Source: Candidatus Poribacteria bacterium
Lineage (GTDB): Bacteria > Poribacteria > WGA-4E > WGA-3G
Reading direction: 5' to 3'
Assembly (NCBI GenBank): GCA_964291315.2
Contig: OZ219753.1
Location: 2,272,001 to 2,336,000, forward strand
Length of the DNA: 64,000 bases
Every line of letters starts with the position of its first letter. Positions within the stretch are counted from its first letter, which is position 1. The notes below the pieces were generated by a model, which was given only the letters and a program-made list of their open reading frames with translations, ran no database searches and was not told where the DNA came from. The position numbers and the translations under genes are program-made. Positions 1 to 64,000 of this stretch are shown here, in pieces.

Positions 1-43
1 TCATCCACAAATTTCTCACTTTCACAAAAGGAATACATATAAA

Positions 44-1093
44 ATGAAAACTTACGGATTCGGTATTATTGGATGTGGAATGATTGCAGACTTCCACTCC
101 GCTGCAATTTCTGAATTAGAACATGGACAACTTGTCGCAGTGAGCTCTAGAAGTACCGAGAACGCCAAACGGCTCACCGACCGGTATAACGTTGATAGCT
201 ACACTGATTATACAGAGATGCTTAAACGGGACGATCTAGACATTATCTGCGTCTGTACACCGAGCGGGGCACATTTGAATCCGGCTCTTGCAGCCGCCAC
301 CGCCGGTAAACACGTCATCGTCGAAAAACCGCTGGAGATTACCTTAGAACGGTGTGATGAGATTATCGAGGCGTGTGACGCAGCAGGTGTTCGTTTGTGT
401 GCCATCTTTAACTCCCGTTTTACTGAAAGCACGCAGCTTGTTAAATCGGCTATTGAGAGCGGGCGATTTGGTAAACTCACCTTAGGCGATGCCTACATCA
501 AATGGTATCGTTCCCAAGAATATTACGACAGCGGGGGGTGGCGTGGTACGTGGCATCTTGATGGTGGTGGTGCACTCATGAACCAATCCATTCACGCTAT
601 CGACCTACTCCAATATTTCATGGGGCCCATCAAATCTGTCCAAGCCTTTACCGATACACTAGCACACGACCGCATAGAGGTCGAAGATACCGCTGTTGCT
701 GCCCTTCGCTTTGAAAACGGGGCCCTCGGTGTCATCGAAGGAACGACCGCCGCTTACCCAGGCATGCTCAAGAAAACTGAAATCTGTGGCACACATGGCA
801 CAGTCGTCTTAGCCGAAGAGGACATCGTCATATGGGAATTCTCTCCTGAACTGCCTGAAGATGTGGAGATCCGGGAGAAATTCGCTCAAAGAACGGATAC
901 CGGGGGCGGGGCTTCAGACCCACGCGCTATTAACCACGCAAACCACCGGCGGCAAATGGAAAACCTCATTAATGGACTTGAACATGATGCCTCACATCTT
1001 GTTGACGGACGTGAGGGACGTAAAGCAGTTGAAATCATTCTTGCTATCTACCAATCGAACCGTGAAAGATGTGCTGTCGAATTGCCGCTATGA
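44..1093 (+). CDS. Gfo/Idh/MocA family oxidoreductase
   Basis: GIIGCGMIA Rossmann motif, EKP motif, GGGALMNQSIH. Confidence 0.9.
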   Translation: MKTYGFGIIGCGMIADFHSAAISELEHGQLVAVSSRSTENAKRLTDRYNVDSYTDYTEMLKRDDLDIICVCTPSGAHLNPALAAATAGKHVIVEKPLEITLERCDEIIEACDAAGVRLCAIFNSRFTESTQLVKSAIESGRFGKLTLGDAYIKWYRSQEYYDSGGWRGTWHLDGGGALMNQSIHAIDLLQYFMGPIKSVQAFTDTLAHDRIEVEDTAVAALRFENGALGVIEGTTAAYPGMLKKTEICGTHGTVVLAEEDIVIWEFSPELPEDVEIREKFAQRTDTGGGASDPRAINHANHRRQMENLINGLEHDASHLVDGREGRKAVEIILAIYQSNRERCAVELPL

Positions 1094-1274
1094 TATCTAT
1101 TTCATCTATACCGTAGGGTGGGCAAGGTAGACATCCTTATCCCCCCTTATAGAAGGATTTAATTTCCGAGATTTTAGTTTTTCCATTGGACAAGCTCCGC
1201 TGTAGAATAGATCTCTTGATCACGACTTCATTCGCTTATAAACGTCCACAGATTAGCACCCTAACGGCAACATG

Positions 1275-1460
1275 CTAATTACATTTCCGCTGGCTCATAA
1301 TGAACTCGTAAATTTCTTTAACTTCATCCGGAGAAATCAGAAACCGTTCAATTCCGTGTGCTTCTTCTATATGTTTCTCTCGGACCCTCAGAATACTGTG
1401 TACTATCTGATCTATCTTTTCAAGCTTATCACTTTTAATATGGAGATAGATATCTACTGT
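1275..1460 (-). pseudogene. Degenerate T5orf172/GIY-YIG-like domain remnant
   Basis: Manual minus-strand translation VDIYLHIKSDKLEKIDQIVHSILRVREKHIEEAHGIERFLISPDEVKEIYEFI resembles the T5orf172 tail (E..IH..L...G.EWF..SP.EV); no intact start. Confidence 0.35.
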
Positions 1461-1615
1461 GCTGGTTTGCTAATAAGAAGGTTTCGTTTTAGCTAATAAT
1501 ATGATGCCCTACTTGTGAGGATAACTGAGGCCAGCAGTGAATTGTGGGTTTCCGATTTCGCGAAATCATTATTAAATTGAAAAACTTCATTTCGATTATT
1601 GTCAGATATTCTCGG

Positions 1616-2617
1616 CTATTCATTGTTATTTCGTTCTTTTCCCGGGAAATTTCCGTTATAGTCAAACACAATTTTAATCGCTTCATTCTTCCTATTCAGT
1701 GCCATTTCAAACCCAAGTTGTGCCTCCGTGAAAGGCAAATGATGTGTAATGATCGGTGAAACATCAATGCGGCCTTGAGCGATCATATCCATCGCCAACG
1801 GAAAGTCGTTGGAGACTTCGGGTCCAACTGATCCGATAAAGTTAATATTTTTTCGGAAGAAATCTGAAAAATGAAAGTTGTAAATCTCATCGTCCGGCAC
1901 CCCGAAGGCGAGGAGCGTTCCGCTATGTTTCAGCAGCGGGAGACACTGGTTGATAGTCTCTGTTTGGTGTCCGACAACTTCTATAACTAGGTCGGCCATT
2001 CTACCTTCTGTAATTTCCTCAACAGCAGCGACGGGATCTTGTTTACTAACGTTAACCGTATGTGTGGCACGCATCTTCCGGGCAACTGAAAGCCGAAAGT
2101 CAACAATGTCAGTTGTTATCACCGTCCGTGCGCCAAGATTGCTCAACATATGCGTAAAGAGAAGTCCCATCGGGCCCTGTCCGACAACAACCGCATCAAG
2201 GTTGAGAAGGTTAGGCAGCTTTCGACATGCCCAGACAACGGTGCCAAGGGGTTGCGACATCAAGATGCAGTCTTGGCGCTGAAAATCCACCAGTGGTACC
2301 GTGACACTTTCATCCGAGAGAAAGTATTCTGAAAGCCCGCCAATATAGCGTGGTAAGGCGAGGACTTTGTCCCCTGGTTTGAACCTATCCGATTTACTGC
2401 CTGTAACAGTGCCAATTGCCTCGTGAATTGATAAACCCGGCTGAAGTGGATAACTTTCGACGGGATGCTCAAGGACAAACGCCGGCATATCAGTGCCACA
2501 AATTGCACTATGAGTAGTTTTTATCATTACTGTGCCGTCAGGATAATCGGCGAGGTCCGGTTGTTCTATGTTAACAATTTCAATCTGGCGGTGTGCAACA
2601 ATTTGTCCAGCTTTCAT
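1616..2617 (-). CDS. Zinc-binding alcohol dehydrogenase (MDR family)
   Basis: ICGTD, HE, GQGPMG motifs. Confidence 0.88.
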   Translation of the reverse strand: MKAGQIVAHRQIEIVNIEQPDLADYPDGTVMIKTTHSAICGTDMPAFVLEHPVESYPLQPGLSIHEAIGTVTGSKSDRFKPGDKVLALPRYIGGLSEYFLSDESVTVPLVDFQRQDCILMSQPLGTVVWACRKLPNLLNLDAVVVGQGPMGLLFTHMLSNLGARTVITTDIVDFRLSVARKMRATHTVNVSKQDPVAAVEEITEGRMADLVIEVVGHQTETINQCLPLLKHSGTLLAFGVPDDEIYNFHFSDFFRKNINFIGSVGPEVSNDFPLAMDMIAQGRIDVSPIITHHLPFTEAQLGFEMALNRKNEAIKIVFDYNGNFPGKERNNNE

Positions 2618-2704
2618 ATTCTATATTTGATCCTTATAGTTTATAACTAACAGTTTTCAGTTAAGAGTCCGTGGAATTGACACATTAACTTACTGCTATG
2701 AGCA

Positions 2705-3682
2705 TCAACCGGTAACTGACAACTGGCAACTGACATATTTTAAAACGTGTTCGTGAAGTTTCCCGTTCGTTGCGACAATGCCTCGATTCTTGTCCATCCG
2801 TTTTCCGCTCAGAAAATTAAGAGGCGCGCCATTAGTATCTGTGACCGTCCCGCCTGCTTCCTGAACGACAATCAGTCCAGCAGCGTGATCCCAGATACAT
2901 TCGCGATAATCTGGGAAATCGGGATTCGGCAGACGGATATAGAGTGAGGCTTCCCCACGGGCAACAATGCCATACTTCGCTTGACTGTCCATCCGAACCG
3001 GGGCCTCCGTAATTCCAAGTGCTTCTGCAACCTCACTGTGTGCATCGCTGTCGCCATGCGTGGACTCAAAACTCTCAGCGAAGCGGCGCACTTCCTCCGA
3101 TACGCGAACTTGCCGTAAAAAAACTCCTGTTGTTGTATAGAGCCGCGTGCCTTCACCGCGCTCCGCAACAAAAAGGCATCCGCGTTGTTCTGTTCCACTA
3201 TCTTTCAAACGATGCGGTAAATTTGGACATCCTAAAACACCGAGTTGCACAATGCCATCAATAATATAAGCCAGAGCGATTGCGTACTGATCGTGGCGGA
3301 GAAAGCCTTTCGTACCATCAATCGGATCCAGTGTCCAGAAGCATTGTCCAACATCCCCGGTTCCCCTATCAATCCATTCACAAACAGTGTCCAGTGAGAC
3401 CGCCTCTTTTGCAAAACAACCCATATAATCCGTAATGCGTTCTAAAAGTGTTGTGTTGTCCTTAAGTGCTTGCGCACTTTCTTCAGCGACAATAGCTTCA
3501 TCAGGAAAAGCGTCACCAATCGCTTTGCATATCAAGGCTTGTGAGCCGAAGTCAGCGACAGTTACGGGACTTCGATCTCTCTTTTGAATTGCATCAGTTG
3601 ACACCATTTCAGCTTGCACTTGTTCACAGAGGCGCATCGCCTTCAGTACAGCATCTATAGCAATTTGTTTTTTTAATCGCAT
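2705..3682 (-). CDS. 3'(2'),5'-bisphosphate nucleotidase (HAL2-like, inositol monophosphatase superfamily)
   Basis: SPVTVADF, WTLDPIDGTKGFLR, DSQAKY, IWDHAAG motifs. Confidence 0.9.
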   Translation of the reverse strand: MRLKKQIAIDAVLKAMRLCEQVQAEMVSTDAIQKRDRSPVTVADFGSQALICKAIGDAFPDEAIVAEESAQALKDNTTLLERITDYMGCFAKEAVSLDTVCEWIDRGTGDVGQCFWTLDPIDGTKGFLRHDQYAIALAYIIDGIVQLGVLGCPNLPHRLKDSGTEQRGCLFVAERGEGTRLYTTTGVFLRQVRVSEEVRRFAESFESTHGDSDAHSEVAEALGITEAPVRMDSQAKYGIVARGEASLYIRLPNPDFPDYRECIWDHAAGLIVVQEAGGTVTDTNGAPLNFLSGKRMDKNRGIVATNGKLHEHVLKYVSCQLSVTG

Positions 3683-3814
3683 TTTCTCTGTTTTTTGGGG
3701 TATTGTCGTTTGTCAGTTTTAAGAGGTCTCTTGTAACTCTATTCTCGCCTTCTTAGAGAGTCCAAACAGGATTGAATTATTACAAGAAGATTCTTGTCTG
3801 GTAACTAATACCCA

Positions 3815-4447
3815 TTAAAATAGTGTTAATTTCGGTAATTTCTCGGCCTCGCGCAACTTCCGCTTCGCCGAGGCGATATCTTCAATAACGGTTTGTCGGG
3901 TAACCTCAAAATCCTCGCCTTCTTGTCTCAGTACATAAGCAGGGTTAAAAGTTGCCATGGCAAAAGGAGCATATAGCGTATCTGTAAACCAGACCCCGCG
4001 CTCCTCGGTAATACGGAAACTTCGATGAATGAGCATCTTCGCAGCGGGTGCGCCCATACACAAAATTACCGAGGGCTGTATCAAAGTTAGTTCTCCGTTA
4101 AGCCATTTAGCGCACGCTTTAATCTCCGAGGCTTTCGGCGGACGGTTTTTTAAAACTCCACCTTTAAAACTTGTCGCCCGACACTTGATGATATTCGTCA
4201 GCCAAATTTGGCTTCGCGCTAATTCGTTTGCAGCGAGCACCTCATCAAGCAAACCTCCAGCAGGGCCAGAAAATGGAAGCGTTGTTTGATTATCAGCAGC
4301 AGACGGTCCCTCTGCAACAATCGCTAATTTTGTGGTGCTCGTCCCGCTGCCAAAGACAACATTCTCACGGGTTTTCGCCAAATCACATGCTGTACAAACG
4401 CTCGCTTGTGTCTTGAGGGTTTGCAGCTGCGCCTGAATAGTACTCAC
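3815..4447 (-). CDS. Uracil-DNA glycosylase family 4-like, divergent motifs
   Basis: CxxC plus KCR and KAC Fe-S cysteines; AEGPS and FNPAY in place of GEAPG and HPA. Confidence 0.8.
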   Translation of the reverse strand: MSTIQAQLQTLKTQASVCTACDLAKTRENVVFGSGTSTTKLAIVAEGPSAADNQTTLPFSGPAGGLLDEVLAANELARSQIWLTNIIKCRATSFKGGVLKNRPPKASEIKACAKWLNGELTLIQPSVILCMGAPAAKMLIHRSFRITEERGVWFTDTLYAPFAMATFNPAYVLRQEGEDFEVTRQTVIEDIASAKRKLREAEKLPKLTLF

Positions 4448-4531
4448 ATTTTATCTCCCATTTATTGTAGAACGCAGTCTTACAGAAGTGTGTTTAAGCA
4501 CATCCATACTTATCCTGCCTATAAACATCTC

Positions 4532-7060
4532 CTACCATGAAGAACCAGAAGTTTTAGCGAATTGAATGCTTGCATGCACCAGCTTGTCGGGTTGAGCCTT
4601 TGTAAACGTCAACCGATATATGGGTGCACTCCAATTATAATGATAATCGCTGCCGTAAGTCGACACGCCTATAGGTAAATATTCGTCCGGTACATGAATA
4701 AAGCAGGTAGCATCTGCTTGTCTAAGGGGTTTGCAAACGAGTAAGTAACTTTGGCTGTGGTTATCCCAACCCGCGGATAAAATTTCGACTGCCCCTTGGG
4801 TATAGTGTATATCAGTTGCAAGCAGTTGTGGGATGTCTTGCTCCTCACGAAAGCAGAGCAGCTTGACAGAACGGGGTGGAATATTAAGTAAGTTCACACT
4901 ATGTGAAACCGTTCCAAGATATTGTCGCATCCAGAAATCGTGAACGAGATACTCTTTAGATTCAGCAAGTCCAAGGGGATCCAATTTAAAGTAAACGTCA
5001 TCTTCGTAATCGTTCCAATTGAAGATTGCCGCAAGGTGCCAGGCTTCGGTAGGTGTCGAAATAGGTAGACTCCAAATTCTTGGAAACGGTTCATCATAAA
5101 GATCTATTGGTATGGCAACGTCTCCGAGAACCGGGAAAATGCGGGCTAGATACGTCGCGCGGGATGCCGTAAGCCCAGTTAATCGGTCGGTGCAGAAGAT
5201 TGCCCCGCCACTTAACGCTGCCGCTGTGATCTCCACAATCGCTTCATTAACAGGCCTGGGCTCACCAACAGCAAGTTCACCAAAGACGGGTTCCCAGAGA
5301 AAATTATGTTCTCGGATATGTGCAGAGTATCTGCCCAAGCGGTGCTTTGTCCCCCGCGGATGGTGCCACGGGTCATTAATACGACTTGAAGTACCCATGC
5401 TCGAAAGGGGCGGGTTGAGCAATGGAGCGTTTAACGAGATGTTCCCAAGGGAAGGTCCCTTAACTGCATTGTATCCGGCGATCAAAATCTCTCTATCAGT
5501 CGATGTGCTTCCTGAGCGAGCCTCCATAACAGAATCTCTTAACAATTCACCTGCAAGACGGTAGAGCTGGACAGATGTAAGGGATTTGTCCTGCCATTGC
5601 AAGTTCTCTGCACCATTAGTGAGACTTGTAGTATAAGCAGTAAAATCTACATTGATGAATGAACATCCGTACGTATTAACTATATGTTTAATCTGTTCTC
5701 GAATATGGCGTTGCACTTCTGGATGTGAGACATCTAACAGTGCGACTTCGGTACCACCTTCAGGCAGATGTGTTGTCGCAGGTTTGTGTTCGTTGCGTCT
5801 TGGCGGTCGGCGTGTCTTTTTTCTTCCTTTTCGGGTTTCTACTTTCTGCTGTATACAATAGTCCGGATGTTCCTGCACAAGTTTGGAATCAAGTGCTGCA
5901 CAAAACGGACTCATCCGGATTCCTACTTTGAAGCCTTTAGCTTGAATCTGGTTGAGAGCCGCTTGCATGTCGTCGGTTTGTGTTTCTGAGTCCTCCGCAT
6001 CTAGCGTATAATGTCCTAATCGCGATCCCGCCCCGAGGTTTAATTGAATGTAATTCACCCCTCCGGGAAAGCCCGGCTGAAAGAACGGGTCTTCTAAGAG
6101 CTTGCCGGTTTGTGTTAATACAGCATCGGTGTCGAGTGGTAGTTGCTCTGCGGGAAAATTCCAAGCAGTAATCGGTGGCCTAGAGGGATACCGGGGGTGA
6201 GTTTCACCACAACCGCTTTTCAGTGCTAACATCTGTGTGTAGTGTTCATAACAGGCTGCAGCATCTCCTGCAAAGTTAAGATACACGGTCTCTGAGGTAA
6301 TCTCTTCCCCAAAATTGCACTGTTGTTTACACAGATGATAAAGTGTCCATAGGTTAACGCCTGATGTCGAGGTCTTTTTATGCGATTGCGAATTGGATTC
6401 GGAGTTGCTTTGATAACCGATCTGGATGCGGGGCCACCATTTCTCTGTTGTCAAAAATCCAAAAACGAGCGTCTTGGCGTTCCGAGTGTCGTACAGCATA
6501 CCATCGTGACAGGGATGCCTAGTATCTGTTTCGCTTAATAGAAAGCCGTCATAGAGTCTTCTACTTACACTAGCAGAGAGCGGTGGCATGTTGATGAAAA
6601 GATGACAATCTGAAGGGGAACTATCAACTAAGACAGCACCGCGGTCCGCTGAAACCCCGAGTACCGTTAAACTGTTCAACTGCAGCGGTCGCTCTGGCTT
6701 GAGGTTTTCAATACCAACTTTCAACAAGATGGCCGGCTGTGCCGCATAACAATTGAGGTAAGTGTTTATCCGAACACCTCGTTCTATTGCTTCGTGTGAG
6801 AAACAGACTTGGTGATAGGTCCCGAAAGCATCTGTCAGCGGAAACGCGGTGGTAAATTCACAGTTACCTGCGTCTTCAGTTCTGATAGTACCTCCGTCAT
6901 CAAGGGTTATTTGTGCACATCCGTTGCGGATAATTGTGCTGCCGCTCTCATCAATGTAATCCCATGTGCCTTTTGAAAGGTTAAATTTAACTTCAAACTT
7001 ATTGTGGTTTATCACGACAAGGTTCCCTCGTCGCGCAACAGCTACATCGTCTGGTTTCAT
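4532..7060 (-). CDS. GH36 alpha-galactosidase-like protein, divergent
   Basis: LDVSHPEV, xDF nucleophile region, AIFNW and VHDFW C-terminal motifs of GH36-like proteins. Confidence 0.65.
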   Translation of the reverse strand: MKPDDVAVARRGNLVVINHNKFEVKFNLSKGTWDYIDESGSTIIRNGCAQITLDDGGTIRTEDAGNCEFTTAFPLTDAFGTYHQVCFSHEAIERGVRINTYLNCYAAQPAILLKVGIENLKPERPLQLNSLTVLGVSADRGAVLVDSSPSDCHLFINMPPLSASVSRRLYDGFLLSETDTRHPCHDGMLYDTRNAKTLVFGFLTTEKWWPRIQIGYQSNSESNSQSHKKTSTSGVNLWTLYHLCKQQCNFGEEITSETVYLNFAGDAAACYEHYTQMLALKSGCGETHPRYPSRPPITAWNFPAEQLPLDTDAVLTQTGKLLEDPFFQPGFPGGVNYIQLNLGAGSRLGHYTLDAEDSETQTDDMQAALNQIQAKGFKVGIRMSPFCAALDSKLVQEHPDYCIQQKVETRKGRKKTRRPPRRNEHKPATTHLPEGGTEVALLDVSHPEVQRHIREQIKHIVNTYGCSFINVDFTAYTTSLTNGAENLQWQDKSLTSVQLYRLAGELLRDSVMEARSGSTSTDREILIAGYNAVKGPSLGNISLNAPLLNPPLSSMGTSSRINDPWHHPRGTKHRLGRYSAHIREHNFLWEPVFGELAVGEPRPVNEAIVEITAAALSGGAIFCTDRLTGLTASRATYLARIFPVLGDVAIPIDLYDEPFPRIWSLPISTPTEAWHLAAIFNWNDYEDDVYFKLDPLGLAESKEYLVHDFWMRQYLGTVSHSVNLLNIPPRSVKLLCFREEQDIPQLLATDIHYTQGAVEILSAGWDNHSQSYLLVCKPLRQADATCFIHVPDEYLPIGVSTYGSDYHYNWSAPIYRLTFTKAQPDKLVHASIQFAKTSGSSW

Positions 7061-7177
7061 CCATCAATTCCTTTTCGCCGGTTGTTAGCTGTGGATCAGG
7101 GGTTAAACACGCAGCAGTTTCGGCGGTTGTCAAATACCATAAGCCTGCCCGCGCTGGCAACCACAAACTGAAAACCC

Positions 7178-7912
7178 CTAACTCCGGGCAGAAACAACCG
7201 CCCAACAATATATCAACGTAGTCGGTTCATTGCCTGTGTGGAAAACTGAAAAAGTGTCTCCCGGAGTCACGAACAGAACATCATGTCGTTCCAAAGTGTG
7301 CGTCTCAGCATCAAAGGTCACTACGGCATCTCCATCCGTTAGCACATAGATCGCTTCACTCACTATCGGTTCATGGGTAAAACGCTCATCTTTATTGAGG
7401 TGGATATAGTCTAAGGAGAGATGTACAGAGCCTTTGTGTGGAGAAACGACGCTTCGCCACTCAACAGGCTTGCCAAAAACAGGGCCCCCTCGCGCCATAT
7501 TAATGACTTGGACGTTACTCCGATGCCCAATTTCCGGCACCGGTACCTCATCAGGGGTATCTCGCTCGCCCCGATAGAGTGCCATATCCGGGGGAGATTG
7601 AAAACTAATTAAACGCGCCTTGTTCGAGGTGGTATTAACGGTCCCATGCACTTCCCGCACAGGTACAAAAATCAGGTCACCTGCGGCAATTGGCGTATAG
7701 ACACCGCCTTGTCGGACAGCCCCGCCCCCTTCTAACACGACAATTGCGTCTTCTGAGGCATCGTGGTAATGCTGTGTGAATTCTTGACCAGGGGCATGCA
7801 ATCCATGGTTTAGTGTAATCTGCGTTGAACCCATATCTGGATGTACAACACGCCAATTTTTACCTTTACCCATTTGAAAGGGCATCCCAGATTGCAGATT
7901 CAAGATTTTCAT
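7178..7912 (-). CDS. Bicupin domain protein
   Basis: HYHDASED...VHG cupin motif and a second degenerate cupin repeat. Confidence 0.8.
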   Translation of the reverse strand: MKILNLQSGMPFQMGKGKNWRVVHPDMGSTQITLNHGLHAPGQEFTQHYHDASEDAIVVLEGGGAVRQGGVYTPIAAGDLIFVPVREVHGTVNTTSNKARLISFQSPPDMALYRGERDTPDEVPVPEIGHRSNVQVINMARGGPVFGKPVEWRSVVSPHKGSVHLSLDYIHLNKDERFTHEPIVSEAIYVLTDGDAVVTFDAETHTLERHDVLFVTPGDTFSVFHTGNEPTTLIYCWAVVSARS

Positions 7913-7968
7913 GTTCTGTTTTACTGACTTTCAACCTTCGAGGGTTAGTAAAGTGTAGTGAAGTAATG

Positions 7969-8601
7969 TTAATCTAACTCAAGATCTCTGATCCGACTCT
8001 CATGCTCCCAACAATAAAATGATACAACCGTATCCCCGTAACGCGTTTGGCGGTACTTGTGCAAACTTCCGACAGTATGAGGTGTATCAGTCTGCCTTGC
8101 ATGTTCAACAAGCAGCGTACCCGCGCTTCCGAGCAACACAGTTTCTGCCAGCAGCGCCAACCCAGCAGCATACAGTTCAATATGATGCCGTTGCGACTTG
8201 CCTCTTAAACCGACACCATAGGGCGGATCGAAATAGATAACTTCGAAGACCGCTTTCTGTTTATGAAGAGACGCAACCCCCTTTAAAACATCACGACAGA
8301 ATAGATAATACCTTGGATCTGATTCAGTAGTGAGGCCACAAACGTTGAGGTTCCGTTCTATAATAGCTATACACCGTGGATCTCTGTCCAAAAATGTAAC
8401 GTGTTTCGCCCCTCGACTTAATGCTTCTATACCCATACTCCCTGTACCGGCACAAAGGTCGAGAAAATTCGCATCAAAAACCTGCTCCCGTAGGATACTA
8501 AATATCGACTCCTTCACGCGATCGGTAGTTGGCCGGACGAGGCGATTCCCTTTTGGAACGAACAAGCGCCTGCCTCTGAATGCACCAGCAATAACTCTCA
8601 T
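7969..8601 (-). CDS. rsmD: 16S rRNA (guanine(966)-N2)-methyltransferase
   Basis: MRVIAG, RPTTDRVKES, LDLCAGTG, EALSRGA, DPPY, YGDT. Confidence 0.93.
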   Translation of the reverse strand: MRVIAGAFRGRRLFVPKGNRLVRPTTDRVKESIFSILREQVFDANFLDLCAGTGSMGIEALSRGAKHVTFLDRDPRCIAIIERNLNVCGLTTESDPRYYLFCRDVLKGVASLHKQKAVFEVIYFDPPYGVGLRGKSQRHHIELYAAGLALLAETVLLGSAGTLLVEHARQTDTPHTVGSLHKYRQTRYGDTVVSFYCWEHESRIRDLELD

Positions 8602-8723
8602 GTTTTAAGAATCGTCAGCCGTCGGTCGTCGCTCCCACTCGTGAAATGCAGCCGTTACTATCATGTCGGATGACACAAGATTTTTTGTGGACAACTCATC
8701 TTCAATAAGCAGGCCGCCGATAA

Positions 8724-10043
8724 CTATTTGAACAATTCTTCTATAACCGAACCATCGTCAACCACTCGAATCGGTCGGCCCGAACGAGAATAATTCTCCT
8801 CATCAGCATTGATCGCTAGCGCGAAACAGAGCGACGCAAAAAGATCAGGCACGCCGACAGCACCACTGACCACCTGGGTACCATTTTTATTCGTGCTCCC
8901 GATTACCTGTCCACCTCGGGTGCCTCCGCCTGCAACAACAGCGGACCACCCGGTGGTATGATGATCTCTCCCATCGTTGTCATTAATTCTCGGGGTGCGC
9001 CCAAATTCACCGAGCCATAACACAATCGTCTCGTCAAGCACATCGCGTTCAGATAAATCTTTCAAGAGCGTTGAGAACGCCGGGTCGACGACGTTCAGGA
9101 GTTCTTTGGTCCGCTCAAAGTTATTCTGGTGTGTATCCCAACCGTCTAATGAAACTTCCACAAATTTGACACCGGCCTCCACAAGCCGTCGCGCCATCAG
9201 ACAGCCCTGACCAAATTTATTCATACCGTAGGCTTCGCGGACAGCGAGCGGCTCATCATTAAGTTGAAACGCATCTATCTTAGGAGAGTTGATCAGCTGA
9301 TCAGCTTTTTTGTAAACCGCTTCATGTGCTTCCGTGCTGCGCCCTATTCGTTTAGCGATAAAATCTTCCTCAATCGCTCTGAGCATCTTCAGCCGTGCAC
9401 GAAAACGGTGTGTATCCATTTGCGCAGGATACGAGAAGTCTTCCATAGAACGCATCGGATCGTTGATGACAAACGGATCATGTGCAGCACCAAGAAAGCC
9501 GCCAGAATATGTAGGTGCGTTAATATTGACACAATTTGGAAGGTCGGACAGACTATCGTCAAGGTAGTAAGAGGTAAGCGAACCGAGGGTTGGATGCCTA
9601 ACTGCACCACCCGGTGCGTATCCAGTATGCAGTAGGTAGCGGGCGCGTTCATGATTTCCCTCTCGTGAAACCATAGAACGAATGATAGAAAGATGGTGCA
9701 CTTGTTCAGCAATCTGTGGGAGATGTTCGGACACTTGGATGCCTTCAACGCTTGTCGGAATTGCTGCGAAGGGACCACCATTTTTACTACCGGGCTTGGG
9801 GTCGAACGTGTCTATCTGGCTCGCACCACCATTCATGAACAACACAATGCAGTGCTTGGCACGCGGTAGAACGTCCTCAAGCTGCGCCGAACCGCTGGAA
9901 CTGAAGTGCTGCATCGCGACGAGCCCGAGAAAACCTGTAATACTATTTTTGATAAAACAGCGTCGCGAGGTTTTAACATCGGCTAGTGAGCTGTACCACA
10001 ATTCTGGGGCATCGTACTCCGGAACCCACAATTTTGCATCCAT
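8724..10043 (-). CDS. DUF1501 domain protein with Tat-like signal
   Basis: MNGGASQIDTFDPKP, GWDTH, GEFGRTP, GRDH; SRRCFIK twin-Arg-like motif. Confidence 0.9.
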   Translation of the reverse strand: MDAKLWVPEYDAPELWYSSLADVKTSRRCFIKNSITGFLGLVAMQHFSSSGSAQLEDVLPRAKHCIVLFMNGGASQIDTFDPKPGSKNGGPFAAIPTSVEGIQVSEHLPQIAEQVHHLSIIRSMVSREGNHERARYLLHTGYAPGGAVRHPTLGSLTSYYLDDSLSDLPNCVNINAPTYSGGFLGAAHDPFVINDPMRSMEDFSYPAQMDTHRFRARLKMLRAIEEDFIAKRIGRSTEAHEAVYKKADQLINSPKIDAFQLNDEPLAVREAYGMNKFGQGCLMARRLVEAGVKFVEVSLDGWDTHQNNFERTKELLNVVDPAFSTLLKDLSERDVLDETIVLWLGEFGRTPRINDNDGRDHHTTGWSAVVAGGGTRGGQVIGSTNKNGTQVVSGAVGVPDLFASLCFALAINADEENYSRSGRPIRVVDDGSVIEELFK

Positions 10044-10651
10044 ATCGACTCTCCTTATTTCTTACATTCACACTATTTTAACATGTGGATGTCTTATTAA
10101 ACAAGGGAAATCTTCAGATAGGCAGCAGGAGTATCTTTTCCGATGGACGAGATACAGTATATTTAACCTATCTACTGCCGTCATTTGACAGAAAACAGTG
10201 TATCGTCCCCAGGCACCTTTAGCTTTAAAAAGTCTTTTTTACGATTTAAGTGCGCGTTTAGGTGCTGCTGCGAGATGTCAGAGCATTTTAGCGGGGATAG
10301 ATCGCAAGAGAAGTATACGCAAAGTTGCGTGAGAAGTCACGCAACTTTTTTCACTTTTGAAATATTAACGAGCGTAAAAAAATATAACAGAAAAATATAA
10401 AATGAAAGGGGACTGTGAGGCGGGACGAGATCAGAGTCGTGTGCATTAGAGCGTGCAAAACCTGACAGCAAGCGTTCAAAACTGAGGCTTGCTATTTTGA
10501 GAACCGCACGAGGGAGTGTGTCCATCCGTTTTCAGTCTCTTCCAAAAACTTTTGCAAACTATCTCTGATGAAAACGCATGCCCTAACACACATGCGCTGA
10601 CTCTCTCCGAATTTTAGCAAGCACTTCTCCGAGCGTTTTTATCTCCATGGA

Positions 10652-11536
10652 TTAACGGTCAGATTGCTCCTTTTGCCGTTGCTGCCACTTTTGAAAATCT
10701 CGAAGTCGTTTTTCATGTTTTTTACGTGCCTCCCCCTCCGCATCAACTGAGTTATAATAAACGTAGTTCAGGAAAGTCGTATCAGTGGAGAAAGCAGAGC
10801 GGATCCTATGAAAAAGGAGCGGATATTGGATAGCTACCCATAACAGACCATCGTCAACGTTTCCATGCTTTTCAAAGAGACCTCTTATCCTTTCCGCATC
10901 TGCTGTCAGCTGCACTTCTACCATGTTGAGAATCGGCATATTGTAATCGCGGATGATTTGTGTCATTAACCAACCAGACATCTCGACCTCCGCATTGATG
11001 CCGAATCGGGTCTCCAGCATTTTCCGGAATAGTGGGCTCCTCATAAATTTCGCTTTGCTTGGCAACTGCAAACGTATATCGTGTTCACGTATCGGTTTAT
11101 CAGCCCCTCGTTTTATAGCTCTGTCAACCCACCCATCAGTCACTTCACGGTGAACAAGAAAATGTTCGGTGTCCTCGACTTCTGCTCCTGTTTCAACCCG
11201 AAAGTGCTCAGTATAGAAAGGTAGATAATGGTCTTTGGGAGGGAGTATCTTGTTAACAGGGTCCTCAAAGTTAACGATCTCCTCAAACCCTTGAATCGCT
11301 TTTGCGTTCGGATAGGCTTCGGCAAGGAAGGCGTGATATTCGGGACTTGCAGCGAGTTTGTGAACGGTTTTCAGGTCCTTATCTAATATCTCACCGGGGA
11401 ATAGTTTTCTAAGAATATCGCTCGTTTTTTTCTCAAGGGCTGTCGGTTCGGGGATGCTATCTGTGTATTCTGCAGCATTCACAGATATACCGAGACTTAT
11501 CAAAAGGAATAGGCAAACTGTCTTTAAAACTTTCAT
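10652..11536 (-). CDS. Secreted hypothetical protein (last gene of cassette)
   Basis: 294-aa ORF with signal peptide; start overlaps upstream stop (TAATG). Confidence 0.7.
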   Translation of the reverse strand: MKVLKTVCLFLLISLGISVNAAEYTDSIPEPTALEKKTSDILRKLFPGEILDKDLKTVHKLAASPEYHAFLAEAYPNAKAIQGFEEIVNFEDPVNKILPPKDHYLPFYTEHFRVETGAEVEDTEHFLVHREVTDGWVDRAIKRGADKPIREHDIRLQLPSKAKFMRSPLFRKMLETRFGINAEVEMSGWLMTQIIRDYNMPILNMVEVQLTADAERIRGLFEKHGNVDDGLLWVAIQYPLLFHRIRSAFSTDTTFLNYVYYNSVDAEGEARKKHEKRLRDFQKWQQRQKEQSDR

Positions 11537-11852
11537 TACTTATTCTCCTTGGGAAGTTTTGACTGTCTTCTTTTTTCACGGAGTTGTGCAAGGCGTTCGC
11601 GGACTTTTTCCATGCGTTCTTTGCAACAGGGACACTCCTTCTTTTTTTCTACCGTAGCAGTTATTTGTGTGGTTTCTCTGTGGTTCTCAGAAATATCTAC
11701 GATAACCTGTGGTTTCTCTGTGGTGGGGATCTGCCCTGTTTTGGTGCTGTTCTGCTTATATCGGGGGAGTAGTTCGCGTATCCGATGCAGATTACTCCTA
11801 GTCCGATGAGGGCTATGAGACATACAGCGTAAAAGATGTGTTTGTCTTTCAT
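11536..11852 (-). pseudogene. Small membrane-anchored CxCC protein, frameshifted at the G5 run near 11763-11767
   Basis: ATG at 11852 gives MKDKHIFYAVCLIALIGLGVICIGYANYSP; the C-terminus ...KKKECPCCKERMEK... is in another frame; one extra base joins them; similar to 50640-50987. Confidence 0.65.
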
Positions 11853-11942
11853 TATTCCTTCTCCTTCTGGCGTTGGATGCGGTCTTCAATGTATGTGGCG
11901 AGCTCGGGATCAGCCTCTTTAAGCTTGCGGAGTCCCTCTTGA
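11813..11942. repeat. 130-bp exact direct repeat, copy 1
   Basis: Identical to 13075-13204 by direct comparison (offset 1262). Confidence 0.95.
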
Positions 11943-12934
11943 AGTCCGTGTTGTGTTAAAGTCCGCATGCCAGCATTAAGACGTTCGGCTGAGAAGCTTT
12001 CACGGAGAGCCGTTTCAAAATCAGCATTGGTGGGCAAGTCAGGTATATCTGCTAGAATGTCCTTTATGGGCTTTGTCTCAAGTTCTTCTATAGGGCGTGC
12101 TATCTGCTTCGGACCCGTTAAATCCTCGGTGTCTTCACGTTGCACCGCTTCGGTACCGCTGTTTTCCGTGGCAACGTCGGTGGGTTTTGGTTCAGCCGCC
12201 AAGTTAGCAGGCGTTGCGGGAGGTAAGGTATCGGTGTCTAGAGACGTAAATTCTGCGACAATACTAGCTGCGTTTTTTTGAATTTCCTGTCCCCACTCGT
12301 ATTCGCCTTCAAACCCATTGAAATATCCACGGCTCCAGATGCCATTTGCCCGGTCTGCGTTGAATATTCTCAGAACCTCTGTGACATCTCTAGAGGGGTC
12401 TTCAAGAAAGAGTTCGGCAATGTAGTGGCGCATCATGGGCTCATAATCCGCGTATTCGCCGGTTGGGAAGTATTCACGAAAGAATGTTTCCTGTACTCGT
12501 CTACCGGTATGCGGTATTCCTAGTTCCTCCAAGAGTTCCCACCAGAGGACGACGTTGAACCCGGGTTTTTCATCTTGCTTTCTGACGTATTCCAAGTGTT
12601 CGGGCGAGTCCAGAATGCGTTTCAGTTCTTCCATCCGGGGTTCACCATCTTTCCAGCCCCATCCAACACGCATTATTTCGAGACGTTCTTCTTTCGCTAT
12701 TTCTGCCCTTTCTTCTAAAGTGAGCGTTTCCTTCCGTTTTTTCCTTTCTGCTTGTGGCGGTTCATCGTCTGATTCTTCCGTTATTTTTGTCGCCTGTGAT
12801 GTTTCGACTGTGCGTGGTTCAGTTTGTGTCTTCACCGGGGCAGAGTCTCTTGGCCGGAAGGCAAACCAGCTAATAACGCAGAGTCCGATGACGATAGTGA
12901 TGATGCTAATGCTATAGACAGGTCTCATCTTCAT
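11852..12934 (-). CDS. N-terminally anchored hypothetical protein with conserved C-terminal helical motif
   Basis: Likely start MKMRPVY at 12934 (AAGGA upstream); TM segment; ends ...EGLRKLKEADPELATYIEDRIQRQKEKE. Confidence 0.75.
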   Translation of the reverse strand: MKMRPVYSISIITIVIGLCVISWFAFRPRDSAPVKTQTEPRTVETSQATKITEESDDEPPQAERKKRKETLTLEERAEIAKEERLEIMRVGWGWKDGEPRMEELKRILDSPEHLEYVRKQDEKPGFNVVLWWELLEELGIPHTGRRVQETFFREYFPTGEYADYEPMMRHYIAELFLEDPSRDVTEVLRIFNADRANGIWSRGYFNGFEGEYEWGQEIQKNAASIVAEFTSLDTDTLPPATPANLAAEPKPTDVATENSGTEAVQREDTEDLTGPKQIARPIEELETKPIKDILADIPDLPTNADFETALRESFSAERLNAGMRTLTQHGLQEGLRKLKEADPELATYIEDRIQRQKEKE

Positions 12935-12957
12935 TTTAGCTTCCTTTGAATAGAGGG

Positions 12958-12982
12958 CAGTTGTGCCCATGGGGCACAACTG
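12958..12982. promoter_or_regulatory. Perfect 11-bp inverted repeat hairpin
   Basis: cagttgtgccc-atg-gggcacaactg between the Cys-rich peptide stop and the next gene's RBS. Confidence 0.7.
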
Positions 12983-12999
12983 TTGATTTAAAGTTGGAA

Positions 13000-13074
13000 C
13001 TAATAACACTCATTGTAATATTGGTAACAAGCATTTCCTGCTTCTCTTTGTGCATCCAAGCATTCAGCTGAAGT
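13000..13074 (-). pseudogene. 3' fragment of Cys-rich small protein
   Basis: Translates TSAECLDAQREAGNACYQYYNECY*; begins exactly at the repeat boundary 13074/13075. Confidence 0.5.
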
Positions 13075-13204
13075 CTATGAGACATACAGCGTAAAAGATG
13101 TGTTTGTCTTTCATTATTCCTTCTCCTTCTGGCGTTGGATGCGGTCTTCAATGTATGTGGCGAGCTCGGGATCAGCCTCTTTAAGCTTGCGGAGTCCCTC
13201 TTGA
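13075..13204. repeat. 130-bp exact direct repeat, copy 2
   Basis: Identical to 11813-11942. Confidence 0.95.
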
Positions 13205-14196
13205 GGTCCGTATTGATTCAATGTCTTCATAGCACGGTTGAAACGATCGGGTGAAAACTGAGCCCGGAGAGCCTTTTCAAGGCTTTTGTGGATTCGTAAC
13301 TCGGGAGACTCGGGAACTGGAGACGTTAGCGTATCAACGCCTCCCTGCTGCGTAGGGACATCATCGCTGATTGTCTTTTCAACCGGTGAAGGGGTGTCTG
13401 GAAGCGAACGAGTGACCACAGGTGTTTGCCGGTCCCCTGGTAGTAATTTCATTTCCGATTGGGGGCGCTCCGATCCTATGGAATCGTTGATGCGGGCAGC
13501 GGGGCCTTTCTCCTCGGCGGCCAAATACTTTTCCCGCTCGGCTATACGTATCTCTTCAAAGGTCAAACTAGTCCAATCTTGAGAGGAAGGAGGCAGAGAA
13601 CCAAACTTTTTTTCTACCCACGAGAGATACTTCTCGTCTGATAAAAGCTCTATCAAAACAGAAGAGTTACGACGCAGAGAGTATTCCTCTTCCTTATGGT
13701 GTTGATGTTTAAGGATCGCGTCTCTCATCATGGATCGGATAATAGGTTCATTCTCATCAACTGTTCCCCTCGGGAAGTGTTTGCGATATAGGCGATCCCT
13801 TACCGCTAGCACCTCTGGGGTTTCTTGAAAAAAACCGAAACTTTTGCTTTTTTCAAACCACTCATCGGAGGACGGCATGTTATCGAAAAATGCACGACCT
13901 TCTTCGGATTCTACATACATCAACCACCGTTGGAACTTGGGATCGTCGATCTCCTTGGTAATTTCCTTGATAGTCTCAATCATAAAGTCACTCGGTCTCT
14001 CATGAGGGTGGGGGTGTGAGGTATCCTCGGCATGGATGTGAGGATCCCCCTGGTGTGGAGCTTCAGGACGACTCGGCCCCGTTTCATGCGTTTGCATTGT
14101 CTTCTCTGATGCTGTTCGTCTATGGAAAAACCGAAGCACGCTAATGAAGAGAACAACACTGATAGGGAGAAACAGACAAATTTTCACGACTTTCAT
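13114..14196 (-). CDS. N-terminally anchored hypothetical protein, paralog of 11852-12934
   Basis: TM N-terminus, His-rich linker, same C-terminal ~29 aa as its neighbour. Confidence 0.78.
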   Translation of the reverse strand: MKVVKICLFLPISVVLFISVLRFFHRRTASEKTMQTHETGPSRPEAPHQGDPHIHAEDTSHPHPHERPSDFMIETIKEITKEIDDPKFQRWLMYVESEEGRAFFDNMPSSDEWFEKSKSFGFFQETPEVLAVRDRLYRKHFPRGTVDENEPIIRSMMRDAILKHQHHKEEEYSLRRNSSVLIELLSDEKYLSWVEKKFGSLPPSSQDWTSLTFEEIRIAEREKYLAAEEKGPAARINDSIGSERPQSEMKLLPGDRQTPVVTRSLPDTPSPVEKTISDDVPTQQGGVDTLTSPVPESPELRIHKSLEKALRAQFSPDRFNRAMKTLNQYGPQEGLRKLKEADPELATYIEDRIQRQKEKE

Positions 14197-14332
14197 TTGA
14201 CAGTACCTCTCGCCTCTAAATAAAGAGAAATCTTGAGTATAAGAAAGTCTAACTCTTTCACTTTCTGTTATCCAATGGAGCTACCGACGCTTTTCGGACC
14301 TTAATCTTCTTTCAAACTTAAACTTCTTTAAA

Positions 14333-14361
14333 AGTATAATACATTTTCTATTGTTTGTCAA
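14333..14361 (-). promoter_or_regulatory. Sigma70-like promoter for the cassette operon
   Basis: TTGACA-17-TATACT on minus strand. Confidence 0.65.
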
Positions 14362-14502
14362 ATTTATTTTAACAACAGTACGAGATGAGGGGTGACACCC
14401 AACCCAGAGGTTTGGCAGGCCCCCTTTTGTGGCATCACCTGTTCGATTCTGCAAGGGAGCTCTCTGTTTAAAGATTGAACCATTTATCAAGTTCGCGTTA
14501 GG

Positions 14503-15273
14503 TTAAATATTTGAACGCGACTGGCACCCATCAACGTTCACACAGGCGCCCGTTACAAGACTCGCCCGCTCCGATGAAAGAAAAACGACGACATTCGCAA
14601 CTTCTTCCGGTTTCCCAAATCTACCGAGCGGCATATCGCTTTTCACGAAAGCCTCCATCTTTTCTGGATCCGCTGCTATCCGGCGCGCCCAACCGCCTCC
14701 TGGAAAGAGTATAGAACCCGGGGCAACACTATTGACGCGGATATTGTCCGGTGCGAGCTCTTTTGCCAACGACTTTGTCATGCTAATCTCAGCCGCTTTT
14801 GCTGCGTTATACGTGATATGTCCGCCGCCTTCTCTGCCGTAAATGGAGGTAATCATCAGAATCGAACCACCGCCCTGCTTTTTCATCTCGGGGATTACCA
14901 GCCGATTAACACGTGTCGCTGAAACCAAATTCAGATCGAGGATCTCATGCCATTCAGTATCTGAAATATCTTCCAGCGGGGTCCAACGACTCCCACCGAC
15001 ATTGTTCACAACGACATCGATCCTGCCGTAAGTTTCCACCGTTTCGTGGATAAACGCCTCAACTTGAGACGTATCTGTGACATCTGTGAGTTTAGCAAAA
15101 ACGCGAGCACCTTTTGCCGTGAGCTCCTCTGTTACACTTTGCAGTGTGGCTTCGGTTCTGCCACAGATGCTCAGGCGTGCCCCCTCATCGGCAAACCCGT
15201 GCGCGATAGCACGTCCAATCCCGCGGCTTGCACCTGTGATGACGACAACGCTCTCTTTTAATCCTAAGTTCAT
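14503..15273 (-). CDS. SDR family oxidoreductase
   Basis: TGASRGIG, NNVG, YNAAK. Confidence 0.92.
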   Translation of the reverse strand: MNLGLKESVVVITGASRGIGRAIAHGFADEGARLSICGRTEATLQSVTEELTAKGARVFAKLTDVTDTSQVEAFIHETVETYGRIDVVVNNVGGSRWTPLEDISDTEWHEILDLNLVSATRVNRLVIPEMKKQGGGSILMITSIYGREGGGHITYNAAKAAEISMTKSLAKELAPDNIRVNSVAPGSILFPGGGWARRIAADPEKMEAFVKSDMPLGRFGKPEEVANVVVFLSSERASLVTGACVNVDGCQSRSNI

Positions 15274-15540
15274 TAGAATCCCTCATTCTTTTGTACGGAA
15301 TACCATTTCTAAAAATTCACGTTACCAATTTCATTAAATAGCGTGTAGCACAACCGAACAGGGTATGCTCCAGTTAAAAAATACATCCATCAGAATAGGT
15401 TCACTTGAAAGCGACCTCTCATGAAGTACATCGCTATTATTATAGTTGAGGTCCCCTGGCATGTCAACCGAATAATTATGGAATGCGGTACGACTCCAAA
15501 TAGCTCTTATCTAACAACCGATAGCCACACGAAAACGCCC

Positions 15541-15569
15541 TTGACAATCTAAAAAGGTTATGGTAAAAT
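15541..15569 (+). promoter_or_regulatory. Sigma70-like promoter
   Basis: TTGACA-17-TAAAAT with TG extension. Confidence 0.65.
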
Positions 15570-15627
15570 ATAATATATTAAGCATATCAGAAAGGTTTTG
15601 CCTGTAACGGAAAAATAGGAAGAAATT

Positions 15628-16086
15628 ATGGCGTACTATATCACTGACGAGTGCATCGGGTGTATGGCATGTTTAACCAACTGCCCGGTTGATGCGATTA
15701 CCGGCGACAGAAACATGCTGCACATCATCGATCCAGACATTTGCATTGACTGCAGCGCCTGCGGGATGGTCTGCCCCGTTGAGGCCATTCGTGATCAATT
15801 CGGTGAAGTGTGTAAGTTCATACGTAGACCGACACATCGCCCCATTGCCGTTATCTACGAAGAGCTCTGCTCAGGATGTGACTTCTGTGTCCATATCTGC
15901 CCATGGGAGTGTCTCGAACTTAAGGACCCCGAAACAGGAGAACATGCCGAGAGCTTCTTCGGCATCTGTGAATTGGTGAAACCCAAGGATTGTGTCGGCT
16001 GCAAGTTGTGTGAAGAAGTCTGTATCAAAGACGCTATCCGCATCGAATCGCCTGTCCTTGTAGAACTAGCGGAAGCTGCAGACTAA
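15628..16086 (+). CDS. Polyferredoxin-like 4Fe-4S protein
   Basis: Four CxxCxxCxxxC motifs. Confidence 0.9.
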   Translation: MAYYITDECIGCMACLTNCPVDAITGDRNMLHIIDPDICIDCSACGMVCPVEAIRDQFGEVCKFIRRPTHRPIAVIYEELCSGCDFCVHICPWECLELKDPETGEHAESFFGICELVKPKDCVGCKLCEEVCIKDAIRIESPVLVELAEAAD

Positions 16087-16221
16087 CCTTCTCAAGATTG
16101 AACATAGAGAGGGTTGTGACAATAACGGGAATTTCATCGGGAAAACCTAAACCCTATCGCACCTGTTTATTAGAAACCCGCGTGGCCGACGTTCGCACCT
16201 GTCAAAAACAACCGTTAAAAA

Positions 16222-16869
16222 ATGGCGAACACACATCTTTATAAATCAAACCTCGTTATCGTCATTTCCGGACCGTCCGGATCAGGGAAAAGTACTGTTA
16301 TCAATGCTCTCTGCAAAGCAGATCAAACGCTACAGCTATCTGTCTCTGCAACAACCCGAGAGCCTCGTCCTGGGGAAGTAAATGGGCTTCATTACCATTT
16401 TTTGCCCAGGACGGAATTTGAAAATTATATCCGACAAGACAAATTTTTAGAGTGGGCAGAATACGGTGGCAATCTCTACGGCACCCTTAACTCTGAAATA
16501 ACCGCAGCGCGCAAAGCAGAAAAAGACACTCTCTTAGAGATAGAGGTCGAAGGATCCCTGCAAATCCGAGCACGAGACCTTTTTCCATCAAGAAGTTTCC
16601 TTATTTTTCTGCTACCGCCTTCCTTTACTATATTGGAGAAACGTCTCCGCTACAGGCAAACAGAATCCGAGAAAGAACTAAAACAACGTTTGGACATCGC
16701 GAAATCCGAAATCCTCCAAATTCAGCACTACGATTATTGTGTGAGCAATCCCGAAAACAGTACCCAGCAAGCGGTTAAACAGATTCAGGCCATCATTACC
16801 GCCGAACGTTCCCGGGTTGATGACAAATTGATGAAAACAATCATCCCTCGGTTCAATGTTGATGCATAG
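16222..16869 (+). CDS. gmk: Guanylate kinase
   Basis: SGPSGSGKST, SATTREPRPGE, FLEWAE, YGT. Confidence 0.95.
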   Translation: MANTHLYKSNLVIVISGPSGSGKSTVINALCKADQTLQLSVSATTREPRPGEVNGLHYHFLPRTEFENYIRQDKFLEWAEYGGNLYGTLNSEITAARKAEKDTLLEIEVEGSLQIRARDLFPSRSFLIFLLPPSFTILEKRLRYRQTESEKELKQRLDIAKSEILQIQHYDYCVSNPENSTQQAVKQIQAIITAERSRVDDKLMKTIIPRFNVDA

Positions 16870-16877
16870 ATGTAAGT

Positions 16878-18155
16878 ATGGAATTCAAAGATAGGACCAT
16901 CATTTTAGGTGTCACAGGCGGCATCGCCATCCATAAATCACTTGAGATAGCAAGCCAACTCATCAAGAGCGATGCCGCCCTTCATGTCGTGATGACGCAG
17001 AACGCAGCGCGTCTCGTGCAGCCCTTGCAATTTCAGGTTATCTCACGAAACCCAGTTCTTCTGAACCTATTTGACGCGGGTACAGACTGGAAACCGCCGC
17101 ACATCGATCTCGCCGACCGCGCGGAGCTGCTGGCCATCGTTCCTGCAACAGCAAACCTTATCGGCAAACTCGCAAACGGCATCGCCGATGACGCATTGTC
17201 CACCGTGGCCGTTTCTGTTCACTGTCCAATCCTGATCGCCCCCGCAATGAATGGACACATGTATCATAACCCTTTCGTTCAGGAGAACATAGACAGGTTG
17301 AAAACACACGGATTTCACTTCGTTGAACCCGCAAGCGGGGATCTGGCATGCGGCTATGAAGGCATAGGACGCTTGAATACAGTAGAAACAATCGTCCAAC
17401 GCATCGGTGATATACTCTCTATGCCAAGAATAGACACAACAACGAAAAAAGCAGAAGATATGAAAGGGACACGCGTCCTTGTCACAGCAGGGGCAACGCG
17501 CGAATACATCGACCCTGTCCGATTTATCACTAACCCTTCCAGCGGCAAGATGGGGTACGCCATCGCTGAGGCAGCTGCGTCCCGTGGTGCGGAGGTATGT
17601 CTAGTTAGCGGCAATGCTACTGTTGCCCCGCCCATCGGCATTGAGATCCGACATGTCGAAACAACGCTTGATATGCATCACGCTGTTTTGCAAGTGTTCC
17701 CCGAAGTGGACATCGTCATTATGGCGGGGGCACCTACCGACTACCGACCCCGCGATTTCGCCCCCCACAAAATCAAAAAGTCCACCGATCCACTGATACT
17801 CTCCCTCGAAAGGAACCCAGACATAGCCGAAACGCTTGGCGAACAGAAAACGCACCAAACTCTCGTCTGTTTTGCTGCAGAAACGGAAGAGCTTCTTGAG
17901 AACGCAAAAAAGAAATTAATACATAAGAACTGTGACCTTATTGTCGCGAACGACATACTTGAAGTAGGCGCTGGATTTCAATCTGATACCAATATCGTTA
18001 CCCTGTTGGATAGACACAGTACCTATGAACAATTACCACGCGCTCCGAAACGCGATATAGCGGACGCGATCCTGACAAAGGTCGTTGCTATCCGCAACAG
18101 TCGGAAAGCGGGTTTACAAGCCCTCCTACAAGATGAATCCACAGCAGGTCCGTGA
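16878..18155 (+). CDS. coaBC: Bifunctional phosphopantothenoylcysteine decarboxylase / phosphopantothenate-cysteine ligase
   Basis: GVTGGIA, PATAN, APAMN, LACG, TAGATREYIDPVRFITNPSSGKMG. Confidence 0.95.
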   Translation: MEFKDRTIILGVTGGIAIHKSLEIASQLIKSDAALHVVMTQNAARLVQPLQFQVISRNPVLLNLFDAGTDWKPPHIDLADRAELLAIVPATANLIGKLANGIADDALSTVAVSVHCPILIAPAMNGHMYHNPFVQENIDRLKTHGFHFVEPASGDLACGYEGIGRLNTVETIVQRIGDILSMPRIDTTTKKAEDMKGTRVLVTAGATREYIDPVRFITNPSSGKMGYAIAEAAASRGAEVCLVSGNATVAPPIGIEIRHVETTLDMHHAVLQVFPEVDIVIMAGAPTDYRPRDFAPHKIKKSTDPLILSLERNPDIAETLGEQKTHQTLVCFAAETEELLENAKKKLIHKNCDLIVANDILEVGAGFQSDTNIVTLLDRHSTYEQLPRAPKRDIADAILTKVVAIRNSRKAGLQALLQDESTAGP

Positions 18156-18978
18156 TTTTTTTCTCTTCAATCATGCACGCCCCAAAAAGCAATTAGGGCA
18201 AAATTTCCTTGTTAACCCAGAAGTTCTCAATATTATTCTCGAAGCTGCGGAACTCAGAAACAACGATACCGTCATAGAGATCGGAGCGGGGTTAGGGTAT
18301 CTCACTGATACTTTGGCGCGATATGTCAAACGTATAATTGCTATTGAAATAGATGAGCTATTATACAATGCCTTAGCATCGCAATTCTCCATAGACCCAC
18401 ACGTTCAACTCCTCAATGCAGACATCCTCAAACTGGAGCTTAACTCACTCCTTGAATCCAAAAATACATCACACGCCTACAAAGTCATCGCAAATCTGCC
18501 CTACCATATCACAACACCGATCTTATGGAAACTTCTTTCGCATCGGCAACAGATTCATAGCTGTGTCCTAATGATGCAGAAGGAAGTAGCCGAAAGGATT
18601 ATCGCGGCCCCGGGTGGCAAAGACTATGGGGCCCTGACAATTGGTGTTGCCTATCACGCTGAAACGAGGCTAATAGCTGCTCTGTCGCCAGAGAACTTCT
18701 ATCCATCACCGAAGGTAGATTCCGCTCTTCTAAAACTAACGATGCGTGAAAGTTCAAAGGTTAGCATCGAAAATGAAAATCTATTTTTTAAAATAATTCG
18801 AACAGCCTTCAGGGCGCGGCGAAAGATGCTAAAGAATGCATTGGTCAGCGGCAGATTCGTGTCAGCAGCGGCATTGGCGGCAGCATTTGAGGCAACGGGG
18901 ATAGCTCCTGAGCGGCGCGCTGAAACATTAGACATCGCGGAATACGCAGCCCTTACTAATTTTTTGTCTCAGTGTTAG
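18133..18978 (+). CDS. rsmA: 16S rRNA adenine dimethyltransferase
   Basis: KKQLGQNFL, EIGAGLG, ANLPY, QKEVAERI, PKVDSA; likely ATG at 18133. Confidence 0.95.
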   Translation: MNPQQVRDFFLFNHARPKKQLGQNFLVNPEVLNIILEAAELRNNDTVIEIGAGLGYLTDTLARYVKRIIAIEIDELLYNALASQFSIDPHVQLLNADILKLELNSLLESKNTSHAYKVIANLPYHITTPILWKLLSHRQQIHSCVLMMQKEVAERIIAAPGGKDYGALTIGVAYHAETRLIAALSPENFYPSPKVDSALLKLTMRESSKVSIENENLFFKIIRTAFRARRKMLKNALVSGRFVSAAALAAAFEATGIAPERRAETLDIAEYAALTNFLSQC

Positions 18979-19023
18979 GTGTTTTTATCGCTACCCACGA
19001 GTTTGGAATTTCCGCCTCTGGAA

Positions 19024-19812
19024 TTACAAACGGATGTCTATGTCTAGCAGCTGCCAATACACAATCTTCCAATCTGGTCCTTCGCGGCGGAACTCACATT
19101 TACAACCGGATCTGATTTCTCTCAAGTCTTCTTCCGCACCTCTTCTAGCATCTACATCAAGGCGAACGGTTACTGCCGCTTTTCTAGCATGTGTTACGTC
19201 CATTTGTACATCCTTGAAAACGAATTGAAGAAAGGTGTATTCCTCAAAGAGTTTTTTCATCGCCGGATCGACATCCGCATAATTTTCAGGAATAATACCT
19301 GATGCCACCCCGAAAAGGGTCGCATCATCACTTGCAGCGACGTATGTTTCCGAGAAGTGTGCCTTAATCGCTTCCATGTTTTTTGCGTCTAGGGACTCAA
19401 GAAGACCGGAAAAACGGTCAAAAAATTCCTGCATCTCTAACATTGGATCCCTCAGCGGTGTTAACGCAATATTCACCGTCACACGTTGCTGTTTAATAGT
19501 AAAATTTTGGCTATGAGGTTTGTAATCCGGATCTTCCACAATCAGGTTATAGGTATCTCCATAAAGCACATTTTGAAAAGTGTAAACCCCATCCAAGCCA
19601 GTTTGAATCGATTGTCCAAGCAGCCTTACAGTTACCCCAGGAATGGGATTTCCTGTTCCAGCATCAGTGATGGACCCAGAAGCTGTACCGTATTCAAGTG
19701 CTACTGATTCCTCGGGTTTAGGTTCAATCTCAAGTGCTTCTTCTGCTTGGCCGCATGCAAAAATGGGTATTAGTAGTAACAGAAATAAAATGTTTGTTTT
19801 GCGTGTCATCAT
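19024..19812 (-). CDS. Lipoprotein with carboxypeptidase-regulatory-like domain and NTF2-like C-terminus
   Basis: Lipobox IFAC; GSITDAGTGNPIPGVTV...DGVYTF. Confidence 0.7.
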   Translation of the reverse strand: MMTRKTNILFLLLLIPIFACGQAEEALEIEPKPEESVALEYGTASGSITDAGTGNPIPGVTVRLLGQSIQTGLDGVYTFQNVLYGDTYNLIVEDPDYKPHSQNFTIKQQRVTVNIALTPLRDPMLEMQEFFDRFSGLLESLDAKNMEAIKAHFSETYVAASDDATLFGVASGIIPENYADVDPAMKKLFEEYTFLQFVFKDVQMDVTHARKAAVTVRLDVDARRGAEEDLREIRSGCKCEFRREGPDWKIVYWQLLDIDIRL

Positions 19813-20044
19813 CTGTTTATCATCCTTTTTTGTTACTTAGCCATTACCTTACTTGTAATCATTTAATCATTCAACAAATTTTCCAATTGTTTTTGACGCT
19901 GCAGTTTTGTGAAGAAAAAAATGAACGACTATAGTAAATTATATAAATAATTTTACATATTACCGCATGTACGTTAGTCTTTATACTTATGAGATACTCA
20001 ACATTCATACACAAATCCTACCGCAAAACGTCTCTCACTTTTCC

Positions 20045-20230
20045 GATCCCTACCGTCGCTGAATGAGCCAAACACCTCATGGGTTTTCCAACTGGCATCT
20101 TTTAAGCCGATGCCCGGTGAAAAAAGCGGAGTATCAGCAGACGCTCCGCGGGGAGAACGTGTTACGGCGATGTGCTCGGGTCTTCCCTATAAAAGTAGTT
20201 CTTTAATTGAGGCACGGCTGGACGGAATCC
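20045..20230. ncRNA. Structured intergenic RNA candidate (6S-like or attenuator)
   Basis: End-to-end pairings plus three internal hairpins; ~185 nt; family not confirmed. Confidence 0.35.
20120..20149 (-). terminator. Rho-independent terminator candidate
   Basis: Minus strand GCGGAG-loop-CTCCGC followed by T6. Confidence 0.55.
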
Positions 20231-20231
20231 A

Positions 20232-20390
20232 CTATGGTAATGTTACCATGTGGCAGAATCCGATATGATAAAGCAAACTGATCGACGGGCCGAAAATGAA
20301 TTGCGTTGTTTTCCAGAACCAGAAATCGTTATGAAATAAGAATAATAACGCAATCAGAGAGTATAACTGCCCTTTAGTTTGCGGTTTCAT
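20232..20390 (-). CDS. Small DUF3311-like membrane peptide, possibly truncated
   Basis: MKPQTKGQLYSLIALLFLFHNDFWFW...LLYHIGFC; start overlaps the end of the TRAP gene. Confidence 0.45.
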   Translation of the reverse strand: MKPQTKGQLYSLIALLFLFHNDFWFWKTTQFIFGPSISLLYHIGFCHMVTLP

Positions 20391-22404
20391 GAAGTGTTTC
20401 CTGTTTCTGCCAATTATAGTAGAAAGCAGTAGTACTTGCAACTACAGCTATTCCATGAATCCAAGCGAACTGTACATCAATAGGTGCAAAAAAGAAGATA
20501 AATGCAGCGATAAACAGCACCGTGCGAGTCAATAGTGACAACCGGCTAGCGAAATAACCAGCGATAGCAGCTGCAAAGATAACCGTTCCAAGCAAGGTTA
20601 GAGAAAAATTCATTAAGACTGTCCACACTGCTGGGGTTCCACCGTCCGGTTGCAACCAGAGCAACGCCGGGCGGAGCACAAAGGCGTAAGGTAAAGCAAA
20701 ACCGACAAACGCGAACCTGAACGCCGTGAACGCTGTCGCCATTACCCTAGAACCTGCAATAGCAGAGGCAGCATAAGCTGCTAATGCAACAGGAGGTGTC
20801 ACCATGGACATCATGCCGAAATAAAAAATAAAAAAGTGTGCTGCAAGCGGGATAACCCCTAAATCCAGAAGCACTGGACCTACCAAGATAGCCATTAGTA
20901 GATAACAGACTGATGAAGGCAGACCCATTCCGAGGATAACCGTTGAAATCATCAGAAAGAACAGTGCCAACATCAGATTCGTAGCTGCAAGCGGTAAGAG
21001 TGTGGACGGCAACTTGCCTCCGATGCCGGTCAAGGTCACCACTCCTAAAATAATACCTACACATGCCGCGGCTGCAATCAGTGAAACGCCGCTCTGCGCT
21101 GCGCGCTTACAAGGCCATACTAAGAAGTTGATTCCTTTCAGTAAATCCGAGCTCCCGATACGAGTTTCTGTCCTAGAATCTTGCTTACCTACTTTTGCTC
21201 TCAAGAAATCTAGCAGACTTACAGCAACAACTACTAACAGACTCCAACTTACCGCGCGAAACGCTGTGGTCCCCATCAGTAAAGACCCAATGAGTGTAAC
21301 AAAAGCTGCCAGAAAGATTCCGCCTTGTACGGTTACCATTTTTCCGCGTCCTGCTTCTTGTCCATCGTCATGTGCCTCGATTGGTTCAGGATTGCAAGTT
21401 TTTCCTGCAGTATATCTACGCCTTCTCGCAGCAAAGTGTACCATGCACAACATTCCGGTGTAATAGAGGATTGCTGGCAGCAATGCGGCCTTTATGATTT
21501 CCAGATAGGTGACAGCGGGTTCCACAATCTCCAGCATCATATACGCCGCCGCCCCCATAATAGGAGGAACCAATGCCCCACCAGAACTTGCAGCGGCTTC
21601 AATCCCTCCCGCCATTGCTGGTTGAAATCCGGAGCGTTTCATGAGTGGAATCGTAAAGGTCCCAGTTGTTGCTGTGTTCGCGACTGCAGAACCGGAAAGT
21701 GATCCCATCAGACCGCTGCTGAGCACAGCGACTTTTGCAGGTGCCCCTGTGCTCGAACCAAACACACGCTTTGCTAAATTCAGTACATAACTTGTCGTCC
21801 CGGTTCGTTCCAGCAACGTACCAAACAATACAAACAAGAAAACATAGGTAAACATAACCCGGAGTGCGATACCAAACGTGCCTTGACTGTGCAAAAAAGT
21901 CTGACTGATGATCCGTTGAACCGAATACCCACGATGTGGAAACAACCAATCCGGCATCAAGTGCCCAAAACCGGCATAGAGAAGGAAGCCCAAGGAGAGC
22001 AACGGGAGTGTTATACCGATAGAACGGCGCGTCGCTTCTAAGATTAAGAGAAGTCCGACTGCCCCAAAGATATAGTCCAGCTGCAGCTCCGCACCCGCCC
22101 GTTCACCGAGTGGTTTATCAGCTAACCAGAGACGTTGAAAAATCGGTTCTGTCTGCGTCAGCACGTACCCGAAGCAGAGAATCACACATCCTATCAGCAC
22201 GACATCAAGTAGTTGCAAAACACGACAGTCAACAAAGCGTCGATGGATAGGATAATTCAAAAACACCACTATCAATCCGAGCATCGCGAAAAGAGCTAAC
22301 TCGGATTGTGGTGAAAGCTGTGGATAGTTGACCTCGACTAAGATGAAGAGGCACAGCAGTACAGAAACTGCAAGAAAGATCTTATCTTTCAACTGTTGTT
22401 CCAA
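20374..22404 (-). CDS. TRAP transporter fused permease (4TM/12TM, TAXI-type)
   Basis: LEATRR, SGSAVAN, EAAASSGG, PPIMGAAA, ILGMGLP, TPPVALAAYA. Confidence 0.92.
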   Translation of the reverse strand: MEQQLKDKIFLAVSVLLCLFILVEVNYPQLSPQSELALFAMLGLIVVFLNYPIHRRFVDCRVLQLLDVVLIGCVILCFGYVLTQTEPIFQRLWLADKPLGERAGAELQLDYIFGAVGLLLILEATRRSIGITLPLLSLGFLLYAGFGHLMPDWLFPHRGYSVQRIISQTFLHSQGTFGIALRVMFTYVFLFVLFGTLLERTGTTSYVLNLAKRVFGSSTGAPAKVAVLSSGLMGSLSGSAVANTATTGTFTIPLMKRSGFQPAMAGGIEAAASSGGALVPPIMGAAAYMMLEIVEPAVTYLEIIKAALLPAILYYTGMLCMVHFAARRRRYTAGKTCNPEPIEAHDDGQEAGRGKMVTVQGGIFLAAFVTLIGSLLMGTTAFRAVSWSLLVVVAVSLLDFLRAKVGKQDSRTETRIGSSDLLKGINFLVWPCKRAAQSGVSLIAAAACVGIILGVVTLTGIGGKLPSTLLPLAATNLMLALFFLMISTVILGMGLPSSVCYLLMAILVGPVLLDLGVIPLAAHFFIFYFGMMSMVTPPVALAAYAASAIAGSRVMATAFTAFRFAFVGFALPYAFVLRPALLWLQPDGGTPAVWTVLMNFSLTLLGTVIFAAAIAGYFASRLSLLTRTVLFIAAFIFFFAPIDVQFAWIHGIAVVASTTAFYYNWQKQETLHETAN

Positions 22405-22546
22405 AGAGATTAATTTGAGTCTGCCTTCCGCATTGAAGCGGTCATAGAGCGTTTTTTAAGCAGTGTGTTAAACCACAAGTGAACTGCCTAAACCACTTCA
22501 TTAAGTGTAACAGAAAAATGGGGATATATCAAGAGGAAGTACGGAT

Positions 22547-23605
22547 TCACGTCGAGTTGTCTTCATAAGTGCTGTGCTGCTCTGGTGCTTCCTTCGTCCT
22601 CCGGGTTGCGCCTTTAAACACAGTATAGAGATACCAGAATGCAGGTAGTAATAAAACACCACCTACACCTAATATAATCAGCATCAAACGCAACACAGTA
22701 TCAGACGCAGCCGTGTTTGCAAAAGTTAGGTCCGGTGTGACAAGGAACGGATACTGCGCCAATCCCCAACCGAAAACAATGAGAACGACTTGTATTGGAA
22801 CAAGGATACAAGCATGCCGAAATTGGCGTTTCCAAATCGCCCAGATTGCCCATAGTGCAATCGCACCCGTCAAGATATGAAACGGAATCGACCAAGGTGC
22901 ACTGCCGAGTCCACGCCGAATTGTTGGTGCACCTTCAGCAGATAAAATGAAACTCAGCCCTGCCATTGCCCCGACGCTTACTGCAGAAATGAGTGCACGA
23001 TGCCGAAAGTCTTCTTGTAAGTTGGGGTCCTTTGTCTCTAGTGTCAGATACACCGCTGCAAGCAAGGCGCAGAGTGTCAAGGTGAAAAAACCGATTGCAA
23101 ACGGAAATGGCACAAACCAAGCTGAGATAAAGTCTGTCTTTACCTGTCCACTCGCTACATCAACTCGAATCGCCCCGGATGCAACAGCACCTAATGTAAC
23201 CCCTAGCATGATCGGGGTGATAGCACTTGCAACAGCGAATACTTGGCTCCAGCGTCGGTGCGTCGTGTCAGATTGGACATCGTAGGTCCTAAAGACAAAC
23301 GCTGAGCCGCGCAGCACAATGCCGATAAGCATCAATGTCAGTGGAATATGCAAAGCCGTGCTAATCGCAGCGAATGCCATGGGAAACGCCACAAAAAGCA
23401 ATACAACAATCACGATCAACCAGACATGATTCGCTTCCCAGATCGGTGCAATGGCTTCTGTGATCAAGGCGCGCTGGGCTTTGGCCCGGCGACCTGTCGC
23501 AAACAAATCCCAAATACCGCCACCAAAATCCGCTCCACCTGTCAACATATAGATAATTAGGGAGATAAGCATCACGCCTGCGATGCAAAATTCAAGTGTA
23601 AACAC
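22547..23605 (-). CDS. cydB: Cytochrome bd oxidase subunit II
   Basis: GGADFGGG, PIWEANHVW; downstream of cydA. Confidence 0.93.
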   Translation of the reverse strand: MFTLEFCIAGVMLISLIIYMLTGGADFGGGIWDLFATGRRAKAQRALITEAIAPIWEANHVWLIVIVVLLFVAFPMAFAAISTALHIPLTLMLIGIVLRGSAFVFRTYDVQSDTTHRRWSQVFAVASAITPIMLGVTLGAVASGAIRVDVASGQVKTDFISAWFVPFPFAIGFFTLTLCALLAAVYLTLETKDPNLQEDFRHRALISAVSVGAMAGLSFILSAEGAPTIRRGLGSAPWSIPFHILTGAIALWAIWAIWKRQFRHACILVPIQVVLIVFGWGLAQYPFLVTPDLTFANTAASDTVLRLMLIILGVGGVLLLPAFWYLYTVFKGATRRTKEAPEQHSTYEDNST

Positions 23606-23787
23606 AACACTGCTCCATCGAGCCTCGCTATGAATCCGAACCTCAGATGTTAGAACAGCAAACTCTCACAACGGAGGTTGTCACGCGGGTATAAACATTA
23701 CACTCCGCTGGGGTACACTTTCTTGAAAAAACGCCTTTCCATACGGCTGGAGAGGTGCTTAGAATTCACCGAAGTTCAGTTTCGTTT

Positions 23788-25080
23788 TTAAACTGGCGTA
23801 AAAATAAGGCGGCGCAACAGAATGAAAACAATAATAGAGAGAAATATGTACAGCACCGTAAAACTAATAAAGGGGACAACGAGATGCGGCATCGGGGTCA
23901 CCGCTTCTGCGGTACGCATAAGGTTATAGATGATCCAGGGTTGCCGCCCAACCTCGGTGACCGTCCAGCCTGCTTCAATCGCGATAAAACCAAGCGGGGT
24001 GCAGAACGTGACGAATCGAAGATACCAACGTTGGTTCGGTAACCCTTTACATTTCCATGAAAGCCAGCCGCCGAGAATCGCAGCGATAATTAAGACTATT
24101 CCACACGCGACCATAATCTGAAACGCAAAATGTACGATTGCCACAGGAGGACGATCTTCAGGGGGGACCGCCTTGAGCCCCATAACCTCAGCGTTGAAGT
24201 CGGAATAAGCAAGAAAGCTGAGTGCCCCGGGAATCTCAATCGCATAACGGGTTTCCTCAGCATTTTCGTCAGGAATACCGCCGATGCGCAGTGGGGCCCC
24301 GCGTTCCGTTTCCCATTGTGCTTCCATTGCCGCAAGCTTAACCGGTTGATACTTCGCAAGCCGCTTGGCACTAATGTCGCCTGAAATCGGCTGGAGGAAC
24401 GCAAAGAAACCGCCAACGCTCAAAGCAATAGCAAACGCCCGGCGATGGAAAAGGTTATCCGGATCACGCCTGAGAAAATAGGCATGGATGCCAGCCACGG
24501 CAAACCCAACAGAAAGAAACGCGGCGATTGTCATATGGAGCGTATGACTGAACGCGGATGGATTGAGCATTGCTGCAACAGGATCAATATCTGTTACTTC
24601 GCCATTGACAATAGAAAAGCCAGTGGGGGTATTCATCCATGCATTTGCGGTAACAACGAAGATGCCGGAAAGAGTGCCTCCGAGTAGGACCATCATACCG
24701 GCGAACCAGTGAGCATATTTTGGGATACGGTCCCAACCGTAAAGGTAGAGTCCCAAGAAAATTGCTTCAAGAAAGAACGCAAACCCTTCCAATGAGAACG
24801 GCATACCGATGATGGGACCGGCGTAGGCCATAAAACCGGGCCACAATAGTCCTAACTCAAAGGATAAAACGGTGCCAGAGACTGCTCCAACAGCAAACAT
24901 CACAGCAGTGCCTTTTGCCCACTGCTTCGCCAAGGTTAGGTAGACCGCCTCGCGGGTTTTGAGCCACAATCCTTCAGCAATAACCATCAAGAGCGGCATT
25001 GCTATACCTACAACGGCAAAAATAATGTGAAAGGCCAGGGACATCGCCATTTGTGACCGTGCTGCCAATAAATCTGTCAT
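23788..25080 (-). CDS. cydA: Cytochrome bd oxidase subunit I
   Basis: FHIIF, GAVSG, EGFAFFLE, QPVKLAAME, EVGRQPW; GGAGG RBS before ATG 25080. Confidence 0.95.
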   Translation of the reverse strand: MTDLLAARSQMAMSLAFHIIFAVVGIAMPLLMVIAEGLWLKTREAVYLTLAKQWAKGTAVMFAVGAVSGTVLSFELGLLWPGFMAYAGPIIGMPFSLEGFAFFLEAIFLGLYLYGWDRIPKYAHWFAGMMVLLGGTLSGIFVVTANAWMNTPTGFSIVNGEVTDIDPVAAMLNPSAFSHTLHMTIAAFLSVGFAVAGIHAYFLRRDPDNLFHRRAFAIALSVGGFFAFLQPISGDISAKRLAKYQPVKLAAMEAQWETERGAPLRIGGIPDENAEETRYAIEIPGALSFLAYSDFNAEVMGLKAVPPEDRPPVAIVHFAFQIMVACGIVLIIAAILGGWLSWKCKGLPNQRWYLRFVTFCTPLGFIAIEAGWTVTEVGRQPWIIYNLMRTAEAVTPMPHLVVPFISFTVLYIFLSIIVFILLRRLIFTPV

Positions 25081-25215
25081 GATACTGACCTCCTGCATAT
25101 CCCTGATGTACACTATCGAGGGACATAGACACCGCCCTTATCTCTTGTAGGCTCGGCGCTATTATGGATGTAGGTTGTCTTTGTGCAAATACTCCGAAAA
25201 TCGCCCTTATTGTGT

Positions 25216-26061
25216 TCAAGTATCCCATGATTCAAGTCCGAGAAGTTTTTTGCCCAAGGGGGTCAACTCGGCAGTTCTACCTTGATAATGCTCCTTTTCT
25301 TTCTCCTCTTTCCCAAGGCCTGTTAACCGTTCACGCCATCCGGCAACTCGGCGCTCACGTGACTGAGGACCTCCGTTTGCTGGTGCAGGCGACATGGTGA
25401 TGTATTGTGCCATCCGTGGACGTTCAGCAGAGTTTGGGCTGCTTCCGTGCGGTAAGGCACTGTGCCAGATAACAAGATCACCCGCTTTCCCCGCAATTGG
25501 AACCGCCTCGGTTTGATATTCTCGGACAACCTCTCGTGGGTTGGCATTGTCAGGTAGACTCTTCAACCACCGCTCCAATTTCCGATGGAACCCCGGAATA
25601 CAAGTAAACGCCCCCTGATTACCCGGTGTATCTGCTAGATATAAAACACCTTGTACCTTCAAACGCACCGGCATATCGTCCAACGACATATCCCAATGCA
25701 GATAAGGCCCGGTGAACTTCCAATCTGGACGCTCAGGGGGATTCATGCTCGCGCGATCAAAACTAACCCAAAGCTTCTCGGTTCCCCAAATCTCTGAGAA
25801 CGCCTGATGCACACGCGGGTACTGCCGGTTATCCCATAGCGCTTGATGTTGATACATTTCCACCATGATGCTCCGACGCGGCGGATCTGGATACCAACAC
25901 TCCGGATCGTCTCGATCCATCTCTAGAAAATCCCATACGGCTTGTTCCGCAGCACGGCAATTCTCAAGCGGTACAGCTTCTCGGACAACAACATAGCCGT
26001 GCTCTTCCCAAAATTCTAAGGCTTCTGCATCAAAAACTGGCATTGAGTATCTCCTTACCAA
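25216..26061 (-). CDS. Phytanoyl-CoA dioxygenase family protein
   Basis: LHWD, PGFH, GDLVIWHSALPHGS. Confidence 0.88.
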   Translation of the reverse strand: MVRRYSMPVFDAEALEFWEEHGYVVVREAVPLENCRAAEQAVWDFLEMDRDDPECWYPDPPRRSIMVEMYQHQALWDNRQYPRVHQAFSEIWGTEKLWVSFDRASMNPPERPDWKFTGPYLHWDMSLDDMPVRLKVQGVLYLADTPGNQGAFTCIPGFHRKLERWLKSLPDNANPREVVREYQTEAVPIAGKAGDLVIWHSALPHGSSPNSAERPRMAQYITMSPAPANGGPQSRERRVAGWRERLTGLGKEEKEKEHYQGRTAELTPLGKKLLGLESWDT

Positions 26062-26435
26062 TCAGCTTAATGTCAAGCTGTTCTGTGAACAGAAAAACAG
26101 TTGATTGCCTGAAAATTAGTATGACGTTAAGAGAATACCACAAAATATGCAGAGAATCAACCCTTTTACCTCATAAAATAGATCTAGTCAGTCTCACGGT
26201 ATAAAAATAGCTTGCATAAAAATTGCTATTTATTCAAGTTTCTGTTTCAATACCGTTGAAATTTTGCTTGACGACACAAGATCTTTCGAGTAAAGCTTTT
26301 AAAAATTAAAAAAATGAAAAATAGTTTATACTGTGAGGGAGGCGCGCCCAGTGAGGTTGTACCTACAATATCAAGAGATAGCAAATAATGGGGAATACCT
26401 TCCTATACAATGAGTAAAAGGACAGAATTTGAACT

Positions 26436-26948
26436 ATGCCCGTACCAAAAACACGTAAAGAGCTTCTCGACGCTATCGAGACTAACTTTGAACTTCTTGC
26501 TAAGGATCTTGGGTCAGTGCCTATACAAAAAACTAACGAAGTGACTCTTGAGGGACATGCTAAGGGAACAGTGATGAATGTCCACAATCTGGTAAGTTAT
26601 CTTCTGGGTTGGAATAGACTTGTGCTGAAATGGATTGAAAAAGACGCGAAAGGAGAATCGATTAATTTCCCTGAAACAGGCTTCAAATGGAACCAGCTTG
26701 GCGCGCTTGCGCAAAAGTTTTATGCCGACTTCAGCGTTGTGCCTTTTGATCAGTTGTTGAAGGAGCTTACAATCACAAAGCAGAACATTGTTGATTTTGT
26801 CTCCAGCAAAACCAACAAGCAGCTGTATAGCGCACCTTGGTATAAAGAATACACCATGGGGCGAATGATCCAATTCAACACGTCTTCGCCATATGCTAAT
26901 GCGCGCACGCGGCTACGGAAATGGAAGAGGCAGAATGATATCGCATAA
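26436..26948 (+). CDS. ClbS/DfsB family four-helix bundle protein (ClbS-like)
   Basis: LEGHAKGT, NLVSYLLGW, FPETGFKWNQLG, GRMIQFNTSSPY match ClbS as recalled; Tyr at position 55. Confidence 0.85.
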   Translation: MPVPKTRKELLDAIETNFELLAKDLGSVPIQKTNEVTLEGHAKGTVMNVHNLVSYLLGWNRLVLKWIEKDAKGESINFPETGFKWNQLGALAQKFYADFSVVPFDQLLKELTITKQNIVDFVSSKTNKQLYSAPWYKEYTMGRMIQFNTSSPYANARTRLRKWKRQNDIA

Positions 26949-27043
26949 TGTGAGACCTTCGACAACAGGCTTACTAGAATTTAGAGCTGCTCAGTTGACG
27001 ATATTCGGTAGATGTCAGGTGCTCTGAACTACTAGAGACTGTA

Positions 27044-27280
27044 ATGCCGCTCAATGAGAAGGATCCACATTTTATAAGGCGGGTGTATACAGGGCTGCTC
27101 TGGGACGTGGGAAGACCTGCTCCAAGCGCAACCGTAACCATCTTCTTAATCCTTAGGCTCGGAGAGTACACAACCACTGAAACAGACGGTGTTTACATAT
27201 TTCCACATGTCCAAGGAGATGCCCTGGATATTCGTGTTGAAAATAAAGGTTACGAGTCTAAAGAGGTAGCTGTGTTATGA
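27044..27280 (+). pseudogene. Carboxypeptidase-regulatory-like domain fragment
   Basis: TTETDGVYIFP...IRVENKGYESKEV; no signal peptide, flanked by degraded sequence. Confidence 0.4.
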
Positions 27281-27819
27281 TCTAACCAGCCGCTGTCACA
27301 TTACCTATCTCTACTTCTGACACAGACGGTGAGGTTTCTTGTGTTAGAGTAATGGTCTGAGTTGAATACCTGGGGCTTCCAGGTACCGGTACAGAATTGG
27401 GTTCAGTAGTGATCACTGCCTCATACTCGTAGTTTGATTTCAGGCACTGAAGTCAGCAACAACGGTGTAGCTGTCGAGACAGGATAAGGAAAGTCTTGGG
27501 TTTCTATGGAGGATGGCCTCACAATCAACGGTTGAAGATGTTTTGCTGTACACGGGAGGATCTGGTGTTTGTTTTGTATTGACGCGGGTGACTTTTTGAG
27601 GAAGAGGTACACATTGGCTTGGGAGCATGCGTGAGTGCACAGTTCTTGTATAGTGTAGCTCTTTTTACACTATTTATATCGAATGTGATGGAAACCGTTG
27701 ACGTGCACCTTATGTTTAACAGAAAAATTTTCTTGCGATCAATTTAAGTTTGTGATACGGTATAAATACTTCATGAACAGACGCAATTTGCGAATATCAG
27801 GACGAAGGAGAATATCCGA

Positions 27820-28773
27820 ATGCTTAAAGCAGGCTTTATCGGAGCAGGTGGACGCAGTCAAGGCGCACATTATCCAAACGTCAACCGGCTTGAACATGAC
27901 GTTGAAATGCTTGCAGCGTGCGAACTAGATGAAGAAAAACTTGCACAAGTCGCGCATAAATATGAATTTCCCCACACTTTCACAGACCACCGGAAAATGT
28001 TGGATACAACAGATTTAGACATTGTCTATTGCGTGATGAATGAAAAATGGATTTTGAAAACCGCCTTGGATTGTCTCAACGCTGGCAAGCATTTATTCAT
28101 TGAAAAACCACCCGGGGCCAACAGTGATGAAACGCAACAGTTATTAGAGGCAGCAATTGCAAATGATGTTTATTGCATGGTCGGATTTCAACGGAGATAT
28201 GCCGCTGTCACGCGTGAAGCGATGCGACGTGTTGCAGAAAAGGGACCTGTTACATTAGCCGTCACCACTTTTAACAAACAGATGCTCGGGCAGAATCGAG
28301 ATTTTACAACAACGCTTTGGAACGATGTCTGCCACGTCGTCGATTTGCTCCGGTACATGGCCGGTGGTGAACCGGTGGAAGTCACCGCGCATCGCGACAC
28401 GTTCGGGGCAGCACAGCGCAACTTCTACACCGCCTTCGTCCGTTTCGATAACAACGTCACGGGGGTACTCTTTGGGAGCCGCGCATCCGGTGGACGCGTC
28501 CTACGTTCTGAATTGCACGGTGTTGGTATCGGTTGCTACATGAAAATACCCGAAGAAATCGAAATTTACGAGGATAACAACAGAAGTGTTATACAAGGGT
28601 GGAAAGTTGACAATGTGGATCAACGCGATACACCCAGCTACGAAGGGGTGTTAACGATGCATCGCCACTTCGTCGATTGCGTCCGCGACCGAAAAGTCCC
28701 ACTCACAGATCTCCGTGATGTTATTCATTCAATGCATTTTGTTGACCAAATAGAAGGACCTCTGCCCAACTAA
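27820..28773 (+). CDS. Gfo/Idh/MocA family oxidoreductase
   Basis: GFIGAGG, EKPP, GFQRRY. Confidence 0.88.
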   Translation: MLKAGFIGAGGRSQGAHYPNVNRLEHDVEMLAACELDEEKLAQVAHKYEFPHTFTDHRKMLDTTDLDIVYCVMNEKWILKTALDCLNAGKHLFIEKPPGANSDETQQLLEAAIANDVYCMVGFQRRYAAVTREAMRRVAEKGPVTLAVTTFNKQMLGQNRDFTTTLWNDVCHVVDLLRYMAGGEPVEVTAHRDTFGAAQRNFYTAFVRFDNNVTGVLFGSRASGGRVLRSELHGVGIGCYMKIPEEIEIYEDNNRSVIQGWKVDNVDQRDTPSYEGVLTMHRHFVDCVRDRKVPLTDLRDVIHSMHFVDQIEGPLPN

Positions 28774-28855
28774 TTCTGGCTGTACATTTGGGTGAAACAT
28801 CAGAAATTGGAAATGTCCGCAAACCCATCCAATTAGGAATAGTTACGGATTTTTC

Positions 28856-28884
28856 TTGACATTCCTTTCCCGAAGCGGTATACT
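28856..28884 (+). promoter_or_regulatory. Sigma70-like promoter
   Basis: TTGACA-17-TATACT. Confidence 0.65.
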
Positions 28885-28970
28885 GTTTTTACTACACAGC
28901 GAATACTCCTTGATTGCATGCAAATCGCTATTTACATAGATATAGAGTTTTGAAGGGATAGCTTCAATCT

Positions 28971-29837
28971 ATGCTTGACGATAAACATTTAGAACACCAG
29001 CTCACTGAGGAACAGCGCGGCGCTATGGATGAGGATGGATACTTTATCGTTGAAAATGCCCTGCCATCAGTTCTCGTTGAACGTCTTGAAGTACGAGTGG
29101 ATAATATCTACCAGGCCCATCTTGACGCTGGTTACGATCCATACACCCAAAATCAGCTGAGCGAGCATAACAATTTCTTCTATCCGAATTTCCTCGGCAA
29201 GGATCAGGTTTTCGTGAATATTGTGGACTGGTACAAAACTTTCCCGAAAGTTTGGGGTATCTTGGGCTGGAATATCTACTCTTATCACAGTCACTTTATC
29301 ATTACACCTCCGCGCCCTGAGAGGGTTCGCCATAAACCTGCCCCGCTGGGCTGGCACCAAGATAGCGGACGCGTTAATATCGAAATTGAAAGCTCACCCC
29401 GACCGCGGCTCTCTATCAAGGTGGTCTATTGGTTATCTGACTGCTCGGAGCCCGGCCGCGGTAACTTTTATATCATCCCAGGGAGCCATTTGTGGGATAA
29501 ACTAGAGGATCGTCCAACAGACGGATCACTACCGAAGGGCGCGATACCTGTCTGCTGTAAGCCCGGGGATGCGGTTTTCTTCGATCGGCGTTTGTGGCAC
29601 ACACGCAGCGAAAACGATTCAAACATCACTCGCAAGGGGCTCTTTTACGGATACGGCTATCGATGGCTACGGAGCAAAGATAATATGACAATTCCAAAGG
29701 AGATGTTCGAGCGAAATGATCCAATTCGCCAGCAGCTGCTTGGCGGGGGGACAAATGCAAACGGGCATTTTTCACCAAGAAACGCAGATGTACCTCTGAA
29801 GGTATGGCTCGAAGAAAAAGGTGTCCTCGTAAATTGA
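28971..29837 (+). CDS. Phytanoyl-CoA dioxygenase family protein
   Basis: WHQD, IPGSH, GDAVFFDRRLWH. Confidence 0.9.
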   Translation: MLDDKHLEHQLTEEQRGAMDEDGYFIVENALPSVLVERLEVRVDNIYQAHLDAGYDPYTQNQLSEHNNFFYPNFLGKDQVFVNIVDWYKTFPKVWGILGWNIYSYHSHFIITPPRPERVRHKPAPLGWHQDSGRVNIEIESSPRPRLSIKVVYWLSDCSEPGRGNFYIIPGSHLWDKLEDRPTDGSLPKGAIPVCCKPGDAVFFDRRLWHTRSENDSNITRKGLFYGYGYRWLRSKDNMTIPKEMFERNDPIRQQLLGGGTNANGHFSPRNADVPLKVWLEEKGVLVN

Positions 29838-29887
29838 ACGAACAAGACTTTGAAACTAAGACAAAATACTCGTGGAGGTACAATATA

Positions 29888-30913
29888 ATGTTTCTAACGC
29901 GGTTGAATACAAGTATCTGGGCTGCTATTTTCATGACAGTCCTCATACTCCCAGCAGCTTCAGAGGAGGAAGCAGTGACAACTCCAGATAGGCTAAAAGT
30001 GGGGATGATCGCCCCCGATTTTGCACTGAAAGATGAACAAGGACTCGAACGAAATCTCAGTGACTACTTAAGTCAGAAAAACGTAGTTCTTGCCTTTTAT
30101 CCAAAAGACTTCACAGGTGGATGAACAACGGAACTCAACTCGCTCCGGGACAGTTTGAGCGAGATAGAAGCAACCGATAGTGTTCTCTTCGGTGTGAGCG
30201 TTGACTCTGTAGAATCACACAAACGGTTCTGTGCAGAGCAAAAATTCGGGTTCTCCCTACTGGCAGATACCGATTTTAAGGTGAGCAGGCAGTACAGCGG
30301 GATCATCGAAAACTTCAAAGCGTCAAAGCGGGCAACCTTTATCATAGATAAAGCGGGATACATTCGTTCTATTGACAGAGAAGTTAACACCAAAACACAC
30401 GGGGAAGATGTCGTTGCCCAGCTAAAAGAGGTGCTACCACAGATAGAAGTCGGACAAAACGCCCCCGATTTTATTGCAGTTGACGGTGAGGGCAAAACGT
30501 ACCAACTGAGCCAATTTCGTGGAAAGAAGAAGATAGTGCTCGCGTTCTATCCGCGCGACTTTGGACGTGGCTGAACAGCGGAAGTTTGCTCGCTCCGTGA
30601 TGAGTCGAGTAGTTTTGCCAAATACGACGCTCAGGTTTTTGGAATCACGACGAATGACGCAGATTCCCATCAGAAATTTGCCGAAGAAAACCAGTTGAAC
30701 TTCCCGCTTTTGGTAGATATAGGTCGCAATCTTTCGCTCCTATACGGGGCAACAAATGCCCTTGAAGGAAGGATTGCAAGATTAACCGTTATCATTGATA
30801 AAGAAGGGAAGATTCTGGCAATTGATAAAGAAGTTAACCCTAGTACACACGGGACAGATTTAGCAGATTTCTTTAAAAACTTGGAAACATCGAACGAATC
30901 TGATGCCCCGTAA
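29888..30913 (+). CDS. Secreted tandem BCP/PrxQ peroxiredoxin with two selenocysteines (TGA 30122-30124 and 30572-30574)
   Basis: One frame, 341 codons plus stop; FYPKDFTGG-TGA-TTE and FYPRDFGRG-TGA-TAEVC at the peroxidatic Cys position; GGAGG RBS; signal peptide. Confidence 0.85.
30139..30163 (+). promoter_or_regulatory. SECIS-like hairpin 1
   Basis: CTCGCTC-11 nt-GAGCGAG, starting 14 nt after the TGA. Confidence 0.6.
30589..30609 (+). promoter_or_regulatory. SECIS-like hairpin 2
   Basis: CTCGCTC-CGTGAT-GAG(T)CGAG with bulged T, starting 14 nt after the TGA. Confidence 0.6.
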
Positions 30914-31517
30914 GACTTTATCAACAATAACTGCCCGATTCGCCTGGGGTGTCTCTGTCGTTTTTAGCCCTTTTTTAGTCCCAATCGCAACAACCATCGG
31001 CGTAGTTCAAAAACATGCCGCACCTCAAGACCTTTACCGATGGATAGGGATTGTTGTGTTGTTTGTCACCGTGTTCCCGGTACTATCAATTGCAGTAATG
31101 GCGCGACTTGCCAAAGTCAGCGATTTACATCTAAAAAATAGAGAAGAACGGTTCCTACCTTTATGCTGCACGCTCGTTAGTATGATTGTAGGAACCTTTC
31201 TATTGCAGGAACTCGGCGCGGCTCGTGAAATTGTTTGGGCAGGTATCGCTTATATCATCAACTGCGTTATTTTTCTGGCCATTACCCTGACGTGGAAAAT
31301 CAGTTTTCACAGCAGCGTCGCCACCGGCTGTATTACCGTGCTGGTGATGCTTGTTAACCTACAATTGGGGTGGCTATTTCTGCTGATCCCACTGATTGCT
31401 TGGGCACGAGTCTATCGAGAACGCCATACACTCCTGCAAACCGTTGTCGGTGCCGTGTTAGCCCTTGGCAACACGTCCATTGTTTTGTATTTAGCCAAAC
31501 TCGGGGGAAGTGGTTAG
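30903..31517 (+). CDS. PAP2-like membrane protein
   Basis: Multi-TM; WKISFH and WARV...HTLLQ motifs. Confidence 0.7.
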   Translation: MPRKTLSTITARFAWGVSVVFSPFLVPIATTIGVVQKHAAPQDLYRWIGIVVLFVTVFPVLSIAVMARLAKVSDLHLKNREERFLPLCCTLVSMIVGTFLLQELGAAREIVWAGIAYIINCVIFLAITLTWKISFHSSVATGCITVLVMLVNLQLGWLFLLIPLIAWARVYRERHTLLQTVVGAVLALGNTSIVLYLAKLGGSG

Positions 31518-31647
31518 CTAGTGGCGATTAGAAAGATTAACTGGATGCTGTTCTAATGTGAGTTTGATAAATAATTTCGCTTTTTCTTTAGTTCAAAGAG
31601 AACCCGTTTGGTATAATAGGTGATTATATTTTCCCACACAGCAGGTG

Positions 31648-32205
31648 TCACTTGTTGAGTTGTAGTCTCGATGATGCGATGAATAGGAAAGGAAACCCGC
31701 GAAGCAGACAGAAACCGACTGCAAGCGTTGCAAGGATAAGACTGACGGCTTCAAGAGCATCGTGGTTAAAAACGCTCACACTGGCAAGACTGGTAAAAGC
31801 GAGCATTTTGGTGATGCCACTCATTGCACGGCTGACGCGTGAGCGGGTCAAGGCGTATGTCCATCCTTTTTGTGGGTATCCGCAAAAGCGCTGTAAACTG
31901 TCAGTGAGAAAGCCTCGCGCCATGACTGCTATCGGCATCCAGAGGCTCAGGGGTCCGACTACTGTGAAATAGATCCAGAAGGTGTTTTCGATGATTCGAT
32001 CTACGAAAGTGTCGAGCACTTCACCGAATGTCGTGGTCTCGTTTCGCTTGCGGGCGATGTAGCCGTCGAGGGCATCAAGGGTGAATATCCCTACAATTGT
32101 GAAAATCAGAGCAATGTCAACAAGACGTGCCCAACCGAATGCAGCAATGACAATGAAGGTCAAAAGAAGGCGAGAAAATGTGATGATGTTCGCAACCATA
32201 CCCAC
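31648..32205 (-). CDS. CDP-alcohol phosphatidyltransferase family protein
   Basis: DALDGYIARKRNETTTFGEVLDTFVDR signature. Confidence 0.9.
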   Translation of the reverse strand: MGMVANIITFSRLLLTFIVIAAFGWARLVDIALIFTIVGIFTLDALDGYIARKRNETTTFGEVLDTFVDRIIENTFWIYFTVVGPLSLWMPIAVMARGFLTDSLQRFCGYPQKGWTYALTRSRVSRAMSGITKMLAFTSLASVSVFNHDALEAVSLILATLAVGFCLLRGFPFLFIASSRLQLNK

Positions 32206-32301
32206 TTATTCTCCTTATCCTAGTGCGATGTACTTCATTTTCAGGAAGATCCGGTGAGAGAGCTGACATTAAACTTCTCGGAAAAACGATACTAAAAATG
32301 A

Positions 32302-34098
32302 TCACCACTCTGAATGCGCAAATCCTCTACCATCGGACATCTGTTCAATTGCGGCAGTGCGCGCTTTAAAGTTGGGGTGTGTAGACAACATCTCGTTGAA
32401 GGTATCCAAGTCTTCAGGAGCATCATTGAGTTGAATCAATTTCCGTAAGGCTTGCAGAAAGACAGCCGGCTCTCCCGTGAGATCTACCGCATACGCATCT
32501 GCCTCAAACTCCATCCGATGCCAAAAACGCATCAGACTAAACTGCACAAAGAAAACCATCACACCTGAATGAACGCCCATCAACAGGAGCCAATACAGCC
32601 ACTGCGGGATACCCGGGAAAAAATCCAAGAAAAATATATTCAGACGCGCCAATAACAAGTGCCCACCAAAACCGAGGACAATATAGGCAACTTGCTTGAG
32701 CAGATGCCGATGTTTCACATGCCCTAACTCATGCGCGAAAATCGCCGCTATCTCATCTGAACGCAGATGATCCAGCAGATAGTCCGTCACAAATACCGAA
32801 CGCCACTGCGGGACGATACCCGCAACCCAGGCATTCGCCAACTTGTGGCTCCTGGTTTGTAGTATCGCGATATTTCGGTAATCTATCTCTGCTTCTTCCG
32901 CAAGTTGGTGCAGACGGTTGCTGAGGCTGCTATCTTCTAAAGGTTTCCCCTTCCAAATCCAACTCATGACAAAAGGCATCACACACGCAAAGAGGACTGT
33001 TAATATCGCATATTCTGCAAGCAGCAGCCACAGAAAGAACTGAGACGATAGATGTGGAAAGACTGTCCGGGTGGCTAAAAAACAGATTGGGAGCAAGAGA
33101 GCCGGGGTGCCCAGGAGAATCATCCGCAGATTTGTGAGGAAGTTCTCACGAAACGTCCAAGTGGTCTGACGCATATTTTTCTCGTGCTTGTGTAATAAAA
33201 ACACAAAAATTATGAAGGATAGAATCGAGCCTGGGCAGACACCAAGTATGAAGCCCAAGATCCTACTGTGTGTTAGCATAGCCATCACATCGGCGCAACC
33301 TATAGCAGTTAGCAACCATGGTATAATAAGGAATTGTTTATTGATTATGGTGGTTTTGACAAAAGACAACCGAATTTTACCTTTTTTATTGAGAGATACG
33401 CCCTGTCTAAGAAATAGATACAAGGTGGCGTTCGGTAGAAATACCTGAAGAATCAACAGTGGCACTGCCTTTAAGAACCACGTATTGGAAAATGAGATAG
33501 AGGCTCTAAGCACTGGAAGACTTTGGAATTCGGGTGTGTGTGTAGTGTGAAACGTATAGCGAATTTGGTAATTGTACATACCTATCCCCGTTTTTTGGAA
33601 CTGAAACTGGTCTTGCCAGTTCTGCTCTGGCAGCCCATCGGCGTTTAGATCTGTATCAGGGGTGTAGAAATTTCCTTGATAGCGGAGCCCGTTGTGTGCT
33701 TCGATGTTAATAATAACGGTCTTAAAATCAGAGAATTGTGTGCGAATGGCTTCAAAGTTGAGTGTAAGCGTAGTGTTAAGCCGTTCCTTTTCTGAAATGT
33801 TTCCACATTGTCGGCCGACTTTATCGCCTTCTTGATAGACAATTTCAAAGCAGTGTTCGGGGCAGTCCCAGCTGTGTGCGTGTGCTAGTTTTTGGAAGGC
33901 ATCTCGGATCTTCTGTGTGGAGACCGATGTAGGATATTTTATCTCGATCACATCTTCAGTTTTCCAGCTCTGAACCTTGAATGTCAAAAGAAGCGGTTGC
34001 TCTGTAGGAGGTGATTCCTGACCAACCGTGCTACTGCTGAGAAAAATAAAGAAAGCTAATATGAGGATTGGTATTTTTTTCCGGTGGCGATGTTGCAT
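32302..34098 (-). CDS. M48 (Ste24/HtpX-like) membrane metalloprotease with extracellular N-domain
   Basis: ANAWV, AHELGH, EFEADAYA, STHP. Confidence 0.88.
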   Translation of the reverse strand: MQHRHRKKIPILILAFFIFLSSSTVGQESPPTEQPLLLTFKVQSWKTEDVIEIKYPTSVSTQKIRDAFQKLAHAHSWDCPEHCFEIVYQEGDKVGRQCGNISEKERLNTTLTLNFEAIRTQFSDFKTVIINIEAHNGLRYQGNFYTPDTDLNADGLPEQNWQDQFQFQKTGIGMYNYQIRYTFHTTHTPEFQSLPVLRASISFSNTWFLKAVPLLILQVFLPNATLYLFLRQGVSLNKKGKIRLSFVKTTIINKQFLIIPWLLTAIGCADVMAMLTHSRILGFILGVCPGSILSFIIFVFLLHKHEKNMRQTTWTFRENFLTNLRMILLGTPALLLPICFLATRTVFPHLSSQFFLWLLLAEYAILTVLFACVMPFVMSWIWKGKPLEDSSLSNRLHQLAEEAEIDYRNIAILQTRSHKLANAWVAGIVPQWRSVFVTDYLLDHLRSDEIAAIFAHELGHVKHRHLLKQVAYIVLGFGGHLLLARLNIFFLDFFPGIPQWLYWLLLMGVHSGVMVFFVQFSLMRFWHRMEFEADAYAVDLTGEPAVFLQALRKLIQLNDAPEDLDTFNEMLSTHPNFKARTAAIEQMSDGRGFAHSEW

Positions 34099-34638
34099 CT
34101 TTGTAATTAACTGACATTTCTCAGAATAATGTTTCCGCCAAACTAGGTGTTGATTGAGCGGGAGTGGTCTCCTGAAAATGCGATCTGTCTACAAAATAGG
34201 GTTTGATTTTTAGGGCATGATATAGGATTCTAAGATCTATATCGACTTCTTAGGAGACTACCTCATGTGCGGACATGTTATCAGATATTGGAGGTTTTTT
34301 CGATCGATCTTTCCCGATATGATGCCCGTTCTCTGTGAGAACTTGCTTTCCCCCGGAGTGAGTCTCGGCATCGAGATTTTAGGGATGCCCCTACACAGGT
34401 AGTGACTATATCTAAAGACCTTCAGGAATGTTTCTGGCAGCAAGGCATCCACTTGGTTTACACAGTCCGGGGAAACAAGGCATCGATCTTCGGAGAATAC
34501 ACTCTTGCAGAATGGCTCTGAACTTCATCAGACTAACGAGGGACAAAGTAGCCGTAAACCCTAAACTTTTTTCAAGCTCACTTATTCTATTAACGGCTAA
34601 AAGCGGAGCCTGTGAGCGGTAATCCCGACAGCCAGTTA

Positions 34639-35433
34639 TCACACTTGTTTCAACGGGGGTAAATTATCCCAATCACATTCCAAGCAGAAATAACCGTCTC
34701 TACCGAGACGACGTACTCGACCATCACATTGTGGGCAGTTCGCCAGCCCAGGTACACCTGCCTCCTCGCTTGGCGCTGGAAACATGAGCAGCTGTTCTAG
34801 GGGCAAAGTTTGCTCACTCTCCCTTGCGAGTTCGAGTTGCACATTTTCCATTATATCGCGGGTATCCAATTTAAAGGGTGACGGGGCATTCCGAGTGAGA
34901 TTGATGAAATCACTCCGGTAAACCCGAATTGTATTATCTTCTCGGACCTGCCGTATAAAAAGTGTATATTTGTCCGGGGCAACCAAATAAGCGGCAGTGT
35001 CTAGAACGTGTCTACGGGGTTTGATCACTATTTCGTAACCGCGGTAGTTTAGGGTGGAATGGCTGGACTCATGTTGCATCTGAGAGATTTCAGAAAGTTC
35101 GTGAGAACGGGAAGGTGAGAGAATCAAGGCATATCGGCGACACGGATGTTGTGCAAGCTGCTCAAACGGCAGAAAGCTTTGCGGTTCTGCGCTATCTTGA
35201 AGGAACGTAACAAAGGTTGTATAAGCGCTTTCGGTGGCTTCTTGCAAGATTAGCTGGCTCAACCTTTGGCGGCGTGGTGGATATGCCATATCGATAGGTG
35301 CAAACTCCCGCGAGTACAATTCGAGTTGAACCTCAACATCAAGCTCCTGATTTTCAGCACTAATGCGCTGTAGGCGTTCCACCGGTCTGTCCGCATTCTT
35401 CAGAACAAAAGGTAACATAAGCAACCTGCTCAA
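34639..35433 (-). CDS. Hypothetical protein with C-terminal zinc ribbon
   Basis: CPQC...FCLEC; 264-aa ORF; start uncertain. Confidence 0.65.
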   Translation of the reverse strand: MSRLLMLPFVLKNADRPVERLQRISAENQELDVEVQLELYSREFAPIDMAYPPRRQRLSQLILQEATESAYTTFVTFLQDSAEPQSFLPFEQLAQHPCRRYALILSPSRSHELSEISQMQHESSHSTLNYRGYEIVIKPRRHVLDTAAYLVAPDKYTLFIRQVREDNTIRVYRSDFINLTRNAPSPFKLDTRDIMENVQLELARESEQTLPLEQLLMFPAPSEEAGVPGLANCPQCDGRVRRLGRDGYFCLECDWDNLPPLKQV

Positions 35434-35530
35434 ACTCCTTTAATTAGTTTACGGTTGACTGTAATAAGTTTAGCACACATTCCGACTTTTGTCCAATCAA
35501 TTGTGGCGGATGCGCCTTTAACGATTTAAG

Positions 35531-35559
35531 TTGTATCTTTTTCAGCAGTATGCTATACT
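35531..35559 (+). promoter_or_regulatory. Sigma70-like promoter for yebC
   Basis: TTGTAT-17-TATACT with TG extension. Confidence 0.55.
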
Positions 35560-35593
35560 AATTTAATCATAATTATTAGAAAGGATATAAACC

Positions 35594-36340
35594 ATGTCAG
35601 GACATTCTAAATGGTCTACAATCAAACACAAAAAAGCAGCGAACGACTCCCGGCGCGGTAAACTTTTTTCCAAGTTAATTAAGGAAATTACAGCATCGGC
35701 GCGTATCGGTGGCGGCGATGTGGATATGAATCCACGGCTCCGCACAGCAATTGCAGCTGCACGATCAGGTAACGTTCCAAACGATAATATTGAGAAGGCG
35801 ATTCTTCGTGGCACGGGTGAGCTCGAAGGAACTACCTACGAAGAAATTACCTATGAGGGTTATGGACCCGGGGGTGTCGCCCTGATGATAGAGGTGCTCA
35901 CCGACAATCGCAACCGCGCAGTCGCGGCGATTCGACACGCCCTCACCAAGCACGAAGGCAGAATTGGGGAACGTGGGTGCGTCGCTTGGGGTTTTGACAA
36001 ACGTGGCCTGATTGTCGTAGCACCGGATAGTATTGACGAAGAAGAACTTTTCATGATTGCGGCTGAAGCCGGGGCAGAAGATGTCACGCCTTCAGAAGTC
36101 GGCATTGAAATTCTTACACCATTTGAGATGTTCGATAGCGTCTTAACCGCAGTTCAGGGAACATCTGCGAATATTCAACGCGCTGAGACTAGCATGATTC
36201 CGCAAAACACGGTGAAACTTGAAGGAAAAGAAGCTGAACGGATGCTACGGCTCATGGACACCCTCGATGATCTCGATGATGTCCAAAAAGTCTATGCCAA
36301 CTTCGATATTCCCGATAGTCTGCTAGAAGCAGCAGCGTAG
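35594..36340 (+). CDS. yebC: YebC/PmpR family protein
   Basis: [28 protein letters not shown]. Confidence 0.96.
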
Positions 36341-36489
36341 CGACAAAACAGGGGCAATATTACCGCAAGTAGGTATATTGATGGTGCTATCTCGTCTTGA
36401 TCATGGAGTAGAGGTGTTGGTGCAATGCCGTACTTGTTTTCACAAACAGTTCAACTCAGTGGTAAATATCGACAGTAAGGGCCGTGAGG

Positions 36490-37086
36490 ATGATTTCTTA
36501 CATTAAAGGGGTTCTCGTTCACAAAGATGCAAAACAGGTTACTGTAGATGTAAACGGCATCGGATATGCTGTCGATGTTCCACCGAGATCCTTAACGGAC
36601 CTGCCACCTATAGGGGATACCGTTACCTTCTATACATATTATCACCAAACCCGTGATAATAAGATTACGCTTTACGGATTCATTTCAAGGGACGCGCTCA
36701 AAACTTTTGAGTTGGCGCTGACTGTCACAGGTGTAGGCCCAACACTCGCGCAAAACATCGTTTCAAAATTATCACCTGCACAATTCCAACGCGCTATCCA
36801 CTGTGAAGATATTGCTGTGCTAACGCGAGTTCCACGTTTAGGTAGAGAACTTGCACAAGTGATGATCTCCAAGCTAAAAAAGAATATCGCGAAAATGGAA
36901 TTGGAAGGTGCAGCTGCCCTCGAAAACACTGTGTCTCTAAATGTAGGGGTAATCGAAATACTTATCAACCTTGGTGCCACAGAACTCCAAGCGGAAAAAG
37001 CCGTTGAAAAAGCACAAAAAATTCTGGGAGGCTCTGCAAAACGGGAAGATATAGTGCAACATGCCCTTCGCTACGTCCAAAACTAA
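36490..37086 (+). CDS. ruvA: Holliday junction branch migration protein RuvA
   Basis: MISYIKG, VNGIGY, LYGF, VTGVGP; precedes ruvB. Confidence 0.92.
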   Translation: MISYIKGVLVHKDAKQVTVDVNGIGYAVDVPPRSLTDLPPIGDTVTFYTYYHQTRDNKITLYGFISRDALKTFELALTVTGVGPTLAQNIVSKLSPAQFQRAIHCEDIAVLTRVPRLGRELAQVMISKLKKNIAKMELEGAAALENTVSLNVGVIEILINLGATELQAEKAVEKAQKILGGSAKREDIVQHALRYVQN

Positions 37087-37178
37087 GCGCATGTAAGTAT
37101 GTGAATTAAGGCAAACGCTGCCCAAAATCAAAAGATATCGCGAAACGAAACATTATTAAATTTCCGGTAAGACACAAA

Positions 37179-38192
37179 ATGAACAATCACGAAACTCGGA
37201 TGCAAGACTTAGCCATCGAAGACGACGACTTTGGATACAGCCTCCGCCCGGAAACGTTAAATGAATTTATCGGGCAAGAACGAGCCAAGGAACAGCTGAG
37301 TATCCACATTGAAGCCGCTAAGAAACGAGGCGACGCGTTAGAGCACGTTCTTCTCGTCAGTCCGCCGGGGCTCGGAAAGACCACGCTTGCAAAGATTATC
37401 GCTAACGAGATGCAGAGCGGCTTTAAACAAACGATCGGTACTATTATAGAACGCCTCGATCTTGCTTCGACCTTGACAAATCTCGATAAGAGTGATGTCT
37501 TGTTTATTGATGAAATTCATCGAATGAAAGGGTACGTGCAAGAATCTCTCTACCCCGCAATGGAAGATTACCGCCTCGATTTAGCGATTGGACAGGGACC
37601 GGCATCGGATGTCGTACAACTCTCTCTTAAACCTTTTACACTCGTTGGTGCCACGACACGTGAAGGCTTGCTTGCGGGACCTTTCCGAGATCGTTTTGGC
37701 ATTCGCATACACCTCGATTACTATGAAGCAGAAGAGATCCAACAGGCCATTCGCATCAATAGTGGGAAATTGGACATTAACATTGACGAAAACGCAGAGT
37801 ATACATTAGCTCGCCGTTCGCGTGGCACAATGCGAATTGCCAACAAACTGCTCGCTAACGTCAGGGATTATGCCCAGGTCAAAGGTAACGGTGCACTCTC
37901 ACATGAGATTGCAAAAGAGGCATTGGAATTCTTTGGCATTGATGAACGCGGATTAGATGCACAAGACTATGCCTATTTTCAAACACTCATTGAGAAATTC
38001 AGTGGACGCGCTGGTCTTAAAGCCCTCGCCGTGGCACTGAGTGAAGATGAACGCACAGTCTCAGAGGTTTACGAACCGTATTATATCAAAGAGGGTTTTT
38101 TGATGCTCACACCGGGCGGGCGTATCGCCACCGATGCCGCTTATGAATACTTCAACTATCCTGTTAACTCCCAAGCATCACTATTTCAGTAG
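37179..38192 (+). CDS. ruvB: Holliday junction branch migration helicase RuvB
   Basis: LRP, PPGLGKTT, FIDEIHR, LYPAMED, GATTR, RDRFG. Confidence 0.95.
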   Translation: MNNHETRMQDLAIEDDDFGYSLRPETLNEFIGQERAKEQLSIHIEAAKKRGDALEHVLLVSPPGLGKTTLAKIIANEMQSGFKQTIGTIIERLDLASTLTNLDKSDVLFIDEIHRMKGYVQESLYPAMEDYRLDLAIGQGPASDVVQLSLKPFTLVGATTREGLLAGPFRDRFGIRIHLDYYEAEEIQQAIRINSGKLDINIDENAEYTLARRSRGTMRIANKLLANVRDYAQVKGNGALSHEIAKEALEFFGIDERGLDAQDYAYFQTLIEKFSGRAGLKALAVALSEDERTVSEVYEPYYIKEGFLMLTPGGRIATDAAYEYFNYPVNSQASLFQ

Positions 38193-38224
38193 TTGTCAAT
38201 CGTATTTTGTCGTATCCGACTGTT

Positions 38225-39253
38225 ATGAAACTCACAGACTTTGATTATCACCTGCCTTCTGGCCGGATCGCGCAAAGCCCGCTTGAACAACGTGATGCCT
38301 CACGGCTCTTGGTGGTTGATCGCAGCACCCACGCATTTCACCATACGCGTTTTTCACAGATTGGCGAATACTTGCCGGACGCTGCGCGTTTGGTGCTAAA
38401 CGACACAAAGGTTATACCAGCACGGTTAATTGGAAATAAACGTGGCACCGGAGGAAAGATAGAACTCCTGCTTATCCGTGAAACAGAAACTGACACTTGG
38501 GAGATAGTGGCAAAACCGCGGAGGAGTCTCCGGATAGGTACACAGATTGTATTCGGAAACGGTGCATTAACAGCAGAAGTCCTCACAAAACCAGAGGACA
38601 GCAATTGCACTGTTCGTTTCAACTACAGTGGAACGTTTTCAGCTGTCCTTGCGGATGTCGGTAAGATACCGCTCCCCCCTTATATCCGCCGTCCACCGAA
38701 CGCTGAAGACAAAGTACGCTACCAAACAGTTTACGCTGCTACTGAAGGTGCAATTGCTGCACCAACAGCAGGGCTACACTTTACACAAGAATTGTTAGCG
38801 AAATTGGAAAATAAACGGATAGAAACCGCTACGTTAACACTACACGTTGGCCCTGGAACATTCCAACCTGTGAAAGTCGAAGATATTCAGAACCACAAAA
38901 TGTCTGCTGAATACATCCACCTGACTGAAACTGAAGCGCGCTGTATCCGTTCCGCCCGGGAGGCAGGCGTGAAAATTGTCGCTATCGGGACGACCGTGGT
39001 ACGAGCTCTAGAAAGTGCAGCTGCAACCGGTACCGTTCATCCCTACAGCGGTTACAGTGAACTTTTTATCTATCCCGGTCACCGGTTTAATGTCGTAGAT
39101 GCTTTGGTTACTAACTTCCATCTACCCAAATCAACCTTACTCATGCTTGTGAGTGCCTTCGCTGGGAAAGATTTAATTCGGAAAGCGTATCAAGAGGCAC
39201 TCCAACACAATTATCGTTTCTACAGTTATGGAGATGCCATGCTGATTCTTTGA
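38225..39253 (+). CDS. queA: tRNA preQ1 SAM ribosyltransferase-isomerase
   Basis: DFDYHLP, PLPPYI, AAPTAGLHF, TNFHLP, YSYGDAM. Confidence 0.96.
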   Translation: MKLTDFDYHLPSGRIAQSPLEQRDASRLLVVDRSTHAFHHTRFSQIGEYLPDAARLVLNDTKVIPARLIGNKRGTGGKIELLLIRETETDTWEIVAKPRRSLRIGTQIVFGNGALTAEVLTKPEDSNCTVRFNYSGTFSAVLADVGKIPLPPYIRRPPNAEDKVRYQTVYAATEGAIAAPTAGLHFTQELLAKLENKRIETATLTLHVGPGTFQPVKVEDIQNHKMSAEYIHLTETEARCIRSAREAGVKIVAIGTTVVRALESAAATGTVHPYSGYSELFIYPGHRFNVVDALVTNFHLPKSTLLMLVSAFAGKDLIRKAYQEALQHNYRFYSYGDAMLIL

Positions 39254-39306
39254 TCTCAACGGCAAGATTTGACTTCAAGCTGTGGCAAAATAGAAGGAGA
39301 CACGCT

Positions 39307-39609
39307 ATGGACCAAATAATAGGTCTGCTTGTTCCGTTTATCGCTATGGGGGCGATCATGTATTTCCTATTATGGCGGCCGGAACAAGCCAAACGAAAAA
39401 AACATCAGAATATGCTGGAGAATCTATCTAAGGGCGACGAAATTGTAACCAACGGCGGATTGCACGGCAAAATTCTCGGTATTAGTAACGATAAGAATAC
39501 TATTCTCATCACTGTCGGAGAAGTGAACAACCAAGAAGTAAAAGTTCAAATCTCACGAAGTGCTGTCGCCTTTCTCAAAAAGGGCGGTGAACTCATCGAA
39601 GGTGAATAA
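39307..39609 (+). CDS. yajC: Preprotein translocase subunit YajC
   Basis: YFLLWRP, KGDEIVTNGGLHG; AGGAG RBS. Confidence 0.92.
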   Translation: MDQIIGLLVPFIAMGAIMYFLLWRPEQAKRKKHQNMLENLSKGDEIVTNGGLHGKILGISNDKNTILITVGEVNNQEVKVQISRSAVAFLKKGGELIEGE

Positions 39610-39622
39610 AATCGATCCAGTT

Positions 39623-40327
39623 TCACTGATATAACGGACTGGGAGCGCTTGATGAGTGGGGTTGTATCCATAACTGGTAGCCAACCCCCTTAGACTTTAC
39701 GGACACGATGTGATCTTGTTCTGCAAGCATTAGAACATCGTTGTTGGACAACCGCACGCGTGCCGTTTTTTTCTCATCTACTGTGCACGTGATGTCGCAA
39801 ACAGCAGGCTCCATGGTATGAAGGCCCCTATAGAGGCAGATCGCCTCTCCTTGCGCGGGCATCGCGCACATGTCCGTCGCATTGATATTCAGCTCACTAG
39901 ACCAGGCATTTTCCCAAATTCTGGGGTGTATTTCGGAATCGGCTGCTGCCTCTCCTGCCCCCAGAATCACAGCAGCAGATCCGGTATGTGATTCCACTTT
40001 GCACATTGCGACCTCAACACCGGCTTCCGCTGTGAGCATCTCATAAGTTGTGTGATGCGGGATATACGCCACGCATGCCTCACCTTCAAAAACACTTGGC
40101 CGTTCCCCCAAAACACCGTACGCTTTGTTTCCATTATGTCCGACTAACAAGGTGCAGTGTCCACTCAATGCGATCAGTGCAACTTCGGTATCGTTAGAAT
40201 GATCAAAGAAAGTAGCCTGTGAAGTTAAGGTGAGAATTCCGAAATGGAGTTTAGTGATACCCAGTTCGCCTGGCTTCACAATTTCGGTGTACCCCGCGGT
40301 GGGGATGTAGCTCTTACATGCTGACAT
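39623..40327 (-). CDS. IolB (5-deoxy-glucuronate isomerase)-like protein, degenerate C-terminus
   Basis: N-terminal LHFGIL, EVALIALSG, R.SVFEG...YIP; lacks the YPPHKH motif. Confidence 0.6.
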   Translation of the reverse strand: MSACKSYIPTAGYTEIVKPGELGITKLHFGILTLTSQATFFDHSNDTEVALIALSGHCTLLVGHNGNKAYGVLGERPSVFEGEACVAYIPHHTTYEMLTAEAGVEVAMCKVESHTGSAAVILGAGEAAADSEIHPRIWENAWSSELNINATDMCAMPAQGEAICLYRGLHTMEPAVCDITCTVDEKKTARVRLSNNDVLMLAEQDHIVSVKSKGVGYQLWIQPHSSSAPSPLYQ

Positions 40328-40928
40328 GGGCTTGAAAATTGGACAAGTGTTCAACAAGGCTCGCTAAAGGCAGCCCCACGACATTGAAATAGCAACCCTC
40401 AATGCGTTTAACGAAAGCAGCACCTCGCCCTTGAATGCCATAGGCACCTGCCTTATCTGCTGCTTCGCCAGTAGCGATATAGTTAGCAATTTCGGCAGGA
40501 TATAGTTTCCGAAAATAAACTTGTGTTGTTTCCGACCAAGCAACCCTCCGTTCCGTTAAAGCATCAATCAGCACAACACCTGTTACCACCTCATGAGAAG
40601 CACCGCTGAGCTGCGTGAGCATTTTCATAGCATCTGCATCATCAGCAGGCTTACCGAGGAGCTGCCCATCTAAGGAAACCAAGGTGTCCGCGCCAATAAT
40701 GACACCTTCTGCACAATGTTGTGCGACAGTCTGCGCCTTGAACAAGGCAAGCTCTTGCGTTATCACATCTCCTTTTTGCTCTGGATAGATGCAGAGCGGA
40801 GGCTCAGGGACATCGCTCGGGCGGGTCTCAAAGGCCAACCCAATTTGTGATAACAACGCTGCACGCTGCGGCGATGCAGACGCTAACACTAGAGGTAAAG
40901 TCTTCAAAGTCGATTCGCGCGCTTGCAT
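40314..40928 (-). CDS. maf: Maf family nucleoside triphosphate pyrophosphatase
   Basis: LASASPQR, GADT, GKP, DKAGAYGIQ, NVVGLP. Confidence 0.93.
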   Translation of the reverse strand: MQARESTLKTLPLVLASASPQRAALLSQIGLAFETRPSDVPEPPLCIYPEQKGDVITQELALFKAQTVAQHCAEGVIIGADTLVSLDGQLLGKPADDADAMKMLTQLSGASHEVVTGVVLIDALTERRVAWSETTQVYFRKLYPAEIANYIATGEAADKAGAYGIQGRGAAFVKRIEGCYFNVVGLPLASLVEHLSNFQAHVSM

Positions 40929-40929
40929 C

Positions 40930-41205
40930 CTATTTCAGGCAATACCAACATGTGTTTTCTTTTTCGCGAATTTGCAACAAATCCACTCGTTTCAATTCTT
41001 CGATGCCAGTCTGAATCTCTATATTAGAAAACCCAATTTTCTTCAGAAACGGATCGCGTTCTGGTATAGAAAACCACCCCGGTTCCTTAGAAGAACGATA
41101 TTTCTTCTTGAAAACTTCTAGTGCATTGTACAGCCGCAGAGTCTTACCGGGCAAACCAACAAGCGGATTAACTTCAATGAAAGATTGAAGGGATTCATTA
41201 AGCAT
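40930..41205 (-). CDS. Small hypothetical protein (possible winged helix)
   Basis: 91-aa ORF abutting maf; helix-rich with a C-terminal beta hairpin. Confidence 0.55.
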   Translation of the reverse strand: MLNESLQSFIEVNPLVGLPGKTLRLYNALEVFKKKYRSSKEPGWFSIPERDPFLKKIGFSNIEIQTGIEELKRVDLLQIREKENTCWYCLK

Positions 41206-41450
41206 TACTTCAGTCCATAAATAGCTAATATTATTTCCTAATTTTAAAAATAAAACGTTTCTATTTGAAATAAGTTACAAAAAAGTTTTTTATGAATATC
41301 CGCATCTCCAGCAGTATGAAGAACGGTTAGATACCGGGGCAGGATTCCAACTTTAGTGAAAAAGAAAAACGGAATTTGGTGCACATAGGTTTGCTGTAGG
41401 AGGCATCCGCCAGAAGCTCTCAATAATTCGACATCTTTAACACACTGCAT

Positions 41451-41479
41451 TTGACAATGATTTGACCTTCTGTTAAACT
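41451..41479 (+). promoter_or_regulatory. Sigma70-like promoter
   Basis: TTGACA-17-TAAACT. Confidence 0.6.
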
Positions 41480-41510
41480 CTACTCAACTCTTAATATAGG
41501 AAGGTCAATA

Positions 41511-43463
41511 TTGCAGCCAACACATGAAAATCGTATCTCAGGACGTTCCATCGTCCTCGGTATCTGCTTCATTATTGCTATATGTTGCCTCGTTTCCTAT
41601 GCTGAATTAGTAATTACCTACATCCAAATCGGGTTTTTACAGCTGCCGCCTGCTGTCATCGGCCTGTTCTTTTTTTTGGTATTAGGGAACCGGCTGCTCG
41701 AAAAACTGAACAACCGATTCAGACTGTCCCCGCGGGAACTCATGAGCATTTACTGCATGATGCTTGTTGCTTCAATGATTTCGTCCCGCGGGGTGATGGA
41801 AAAACTGATTCCTGCCCTCATCGCAATTAACTATTTCACTAACGAAACCAACAGTTGGGATACGCTCTTTTTTTCACATATCAAGCCGTGGCTGATTCCA
41901 TTTTCACCCGAACAGAAAGGACAAGCGGGAATTGCTGTCAGTTTCTATGAAGGTATACAGACCGGGGACGTAATTCCGTGGCGTGCATGGTTGGAACCGC
42001 TGTGTGTCTGGGGCGTGCTTGTCTTTTTTGTGTTCACAGCTTTCCTTTGTCTCGCAGCGATTCTACGAAGACAATGGATCGAAAACGAAAAACTGACTTT
42101 TCCATTGGTCGCGCTTCCACTTGAGTTTGTACATGAAGGGCGCGGCTTTTTTAAAAATCGCCTCATGTGGTTAGGGTTTGCACTGCCTGCTCTCATCTTT
42201 AGCTTAAACGGCCTTCATGAGATCTATCCACAAATTCCGGGTATCTCACTTCAATATCTACTCAATCAACACTTCACGGATCAACCTTTTAATGCCATCG
42301 CCTATACGCCCATTTTCCTCTCTTTCGCAGCGGTAGGATTTTTCTACTTACTGCCGACACAACTACTTTTTAGTTTATGGTTCTTTTTCTTATTCACACG
42401 ATTCCAAGACGTTGTCGCAGCACTGTTTGGTTTGCGGGTGAGTGGGATGCCGCTCTACCCAACGAGACTCTATTTGGGTTATCAAGCCGCTGGGGCTTAT
42501 GTCGTGTTGGTTATTTCGTTTATCTATATGGGATTTCCACACTTTAGACGCGTGTTCCGCCGAGCGTTTACGGCAGATAAAGCAGATGACACTGCAGAAC
42601 TTATGCCTTATCGAATAGCAGTCTGTGGACTCATTGTTAGTTTGACGCTTGCAATAGCATGGTGTTACGCAGCAGGACTGAATTTAGGATTTGCTGCCTT
42701 CGAGATACTTGTTTATATTGGCATTATTGGCGTGGTAATGGCACGCAGCACCGCTGAGGGGGGATTGCTGATGACAGAGACATCGTTTCGGCCCATTGAT
42801 CTCTATCAACTCATCGCCACTAAAGCAACCCTCGGGGCACAGAGCCTCACCATACTCTCGTTTCTTGATGCTATCTTTACTCGAGACCAACGTGGATTAA
42901 TTCTAACAGGTTTCTTAGATGGTTTAAAAATTAGAGACCGGGTCGGCATGTCCTACCGGTCACTCTTGGGGATATTTGTCTTAGGGTGCGCGCTTGCTTT
43001 TTTATGTGCTGCTGCCATCCATTTATGGCTGCCTTATACGCATGGGGCAAATCACATGTATAGCTACACCTATCAAGGCAACCCGCTTTGGGCATTTCGA
43101 GACAACGTCGGCGCGATGGAAGGATTAACGGAAAACTTACGCCCAACAAGCGCCCTCTTTTTCGGGATCGGTGCATTCGTGACGACTGGACTGGTCATTT
43201 TGCGGATGTTATACTGGTGGTGGCCCCTGCACCCGCTAGGGTATGCGTTATCGCCTTCGTGGACGCTTATTGTATTTTGGTTTCCGGTTCTAATTGCATG
43301 GGGGATTAAAACCCCGATCCTGCGTTACAGTGGCATCCGGCAATATCAGCGTCTTCGTCCTTTTTTCCTAGGCATGATCTTCGGTGAATTTAGCATGGCG
43401 GTTGTGTGGACGCTCATCAGCTGGGGTTTAAATGTACCAGCCCCCTTCTTTCCCTGGCCGTAA
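41511..43463 (+). CDS. DUF6785/DUF6784-like polytopic membrane protein (putative transporter)
   Basis: RRQWIENEKLTFP, WWPLHPLGY, PFFLGMIFGE motifs. Confidence 0.75.
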   Translation: MQPTHENRISGRSIVLGICFIIAICCLVSYAELVITYIQIGFLQLPPAVIGLFFFLVLGNRLLEKLNNRFRLSPRELMSIYCMMLVASMISSRGVMEKLIPALIAINYFTNETNSWDTLFFSHIKPWLIPFSPEQKGQAGIAVSFYEGIQTGDVIPWRAWLEPLCVWGVLVFFVFTAFLCLAAILRRQWIENEKLTFPLVALPLEFVHEGRGFFKNRLMWLGFALPALIFSLNGLHEIYPQIPGISLQYLLNQHFTDQPFNAIAYTPIFLSFAAVGFFYLLPTQLLFSLWFFFLFTRFQDVVAALFGLRVSGMPLYPTRLYLGYQAAGAYVVLVISFIYMGFPHFRRVFRRAFTADKADDTAELMPYRIAVCGLIVSLTLAIAWCYAAGLNLGFAAFEILVYIGIIGVVMARSTAEGGLLMTETSFRPIDLYQLIATKATLGAQSLTILSFLDAIFTRDQRGLILTGFLDGLKIRDRVGMSYRSLLGIFVLGCALAFLCAAAIHLWLPYTHGANHMYSYTYQGNPLWAFRDNVGAMEGLTENLRPTSALFFGIGAFVTTGLVILRMLYWWWPLHPLGYALSPSWTLIVFWFPVLIAWGIKTPILRYSGIRQYQRLRPFFLGMIFGEFSMAVVWTLISWGLNVPAPFFPWP

Positions 43464-43481
43464 GCGTCGGACTTTATAGGT

Positions 43482-44591
43482 TCACGCAGCACTTCGATCA
43501 CGTGCTGTAACCTCCCAAGTGCCCCGACAATATCCCTCAGCATCTATGACGTAATAAAACGGATGGAGTGCAACACATGGGCAGATATGCGTCGGACAGA
43601 CGTAAATCTCTTGTCCAATGCACATTGGTGCACTGTCAGGAACGTTAATTGCCCAATGCTCTTCATGTTGTTTGTCTACTTCAGCAAGGTCAACATTCAA
43701 AATGACCCCACGGACCCCGTCAGGATCTGCAGCAATGGCTTTATGTCCTAAATCGAGGGTAATCCGATTCCGGGTAGGAATACTGATGACTCGGCTCAGA
43801 AGCAGTGCTGCTGGCGTAAAAGCGAGGTCAGGGAAGTGTGTTGTGTAACCGTAATCATAGAAGACGAAGGTTCCTGGCGATGCTTCTACCCCCGGGGTTT
43901 TTGCATAAATTGGGAATGTCGGTGTGCCGCCGATGACAATCGATGGAATCTCAAACCCTTTGGTAGAAAGTCTGTCCTGCATCTCTTCTACCTGCGCGAG
44001 ACTCTTGTTGCAGGAGGCTTGCCGCTCAGCAATATCTTCATCGTGGATATGTCCATCGTAGACGTGTAAACCCCACGGCTGCAATCCGGCCGACAGGCTA
44101 AGCTGTGTGTAGAGATTAACTGCTGCGTCCCCGACCGGGATTCCTGTGCGGTGCATACCGACATCCAAATCCAGCATGACCTTGACAGTCAAACCTGATC
44201 TCGCTACCGCTGCCGAGAGTGCCGTTACTGCTTCCGAGTGATCTACGACGACCTTAAAACCAGCATCCGGATATGCCAATTGCAGTGAAACAAACCGCTT
44301 GATATTGGGGCCCACCATCTGATACGCAATCAAAATATCCTTTATACCATTTTGTGCTAACATCTCTGCTTCGCGCAAAGTCGAGCATTTGTGCTTATAG
44401 ATACCAGCGTCACGTTCCATAGCAATAATCTCTGCAGTTTTATGTGTTTTCGCATGTGGTCTAAGCTTTGAAACATTCCCATTAACAGTAGCAATCGCTT
44501 GTTCAATATTCTGCCGAACCTGTGCAAGATAGACAACCAGTGATGGACTCGGTATTGTCTCAACGTTCTGAATCTCGTATTTCCTATTCAT
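43482..44591 (-). CDS. D-threonine aldolase/DSD1-family PLP enzyme
   Basis: RPHAKTHK, DVGMHRTG, HVYDGH, GGTPTF, EEH, PTHICP. Confidence 0.9.
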   Translation of the reverse strand: MNRKYEIQNVETIPSPSLVVYLAQVRQNIEQAIATVNGNVSKLRPHAKTHKTAEIIAMERDAGIYKHKCSTLREAEMLAQNGIKDILIAYQMVGPNIKRFVSLQLAYPDAGFKVVVDHSEAVTALSAAVARSGLTVKVMLDLDVGMHRTGIPVGDAAVNLYTQLSLSAGLQPWGLHVYDGHIHDEDIAERQASCNKSLAQVEEMQDRLSTKGFEIPSIVIGGTPTFPIYAKTPGVEASPGTFVFYDYGYTTHFPDLAFTPAALLLSRVISIPTRNRITLDLGHKAIAADPDGVRGVILNVDLAEVDKQHEEHWAINVPDSAPMCIGQEIYVCPTHICPCVALHPFYYVIDAEGYCRGTWEVTARDRSAA

Positions 44592-44767
44592 GGCATTACC
44601 TCTTTGTGTGAAGTCGGAGATAGTGAAATCGGAAAGATACACCTATTCTACACAATCAGTAAAATAAAGTCAATCTCAATCAGATCATTGCGATTTAGCT
44701 TCCGTATAGGATTGCACCAAATCTCGTCCCGCATTGACCGCTGATTGCTACCTTTATGCTATTTCAC

Positions 44768-44796
44768 TTGCATATAACCTCAAAAATGTATATAAT
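44768..44796 (+). promoter_or_regulatory. Sigma70-like promoter
   Basis: TTGCAT-17-TATAAT. Confidence 0.6.
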
Positions 44797-44902
44797 AATA
44801 TACTACGGTGTTGTGAGGCGTAGTGTGGATGAGTGATGAACGTCAATACCTCCAGTCTCCCCACGGAGTAGAGACGAACAGACGAACAATAGAAGGTTAA
44901 GG

Positions 44903-45140
44903 ATGTATCCATTTTTAGTGTTAATTACCGGTGTTGCTTCCGTTTCAGATTACATGTAGTAATCTGCATTGGCCTATGCGCAGATAACACACCGACCATT
45001 TATTGAAGACGGATGGGGAGGGCACTGGTCTTCGGATAAGAGCGGTACCGATGCAAAAGTCGCTGTTGATGATGTTGTTATCTATCATTGTGCTTTAGAT
45101 AACAAAAAGGTTATGAAGAATTGCCGAACCGTCTTTGATG
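44903..45140 (+). pseudogene. Internally deleted LamG-like jellyroll gene remnant
   Basis: AYAQ...IEDGWGGHWSSD (LamG-protein N-terminus) joined to DDVVIYHCALD..KVMKN (LamG C-terminus); broken leader. Confidence 0.45.
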
Positions 45141-45249
45141 CTGACCTTCAGGAAAATTTACTATTACGAGGGTTTTCAAAGCTCTCAATTTTCGTAGAGG
45201 CGGCCGAATCCTATCTAGCTGCCTTCCAAAACGGAGGAGTCCAACCGCC

Positions 45250-45813
45250 ATGGCAAAGTTGTACTCTAATATCCCTCAAAAACTACAAGAATTTATCAAA
45301 TCTCAAAAAATCTTCTTTGTCGCAACTGCAACGTCCGACAGTCGGATTAATTTGTCTCCTAAGGGCATGGATTCGCTGCGCGTTCTTAATGAAAACCGGG
45401 TCGCTTGGCTGAACGTAACAGGGAGTGGAAACGAAACTGCTGCACACGTTCAAGAGAACCCTCGGATGACAATTATGTTGACAGCTTTTGCTGAAGCACC
45501 TTTGATCCTCCGACTCTACGGCACTGCAAAGGCTATTCATAAAGACGATGTGGAATGGCAGCACCTCCGCCCACTGTTTCCGCCACTGCCAGGTGCACGA
45601 CAGATCTTCGACATTAATATCGACCTTGTGCAAACCTCTTGCGGAATGGCTGTTCCGCTTTACGACTACACAGGTGAAAGAGAACAACTGAATACTTGGG
45701 CAACCAAGAAAGGTGAACAAGGTGTCACGGCATATTGGAAAGAAGTTAACCACACCAGTCTCGATGGAAAACCGACCCATTTTGCTACCTCAAAGCAAAA
45801 TCAGATACAATAG
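45250..45813 (+). CDS. Pyridoxamine 5'-phosphate oxidase family FMN-binding protein
   Basis: FFVATA, NLSPKG, GSGNET, ILRLYG, QTSCG. Confidence 0.9.
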   Translation: MAKLYSNIPQKLQEFIKSQKIFFVATATSDSRINLSPKGMDSLRVLNENRVAWLNVTGSGNETAAHVQENPRMTIMLTAFAEAPLILRLYGTAKAIHKDDVEWQHLRPLFPPLPGARQIFDINIDLVQTSCGMAVPLYDYTGEREQLNTWATKKGEQGVTAYWKEVNHTSLDGKPTHFATSKQNQIQ

Positions 45814-45832
45814 ACTCAGAGCTGCCGCTAAA

Positions 45833-48439
45833 ATGAAATTGTTACTATCTTCTTTGATCACGTTTTTTATAACGTCCGTTTTTGCTGTACAAGCTCTGCC
45901 CCCGGATCCTGAACTCCAAAGTGCGATTCAGACTGCACAGAAATTCAGAAATCTCAAGCCGAGATACACTGCAGATGAAATCACAGAATGTGCCACCGAT
46001 AGTTTCGTCACGATTGCTAAGAATTGGCGCAATTTACCTTCAATATACCGGGAGGAGCTCAAACCACTTTTTCTACGCCCCGGGCTCCCGGGGAGTTTCT
46101 TCGGTGAGATTGAACTGTCAGAACATTTCAATACGCCGCACTTCAGACTCCACTACACGCGCACGGGTCCGCATGCGCCTCCGCTTGAGGATTTCCATCC
46201 GCGCAACGGTGTCCCGGATTATGTCGATCGCTGTGCCGATGCAATGGAACGTGCGTATCACGTCCAAATTGATTTGATGGACTTCAAGATTCCCTACATA
46301 GACTTTTGGGCAGCACAAAACGGGGGTAACCATAAATACGATGTCTATATCTTTACCTTCCCTGCTCTCGGTATTACAACAGCCGATTGGTTTGAGGGGC
46401 GCGTCTTATCGACCGCGTTGACAATCGCCCCCTATTTCATGATTAATTCCCGTATCTACGATTATGTGGGAAAAATGGAGGGACTCCGTTATCTGGATAC
46501 AACCTGTACTCATGAATTCCTTCACGGTGTGCAGTTCGGGTACAACGCCTATATGCCGACGTGGTTTATGGAAGCATCTGCAACGTGGATAGAGGCGATA
46601 ACCTACGACGGCGGCGAGATTGAAGACGGCGATACGATCCCCGATCCAGATGAACCCAACGAGACGAACGCCTACAACTACTACACCCATCAGCTCCGCC
46701 GCTGGTTTCTAATCCCCGATATCTCGCTCGACAGCCGCATCGGCGACCACGAATACGGCTCCGTTATTTGGACACTGTATATGACTGAACGGTTTGGTTA
46801 CGATGTTGTTCGACAACTTTACAGAAATACCACCGACGGCAGTTACCGCGAGATGGGAAATTTTTATGATGTCTTTATCAATAACGGCACAACGCTCTGC
46901 GAAGCGTTCAAGACCTTTACCGTTTGGAATTATTTCACCTATACGCGCGCCAATACGACCACAGAAATAGAGGGTTACAAAAACGCGCACCGATTTCCGC
47001 CTGTCGCCATTCATCCAAACGACGTTCACACCACCTATCCTGTCCGCATCGATTTCGACTCCGAGTCAATGCCTGAACATTTTTCGGCACGTTACCTTGT
47101 CTTTCGTCCAACAGGCGTTTTCCCAGAATTCGCGATCAAAATTGATGGTGCAGATCTCGGACCTGTGGACCTCCGACGCTTGTCTCTCGAAGATCAAGAG
47201 GACATTCGAAGCGAATTACAACGACACAACGGGACAGGCTTACGCGGATGGGCGGCCAAATTTATTGTCAAAAAACGGAACGGTACTACTGAAATTAGAG
47301 AGGCGTTCACCTACCACCGTTCTCAAGAAGCACAAATGACATTTAAAGACTTTGGCGGCGACATCCAAGAGATCACTCTGATTCTAATAAATATGCATCC
47401 TGACATCGAACGGGTGATAGTTCCGGGCGGCAGTTTCGGAGGATCTGTTACTTATATAGCAGGCGCACCTCCAGCGGGCAAGCTGTCGAACGTACAGGTA
47501 TCCGAGGATTTGAGCGGCCCCATTGTAATGTGGAATGTTGACGACCCCACTGGCATTCGAGAAGTCGCAATCGTAAGAAGACGCTCCCTACTCCTACGTG
47601 AAACGGATGTTCCACTCCGCTTTCAAAATTCAAACGAAGTCCTTGGAGCCGCTGACCATAACAACAACGGCATCCCGGAAGACGATATAACCGTTGTTGG
47701 CCGCGTAGATGTGGCCCAAACACAGTTCCAAGACACGACCCTCTTTGAAAGTATTGATGTCACCAGCGATTCGTTTGATACAAACAACCTACATGCTTAT
47801 TATGCAGTTGTACCTGTTGGCACTAACGGACTTATGGGCACACCGAGTATCATGCAAGACAGCGTTACGCCTGTTGTAGATGCAACAAGCGCAGCCCCTG
47901 CCTTTTTTATTCGTACGCAACCGTACGGCACGGGCGAATGGCAGGTTCAAGTCCGAAGTACGCACCCCCTACAAGATATACCACACCTAAAAGTAGAGAC
48001 TCCCGATAGGAACCGGTATGCCGTGCTTTTAAAGCGAGAAACCGAAACAAAATGGATCGGAACATTTCGTACAACCGGATTTCCCCCGATAGGTACTTAT
48101 TTCTATAAAATCCACGGAGAGACAGCGGGTGGAGTAGCCGGCACACAAATTTGGCAAGGACAAACCTTCAATTATATGGCAAGTCGCGCAAACCAAACTG
48201 TCACAGTTGCACCGAACCCGCTTCACGCCGGGCAGGGGCAACACCTCACTTTCTATCCGAAGGGCTTAACCGTTGAAATCTATGACACCTTAGGGAATCT
48301 AATTAAAGTCCTAAACGATGCTACGCAGTGGGATTGCACCAATGCCCGCGGCGAAATGGTCTGTGCAGGACTCTACTTCTTCCGAGCAACCGATGGAAAC
48401 GGCTTCCAAAGCATTGGAAAATTTTGTGTGGTAAAATAG
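45833..48439 (+). CDS. Secreted zinc metalloprotease-like protein (MXAN_6640-like) with FlgD/T9SS-like C-terminal domain
   Basis: Signal peptide from ATG 45833; HFRLHY, NGVPDYVD, HEFLHGVQFGY, WFMEASATW; C-terminal PNP...IYDTLG...WD...GLYF. Confidence 0.75.
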   Translation: MKLLLSSLITFFITSVFAVQALPPDPELQSAIQTAQKFRNLKPRYTADEITECATDSFVTIAKNWRNLPSIYREELKPLFLRPGLPGSFFGEIELSEHFNTPHFRLHYTRTGPHAPPLEDFHPRNGVPDYVDRCADAMERAYHVQIDLMDFKIPYIDFWAAQNGGNHKYDVYIFTFPALGITTADWFEGRVLSTALTIAPYFMINSRIYDYVGKMEGLRYLDTTCTHEFLHGVQFGYNAYMPTWFMEASATWIEAITYDGGEIEDGDTIPDPDEPNETNAYNYYTHQLRRWFLIPDISLDSRIGDHEYGSVIWTLYMTERFGYDVVRQLYRNTTDGSYREMGNFYDVFINNGTTLCEAFKTFTVWNYFTYTRANTTTEIEGYKNAHRFPPVAIHPNDVHTTYPVRIDFDSESMPEHFSARYLVFRPTGVFPEFAIKIDGADLGPVDLRRLSLEDQEDIRSELQRHNGTGLRGWAAKFIVKKRNGTTEIREAFTYHRSQEAQMTFKDFGGDIQEITLILINMHPDIERVIVPGGSFGGSVTYIAGAPPAGKLSNVQVSEDLSGPIVMWNVDDPTGIREVAIVRRRSLLLRETDVPLRFQNSNEVLGAADHNNNGIPEDDITVVGRVDVAQTQFQDTTLFESIDVTSDSFDTNNLHAYYAVVPVGTNGLMGTPSIMQDSVTPVVDATSAAPAFFIRTQPYGTGEWQVQVRSTHPLQDIPHLKVETPDRNRYAVLLKRETETKWIGTFRTTGFPPIGTYFYKIHGETAGGVAGTQIWQGQTFNYMASRANQTVTVAPNPLHAGQGQHLTFYPKGLTVEIYDTLGNLIKVLNDATQWDCTNARGEMVCAGLYFFRATDGNGFQSIGKFCVVK

Positions 48440-48560
48440 ATGTCAGACACCAATCGTTGGTTATTTGTCAAACATGTGATGGAAGGGAACAGTGTTAACT
48501 GACAGATATGAGAGGCGGCGAGAATTGAAGCCTGATAACTTCTAAAATTGAAAGTTAGTT

Positions 48561-49385
48561 ATGCTAAAAACGTTATACTGTTATTCCACTATTTTCTTTC
48601 TAGCCTTCCTCGCTGCATGCGGAGATGAAGGACTAGTTGATCCATACGGTGAAACCACTCTTCTGCCTCCTGAGACAAGCGGTCTCCGCGCCATCGATTT
48701 TCCGACGGCTACAGGCTCAGCCTGGACGTACATCAACGTTGAAACCGAGCAGGAATTCACAATTCGAATTGAAGGCACACGCGATATTAGCGGCACAACG
48801 CACCGGCAGCTAAGCATCAGTGCAATTACCACTGAAACCCCAGAAGAGTTGATCCTTGACACTGTGGATCACTTGGCAGCAAACGCCTATTACTTTCGAT
48901 TGGATACCGAGTTTTACGACGCGTTCTCATTTCCTGTTTTATCAACATATTTTTTTAAGACCTCACAGGCATTGATAGAATCTGCTTTTGACATCTATCT
49001 ACCTATCGAGAACCCGGTCTATCACGCGAAGCATTTCCCACCGCGTCAACTATGGGATTTTCCGCTAGAAGTAGGAAAACAGTGGACTGTTTTTGATAAA
49101 ACTGTGGGGACACCGGTCACTGTCACACGTTATGTTGTCGAGAAAGACGCTCCGGTCACCGTTCCTGCAGGCAGCTACTCGACTTATGTTGTTCAAGAAG
49201 AAGTACTTTACGCGGATAGCCAAGACCCGTCAATTTTCTTGATTAGTCCGCCTGCGATTTATTGGGTTGCGCCCTCAGTAGGTGTCGTCCAATATCGGTA
49301 TAATCGTTACCGAGCCACCGATGGGTTCTCCGCACAAACTTTTGCGCTCAAGAATGCGTACATCCCAGAATCGGTTGAGGAATAG
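48561..49385 (+). CDS. Lipoprotein, hypothetical
   Basis: Lipobox LAAC; VTVPAGSY and YWVAPSVGVV motifs. Confidence 0.75.
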   Translation: MLKTLYCYSTIFFLAFLAACGDEGLVDPYGETTLLPPETSGLRAIDFPTATGSAWTYINVETEQEFTIRIEGTRDISGTTHRQLSISAITTETPEELILDTVDHLAANAYYFRLDTEFYDAFSFPVLSTYFFKTSQALIESAFDIYLPIENPVYHAKHFPPRQLWDFPLEVGKQWTVFDKTVGTPVTVTRYVVEKDAPVTVPAGSYSTYVVQEEVLYADSQDPSIFLISPPAIYWVAPSVGVVQYRYNRYRATDGFSAQTFALKNAYIPESVEE

Positions 49386-49405
49386 CAGATAACAAATAAC
49401 GTTCT

Positions 49406-50650
49406 GTGCTCAACAAAAGCTCTTTAGCCCATCGCAACATACCCATCACTATCATCGGGGGCGGCATCCATGGTATAACCATCGCCTTTCGGTTGCTTCG
49501 CGAAGCCCCGGTAGCAGCGAAACATCTTGCTATTGTTGATCGGTTCCCTCCACCCCTCACGCAATGGCGACGTAAAACGGAACGCCAAGGCATGATGTTT
49601 CTCCGCTCTCCGGCCGTCCATCATATCTCTGCTGACGCACTCGGCATTGTTGAATACGCCGAACGCCACAACCGCACTTCTGAATTAGCATCACCCTATT
49701 TCCAACCCTCTACCCAACTTTTTTGGGACTTCTGTAGCGATACACTTGCGGAGCTTGATCAACATCGGGTCTATTATCAATTTGATGTGACAAAATTACG
49801 TTGGGACAAAGGCGCAGGTCAATTTCCATTCCGTCTCATCTCAAAAGAAAATGATGGCTTTCGGAGTCGGTGTGTCATCCTCGCTGTTGGCGTTGACGAT
49901 TGCCCTTACATACCCCCGGAGTTTACCGAGTGGCAGTACCAGTATCCAGACAGAATTTTGCACGCTTCCGAATTTAATGTAGCTTGTCAGGATAAACGAG
50001 ACAATGAAGAATTTTTTGTTATTGTCGGAGGCGGGTTGACGGCCGGAACGCTCGCCAAAAGTCTAGGTGAACGAGGACACAGGGTCGCCCTGATTGCCCG
50101 GAACCGGCTCAAGACGGAACAATTTGATTTTCCGCCGGTGTGGCTAGGACCCAAGGCGCTGGCTGAATTCGCAAGCGAGACCAATTTTCAGCGGCGTTAC
50201 GACATAATTCAACAAAGCAGAGGGAAAGGGAGCATTACGCCTGATATTATGAAAGCCTTAAGGCGTGCCTCAAACATCGAGATGTATCCAGAGACTTGCA
50301 TCCAGAATATCGCCTCGGTCGGAGAAGGAAATCAACCACAGCGATTGAAGGTTAGCACAAATCGCCTGAACATTCTGAATGTGTCGTGTGTTATCTTGGC
50401 AACCGGCTATCAATTTGATTTGCACCGCTACGGGTTTTTGAAGACGTTAATCGAACAGCACAAGATTCCACTCGTGTGTGGGCTGCCCCGTCTTGATGCC
50501 GATTTACAACTCTATCCGGTCGAAAATCTATTCGGATCTGGCACTATCGCGCAACTTCAGATAGGTCCCGCTTCAGGCAACATCGCCGGGGCAAGTCTCG
50601 CGTATGAACGTCTACGGGAAAAGCTGCTTGGAATAGCAGTTAGTGGTTAG
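49406..50650 (+). CDS. FAD/NAD(P)-binding flavoprotein (lysine N6-hydroxylase-like)
   Basis: IIGGGIHG, LRSPAVHH, VGGGLTA, LATG, GP..GNIAGA. Confidence 0.8.
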   Translation: MLNKSSLAHRNIPITIIGGGIHGITIAFRLLREAPVAAKHLAIVDRFPPPLTQWRRKTERQGMMFLRSPAVHHISADALGIVEYAERHNRTSELASPYFQPSTQLFWDFCSDTLAELDQHRVYYQFDVTKLRWDKGAGQFPFRLISKENDGFRSRCVILAVGVDDCPYIPPEFTEWQYQYPDRILHASEFNVACQDKRDNEEFFVIVGGGLTAGTLAKSLGERGHRVALIARNRLKTEQFDFPPVWLGPKALAEFASETNFQRRYDIIQQSRGKGSITPDIMKALRRASNIEMYPETCIQNIASVGEGNQPQRLKVSTNRLNILNVSCVILATGYQFDLHRYGFLKTLIEQHKIPLVCGLPRLDADLQLYPVENLFGSGTIAQLQIGPASGNIAGASLAYERLREKLLGIAVSG

Positions 50651-50987
50651 CAAGTCTTGTGGCAGGTGATACCCTTACGGTCCCTACAAGCGGGTTACTG
50701 ACAACTGAGCTCGGAACGGCTTGACGGAAATCGATAGTCCTGCGTGTCAGTGCTTTTCGCTCTGCACAACATCCACAAGAGGGCTCCACTTTGGTAGATG
50801 TGATCGTTTTCTTCGATGGCATAGCAGATCGTGTAGATGTAGGCGACTTTACGGATGCCCCTGTCTTCGCCGGGGATTGCTTAACTTCCGTTTCAACGGG
50901 TGTATCGGTCGTGTAACCGATAAAAGCAACTAGTATTCCAATAATCGCAAGGGCAGTTACACCATAGCGTATGCGAGTTTCTTTCAT
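50640..50987 (-). CDS. Small membrane-anchored CxCC protein
   Basis: TM N-terminus, SCGCCAER motif; similar to 11536-11852. Confidence 0.65.
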   Translation of the reverse strand: MKETRIRYGVTALAIIGILVAFIGYTTDTPVETEVKQSPAKTGASVKSPTSTRSAMPSKKTITSTKVEPSCGCCAERKALTRRTIDFRQAVPSSVVSNPLVGTVRVSPATRLANH

Positions 50988-51743
50988 TTAGTTGCCCTCC
51001 ATGTGTTCAGGTTTATAGAATTCGTCACCACTTTCTATGGCCCGTTGTGTTACGGCGCGAAGGCGTGCCGCATGTTCAAAATTTCCTGCTTCTTCCATAT
51101 AATCGGCGACTTGATTCCCAATAGCAACTGGAATCTTGTCGCTTTTCAGGGCCGAAAGTATTAGTCGTTGGATTTTGATTGAGATAAAAGGGTTACCGCC
51201 TTGCATGTGAAGCGTCCCCCGTTCTTGATTTATTCTTAGCAGCTCTTCCTCGAGATCAAGAAGTCTGATCGCGACCCCCGGATTTCCATCCGCGTGGGGA
51301 ACTAGGGCTCTCATCTCAGCTTCAATTTCGCGAAGTCTTTGTGATGCTCTTCTTTTTTTATCTGCTGCTAAGGCTTCGGGCGAAGTTCCTCTTCGCTTTG
51401 GCGGCGGGACAACAACCGTCTCTATGGTTGTTGTTTCATCGGAAGCTTGATTATTATCGAAGTTGCCGTTTTGATGGAACTCAGTAACCGTAGGCGCTCC
51501 ATCAATTCGAGACGAGTGTTTTTGCTCTAACGAATTCTGTGTTTCAGCACCCGAACGCTGGGTTACTTGTATTTGATTACTGTTCTCTCTCTTTTCAAGA
51601 GGGACAGTCTTGTAGACCTTTATAGGCGGTGCCGTCTGCCTGAATAACCAAGCTGTTAATGTGGGTTCAAAGGCGATAATAGATAGAACGCCTATTAGCC
51701 CTAATATTCCGTAGAAGTAGTATTTTTCCAGAAAAGATAACAT
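50988..51743 (-). CDS. N-terminally anchored hypothetical protein
   Basis: TM N-terminus, PIKVYKTV linker, helical C-domain; GGAG RBS. Confidence 0.72.
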   Translation of the reverse strand: MLSFLEKYYFYGILGLIGVLSIIAFEPTLTAWLFRQTAPPIKVYKTVPLEKRENSNQIQVTQRSGAETQNSLEQKHSSRIDGAPTVTEFHQNGNFDNNQASDETTTIETVVVPPPKRRGTSPEALAADKKRRASQRLREIEAEMRALVPHADGNPGVAIRLLDLEEELLRINQERGTLHMQGGNPFISIKIQRLILSALKSDKIPVAIGNQVADYMEEAGNFEHAARLRAVTQRAIESGDEFYKPEHMEGN

Positions 51744-51772
51744 GCGTCAAAATCTCCACTTTTTTAACGGGA

Positions 51773-51803
51773 CCCTTGGCAACATATACACTATTGCCAA
51801 GGG
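51773..51803. promoter_or_regulatory. 10-bp inverted repeat hairpin
   Basis: cccttggcaa-11 nt-ttgccaaggg. Confidence 0.65.
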
Positions 51804-51834
51804 AATCCTGCTGATAAGGCGGTTTCCTCATCTT

Positions 51835-52105
51835 TTACGACGAGGAGGGTTCGTACGGCCAACTATCATACTGGCATGAATACCAGCTATGGGGCTTATT
51901 ATGTCCGTCACACCCCCAGATATGATCCGCCCAATGTTCATCATATTCATCGGTTCCGACTACATGCATCGCAGATGTCTTGGACACCGTCTTTACAATA
52001 TTCTATTTCTTCATAGTAAATGACCAAGCAAACTTCTCTAACATAGCAATCCGCGTAGTATCTGAAGGTGTAGGTAGGCGAACCACAGAAGCCTAATTGT
52101 ATCAT
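51835..52105 (-). pseudogene. Frameshifted Cys/His/Tyr-rich small protein
   Basis: Two overlapping frames: ...YADCYVREVCLVIYYEEIEYCKDGVQDICDAC (51947-52105) and MHVVGTDEYDEHWADHIWGCDGHNKPHSWYSCQYD... (51835-51969). Confidence 0.45.
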
Positions 52106-52216
52106 GAAATGGCGTTGTTCTCTGCGCCGGCCGTTCTACCCGCCTCGACGCATCTCGGAAAAATATTCGGGGACGTGCCTTACAAAACTATTAGGCTTGA
52201 GCTTAGAACAGTGAGT

Positions 52217-53146
52217 CTATCGCGTCAAGGCGTAGGCGACAACATTCATTCCTTGTTCGAATGCCCAGAGCCTTTGATCTTCACCTCCGGGTTCACAAGG
52301 TCTGCCTTCCCACGCGCAATTCAGATCGCTTGGACAGAAGTAGATAATCACGCGATCGTCATCCATAATCGCTTCGTCGTAGTCAGATATATCTGGAATC
52401 CGTTTATCGCCACCGAGGTATTCATCATGCTGATAAAGCGTGTGATAAATCGGGTGGCTCATTTCCAAGCGTTCAAACTTCTTCTCTGGATAAATCTGCT
52501 GGACCATCTCGTAGATGTACGGGCGCAAGCCGCCTCGGTAATTGTAAAGGCGGGCATCGCAGTCTTCTACATGGAGAAAACCGCCACGCTCAAAGTAATC
52601 CCTAAATTTTCGGACCTGTTCTGTAGAGAGGCGGATCCCTCTGTGTCCTGTCATATATAAAAACGGATAGGCGAATAACCCTTCATCGTCAATATCCACG
52701 TATTGTGGATGCTCGCGCACCTCGACATCAATAGTGGTATTTTCGGCAAGGACCTCCGTGAACTTCAAATCCGATTGCCACCGGTAGTAGTTAACAATAT
52801 TCGTGTACCAATCCCCCCCGGGATACTTGAGACGTACAAACGTAAATTTCTCGCCCGTTGGATTCATCTCCGGGTAGTGATGTTCAATTACGCCGTAGCG
52901 CGTCCCGTAATGAACGTCTCGTGCAGCATCGTACGGAATGTATTCTCGGAACCCCCATTGGGCTTCTGTAGGTAGAATTAAGCCACCCGCCGCGAGGGCA
53001 GAGGCGGCAAACCCGATTGAACCTTTCAAAAAGGAACGGCGCGACAGGGGTTTTGGCTCTGATGCCATGCTAGATACAAGCTCCCGCTTTTGGTTGTTTG
53101 CCTTCGATTTTTCGATAGATTTGGGGAGACGACTCTTATTCAACAT
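52217..53146 (-). CDS. DUF4159 domain protein with Tat signal
   Basis: SRRSFLK; FVRLKY, YPFLYMTGH, GGFL, HPIYH, GMNVVAYALT; GGAGGAG RBS before ATG 53146. Confidence 0.85.
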   Translation of the reverse strand: MLNKSRLPKSIEKSKANNQKRELVSSMASEPKPLSRRSFLKGSIGFAASALAAGGLILPTEAQWGFREYIPYDAARDVHYGTRYGVIEHHYPEMNPTGEKFTFVRLKYPGGDWYTNIVNYYRWQSDLKFTEVLAENTTIDVEVREHPQYVDIDDEGLFAYPFLYMTGHRGIRLSTEQVRKFRDYFERGGFLHVEDCDARLYNYRGGLRPYIYEMVQQIYPEKKFERLEMSHPIYHTLYQHDEYLGGDKRIPDISDYDEAIMDDDRVIIYFCPSDLNCAWEGRPCEPGGEDQRLWAFEQGMNVVAYALTR

Positions 53147-53222
53147 AATTTTTTCTCCTCCTATTCCAATGCCCATGGGCTCGAATCTGTTACATTTAAC
53201 GGTATACCTGCTTTATTATAAA

Positions 53223-54581
53223 CTAAAACCGGGAAAAAATCAAGATAGCATCCGAAATCGCTCGGCCCTCCTGTCTCGGTATCGGGCGAATTCGACGATT
53301 ACCGCGGGCAGTTCGCGTGTTTTTCTCCGCTGCACCTGCTTCCAATGGTACTTTATTATCCGGCCTCACGTCTTCAGAATCTTTCCTCTTAACACTTACG
53401 ACTTCGTCTCGAATGACTAACATTGATGAATTGCCGCCGTCTAGATTAAGGACGTCCGTGGCCCCCCACTCCAGAAAGAGCTCTGCTAGGTGGGGAAGCT
53501 TAACACCGCGTCGCACCCGCGCCTTTGATGCCGTTATTGTCACAAAAAGTAGGGTGCCATCTGCTTTTTTACCAATTCCCGTGCGTGGATGCCAAAAACT
53601 GTGGAATGTCCGATCAAACCCTTCAAGCTCGTACGCTTGCGTGGGCAAGACAGCCTGATCCTGTAGTAGCAACGGACCTCCACCAAGGATATGCGTAAAA
53701 CTGGCCCACAGATTGCTATCTCCAACGCGTTCGGGAATGATTTTTTCACGAATCTGCACCATATCCCCTTCCGAGACACGCGTCAGTAGATCCCTGCTCT
53801 TCTCACCACTTGCGGATAAAACATAACCGTCAGCAGGAATGCGCGAACTTCCCACTCCATTACGAATATTGGTTACCTCGCCCTTTCTCACAACGACCTC
53901 TATACCATCAGGCATTGTTAGCGTTACGGTATGAAAGTGCGGGCGGTAAATTATCAATTCGTTTCTACCACGCCCCCGATTTATCCCGTCAATTGACAGT
54001 ATTTCTCCGCTCTGCGAAAGGAGCTCCTGTCGCAGGGCTATTCTGTCAATGAACGACTCAATCTTTCCATCAACAGTCCGAAATCCAATGGCCGCCCTCC
54101 CCTGCTCGGGTTCGCTCACCCATTCACCGCCGATCTTCAGCGCACCAACAGACTCGCCTCGAAACGTTCCAACCATCTCAAAGAAACCGCCATTTATTGC
54201 AGCTAGTGCCTTGTGTCGCCGTGCAAGCGACACTAGTGACTCTGTGCCAATTCCCGCACTCAACGCCCGGTAAGGACGAATATCAACGGCATCAGGTGAG
54301 ACCGAAAGAATGTTCGTTAGCAAACCGTTGCGTAATATCTGCCGATGGATAACGCCTTGTGCGACCGTTTTTGTTATATCACTTCGTTCAAAATCTACAA
54401 TAGATCGAAAGTAATCGGTTATTTTGCTGAACTGACTTGTCTGTCCCACCCAAATACCCATACAAAAAATTAGCAGAAAGCCCACTATTGTGAAGATACG
54501 TGGACAGTTTCTAATAAAACGAAAACACCGCCGTCCTAAATAGGTAATATCAAACATTGTTTCTGAGCCGACAACCTGCAC
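53223..54581 (-). CDS. Phosphodiester glycosidase (NAGPA) family protein
   Basis: AAINGGFF, GGGPLL, HPRTGIG, NLDGGNSS. Confidence 0.88.
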   Translation of the reverse strand: MQVVGSETMFDITYLGRRCFRFIRNCPRIFTIVGFLLIFCMGIWVGQTSQFSKITDYFRSIVDFERSDITKTVAQGVIHRQILRNGLLTNILSVSPDAVDIRPYRALSAGIGTESLVSLARRHKALAAINGGFFEMVGTFRGESVGALKIGGEWVSEPEQGRAAIGFRTVDGKIESFIDRIALRQELLSQSGEILSIDGINRGRGRNELIIYRPHFHTVTLTMPDGIEVVVRKGEVTNIRNGVGSSRIPADGYVLSASGEKSRDLLTRVSEGDMVQIREKIIPERVGDSNLWASFTHILGGGPLLLQDQAVLPTQAYELEGFDRTFHSFWHPRTGIGKKADGTLLFVTITASKARVRRGVKLPHLAELFLEWGATDVLNLDGGNSSMLVIRDEVVSVKRKDSEDVRPDNKVPLEAGAAEKNTRTARGNRRIRPIPRQEGRAISDAILIFSRF

Positions 54582-55988
54582 CTAACAATCGACCCCTACT
54601 TCAGAAATCCGTTTTTCCCATTCGTCACATGTCGCGTAGGTACGCCGCACCGATGCCCCGAGGTAATTCGTCGGATCTCGGAGTGCTTCACGTTGGGGGG
54701 CAGTGAGTTTGTCAAGGAACGGACGAAACGTCTCATCTTCCCACAACAGTGTTGTCAGGCTTTTCCCTGTCTGATGCACAGCCCCGATTAACTTCCGAGT
54801 ATGGTCATACGCATCGGGGAATCCGTAATACGCCATTAACAGATAGATAGGCTCGGCGATCGTATCCTCCGCGCTCAGCGCGAGGTTGCGCCGCATGTTA
54901 TCCGCTTTAACATCCATCTCCTCCAATGCCCGCCGAAGTCGGTAGATAGCGTAATCGAACGCAGTGAACAACTCTGTCAAGAAACGGCTTGATGCCGAAT
55001 TCGTCAGATCGCGTTGGTGTTCCAAAATGCTGTCCATGAAAACCGTCTGCATACGGGGTACAAACGCTTTCCACAAGCTTTTGATATTTTCGTAGGTCTC
55101 TGGATTCACTTTGTGGGGCATCGTCGATGAACCGACCAATTGCGGATTATATTTCCTGCCGACCTCAGCAATTTCAGTTCGGTAGAGGTGTCGCATATCA
55201 TCAGCAAAGTTCGCAAGCACAGTATAAGCTGCCGTAATATGATATGCCAAGTCAGAGATAAACTCAGGTTCTACGCATTGCGTCGACGTGTGTGTATCGG
55301 AAGGTTTCAAACCGAGCAATGCTAGGAAATCCGATTCAATCCGTTCTGGATGCTCATGGATCAGTGTGAGTCCGTTAAACGCGCCGACTGCACCAGAGAA
55401 TTGTCCACGCAGGTTTTGACTCGCCTCATGAATCTTTTCAACCCGGGTACCGAGGCGACTCACATAAAGTGCTAATGAATAACCGAATGTTGTCGGTTCC
55501 GCGTGTTGCCCGTGGGTTCTCCCGATTTGCACCGTTTCGGCATGTTCACGCGCCAGTCCAATCAGTTGCTGTTCCAGAGCAACCAGATCCGGAATAATAA
55601 CCTTTTCTGTGAGTGCCTTAAACCGCAAAGCCGTGGCTGTATCCAATATATCTGCGGAGGTCGCGAATAGATGGACGTAGGGGCGCGCTTCAGCACTAAT
55701 CTTCCGCCGAATCACATTGACGAGTGAACGGATGTTATGTCGAATTCGGGACTGTTCTTCGTAGACCTCTTCCGCTGTCACTAGATCCACTGCCGCTTCC
55801 ACCTCGTCAGCGATCGCTGATGTACAGACATTGTAGTTTGCTAAGGTGCGTACTAATGCTGCCTCCACCTTCGCCTGATATGTAACGTAACCTGCTTCAG
55901 AGACATAAGGCAACAACCGCTTCATAAAATTAGGATCGCCGCCATAATACCTAAAGTCTAGAGGACTGACGGCTTCATAAAGTTCCAT
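54582..55988 (-). CDS. purB: Adenylosuccinate lyase
   Basis: SPLDFRY, GRTHGQHAEPTT, GSSTMPHKVNP, QRDLTNS. Confidence 0.9.
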   Translation of the reverse strand: MELYEAVSPLDFRYYGGDPNFMKRLLPYVSEAGYVTYQAKVEAALVRTLANYNVCTSAIADEVEAAVDLVTAEEVYEEQSRIRHNIRSLVNVIRRKISAEARPYVHLFATSADILDTATALRFKALTEKVIIPDLVALEQQLIGLAREHAETVQIGRTHGQHAEPTTFGYSLALYVSRLGTRVEKIHEASQNLRGQFSGAVGAFNGLTLIHEHPERIESDFLALLGLKPSDTHTSTQCVEPEFISDLAYHITAAYTVLANFADDMRHLYRTEIAEVGRKYNPQLVGSSTMPHKVNPETYENIKSLWKAFVPRMQTVFMDSILEHQRDLTNSASSRFLTELFTAFDYAIYRLRRALEEMDVKADNMRRNLALSAEDTIAEPIYLLMAYYGFPDAYDHTRKLIGAVHQTGKSLTTLLWEDETFRPFLDKLTAPQREALRDPTNYLGASVRRTYATCDEWEKRISEVGVDC

Positions 55989-56190
55989 AGAAAAATATAC
56001 CCCACTTTTTAGGTATAATTATACATGAAATTTAGGGGCCTGTAAAGCGGTTTTCATTTTGTACTTCAATGGAGGTATTAACAGAATTTTTTTTCTCCAA
56101 AAGGGACTCCCGAGGACCAACCACTCTGGGTTGCATTGGAAAATGTCACCTACACGGAGAAACGATATGTTTGTAGTTTCTAACAAAAAT

Positions 56191-56219
56191 TTGAAAATTT
56201 ATATCTCTTGTGATATAAT
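56191..56219 (+). promoter_or_regulatory. Sigma70-like promoter for the helicase-MTase operon
   Basis: TTGAAA-17-TATAAT with TG extension. Confidence 0.65.
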
Positions 56220-56254
56220 CCGATAAATGCTACGCAAGGAAAAAACGAACGCGT

Positions 56255-59200
56255 ATGAAAATTCCGACACTCATTGACAATGTAGAAGGCAACACCCTTC
56301 TGAAAGCTCTTGAAAACCTGCTTGTAAAAAGCGTTAGCTTGGATATAGCGACTGGAACATTTGAAATAGGCGTGTTTCTATCGCTCGGCGAGAAATGGCG
56401 GCATTTAGAGAGAATCCGCCTCCTGATGGGGGACGAGACCACACGGCGCACTAAAGAAGCACTCATCAAAACTCTTCAAGAAGTCACCGATGACAACATC
56501 GAATCTGTAAAAAAGCAAGACGACACTCTTCACGGACTAGCTGCTATCCGGGACGCTATTCGCAACGGACGAATTGTTGTCCGTGTTTATGACAAAGCCA
56601 AATTTCACGCGAAACTCAATTTGATGCACGCCCAAAACTCAAGTCTGGTTGACTTCGCGACCGTCGGCAGTTCCAACTTCACCACACCAGGACTCACCCA
56701 AAATGTTGAGTTAAATTCTTTCATTACGGATCCGACACATATTCAGAAACTCAACGCGTGGTTCGATGCCCGTTGGCAGGAGGCATCTGAAGTGAAAGAG
56801 GAGCTGCTCCGCACGGTCGAACGACACCTGAGGGCGTACCCGCCCTTTACCGTCTACGCCAAAGCACTCCATGCCTACTTCAGAGGGCGCGAGAAACCTG
56901 CAGATGCATGGGAAGAAAACGAATCGATGATCTACCGTACGCTTTCGCAATACCAAAAAGACGGTTACCACAGCGCTCTTCAGATAGCAGACACATGGAA
57001 CGGTGCCCTTATCTGTGACGGTGTCGGAAGCGGCAAAACTTACATCGGCTTGATGCTGCTTGAACGCTACCTCCGCGAAAACAAGCGGGTGCTGCTTATC
57101 ACGCCGAAATCGATTGCAGAAAGCGTTTGGCACAGTCAGATCAGTCGTCAACTCCAAGCCAGATACGGCCGCCTGCTCCGCGAACACTACGATATTAAGC
57201 TGCATACCGATCTCGGACGGCAAGGTGGGATTAACGATGAGGACCTCGAATACTTCCGCCACTACAAAGATGTTATTATTATAGACGAAGCACATCACTT
57301 TCGAAATCCACGTTCTAACCGCGGCCAACTCTTGATGGAACTCGCTAAGAACAAAAAACTCTATCTCCTCACCGCCACTCCAATTAATAACAGTCTCGAC
57401 GATATATACCATCTGATTAACTATTTCGCACAGGATAATAAAAATCATTTTTCCGAGCTCGGCGTATATGATTTCCGTAAACATTTTCTCGATATTGAAC
57501 GACAACTTGAGAATGAAGACACCGAAATTGCCGAACAGGTCGAAGAAGACGACGTTTTACGTCAAGACCCATTATTGAAACAGGTACTCATCCAGCGAAG
57601 TCGCGCGTATATCAAAGACGCTGATATCGAATCCGGGACGCAGATCCTGTTTCCAAAACGCGTCATCGAACCAACAGTGAACTACTCGCTCCGCCGGGTC
57701 TATCGGACGCTCTATGAGGAGCTACAAGAAGCTTTTAGCAAAGATTACCCATTTTTAAATTTAGCAATTTACAATACAGTTAGGTATCACAAGAACCCGG
57801 AAAGACACATTGAAAACCGGGAAAAACAAATTATCGGTCTCATCCGAACACTTGTACTCAAACGTTTAGAAAGCTCATGGCGAGCATTTGAGGCGACTGT
57901 TGAAAATTTGCTTCTGAACATGGCGGTCTGGCTCCAAAAATACGCCCCCAAACGTTTTGAGATGTGGGAAGGTACCAATCAGAGATGGTGGAGCGTCGTT
58001 CAGAAACATATCCGGGCAAGACTTCAAAGCGACGGAATCTCATCGCAGCTGTCCCCGGAAAACTTGAAGCGTGCTGTGGTATCGAACCCTTCTGAAGAAG
58101 ACGATGACCTCGCTTCACTTGAAACAGAGGACGATTTCATACCTGCACACCACAATGTGGACAGTTTGTTTGACGATGTCGTTGACGATATGAATTTTTT
58201 GACAGGACTCCTCAGTCGAATGTATAGGCTCTTTTATGCCGACCAGCTCGCAAATGAGCCCGCTACAGAACAAGATGACAAACTCCAGCAGCTCTTGAAG
58301 CTTCTCAAACGGCACCCGAATGAAAAATCCCTCGTTTTCACAGAATTCTGTGATACCGCTCGCTATCTATATACCCAGCTGCAGCGCGCCCGGTTTAAGC
58401 ACGTTGAACAAATTGATAGCCGCCGGAAAGTAGATCGCGAGGAAATTATTCAACGTTTTTCGCCTTGCTATAACGGGGCATCCCCGGAAGCCGTTGATCC
58501 CGTCCATACGCTCATCACAACAGACGTTCTGGCAGAAGGACTTAACCTACAAGACGCAGCTATCATTATCAATTACGACTTGCATTGGAACCCTGTCCGC
58601 CTTATGCAACGGATCGGTCGATTAGACCGCCGACTTGACCCGGCAATTGAAGCCCGCCTTAACCGAACCGACCCTACTGTCCATGTCTGGAATTTCTTAC
58701 CGCCTCAGGAACTTGACGTTCTCCTTAAGCTCCGAAGGCGGGTTGACGGTAAAATCCTCCGGATTAGCCGGACCCTCGGCATCGAAGGAAAGTTCGTTTC
58801 ACCGGATGACGACGATGAAACCCTCCGTCTCTTCAACGAACGTTACGACGGCACAGAGAGCATAGAGGAATTGATGAATCTTGAGCGGCAACGTATCTCC
58901 GAAACGTATCCTGAGTTGTGGAAACAGCTGCCAACCCTTCCTCTGCGCCTCTTTTCTGGCAAGGCTATAACAGAGCATCCCCCGCCTTTCCTCAACCGGA
59001 ACGGCACCTCTATTCCAATCGAACGCATCGAGACTACAGGAATCTTCTGCTGCTACGAAATGCCAAACTGTGAAGTCAAATGGTACTTCTATGCCGACAA
59101 AACAGGAGAAGTCTTTGATAACCTCGAGGAGATTTGGCCGGAAATCCGCTGCGATCAAAATACGGAACGCCGGACTGAAAGAGAACCCAGCAGCCTCAAA

Positions 59201-59359
59201 GACGCACGCAAACACATCGAACGCTACACCCGTTCCTATCTGAAAAACATACAAGCACCGATGGAAACAAATCCTAAACTTATCGCATGGATGGAGATCT
59301 CTGGCCAGCCAGAAAAGTCCTGTGAGCTAACCCTTGAGGAATACCAATGCCAAACATAA
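56255..59359 (+). CDS. PLD-nuclease / SNF2-family helicase fusion
   Basis: FHAK...GSSN PLD motif; DGVGSGKT, DEAH, TATP, EGLNLQ, QRIGRLDR. Confidence 0.9.
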   Translation: MKIPTLIDNVEGNTLLKALENLLVKSVSLDIATGTFEIGVFLSLGEKWRHLERIRLLMGDETTRRTKEALIKTLQEVTDDNIESVKKQDDTLHGLAAIRDAIRNGRIVVRVYDKAKFHAKLNLMHAQNSSLVDFATVGSSNFTTPGLTQNVELNSFITDPTHIQKLNAWFDARWQEASEVKEELLRTVERHLRAYPPFTVYAKALHAYFRGREKPADAWEENESMIYRTLSQYQKDGYHSALQIADTWNGALICDGVGSGKTYIGLMLLERYLRENKRVLLITPKSIAESVWHSQISRQLQARYGRLLREHYDIKLHTDLGRQGGINDEDLEYFRHYKDVIIIDEAHHFRNPRSNRGQLLMELAKNKKLYLLTATPINNSLDDIYHLINYFAQDNKNHFSELGVYDFRKHFLDIERQLENEDTEIAEQVEEDDVLRQDPLLKQVLIQRSRAYIKDADIESGTQILFPKRVIEPTVNYSLRRVYRTLYEELQEAFSKDYPFLNLAIYNTVRYHKNPERHIENREKQIIGLIRTLVLKRLESSWRAFEATVENLLLNMAVWLQKYAPKRFEMWEGTNQRWWSVVQKHIRARLQSDGISSQLSPENLKRAVVSNPSEEDDDLASLETEDDFIPAHHNVDSLFDDVVDDMNFLTGLLSRMYRLFYADQLANEPATEQDDKLQQLLKLLKRHPNEKSLVFTEFCDTARYLYTQLQRARFKHVEQIDSRRKVDREEIIQRFSPCYNGASPEAVDPVHTLITTDVLAEGLNLQDAAIIINYDLHWNPVRLMQRIGRLDRRLDPAIEARLNRTDPTVHVWNFLPPQELDVLLKLRRRVDGKILRISRTLGIEGKFVSPDDDDETLRLFNERYDGTESIEELMNLERQRISETYPELWKQLPTLPLRLFSGKAITEHPPPFLNRNGTSIPIERIETTGIFCCYEMPNCEVKWYFYADKTGEVFDNLEEIWPEIRCDQNTERRTEREPSSLKDARKHIERYTRSYLKNIQAPMETNPKLIAWMEISGQPEKSCELTLEEYQCQT

Positions 59360-62300
59360 CCGTTGAAGATGTTGATACTATAACTGACTTTGAGACGCTC
59401 TTAGCGTTTTTTCGTGACACTCTCGACTGGCCGATCCCCGAAGACGTGACGCTCGGCGAGATAGCTTTCCCGTGGTCGTCATCAGAGCTGGAGCTTGATG
59501 AAACGGCTGAGGCACGCCTTGTTGCGTGTGATCAGCTGCCGCCGTTCGCGCGCGAGGCGTTGGGATTTTCTCCCGAGGTCGGCTCGCAGCCGTGGGGCAT
59601 CTTCTTTGTTGAATTCAGTAGCGAGCGGGTGTATCGCACGGAGTTGCGGCGGGTTCTGCGGGGTCTGGTTGAAAGGCGCACCCGAGATGCACGGTTGCCT
59701 GCGTGGGAGCTGGATCATCTGCTATTCATCTGCACGACTGCTGATTTCCAGCGGTTTGCGTTTGCCCACTTCGCAGGTGCGGGTGCGTCTTGGCAGGATG
59801 CGGTGCTGTCTATATTCTCGTGGGATCGTGGGGATACGCACCTTCGGACGCTGTGTGAATACAACCTGCCGGCTCTGGTGTTTCCGCGTGGCGGTTTTTC
59901 GTCGTCGCAAGCATGGGTTGCTAAATGGCAGCGTGCGTTTGATGTGGCGGCTGTGACAGATCAGTTTTTCCGTGAGTATAAGAGCGTCTTCGAATTAGTG
60001 GAGGTGGCACTGTCAGGGATCCCAAAGAGCGAGGCGGATGAGCGTCGGTTGTATACGCAGCGTCTGTTGAATCGTTTGATGTTTCTGCGTTTTCTTGAGA
60101 GAAAGGGTTGGTTGCGGTATGCGGGTCGCCGGGACTACTTGCGTGCGTTGTATGAGGCTGCAATGGGCATCGAGACTCTCTCTGGGAGTGCGGAATCTAT
60201 AAGAAGCGGGGGGGGTAATCTCTGATAAGCATAAGCCGCCTCGGACAGAGAGCTTGCTCAACGACCGGCTCTATTACGTCTTCTTCCACGGTCTCAGCAA
60301 TCCCGCCGGTGAGTCCGGATCCGAAGATGCCGCCGCTCGCACCCGGCGTGGCGATGTGCCGTTCCTCAACGGTGGCCTCTTCGAGATGCAGCCGTATGAT
60401 GAACAACACGCAGTGGATCTGCCGAACGACACCTTCGCTGACATCCTCAACCTCTTTGAACGTTATAACTTCACGATCACCGAATCGACGCCGCTAGACA
60501 TAGAGGTTGCAGTAGACCCGGAGATGCTGGGTAAGGTGTTTGAGGAACTGGTCACGGGGCGGCACGCCAGTGGGAGCTACTACACGCCGCGTGCGGTTGT
60601 CTCTTTCATGTGCAGGGAGAGCCTGAAGCTCTGCTTGCAGAAGCAGACAACGGAGAGCGCGGCGTGCCTGACACAGTTCGTAGACGGTGGCGATGCCACG
60701 GGCATTCGCGATTCAGAGGGCGTGTTAGCGGTGCTGCAGAACTTACGGGTGTGTGATCCTGCGTGTGGGAGCGGTGCGTATCTACTCGGGATGATGGGCG
60801 AACTGCTCCGCCTGCGCGATGCTCTGTTCCAAAGCGATCAGACCGATTCTGGCACGGTGTATGAACGCAAGCTGGAGATTATCCGGAAGAACCTTTACGG
60901 CGTGGACAGAGACGACTTCGCTGTCAACATTGCGATGTTGCGCCTGTGGCTGAGCCTCACAGTAGACTATGAAGGTGCCGTACCGGAACCGCTGCCGAAC
61001 TTGGACTATAAGGTTGCAACCGGAGACAGTTTGACCGGTGCAACCCCCGAACAGCTGACGCTTGAAAGGCCGTTGATCCAAGCGATACAGGAGAAACAAG
61101 CGGACTATTTCATCGCACACGGGGACGCAAAGAAAGAGGCACTCCGAGCGGAGATCGCCGCACTCCGAGCGGATCTTCAAGGCTGGCAAGATGCCCCGGA
61201 GGAGGCGTTTGTCTGGCAGGTCGAGTTTCCGGAGGTCTTCCAAGCGGGCGGTTTTGACATTGTGATTGGCAACCCGCCTTATGTGCGACAAGAACTTATC
61301 AAAGCGATGAAGCCGACTTACAAGCGGCTATTCCCAGAGGTGTATGTCGGCACCGCAGACCTCTACGTCTATTTTTACAAGCGCGGCACGGAGCTGCTGC
61401 GGAGGCACGGCATCTTGGCGTATATCTCCTCAAACAAGTTTTTGCGGGCAGCGTATGGCAGAAAACTGCGTACCTTTTTCAGCGATACCCAACGCATTCA
61501 GCGGCTGCTTGACTTTGGGAGTGTCGCTGTCTTCAAAGCGAGTGTGGATACCTGTATCCTGATCCTTGAAAATGCCACATCAGACGGAGCGCCTGTTTCG
61601 GTGGCGACGTTTCGGGATGCCTCCGATGTGCTGCGGCTGTCTGCGGCGTTTCGGGAGCGGGCGTTTCGGCTGCATCCGCGTGATTTATCAGCGGAGGGCT
61701 GGACGTTGGCATCGCCCGAGACACTGCAGCTCCTGCGGAAACTCGAAACAACTGGCACACCCCTCGGAGAATATGTGGATGGACTTTGGCGCGGGGTCGT
61801 AACAGGATATAACAAGGCATTTATCATCGATGCGGCTGTGCGGCAGCGGCTGATCTCCGAGGATCCGAAGAGCGATGAGCTCATAAAGCCTTTGCTCAGA
61901 GGGCGAGACCTTAGAAAGTGGCGGACGGATAGCACAGGGCAATATCTCATCTTCACACGGCAGGGGGTTGAGATTGACCGATACCCAGCTGTCAAGAAAC
62001 ATCTGAGCCAATATAGAGAGGCACTTGAAAATAGGGCAGCAGGACCCTATCAGTGGTATGAAATACAAGCGAATACCGCTTATTATGACAAGTTCGAAAA
62101 CCGAAGATTGTCTATAGAAGAATCGCAACATCGCTTGACGCAGGCTATGATACTAAAGGGGCATACGGTTTAGACACGATATTCTTCATACCTACTCCGG
62201 ATCTTCCTCTCCTTGCTATTCTAAATAGTAGACTTTTTGATTGGTATGCAAGATACAAAGTTTTACCTCTCAATGATCCGTGGGCAGGCGGCGGTCTGCA

Positions 62301-62526
62301 GTTTTTTTTACAATATATGAAGCAGGTTCCTATAGCAGATCGGACTGATGCACAGAAAGCAGAAGTATCATGTCTCGTTGAACAGATACTGGCAGACCTA
62401 GAGAGCGAGGTCGGGCGTGAGATTGAGCAGGAGATAGACCGGTGGGTGTATCGGTTGTATGAGTTAACAGATGCGGAGATCGCGTTGATTGAGCAGACGT
62501 ATCGTGAGGCGGGGATGGCGCGGTGA
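59347..62526 (+). pseudogene. Eco57I/TaqI-like N6-adenine DNA methyltransferase split by two frameshifts (G8 at 60208-60215; A4 at 62097-62100)
   Basis: PFLNGGLF, GSYYTP, DPACGSGAYL, GNPPY, TaqI_C-like tail; removing one G and adding one A restores one continuous frame. Confidence 0.82.
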
Positions 62527-62593
62527 AAAAGGCATTCCTGCACATTCCACTTATTCACCGCAGGCGCGTCAGTGTCTGCTTAGAAGAAGTTAG

Positions 62594-62626
62594 CATACCG
62601 CACGTTCTAAGGCGTGCGGGAGTATG
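62594..62626. terminator. Hairpin between convergent genes
   Basis: catac-cgcacg...cgtgcg-gga-gtatg inverted repeat. Confidence 0.5.
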
Positions 62627-63394
62627 TCAACGCACGAATGCTTTGAAAAGTGCAACGTAGAGTGCAAGCACCTTCTCAGGATCGGGACCCGTATAAGCGC
62701 ATTCGTTGGATATGTAACCCGTGAAGCCGATTCGGTCTAGCCATTGGAACATCTGACGATAGAGGTCGAACGTTTCGGGTTCTTCCACTCGATGTGTATG
62801 CACTGCAGTAATATGCGAAGCCACACGTGAAAAGAGCGGTTCAATACTTCCGCCGTCGCAACCGATGAACTGTGAATTGAACACAAACCCAACGTTCCGC
62901 AGGTTCACGCCTTCGATGACAGCCATCGCTGAGTCTGGATCGGTGAAGGAGCCGTGCATCTCAATAGAGACGGTAATGTCCTTTTTCACAGCGTATGTGC
63001 CCAAGGCCTTCAGTCCTTCTGTAACGTAACCGATAACGGCATCGCGATTTTCTTCAGTATACCGGTCGCCTAGCACTCGGACGTGGTTGCATTCCATAAA
63101 TTCTGCCATCTCAATCACGCGTGTAACACGCCGGAGGGTTTCCACGCGGTCAGCGGCGTTTTCGGAGTGGAAATTTTGGCAGCTCGTCAGGGAAGAGATC
63201 GCCACGCCGCTTGCGTCCACTTTTGCTTTTAAATCGTCCCACTTTTCTCTGGGCGTGTCCCATTCAAAGCCGTGTTTCTGTTGATAGTCCATTAACAGCT
63301 CGACCCCGTGATAGCCGGTAGCCTCGGCGGTGTCAAGTATGCGATCCAATTCCCACTCTTGGCAGGTCTGATAAGTATTTAATGACCATTTCAT
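62627..63394 (-). CDS. Sugar phosphate isomerase/epimerase (xylose isomerase-like TIM barrel)
   Basis: GYHGVEL, IEMHG, GFTGYISNE. Confidence 0.85.
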   Translation of the reverse strand: MKWSLNTYQTCQEWELDRILDTAEATGYHGVELLMDYQQKHGFEWDTPREKWDDLKAKVDASGVAISSLTSCQNFHSENAADRVETLRRVTRVIEMAEFMECNHVRVLGDRYTEENRDAVIGYVTEGLKALGTYAVKKDITVSIEMHGSFTDPDSAMAVIEGVNLRNVGFVFNSQFIGCDGGSIEPLFSRVASHITAVHTHRVEEPETFDLYRQMFQWLDRIGFTGYISNECAYTGPDPEKVLALYVALFKAFVR

Positions 63395-63400
63395 ATTTTG

Positions 63401-64000
63401 TTATTCCTGTATTGGGATGGGAAACCAGAGTCCCCCGGTTTTCGTGGTTAGTGCCTTATGCGTAGTGTGATTAATACCGATGACATCAATAGTGATGTTG
63501 TTTTGAACACACTTTATCAACACTTCTGGCAGCTTATAAGAGCCTTTGCTGGCTTCATCGGTAACGAGCACAAAGCGTCGGTTCACGCCTTCTCGGAAGT
63601 TGACCCGCCGCATCGTTTTTATGATAGCATTATGTGCGCGTTCATCGCCTGCAGCTGCGATAACATGTGAAGTGAGCAACCGTTTATATCGTTCATTGTC
63701 TCGTGTTTGCGGATGGATGATTGTGTCCCTATCCAGATACCTGAAAGTAACGATACCAAGCGTGAAATCAACATCTTTTTCTTCAAAAACCTCCACCATC
63801 CGATTAAGTTGTCTGCCGACTGCACGAATATTATCTATCATACTCCCACTAATGTCAAGCAGAAAAACGATGTCAACTGCGGTCTCATTTTCCCCGTCGG
63901 CGACGCTTTCGGCAATGCCTTCCAATGCTTCCCTCATTTGTCCATCTCTGTCGATCGGTTGTGTTGGCGTGTTCTTATCTCCTACTGTTTGGCTTCTATT
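63401..64000 (-). CDS. vWA domain protein (5' end probably beyond the window)
   Basis: DIVFLLDISGSM MIDAS motif, LVTDE; frame appears open to the window edge. Confidence 0.8.
   Translation of the reverse strand, partial: NRSQTVGDKNTPTQPIDRDGQMREALEGIAESVADGENETAVDIVFLLDISGSMIDNIRAVGRQLNRMVEVFEEKDVDFTLGIVTFRYLDRDTIIHPQTRDNERYKRLLTSHVIAAAGDERAHNAIIKTMRRVNFREGVNRRFVLVTDEASKGSYKLPEVLIKCVQNNITIDVIGINHTTHKALTTKTGGLWFPIPIQE

Follow-up and report, generated by a model that had tools for sequence, protein, structure and literature searches.

Selenocysteine (Sec)-containing peroxiredoxins (Prx) form an experimentally verified selenoprotein family, which Table 1 of PMC13188914 lists under PF00578 with the motif TxxU and one Sec. 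The gene described here was found in a 64,000-nucleotide stretch of Candidatus Poribacteria DNA, referred to as the window. Like the Sec-Prx of PMC13188914, its product has the Prx fold, a predicted Sec at the peroxidatic position and the PxxxTxxU motif, here in domain 1. It differs from them in having two fused domains, two predicted Sec residues 150 codons apart, each with its own putative hairpin, a predicted signal peptide and a candidate internal start. The two-Sec entry of PF00578 in PMC13188914 is a UxxC/UxxU motif within one site, unlike the tandem found here, and a tandem Prx is absent from the whole prokaryotic selenoprotein table of that paper.

The best sequence and fold matches of the individual domains are BCP/PrxQ and AhpE proteins (PDB 3drn Bcp1, 5epf BcpB, 1xvw AhpE and 2ywn); these are Cys enzymes and cover one domain only. 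Domain 2 shares with 2ywn the Cys at position +5. PprX of Caulobacter crescentus, a PrxQ-type peroxiredoxin, is located in the periplasm and receives its electrons from ScsB and TlpA, and the same paper counts Thr among the absolutely conserved Prx residues (PMC3322552), a residue that domain 2 of the present lineage does not have. The two systems are alike in the signal peptide on a BCP/PrxQ-type enzyme and in a DsbD-family electron donor, which is encoded in the genome studied here. However, PprX is a single-domain Cys protein, and the sections of PMC3322552 that deal with it mention no second start.

Internal in-frame starts that drop the signal sequence and yield a cytoplasmic form have been described for E. 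coli speA (10.1101/520783) and Neisseria pilB (PMC6210582). As with the present gene, pilB belongs to an antioxidant system, but its short form, starting at Met195, also loses a whole domain (PMC6210582). Both proteins are unrelated to the peroxiredoxin described here, and neither is presented as a selenoprotein in the relevant parts of these papers (10.1101/520783, PMC6210582). In contrast to speA and pilB, the second start is here deduced from conservation only. No peroxiredoxin case was seen in the sections consulted of a review of bacterial N-terminal proteoforms (PMC13515050).

The literature search, which extended mainly to openly accessible papers, returned no description of a tandem Sec-Prx or of a dual-start bacterial Prx. 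It likewise returned no work on a selenocysteine peroxiredoxin in Poribacteria, and the selenoprotein work it found for this phylum concerned hydrogenases. Among 153 other database proteins, P0022 (375 aa, ENA) is the sole one with two Prx motifs, preceded by a signal-like N-terminus. It has Cys at both sites, and in a quick tree its domains are sisters outside the Poribacteria groups, so that it is probably an independent duplication. Sec-peroxiredoxins as such are already known; judging by the sequence, what appears to be new is the tandem double-Sec form and the conserved second start.

Gene Structure and Conservation

The initial annotation had noted three open reading frames (29804-30124, 30155-30574 and 30695-30913) lying in one frame and interrupted solely by TGA, and this was confirmed, with the TGA codons at 30122-30124 and 30572-30574. 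Read with both UGA codons as Sec, the gene extends over 29888-30913 of the plus strand, from ATG 29888 to the TAA stop at 30911-30913, and comprises 341 codons plus TAA. The 341-aa product carries U79 within FYPKDFTGGUTTE and U229 within FYPRDFGRGUTAEVC. Two stretches of it match Pfam AhpC-TSA/Redoxin, and these matches cross each TGA, in line with the earlier view that homology runs through both. The TGA codons had also been placed exactly at the peroxidatic Cys of both Prx motifs, and the alignment with solved Prxs bears this out: U79 aligns with the catalytic Cys of M. tuberculosis AhpE and U229 with that of 2ywn.

The ribosome binding site noted ahead of domain 1 is the Shine-Dalgarno (SD) sequence GGAGG at 29874-29878 (plus strand). 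A GGAG-type site precedes the first start in most relatives, and the genome carries the standard CCTCCT anti-SD in a 16S-type 3' end. The 16S 3'-end motif occurs twice on the same strand, 1845 bases apart (G000:C4:3185873 and 3187718), which points either to an rRNA gene in tandem or to a duplication made in assembly. The promoter and terminator scan of 29600-31100 gave one site each, both on the minus strand and at chance level.

Neither TGC nor TGT, which would contradict the Sec reading, is present at the two sites. The contigs of 4/4 runs show TGA alone, without any other letter, at both of them, which rules out an assembly error there. The four runs belong to one study; two are near-identical and possibly the source, and two are about 2% different (about 30 differences). 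The expectation that automated annotation would split the gene proved correct, as public collections hold a 78-aa fragment of it. Relatives are present in these collections as fragments or as full-length proteins with Trp at the U sites, which is best read as the choice of code 4 by the gene caller.

Conservation was analysed on a codon alignment of 81 rows, consisting of the window and the best-scoring 80 of 216 loci. The titles of these 80 give Ca. Poribacteria for 77 and 'uncultured bacterium' for three. The rows are kin, 52 of them coming from one close group, and selection by score may favour leader-bearing genes. TGA is kept at both sites in 81/81 rows, which is more than expected by chance, given the free variation of the remaining synonymous positions. 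The nucleotide identity of 54 representatives averages 71%, with a minimum of 57% and a range up to 92%. In a set of 61 genomes, 54 have a two-domain match with at least two TGA codons, four have a one-domain match with one TGA, and three, which are incomplete (78-85%), have none. Phylum-wide, 157/176 genomes match: 153/158 within the order and 3/17 outside it, the latter with weak scores only.

The pairing of TGA with Cys in homologues, which the initial annotation had proposed as a check, holds for the more distant Prxs, i.e., AhpE, 2ywn and the distant library matches, in which all 139 motifs found carry Cys. Among orthologues, none with a Cys codon at either site was found. It is almost certain that 29888-30913 encodes a tandem two-domain peroxiredoxin with Sec at both peroxidatic sites.

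A Gfo/Idh/MocA oxidoreductase and a PhyH dioxygenase are encoded upstream of the gene (27820-29837) and a PAP2-like membrane protein downstream (about 30903-31517). Among the best 80 of the 216 loci, these neighbours occur at 49, 48 and 54, respectively, almost only in the close group. Other lineages carry other neighbours, and the arrangement was treated as synteny, not as a functional system.

Predicted Leader Peptide and Probable Internal Start

Approximately the first 25 residues (29888-29962, plus strand) constitute a predicted Sec-pathway signal peptide, which would be cut after P-A-A-S. In the 81 rows (window and best 80 of 216 loci), the leader is open in every case and 27-34 aa long, its lengths differing by whole codons. 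Its best 11-residue hydropathy is at least 1.97 in all 81, and its N-region is net positive in 68/81. A stretch of equal length upstream of the leader contains a stop in 71/80. The third-position bias is weak in the leader (0.197/0.171/0.226 vs. 0.106/0.059/0.415 in the core), and the coding status of the leader therefore rests on its frame, its hydropathy and its own SD site.

Directly behind the predicted cut, codon 30 is an in-frame GTG (29975-29977, plus strand), the predicted start of a 312-aa cytoplasmic isoform. It is preceded by a second SD sequence, GAGGAGG (29963-29969, plus strand), which is carried by Glu codons and matches the first SD in strength (-11.3 kcal/mol in the window). 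At codon 30, the same 81 rows (best 80 of 216 loci) have GTG (53) or ATG (28) and nothing else, and the tree requires only two switches between them. All 81 rows combine this start codon with an SD of at most -6.5 kcal/mol, the next-best position reaching 6%, and Glu27 is encoded by GAG in 71/73 rows having Glu. In the 52 close relatives, only 5/75 four-fold columns hold a single codon, namely 29, 30, 31, 33 and 228.

Leaderless relatives offer a further comparison. Five single-domain genes from one genus and one paralogue have an SD with ATG or GTG at the equivalent place and begin eight residues before the same VG motif; in a seventh leaderless relative, TGA stands directly ahead of ATG. The database proteins P0019-P0021 were called from the codon-30 start. 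Among the six most distant tandem genes, L132 and L133 have a weak internal SD (-5.6). In L134 and L136 the leader is followed by an in-frame Met, but no SD there passes the threshold. As a control based on heuristic gene and signal calls, the signal-peptide-like genes of the genome were searched for such a site at codons 23-41, and it was present in 5/337. These five genes, with an SD and ATG or GTG at codons 23-36, are located at G000 C3:226369, C4:3102600, C4:645153(-), C4:447321(-) and C4:1919527(-).

Were the double-Sec tandem peroxiredoxin solely exported, the internal SD and GTG would be an unused relic of an ancestral start or a Glu-rich by-product behind the cut. An unused relic should drift, yet Val30 is GTG in 52/52 close relatives, the other 17 of the 18 Val columns being all polymorphic, and codon 30 holds start codons only, across three families. 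The rarity of such sites in the control genes also speaks against this explanation. In its favour, the leader comes with an SD and ATG of its own in almost all of the 81 rows (window and best 80 of 216 loci), acidic residues are common after signal cuts, and Glu codons resemble SD sites. On balance, we regard exclusive export as unlikely.

The opposite possibility, that the internal start alone is used and the protein is cytoplasmic, with the 'signal peptide' being an untranslated or vestigial leader, is very improbable. The equal strength of the internal SD, the seven leaderless relatives and the weak third-position bias of the leader are compatible with it. However, it leaves unexplained a leader that is open, in-frame and hydrophobic with its own SD and ATG in 81 genes (window and best 80 of 216 loci), down to 57% nucleotide identity, and whose length changes in whole codons.

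The sequence data are most simply explained by the use of both starts, and the gene probably makes both an exported and a cytoplasmic isoform. Taken jointly, the double-Sec gene and its two isoforms also appear likely. The product had been described as secreted; the predicted leader, assessed by hydropathy and charge only, agrees with export, but 'secreted' is probably half of the answer, since the internal start would add a signal-less form.

Selenocysteine Machinery and SECIS-like Hairpins

The genes selA, selB, selC and selD, whose search had been recommended in the initial annotation, are all present in the genome. The scores of selA (515 bits), selB (329) and selD (357) exceed the curated cut-offs, as does that of the one tRNA-Sec, which has a UCA anticodon and adjoins selB. 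The selD gene itself contains one in-frame TGA. A tRNA-Sec is present in 4/5 other genomes of the order, and the genome in which it is missing is a 91% complete draft. TGA ends 426/1960 open frames of at least 300 codons and is thus a normal stop, which rules out a global reassignment of UGA.

Decoding of the two UGA codons as Cys, by a tRNA of the tRNA-ReC/SelC* type, or as Trp instead of Sec would have to be reconciled with these data and is highly improbable. A single tRNA scores above the tRNA-Sec cut-off, the genome has selA and selD, TGA serves as a stop, and only one tRNA-Cys (GCA) and one tRNA-Trp (CCA) were found in the genome. This outweighs the Trp at both sites of the database entries and the precedent of SECIS-dependent UGA-to-Cys tRNAs, which PMC13582414 reports for some bacteria. 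The 78-aa fragment of the public gene calls would agree with a set of three small genes or with a pseudogene carrying two nonsense mutations, but these readings can practically be dismissed, as both stops fall at a catalytic codon and are TGA in 81/81 rows (window and best 80 of 216 loci), and conservation past them is at the protein level, with synonymous change being free.

Insertion of Sec at both UGA codons is also consistent with the sequence downstream of each of them. According to the description in PMC13582414, the bacterial SECIS consensus is a hairpin just 3' of the UGA whose apical loop has G at its first or second position. The SECIS-like hairpin 1 (30139-30163, plus strand) has a 7-bp stem, CUCGCUC/GAGCGAG, and a loop that starts with CG. 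Hairpin 2 (30578-30618, plus strand) has a bulged U and the apical loop CGUGAU at 30596-30601. In both predicted hairpins G is second in the loop, matching the consensus. The synonymous-change ratio, calculated over 54 representatives, is 0.29 at codons 84-92, the lowest value of the gene, and 0.38 at codons 234-242; these two minima coincide with hairpins 1 and 2, respectively. The 14 lowest intervals (0.29-0.54; median 1.05, sd 0.19) are all situated within codons 82-95 or 228-244.

Neither hairpin is unusually stable, the folding z being -0.82 for hairpin 1 and -1.78 for hairpin 2. The upper stem of hairpin 1 varies from one lineage to another, so that the hairpin has a weak consensus fold over 54 rows (-0.44 kcal/mol), and its register in the lineage of the window differs from that of relatives. 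The covariation analysis of 16 sequences, in which 86.7% of cells are paired and the stem is nearly invariant, revealed no two-sided change, and all five measures were at or below those of shuffles.

Three more redoxin genes of the genome have TGA at the catalytic codon: G000:C4:2253556(+) with RGVWUPFC, C4:1109021(-) with RMGTUGIC and C1:471382(+) with RGTWUPNS; the first two have lipoprotein-like leaders. A crude selenoprotein scan of the genome yielded 147 candidates, the majority probably being noise. Motifs among them were taken by us to be those of formate dehydrogenase, thioredoxins, a DUF3179-like protein and HMA proteins. Further candidates are G000:C3:254290(-) EACUG, C4:878546(+) TWUPLC, C4:696622(-) RAUHAP, C1:527648(+) WUGWC, C4:1793018(+) WUPAC, C4:1113542(+) MTUGSC and C3:363107(+) MTUQAC.

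The Two Peroxiredoxin Domains

Domain 1 (29990-30436, plus strand) is BCP/AhpE-like and contains P72, T76, U79 and R148, with no Cys at +5 in this genome. Domain 2 (30440-30886, plus strand) contains P222, G226 at the Thr position, U229, C234 and R298. In the 81 rows (window and best 80 of 216 loci), the PxxxTxxU motif of domain 1 is kept, with Pro in 79/81 and both Thr and Arg148 in 81/81. Its residue at +5, the place of the resolving Cys in BCP/PrxQ enzymes of the helix-2 type, is Cys in 40/81 and otherwise Arg, Asn, Ser or Lys, the window having Asn. In domain 2 of the same rows, Pro and Arg298 occur in 81/81 and the +5 Cys in 80/81, and the position of the motif Thr is occupied by Gly in the window and in 55/81, Thr being kept in 26/81. 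Because domain 2 of this lineage is without the Thr of PxxxTxxU, domains 1 and 2 may differ as peroxidases. A role of Cys115 as the helix-3 resolving residue of domain 1 was considered and rejected, as this position is Cys in only 3/81 of these rows.

The AlphaFold model of residues 30-341 showed two Prx folds (pLDDT 89.6, pTM 0.89), and the confidence of the whole-chain model suggests a defined packing of the domains. The best fold matches, Bcp1, BcpB and AhpE, are single-domain proteins (TMq about 0.44). Based on the NCBIfam BCP equivalog NF006960, the domains score 96.4 and 82.8 bits, both below the cut-off of 140, and the whole protein passes only by summing the two (173.5 bits). The score with the PrxU model NF040737 is 120 vs. 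a cut-off of 270, and no NCBIfam model specific for the tandem protein was found.

The single-domain genes are mosaics: before the motif they are nearer to domain 1 (49-54% vs. 38-43% for domain 2), and after it nearer to domain 2 (66-73% vs. 42-45% for domain 1). This is as expected if the tandem had collapsed by deletion between its two repeated motifs. In the quick tree, the domain 1 rows form one group (99) and the domain 2 rows together with the single-domain rows another (99). The relation between the two groups is an open fork in this tree, which therefore does not show that the tandem arose by a duplication within the order.

Several related genes were observed in other genomes. L138-L142 (G053, G041, G047 and G038) are leaderless single-domain Sec-Prx genes, G053 having two copies about 25 kb apart. 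In L143 (G125:C108:3405-4310), a paralogue that has no leader, the catalytic motif has been lost from the first domain and U-x4-C is kept in the second. L145 (G043:C1:1503437-1504447) is a different tandem Prx-like gene with two in-frame TGA codons (YRGKFUPFC and YRGQWUPFC). Its product, which starts with a signal-like N-terminus and has a long extension at the C-terminus, is 29% identical to that of 29888-30913; a similar match is present in G060.

Proposed Mechanism and Significance

The presence of the machinery and the constraint downstream of the TGA codons are observed, and on this basis SelB with tRNA-Sec would recode each UGA through its own in-gene hairpin, 17-45 nt downstream. Translation from ATG 29888 would give a pre-protein directed by its signal peptide to the cell envelope, where the leader would be removed. 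Translation from GTG 29975 would give a 312-aa protein that has no signal peptide and would stay in the cytoplasm; compared with the processed form, it would lack about four residues. In both compartments the selenolate would attack peroxide. Domain 1, with the full P-T-U-R set and no resolving Cys in this genome, would act as a 1-Sec peroxidase, and domain 2 could form a Se-S bond between U229 and Cys234. With the conserved Thr lost in this lineage, domain 2 may reduce peroxide less effectively or may serve as a relay for the re-reduction of domain 1. Electrons could be supplied by thioredoxins in the cytoplasm and by the DsbD-type protein in the envelope, the latter in the manner of Caulobacter PprX (PMC3322552); the genome has one DsbD-family gene with a thioredoxin domain.

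The idea that electrons pass from domain 2 to domain 1 is a guess based on the altered motifs, to be regarded as possible but tentative. More doubtful still is the complete scheme, in which double recoding and two starts would deliver one and the same double-Sec peroxidase to the two sides of the inner membrane, as a core gene of the order, with domain 2 serving in one family as a Sec/Cys relay that recycles the 1-Sec domain.

The gene represents a prokaryotic selenoprotein architecture of two Prx domains, two predicted Sec residues and two putative in-gene SECIS elements, which the table of the 2026 inventory does not show. It is near-universal in an order of Poribacteria and is fragmented by public annotation. 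With two near-identical SECIS elements per mRNA, it would be a natural test system for the efficiency of successive Sec insertion and for the export of Sec proteins. Its natural variants, with Thr or Gly, with or without the +5 Cys, with or without a leader and with one or two domains, would be useful for studying the Prx mechanism. If the internal start is used, it would be an unusually well conserved case of bacterial dual targeting of an antioxidant enzyme, seen by sequence alone.

Follow-up and report, generated by a model that had tools for sequence, protein, structure and literature searches.

The window, by which we mean the whole analysed stretch of 64,000 nucleotides of a Poribacteria genome, carries a compact cassette on its minus strand. 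The cassette consists of a gene for a small cysteine-rich peptide, a stem-loop, a gene for a membrane-anchored protein and a gene for a small transmembrane (TM) protein with a CxCC motif. The features of the locus and its two flanking genes are as follows.

52217..53176, minus strand: DUF4159 protein with TAT signal (Pfam E 1.6e-37), flank, outside the cassette
51835..52135, minus strand: broken Cys/His/Tyr-rich peptide gene, pseudogene of a Sec-exported small protein
51950..52135, minus strand: frame A of the pseudogene, an open stretch (ORF 51947-52105, 52 aa)
51835..51987, minus strand: frame B of the pseudogene (50 aa), in a different frame from A
51957..51960, minus strand: frameshift site of the pseudogene, 2 nt absent relative to the orthologue and sister strains
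51773..51803, minus strand: stem-loop with a 12-bp stem, between the peptide gene and the anchored-protein gene
50988..51743, minus strand: type B anchored protein, 251 aa (ORF and homologues)
50640..50987, minus strand: small TM protein with SCGCCAER, 115 aa (six homologues)
49406..50650, plus strand: FAD-dependent oxidoreductase (Pfam), convergent flank

An initial annotation made from the sequence had read here a frameshifted Cys/His/Tyr-rich gene, a hairpin, a TM-anchored 251-aa protein and an abutting small TM protein with SCGCCAER. This anatomy holds in every part: two Cys-rich ORFs (51947-52105 and 51835-51987) lie in different frames, the 251-aa ORF has an N-terminal hydrophobic helix, and the ATG of the 115-aa ORF abuts the stop of the larger gene. 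The hairpin exists and is strong, and its stem has 12 bp including one G.U pair instead of the 10 bp given before.

The two Cys-rich frames are the remains of a single gene. Both fall in colinear order on a continuous 80-aa ORF of the orthologous locus G126:C134, and the DNA alignment with this orthologue has a 2-nt gap at the frame junction together with a 15-nt in-frame gap. They also match residues 49-88 (E 1e-7) and 113-138 (E 1e-10) of P0009, an intact homologue of 138 aa with a signal peptide; the second match is that of frame B to the C-terminal 26 residues, with 65% identity. The window gene lacks the signal-peptide region and approximately the first 45 codons, and no signal peptide is encoded in the frames upstream of 52135. 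Under a Cys6-peptide profile the remnant ranks 11 among all six-frame ORFs of the genome. A Tyr/His-rich 119-aa ORF of another locus (L029) was also considered as a relative of these frames and is unsupported by tblastn.

The frameshift itself is real. In contigs from runs X2, X3 and X5 the two letters CG are inserted behind 51959. Run X1, which has 0.93 of the words and may be the source sample, yields independent contigs that read as the window does. An assembly slip is rejected, since these X1 contigs share the window's letters, and the 2-nt deletion is strain-specific. Because the signal-peptide region is lost and this deletion has been added, the window copy can yield no exported peptide. 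One could still suppose that the 52-aa ORF from 52105 is no pseudogene and encodes a working leaderless small protein, with the second frame open by chance, and the ORF is indeed open and begins with ATG. This is highly improbable, however, given that frame B matches the P0009 C-terminus, that both frames are continuous in G126 and in the sister strains, and that the intact form is longer by about 45 residues at its N-terminus and includes a signal peptide.

The 251-aa protein has a TM helix near residues 2-37, a disordered linker (38-117) and a five-helix C-terminal domain (120-250) that is modelled with a pLDDT of about 90. Its gene is full length when compared with 7 homologues. Codons 118-251 give a dN/dS of 0.17 against G126, and against the sister strains they show 9 synonymous and 1 non-synonymous SNP, a pattern that predates the frameshift and thus says nothing on selection after the loss of the peptide. 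An ESM Atlas search with the protein returned no usable match, Foldseek of the model against the PDB gave nothing at E <= 0.001, and VIA-align found generic helical hairpins only (best Z 7.7, rmsd 6.1 over 67 residues). The 115-aa CxCC protein has six homologues with 47-70% identity, and C71, C73, C74 and R77 are invariant in their alignment. Its basic tail is degenerate in the window and the frame extends 11 nt into the convergent neighbour gene. A frameshift in this tail was considered and rejected, as the alignment keeps frame and the tail is merely degenerate and extended. In sister strain X2 a 2-nt deletion lies within the 251-aa gene, at 51592, and the CxCC motif carries a Cys-to-Tyr change (C71Y).

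The stem-loop is a prominent feature of the spacer behind the peptide gene. The 91-nt spacer of the window folds at z = -6.24, with 0 of 200 shuffles as good. The whole 473-nt gap folds at z -3.04; a wider RNA element was rejected here, the fold signal being explained by the single hairpin and coding remnants, and an Rfam scan of 50000-53500 gave nothing at E <= 1. A strong stem-loop (z <= -3) stands behind the peptide gene in 19 of 24 spacers of related loci, with differing stem sequences, and where the peptide gene is located downstream of the CxCC gene the stem-loop again sits behind the peptide gene. In the orthologous spacer of G126 the stem is only weak (z -0.68) and a U-run comes after it. 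In the window the stem is followed by UCCCGUUAAAAAAG, without a U-run, and because most of the spacers listed show no U-run after the stem, the element is not a canonical intrinsic terminator. Lantibiotic, pilin and similar operons have a stem-loop after the structural gene that keeps read-through low or makes the short transcript more stable. The Poribacteria element resembles these in being strong, in lying directly behind a small structural gene and before accessory genes, and in keeping its position as its sequence changes; it differs in that most spacers lack the U-run. We infer that it may make peptide message more abundant in comparison with that of the downstream genes.

A related cassette lies elsewhere in the window (locus 1), with the following parts.

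10652..14196, minus strand: type-A cassette, duplicated in tandem
13114-14196, minus strand: first type-A anchored gene
13003..13113, minus strand: fused remnant (tblastn, profile, three-frame translation)
12958..12982, minus strand: 11-bp stem-loop, between the peptide remnant and the second type-A gene
11852-13009, minus strand: second type-A anchored gene (likely start 12934)
11536-11852, minus strand: CxCC gene, split between two frames
10652-11536, minus strand: 294-aa 'F265' protein

In the fused remnant, a CxCC gene contributes its N-terminus (KDKHIFYAVCLI) and a Cys6 peptide gene its C-terminal end. The peptide part occupies 13003-13074 and has profile rank 4 genome-wide, and the stem-loop behind it folds at z -3.99 (0/200 shuffles as good). 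A 40-nt duplication as the cause of the frameshift in the CxCC gene was dropped, only 17 nt being repeated. It had been proposed that the two loci differ strongly in sequence and keep one architecture, and both parts are borne out. Between the large proteins, similarity is confined to the membrane anchor and a juxtamembrane motif (hhalign probability 84%, 43 columns), and the order of peptide, hairpin, anchored protein and CxCC protein is a real, recurrent cassette. The further statement that in both copies the peptide gene is broken and the large partner intact stands for the cassette with the full-length 251-aa gene, and for locus 1 as regards the peptide, which is a remnant.

Recurrence of the cassette was assessed through its CxCC gene, which is found in 49 of 65 genus genomes (the window's own counted). 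With one CxCC protein as query it is found in 33 of 111 other genomes of the family, and 47 genomes from three sister families yield 0. So far the cassette has been seen only in sponge-associated Poribacteria, within one family of them. The census of genes upstream of CxCC-ER proteins, which the initial annotation had recommended, places 57 of 63 CxCC genes (60 loci) directly behind an anchored gene, 49 of type A and 8 of type B. The intact peptide genes that it had asked to look for also exist: 36 of the 63 CxCC genes, by a script rule that asks for a signal peptide and at least 4 Cys, are accompanied by such an ORF, 33 upstream and 3 downstream. The Cys-rich frames of the window have homologues, and intact versions with signal peptides occur at other CxCC loci. 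The census excludes L087, L100 and the C2 locus of the window's own genome, whose CxCC ORF was not kept by gene picking, and the cassette counts overstate independent support because many of the loci behind them are mutually orthologous. Public data contain roughly 465 clusters of type-A relatives.

ECF-type sigma factors or BNR/Sortilin-repeat proteins, the latter counted as the family that carries an N-terminal sigma region, are encoded on the same strand within 5 kb at 35 of 63 cassettes, a count resting on a local profile that drifted to BNR proteins and was checked with Pfam on a sample. Among the stand-alone sigmas, 8 of 8 put to Pfam are confirmed, as is the only full-length fusion examined in this way, and in several loci a sigma gene or sigma-BNR fusion is directly adjacent to the cassette. 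Among the ten genes neighbouring the window cassettes, no sigma gene is found beside either. A literature search on Poribacteria and ECF sigma factors returned nothing, and none of the titles seen on Poribacteria and cysteine-rich proteins concerns such a cassette.

The window cassette occupies a 1.6-kb insertion; the genes on its two sides are conserved, convergent and, in relatives, directly adjacent to each other. The DUF4159 flank gene belongs to the conserved backbone (present in 30 of 31 genus genomes), and it and the oxidoreductase gene are direct neighbours, 32-267 nt apart, in 5 of 13 relatives' loci (tblastn, L119-L131); the cassette was sought in all 13 of these loci and occurs in none.

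None of the proteins matches a described family. Pfam/NCBIfam scans of the peptide, the 251-aa, the CxCC and the type-A proteins gave no match, and no toxin or immunity family; a Pfam scan of 14 distant type-A relatives gave nothing informative but one LRR fusion. Intact relatives' peptides have Sec-type signals with A-x-A-like sites, and the mature peptide of the best-sampled paralogue is a two-helix hairpin with six conserved Cys. Fold matches of the paralogous peptide are generic only, the best being a Rop variant (Z 7.7, rmsd 2.2 over 51 residues). Among divergent paralogues the signal peptide is conserved at 51% identity vs 26% for the mature part. In a complex model of a type-A paralogue, the mature peptide is placed on the anchored protein with a score of 0.90 in three runs (best of 3 controls 0.02); of 157 solved complexes 116 reach the mark used, as do 2 of 215 mismatched pairs. 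The partner has a pLDDT of at least 76, contact agreement is at least 46%, and all listed contacts fall in residues 64-206 of the anchored protein. For this type-A paralogue, the prediction supports, but does not prove, that the folded domain of the anchored protein binds the exported peptide. Type A and type B have no more than the anchor region in common, and the binding model is of type A.

We consider it fairly probable that the window locus is a decaying copy of a Poribacteria accessory cassette, a module of exported peptide, membrane-anchored binder and CxCC protein. The first gene of an intact copy would provide a small protein whose Sec signal peptide is cleaved off and whose mature part is rich in disulfides. 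The anchored protein would insert its N-terminal helix into the inner membrane with the folded domain on the outer side, and the CxCC protein would be a small single-pass protein with the invariant CxCC motif and a basic helix. In the loci read, the stop of the anchored gene abuts or nearly abuts the CxCC start, which suggests translational coupling. Given the predicted binding of the exported peptide to the anchored domain, the three would form an extracytoplasmic peptide-binder module, presumably a specific peptide-receptor or peptide-holder pair that may often be under ECF sigma control. In the window copy the peptide gene is dead, the 251-aa gene still full length and the CxCC tail weakened.

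The initial annotation had likened the retained partners to orphan immunity arrays. In this reading the Cys-rich peptide would be a toxin similar to bacteriocins, active either in the periplasm or against neighbours, and the anchored and CxCC proteins would confer immunity and be kept after toxin loss to survive kin that still make it. Its core observation is confirmed, as the 251-aa gene is open beside a dead peptide gene and more than half of the CxCC loci hold an intact one. The tight peptide binding predicted for the type-A paralogue, the signal peptides more conserved than mature parts among divergent paralogues, the multi-copy, tandemly duplicated and rearranged cassettes, the patchy distribution of the inserted window cassette and the peptide frame that is open or not among co-occurring strains all fit such a system. 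The near-absence of non-synonymous SNPs in the 251-aa C-terminal domain would fit as well, but that pattern is older than the strain-specific frameshift. Against the proposal, toxin or immunity families and folds are not matched, although a toxic peptide may lack such a match, and a Sec signal takes the peptide only as far as the periplasm. The lesions in the X2 partner genes and in the locus 1 CxCC gene show that partners decay too. Selection was measured in ten orthologous cassettes, where dN/dS is 0.15 for the mature peptide and 0.13 for the binding domain, thus purifying and not diversifying, and these cassettes stand in conserved operons with regulators and an STT3-like enzyme. On balance we regard orphan immunity as rather doubtful. 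Even less likely is that the CxCC or anchored protein is a new anti-sigma factor for a neighbouring ECF sigma with the peptide as its signal. The sigma genes or sigma-BNR fusions near more than half of the cassettes, several of them directly adjacent, speak for it; however, both membrane proteins carry the TM helix at the extreme N-terminus, with about 5 residues before it, and the positive charge there suggests an N-in topology that would leave the rest outside the cytoplasm. Moreover, no anti-sigma or zf-HC2 domain is matched, and the window cassettes lack a sigma gene among their scanned neighbours.

Known systems resemble the decaying peptide-binder cassette in part. Bacteriocin and microcin structural genes have an adjacent immunity gene, also among Sec-dependent class II bacteriocins. 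Alike are the small exported peptide gene in first place with a membrane protein gene directly behind, the binder encoded next door (here predicted) and the multi-copy, patchy loci; unlike are the lack of any sequence or fold link, the third conserved CxCC protein and the orthologous peptides, which in Poribacteria are conserved and not diversifying. Orphan immunity genes and arrays occur in T6SS, CDI and colicin systems, and share with our loci the partner open beside a broken or missing cognate and the tandem partner copies of locus 1, whereas the gene lost here is no recognisable toxin and partners are lesioned in sister strains and in locus 1. Conotoxins and ciliate pheromones are secreted peptides with a Cys framework, a conserved signal and a variable mature part. 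The likeness lies in the signal and Cys scaffold being conserved as mature sequences vary between paralogues. They differ from the present peptides in the bacterial host, in the genetically linked membrane binder (predicted) and in the plain disulfide-stapled helical hairpin with generic fold matches only.

Sponge-symbiont Poribacteria cannot be grown in culture and much of their gene content is unexplained. What had been 'hypothetical' ORFs now becomes a defined, recurrent four-part cassette whose core is predicted to be a secreted peptide held by its neighbour, and strain-level read data catch this cassette during decay. As a tentative extension, Poribacteria may possess an undescribed class of extracytoplasmic modules in paralogous sets, each specific for its own peptide. 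In each set a disulfide-stapled peptide exported by Sec would be accompanied by a membrane-anchored binder dedicated to it and by a CxCC co-anchor. Within the same tentative reading, many sets would be linked to ECF sigma factors, of which some are fused to BNR/Sortilin propellers, as well as to a sigma-54 activator and to an STT3-like oligosaccharyltransferase. If the peptide is a toxin, a signal or a surface component, the many clusters of type-A relatives in public data would gain a function. If the modules are what we suppose, the window shows that they are gained by insertion and lost piece by piece, and a sponge symbiont could use them for peptide-based signalling or for self/non-self recognition.

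The cassette lies on the minus strand between two flanking genes (ORFs as in the window's ORF list):

49406-50650, flank, convergent: FAD-dependent oxidoreductase
50640-50987, minus strand: 115-aa ORF, the CxCC protein
50988-51743, minus strand: 251-aa ORF, the type-B anchored protein
51773-51803: stem-loop
51835-51987, minus strand: Cys-rich ORF of 50 aa (frame B)
51947-52105, minus strand: Cys-rich ORF of 52 aa (frame A)
52217-53176, flank: DUF4159 protein with TAT signal (Pfam E 1.6e-37)

No nucleotide separates the stop of the 251-aa gene from the ATG of its 115-aa neighbour, as the initial annotation had described, and the hairpin that it had reported as 10 bp is present at exactly 51773-51803 with a 12-bp stem, in the 91-nt spacer preceding the 251-aa gene (z -6.24; 0 of 200 shuffles). 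The cassette has no match in Pfam, NCBIfam, or Rfam. Elsewhere in the window, three successive ORFs at 56255-62173 encode a PLD-SNF2 helicase (1034 aa), a 292-aa protein with no family match and an Eco57I/MmeI-type methylase (639 aa), an arrangement suggestive of restriction or defence.

The two short Cys-rich ORFs overlap, each in a different frame, and had been taken for one frameshifted gene. The family includes another genus with an orthologous locus, G126:C134, where an 80-aa Cys-rich ORF is accompanied by genes for a 256-aa protein (46% identity to the 251-aa protein of the window) and a 109-aa CxCC protein. Both window frames align end to end with this single ORF, and the DNA alignment contains a 2-nt gap at the frame junction besides a 15-nt in-frame gap. 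Searching proteins with the G126 ORF as query yielded P0009, an intact 138-aa homologue with a typical signal peptide; frame A aligns to residues 49-88 of P0009 at E 1e-7, and frame B to residues 113-138 at 65% identity and E 1e-10. Judged by this collinearity, the two frames are one broken gene. No signal peptide is encoded in any frame upstream of 52135. Compared with P0009 the G126 copy is also damaged, with its signal peptide in another frame followed by an in-frame stop.

The lesion was followed in contigs from related read runs. Those of run X1, which contain 0.93 of the sampled words and may derive from the sample of origin, match the window across the frameshift site, while X2, X3, and X5 carry two extra letters behind 51959, the position of the alignment gap; thus the frameshift is real and strain-specific. 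Relatives also lack one letter at 51861 and have four added at 52135, and X3 skips 40 nt at 52097-52138. The partner genes vary as well: two letters at 51592, near codon 50 of the 251-aa gene, are absent in X2 and in a minor X1 variant, and in X2 the first Cys of the CxCC motif is replaced by Tyr. Within the 251-aa gene, the run strains differ by 9 synonymous changes and 1 non-synonymous change across codons 118-251, and by 2 and 9, respectively, across codons 41-79. The comparison with G126 gives dN/dS values of 0.17 (codons 118-251), 0.46 (linker), and 0.45 (CxCC gene).

Of 31 genus genomes searched, 30 have the DUF4159 gene. At the 13 relatives' DUF4159 loci read, no gene for the peptide, the 251-aa protein, or the CxCC protein lies within 1.5 kb, and in five of them the oxidoreductase lies 32-267 nt from DUF4159, so that the cassette fills an otherwise short gap; on these comparisons it is an insert separating a convergent pair of backbone genes. 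Erosion is visible at either end: the 5' part of the peptide gene is gone, and the CxCC frame, having lost its own stop, runs 11 nt into the oxidoreductase gene.

The architecture itself is widespread. Six database homologues of the CxCC protein (47-70% identity) were found, and three Cys and the Arg of the motif are invariant in alignment A1. A profile search detected the protein in 49 of 65 genus genomes, the window's own included and often in multiple copies; with a single CxCC protein as query, hits came from 33 of the 111 other family genomes and from none of 47 genomes in three sister families. We read about 5 kb on either side of 58 hits, plus G126 and four own-genome loci (63 loci); three were dropped when the gene picker lost the CxCC ORF, leaving 63 CxCC genes in 60 loci. 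Fifty-seven of these genes lie directly behind a gene for an N-terminally anchored protein, 49 of type A, the kind in the 10.6-14.2 kb window locus, and eight of type B, the kind of the window 251-aa protein. Type A ends in a conserved YGPxEGLRRLKxSDPE module, and the two types have only the anchor and a juxtamembrane motif in common. An intact signal-peptide ORF with at least four Cys was called at 36/63 (33 upstream of the operon head, three just downstream) by a script rule that missed at least two ORFs visible by eye (own-genome contig C3 and L092), three genes being too close to a contig end for a call. The initial annotation had called for this census; the Cys-rich frames have homologues, and such ORFs recur at other CxCC loci. 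The order peptide, stem-loop, anchored protein, CxCC protein is a trait of the family.

The stem-loop follows the peptide gene. Nineteen of 24 spacers behind peptide genes fold at z <= -3 against simple shuffles, many of these loci being orthologous to one another, with stems of 10-17 bp and differing sequences; of the remaining five, two form stems of 9 bp or more, and three, all short, form none. The stem-loop stays behind the peptide gene even in loci where that gene comes after the CxCC gene. By analogy, it may set the peptide-to-partner ratio.

The pattern also holds at the 10.6-14.2 kb locus, whose two type-A genes are separated by a fused remnant (CxCC gene start plus Cys6 peptide gene end) with an 11-bp stem-loop behind it; the CxCC gene of this locus is split between two frames. 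In the same genome, a type-A cassette at C2:24000-31000 is tandemly duplicated; the first copy has the variant motif CACCKVTR, and the second retains of its CxCC gene only the first codons (MKDTH), joined to the gene that follows. A 13-kb array at C4:3180000-3193000 holds N-terminally anchored proteins of several kinds and small signal-peptide proteins, with internal duplications (239-aa and 100-aa ORFs repeated) and no CxCC gene. An intact peptide gene is missing from three of the four CxCC cassettes of this genome. The genome measures 4.4 Mb (95% complete); of the 64 other genus genomes listed, only G054 (4.3 Mb, 84% complete) is smaller, and most are 4.6-6.7 Mb. At the junction of a tandem cassette duplication, L111:3738-4274 joins a CxCC gene in frame to the start of a GTPase gene, probably a rearrangement scar. 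Among 1.84 billion proteins, the type-A family has 465 cluster representatives at E <= 0.001. The C-terminal module of type A (YGxEEGLRRLK) behaves as a portable unit: it is fused behind a CxCC motif in two small proteins (L103:1876-2271, L078:2133-2603), and in the 477-aa protein P0158 it follows leucine-rich repeats.

Many cassettes belong to longer operons. On the same strand and within 5 kb, 35/63 have a stand-alone ECF sigma factor or a BNR/Sortilin-repeat protein, whose full-length form begins with an ECF sigma region; such fusions (Sigma70_r2/r4 with BNR/Sortilin-Vps10-type repeats, 978-1035 aa; L110:7177-10128, L111:9381-12488, L085, L090) share the strand with many cassettes. A 665-aa polytopic protein and a sigma-54 activator often follow, the activator often last (for example L062:386-1699). 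The former has a weak STT3-type match (NCBIfam archaeo_STT3 E 2.8e-15, far below the family cut-off; Pfam STT3 E 1.7e-12 for L061:210-2552); similar ORFs of 665-809 aa lie behind many cassettes, with examples at L062:2178-4175 and own-genome C3:202429-204168. The Thr/Ser-rich linkers of CxCC proteins could be its substrates. Among the neighbours scanned, no sigma, BNR, STT3-like, or sigma-54 activator gene stands beside the window cassettes. At three cassettes, small anchored proteins directly precede stand-alone ECF sigma genes (L086:1372-1944, L103:4999-5478, L101:2623-3444) and weakly match type II secretion protein C (Pfam T2SSC E 6.5e-5 for one).

In its model, the 251-aa protein begins with a helix, is disordered at 38-117, and forms a confident five-helix domain at 120-250 (pLDDT about 90) without specific fold match in structure searches. 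For the peptide family with the best sampling (85 aa, six conserved Cys), the model consists of a signal helix and a hairpin of two helices (pLDDT >90), with generic structural matches only. When the mature peptide was modelled with its type-A neighbour's ectodomain and the C-terminal part of the CxCC neighbour, the complex scored 0.90 in three runs versus 0.02 for the best of three controls, a mark reached by 116/157 solved complexes and 2/215 mismatched pairs, although this calibration is only rough because our own alignments were used. The partner had a pLDDT of 76 or more, contacts agreed to 46% or more, and all contacts listed fall on residues 64-206 of the anchored protein. The prediction supports binding of the mature peptide by the type-A protein, a paralogue of the window's type B. 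Since the bound peptide has a signal peptide and positive charge precedes the anchors, we read the folded parts as facing the periplasm. CXC peptides are reportedly disulfide-isomerase mimics, and by analogy the CxC part of the motif could be redox-active.

Could the peptide be a toxin, rather than a signal or a structural piece, and its partners immunity proteins? A tight predicted binder is encoded next door, mature parts are variable (26% identical between divergent paralogues, versus 51% for signal peptides), and the loci are patchy, rearranged, and strain-variable. However, in ten orthologous type-A cassettes all parts are under purifying selection (dN/dS 0.15 for the mature peptide, 0.13 for the binding domain, 0.12 for the CxCC segment), the operons with regulators are stable, the peptide is exported only to the periplasm, and sister strains carry lesions in partner genes, all of which better fit a conserved envelope or signalling module. 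The initial annotation had proposed that partners are kept after effector loss, like orphan immunity arrays; the peptide gene is indeed broken, but in sister strains the partners are lesioned too (the 51592 deletion, the Cys-to-Tyr change). We read the window copy as general decay after insertion rather than proven selected orphan immunity. For the family we favour a module that would specifically bind its peptide.
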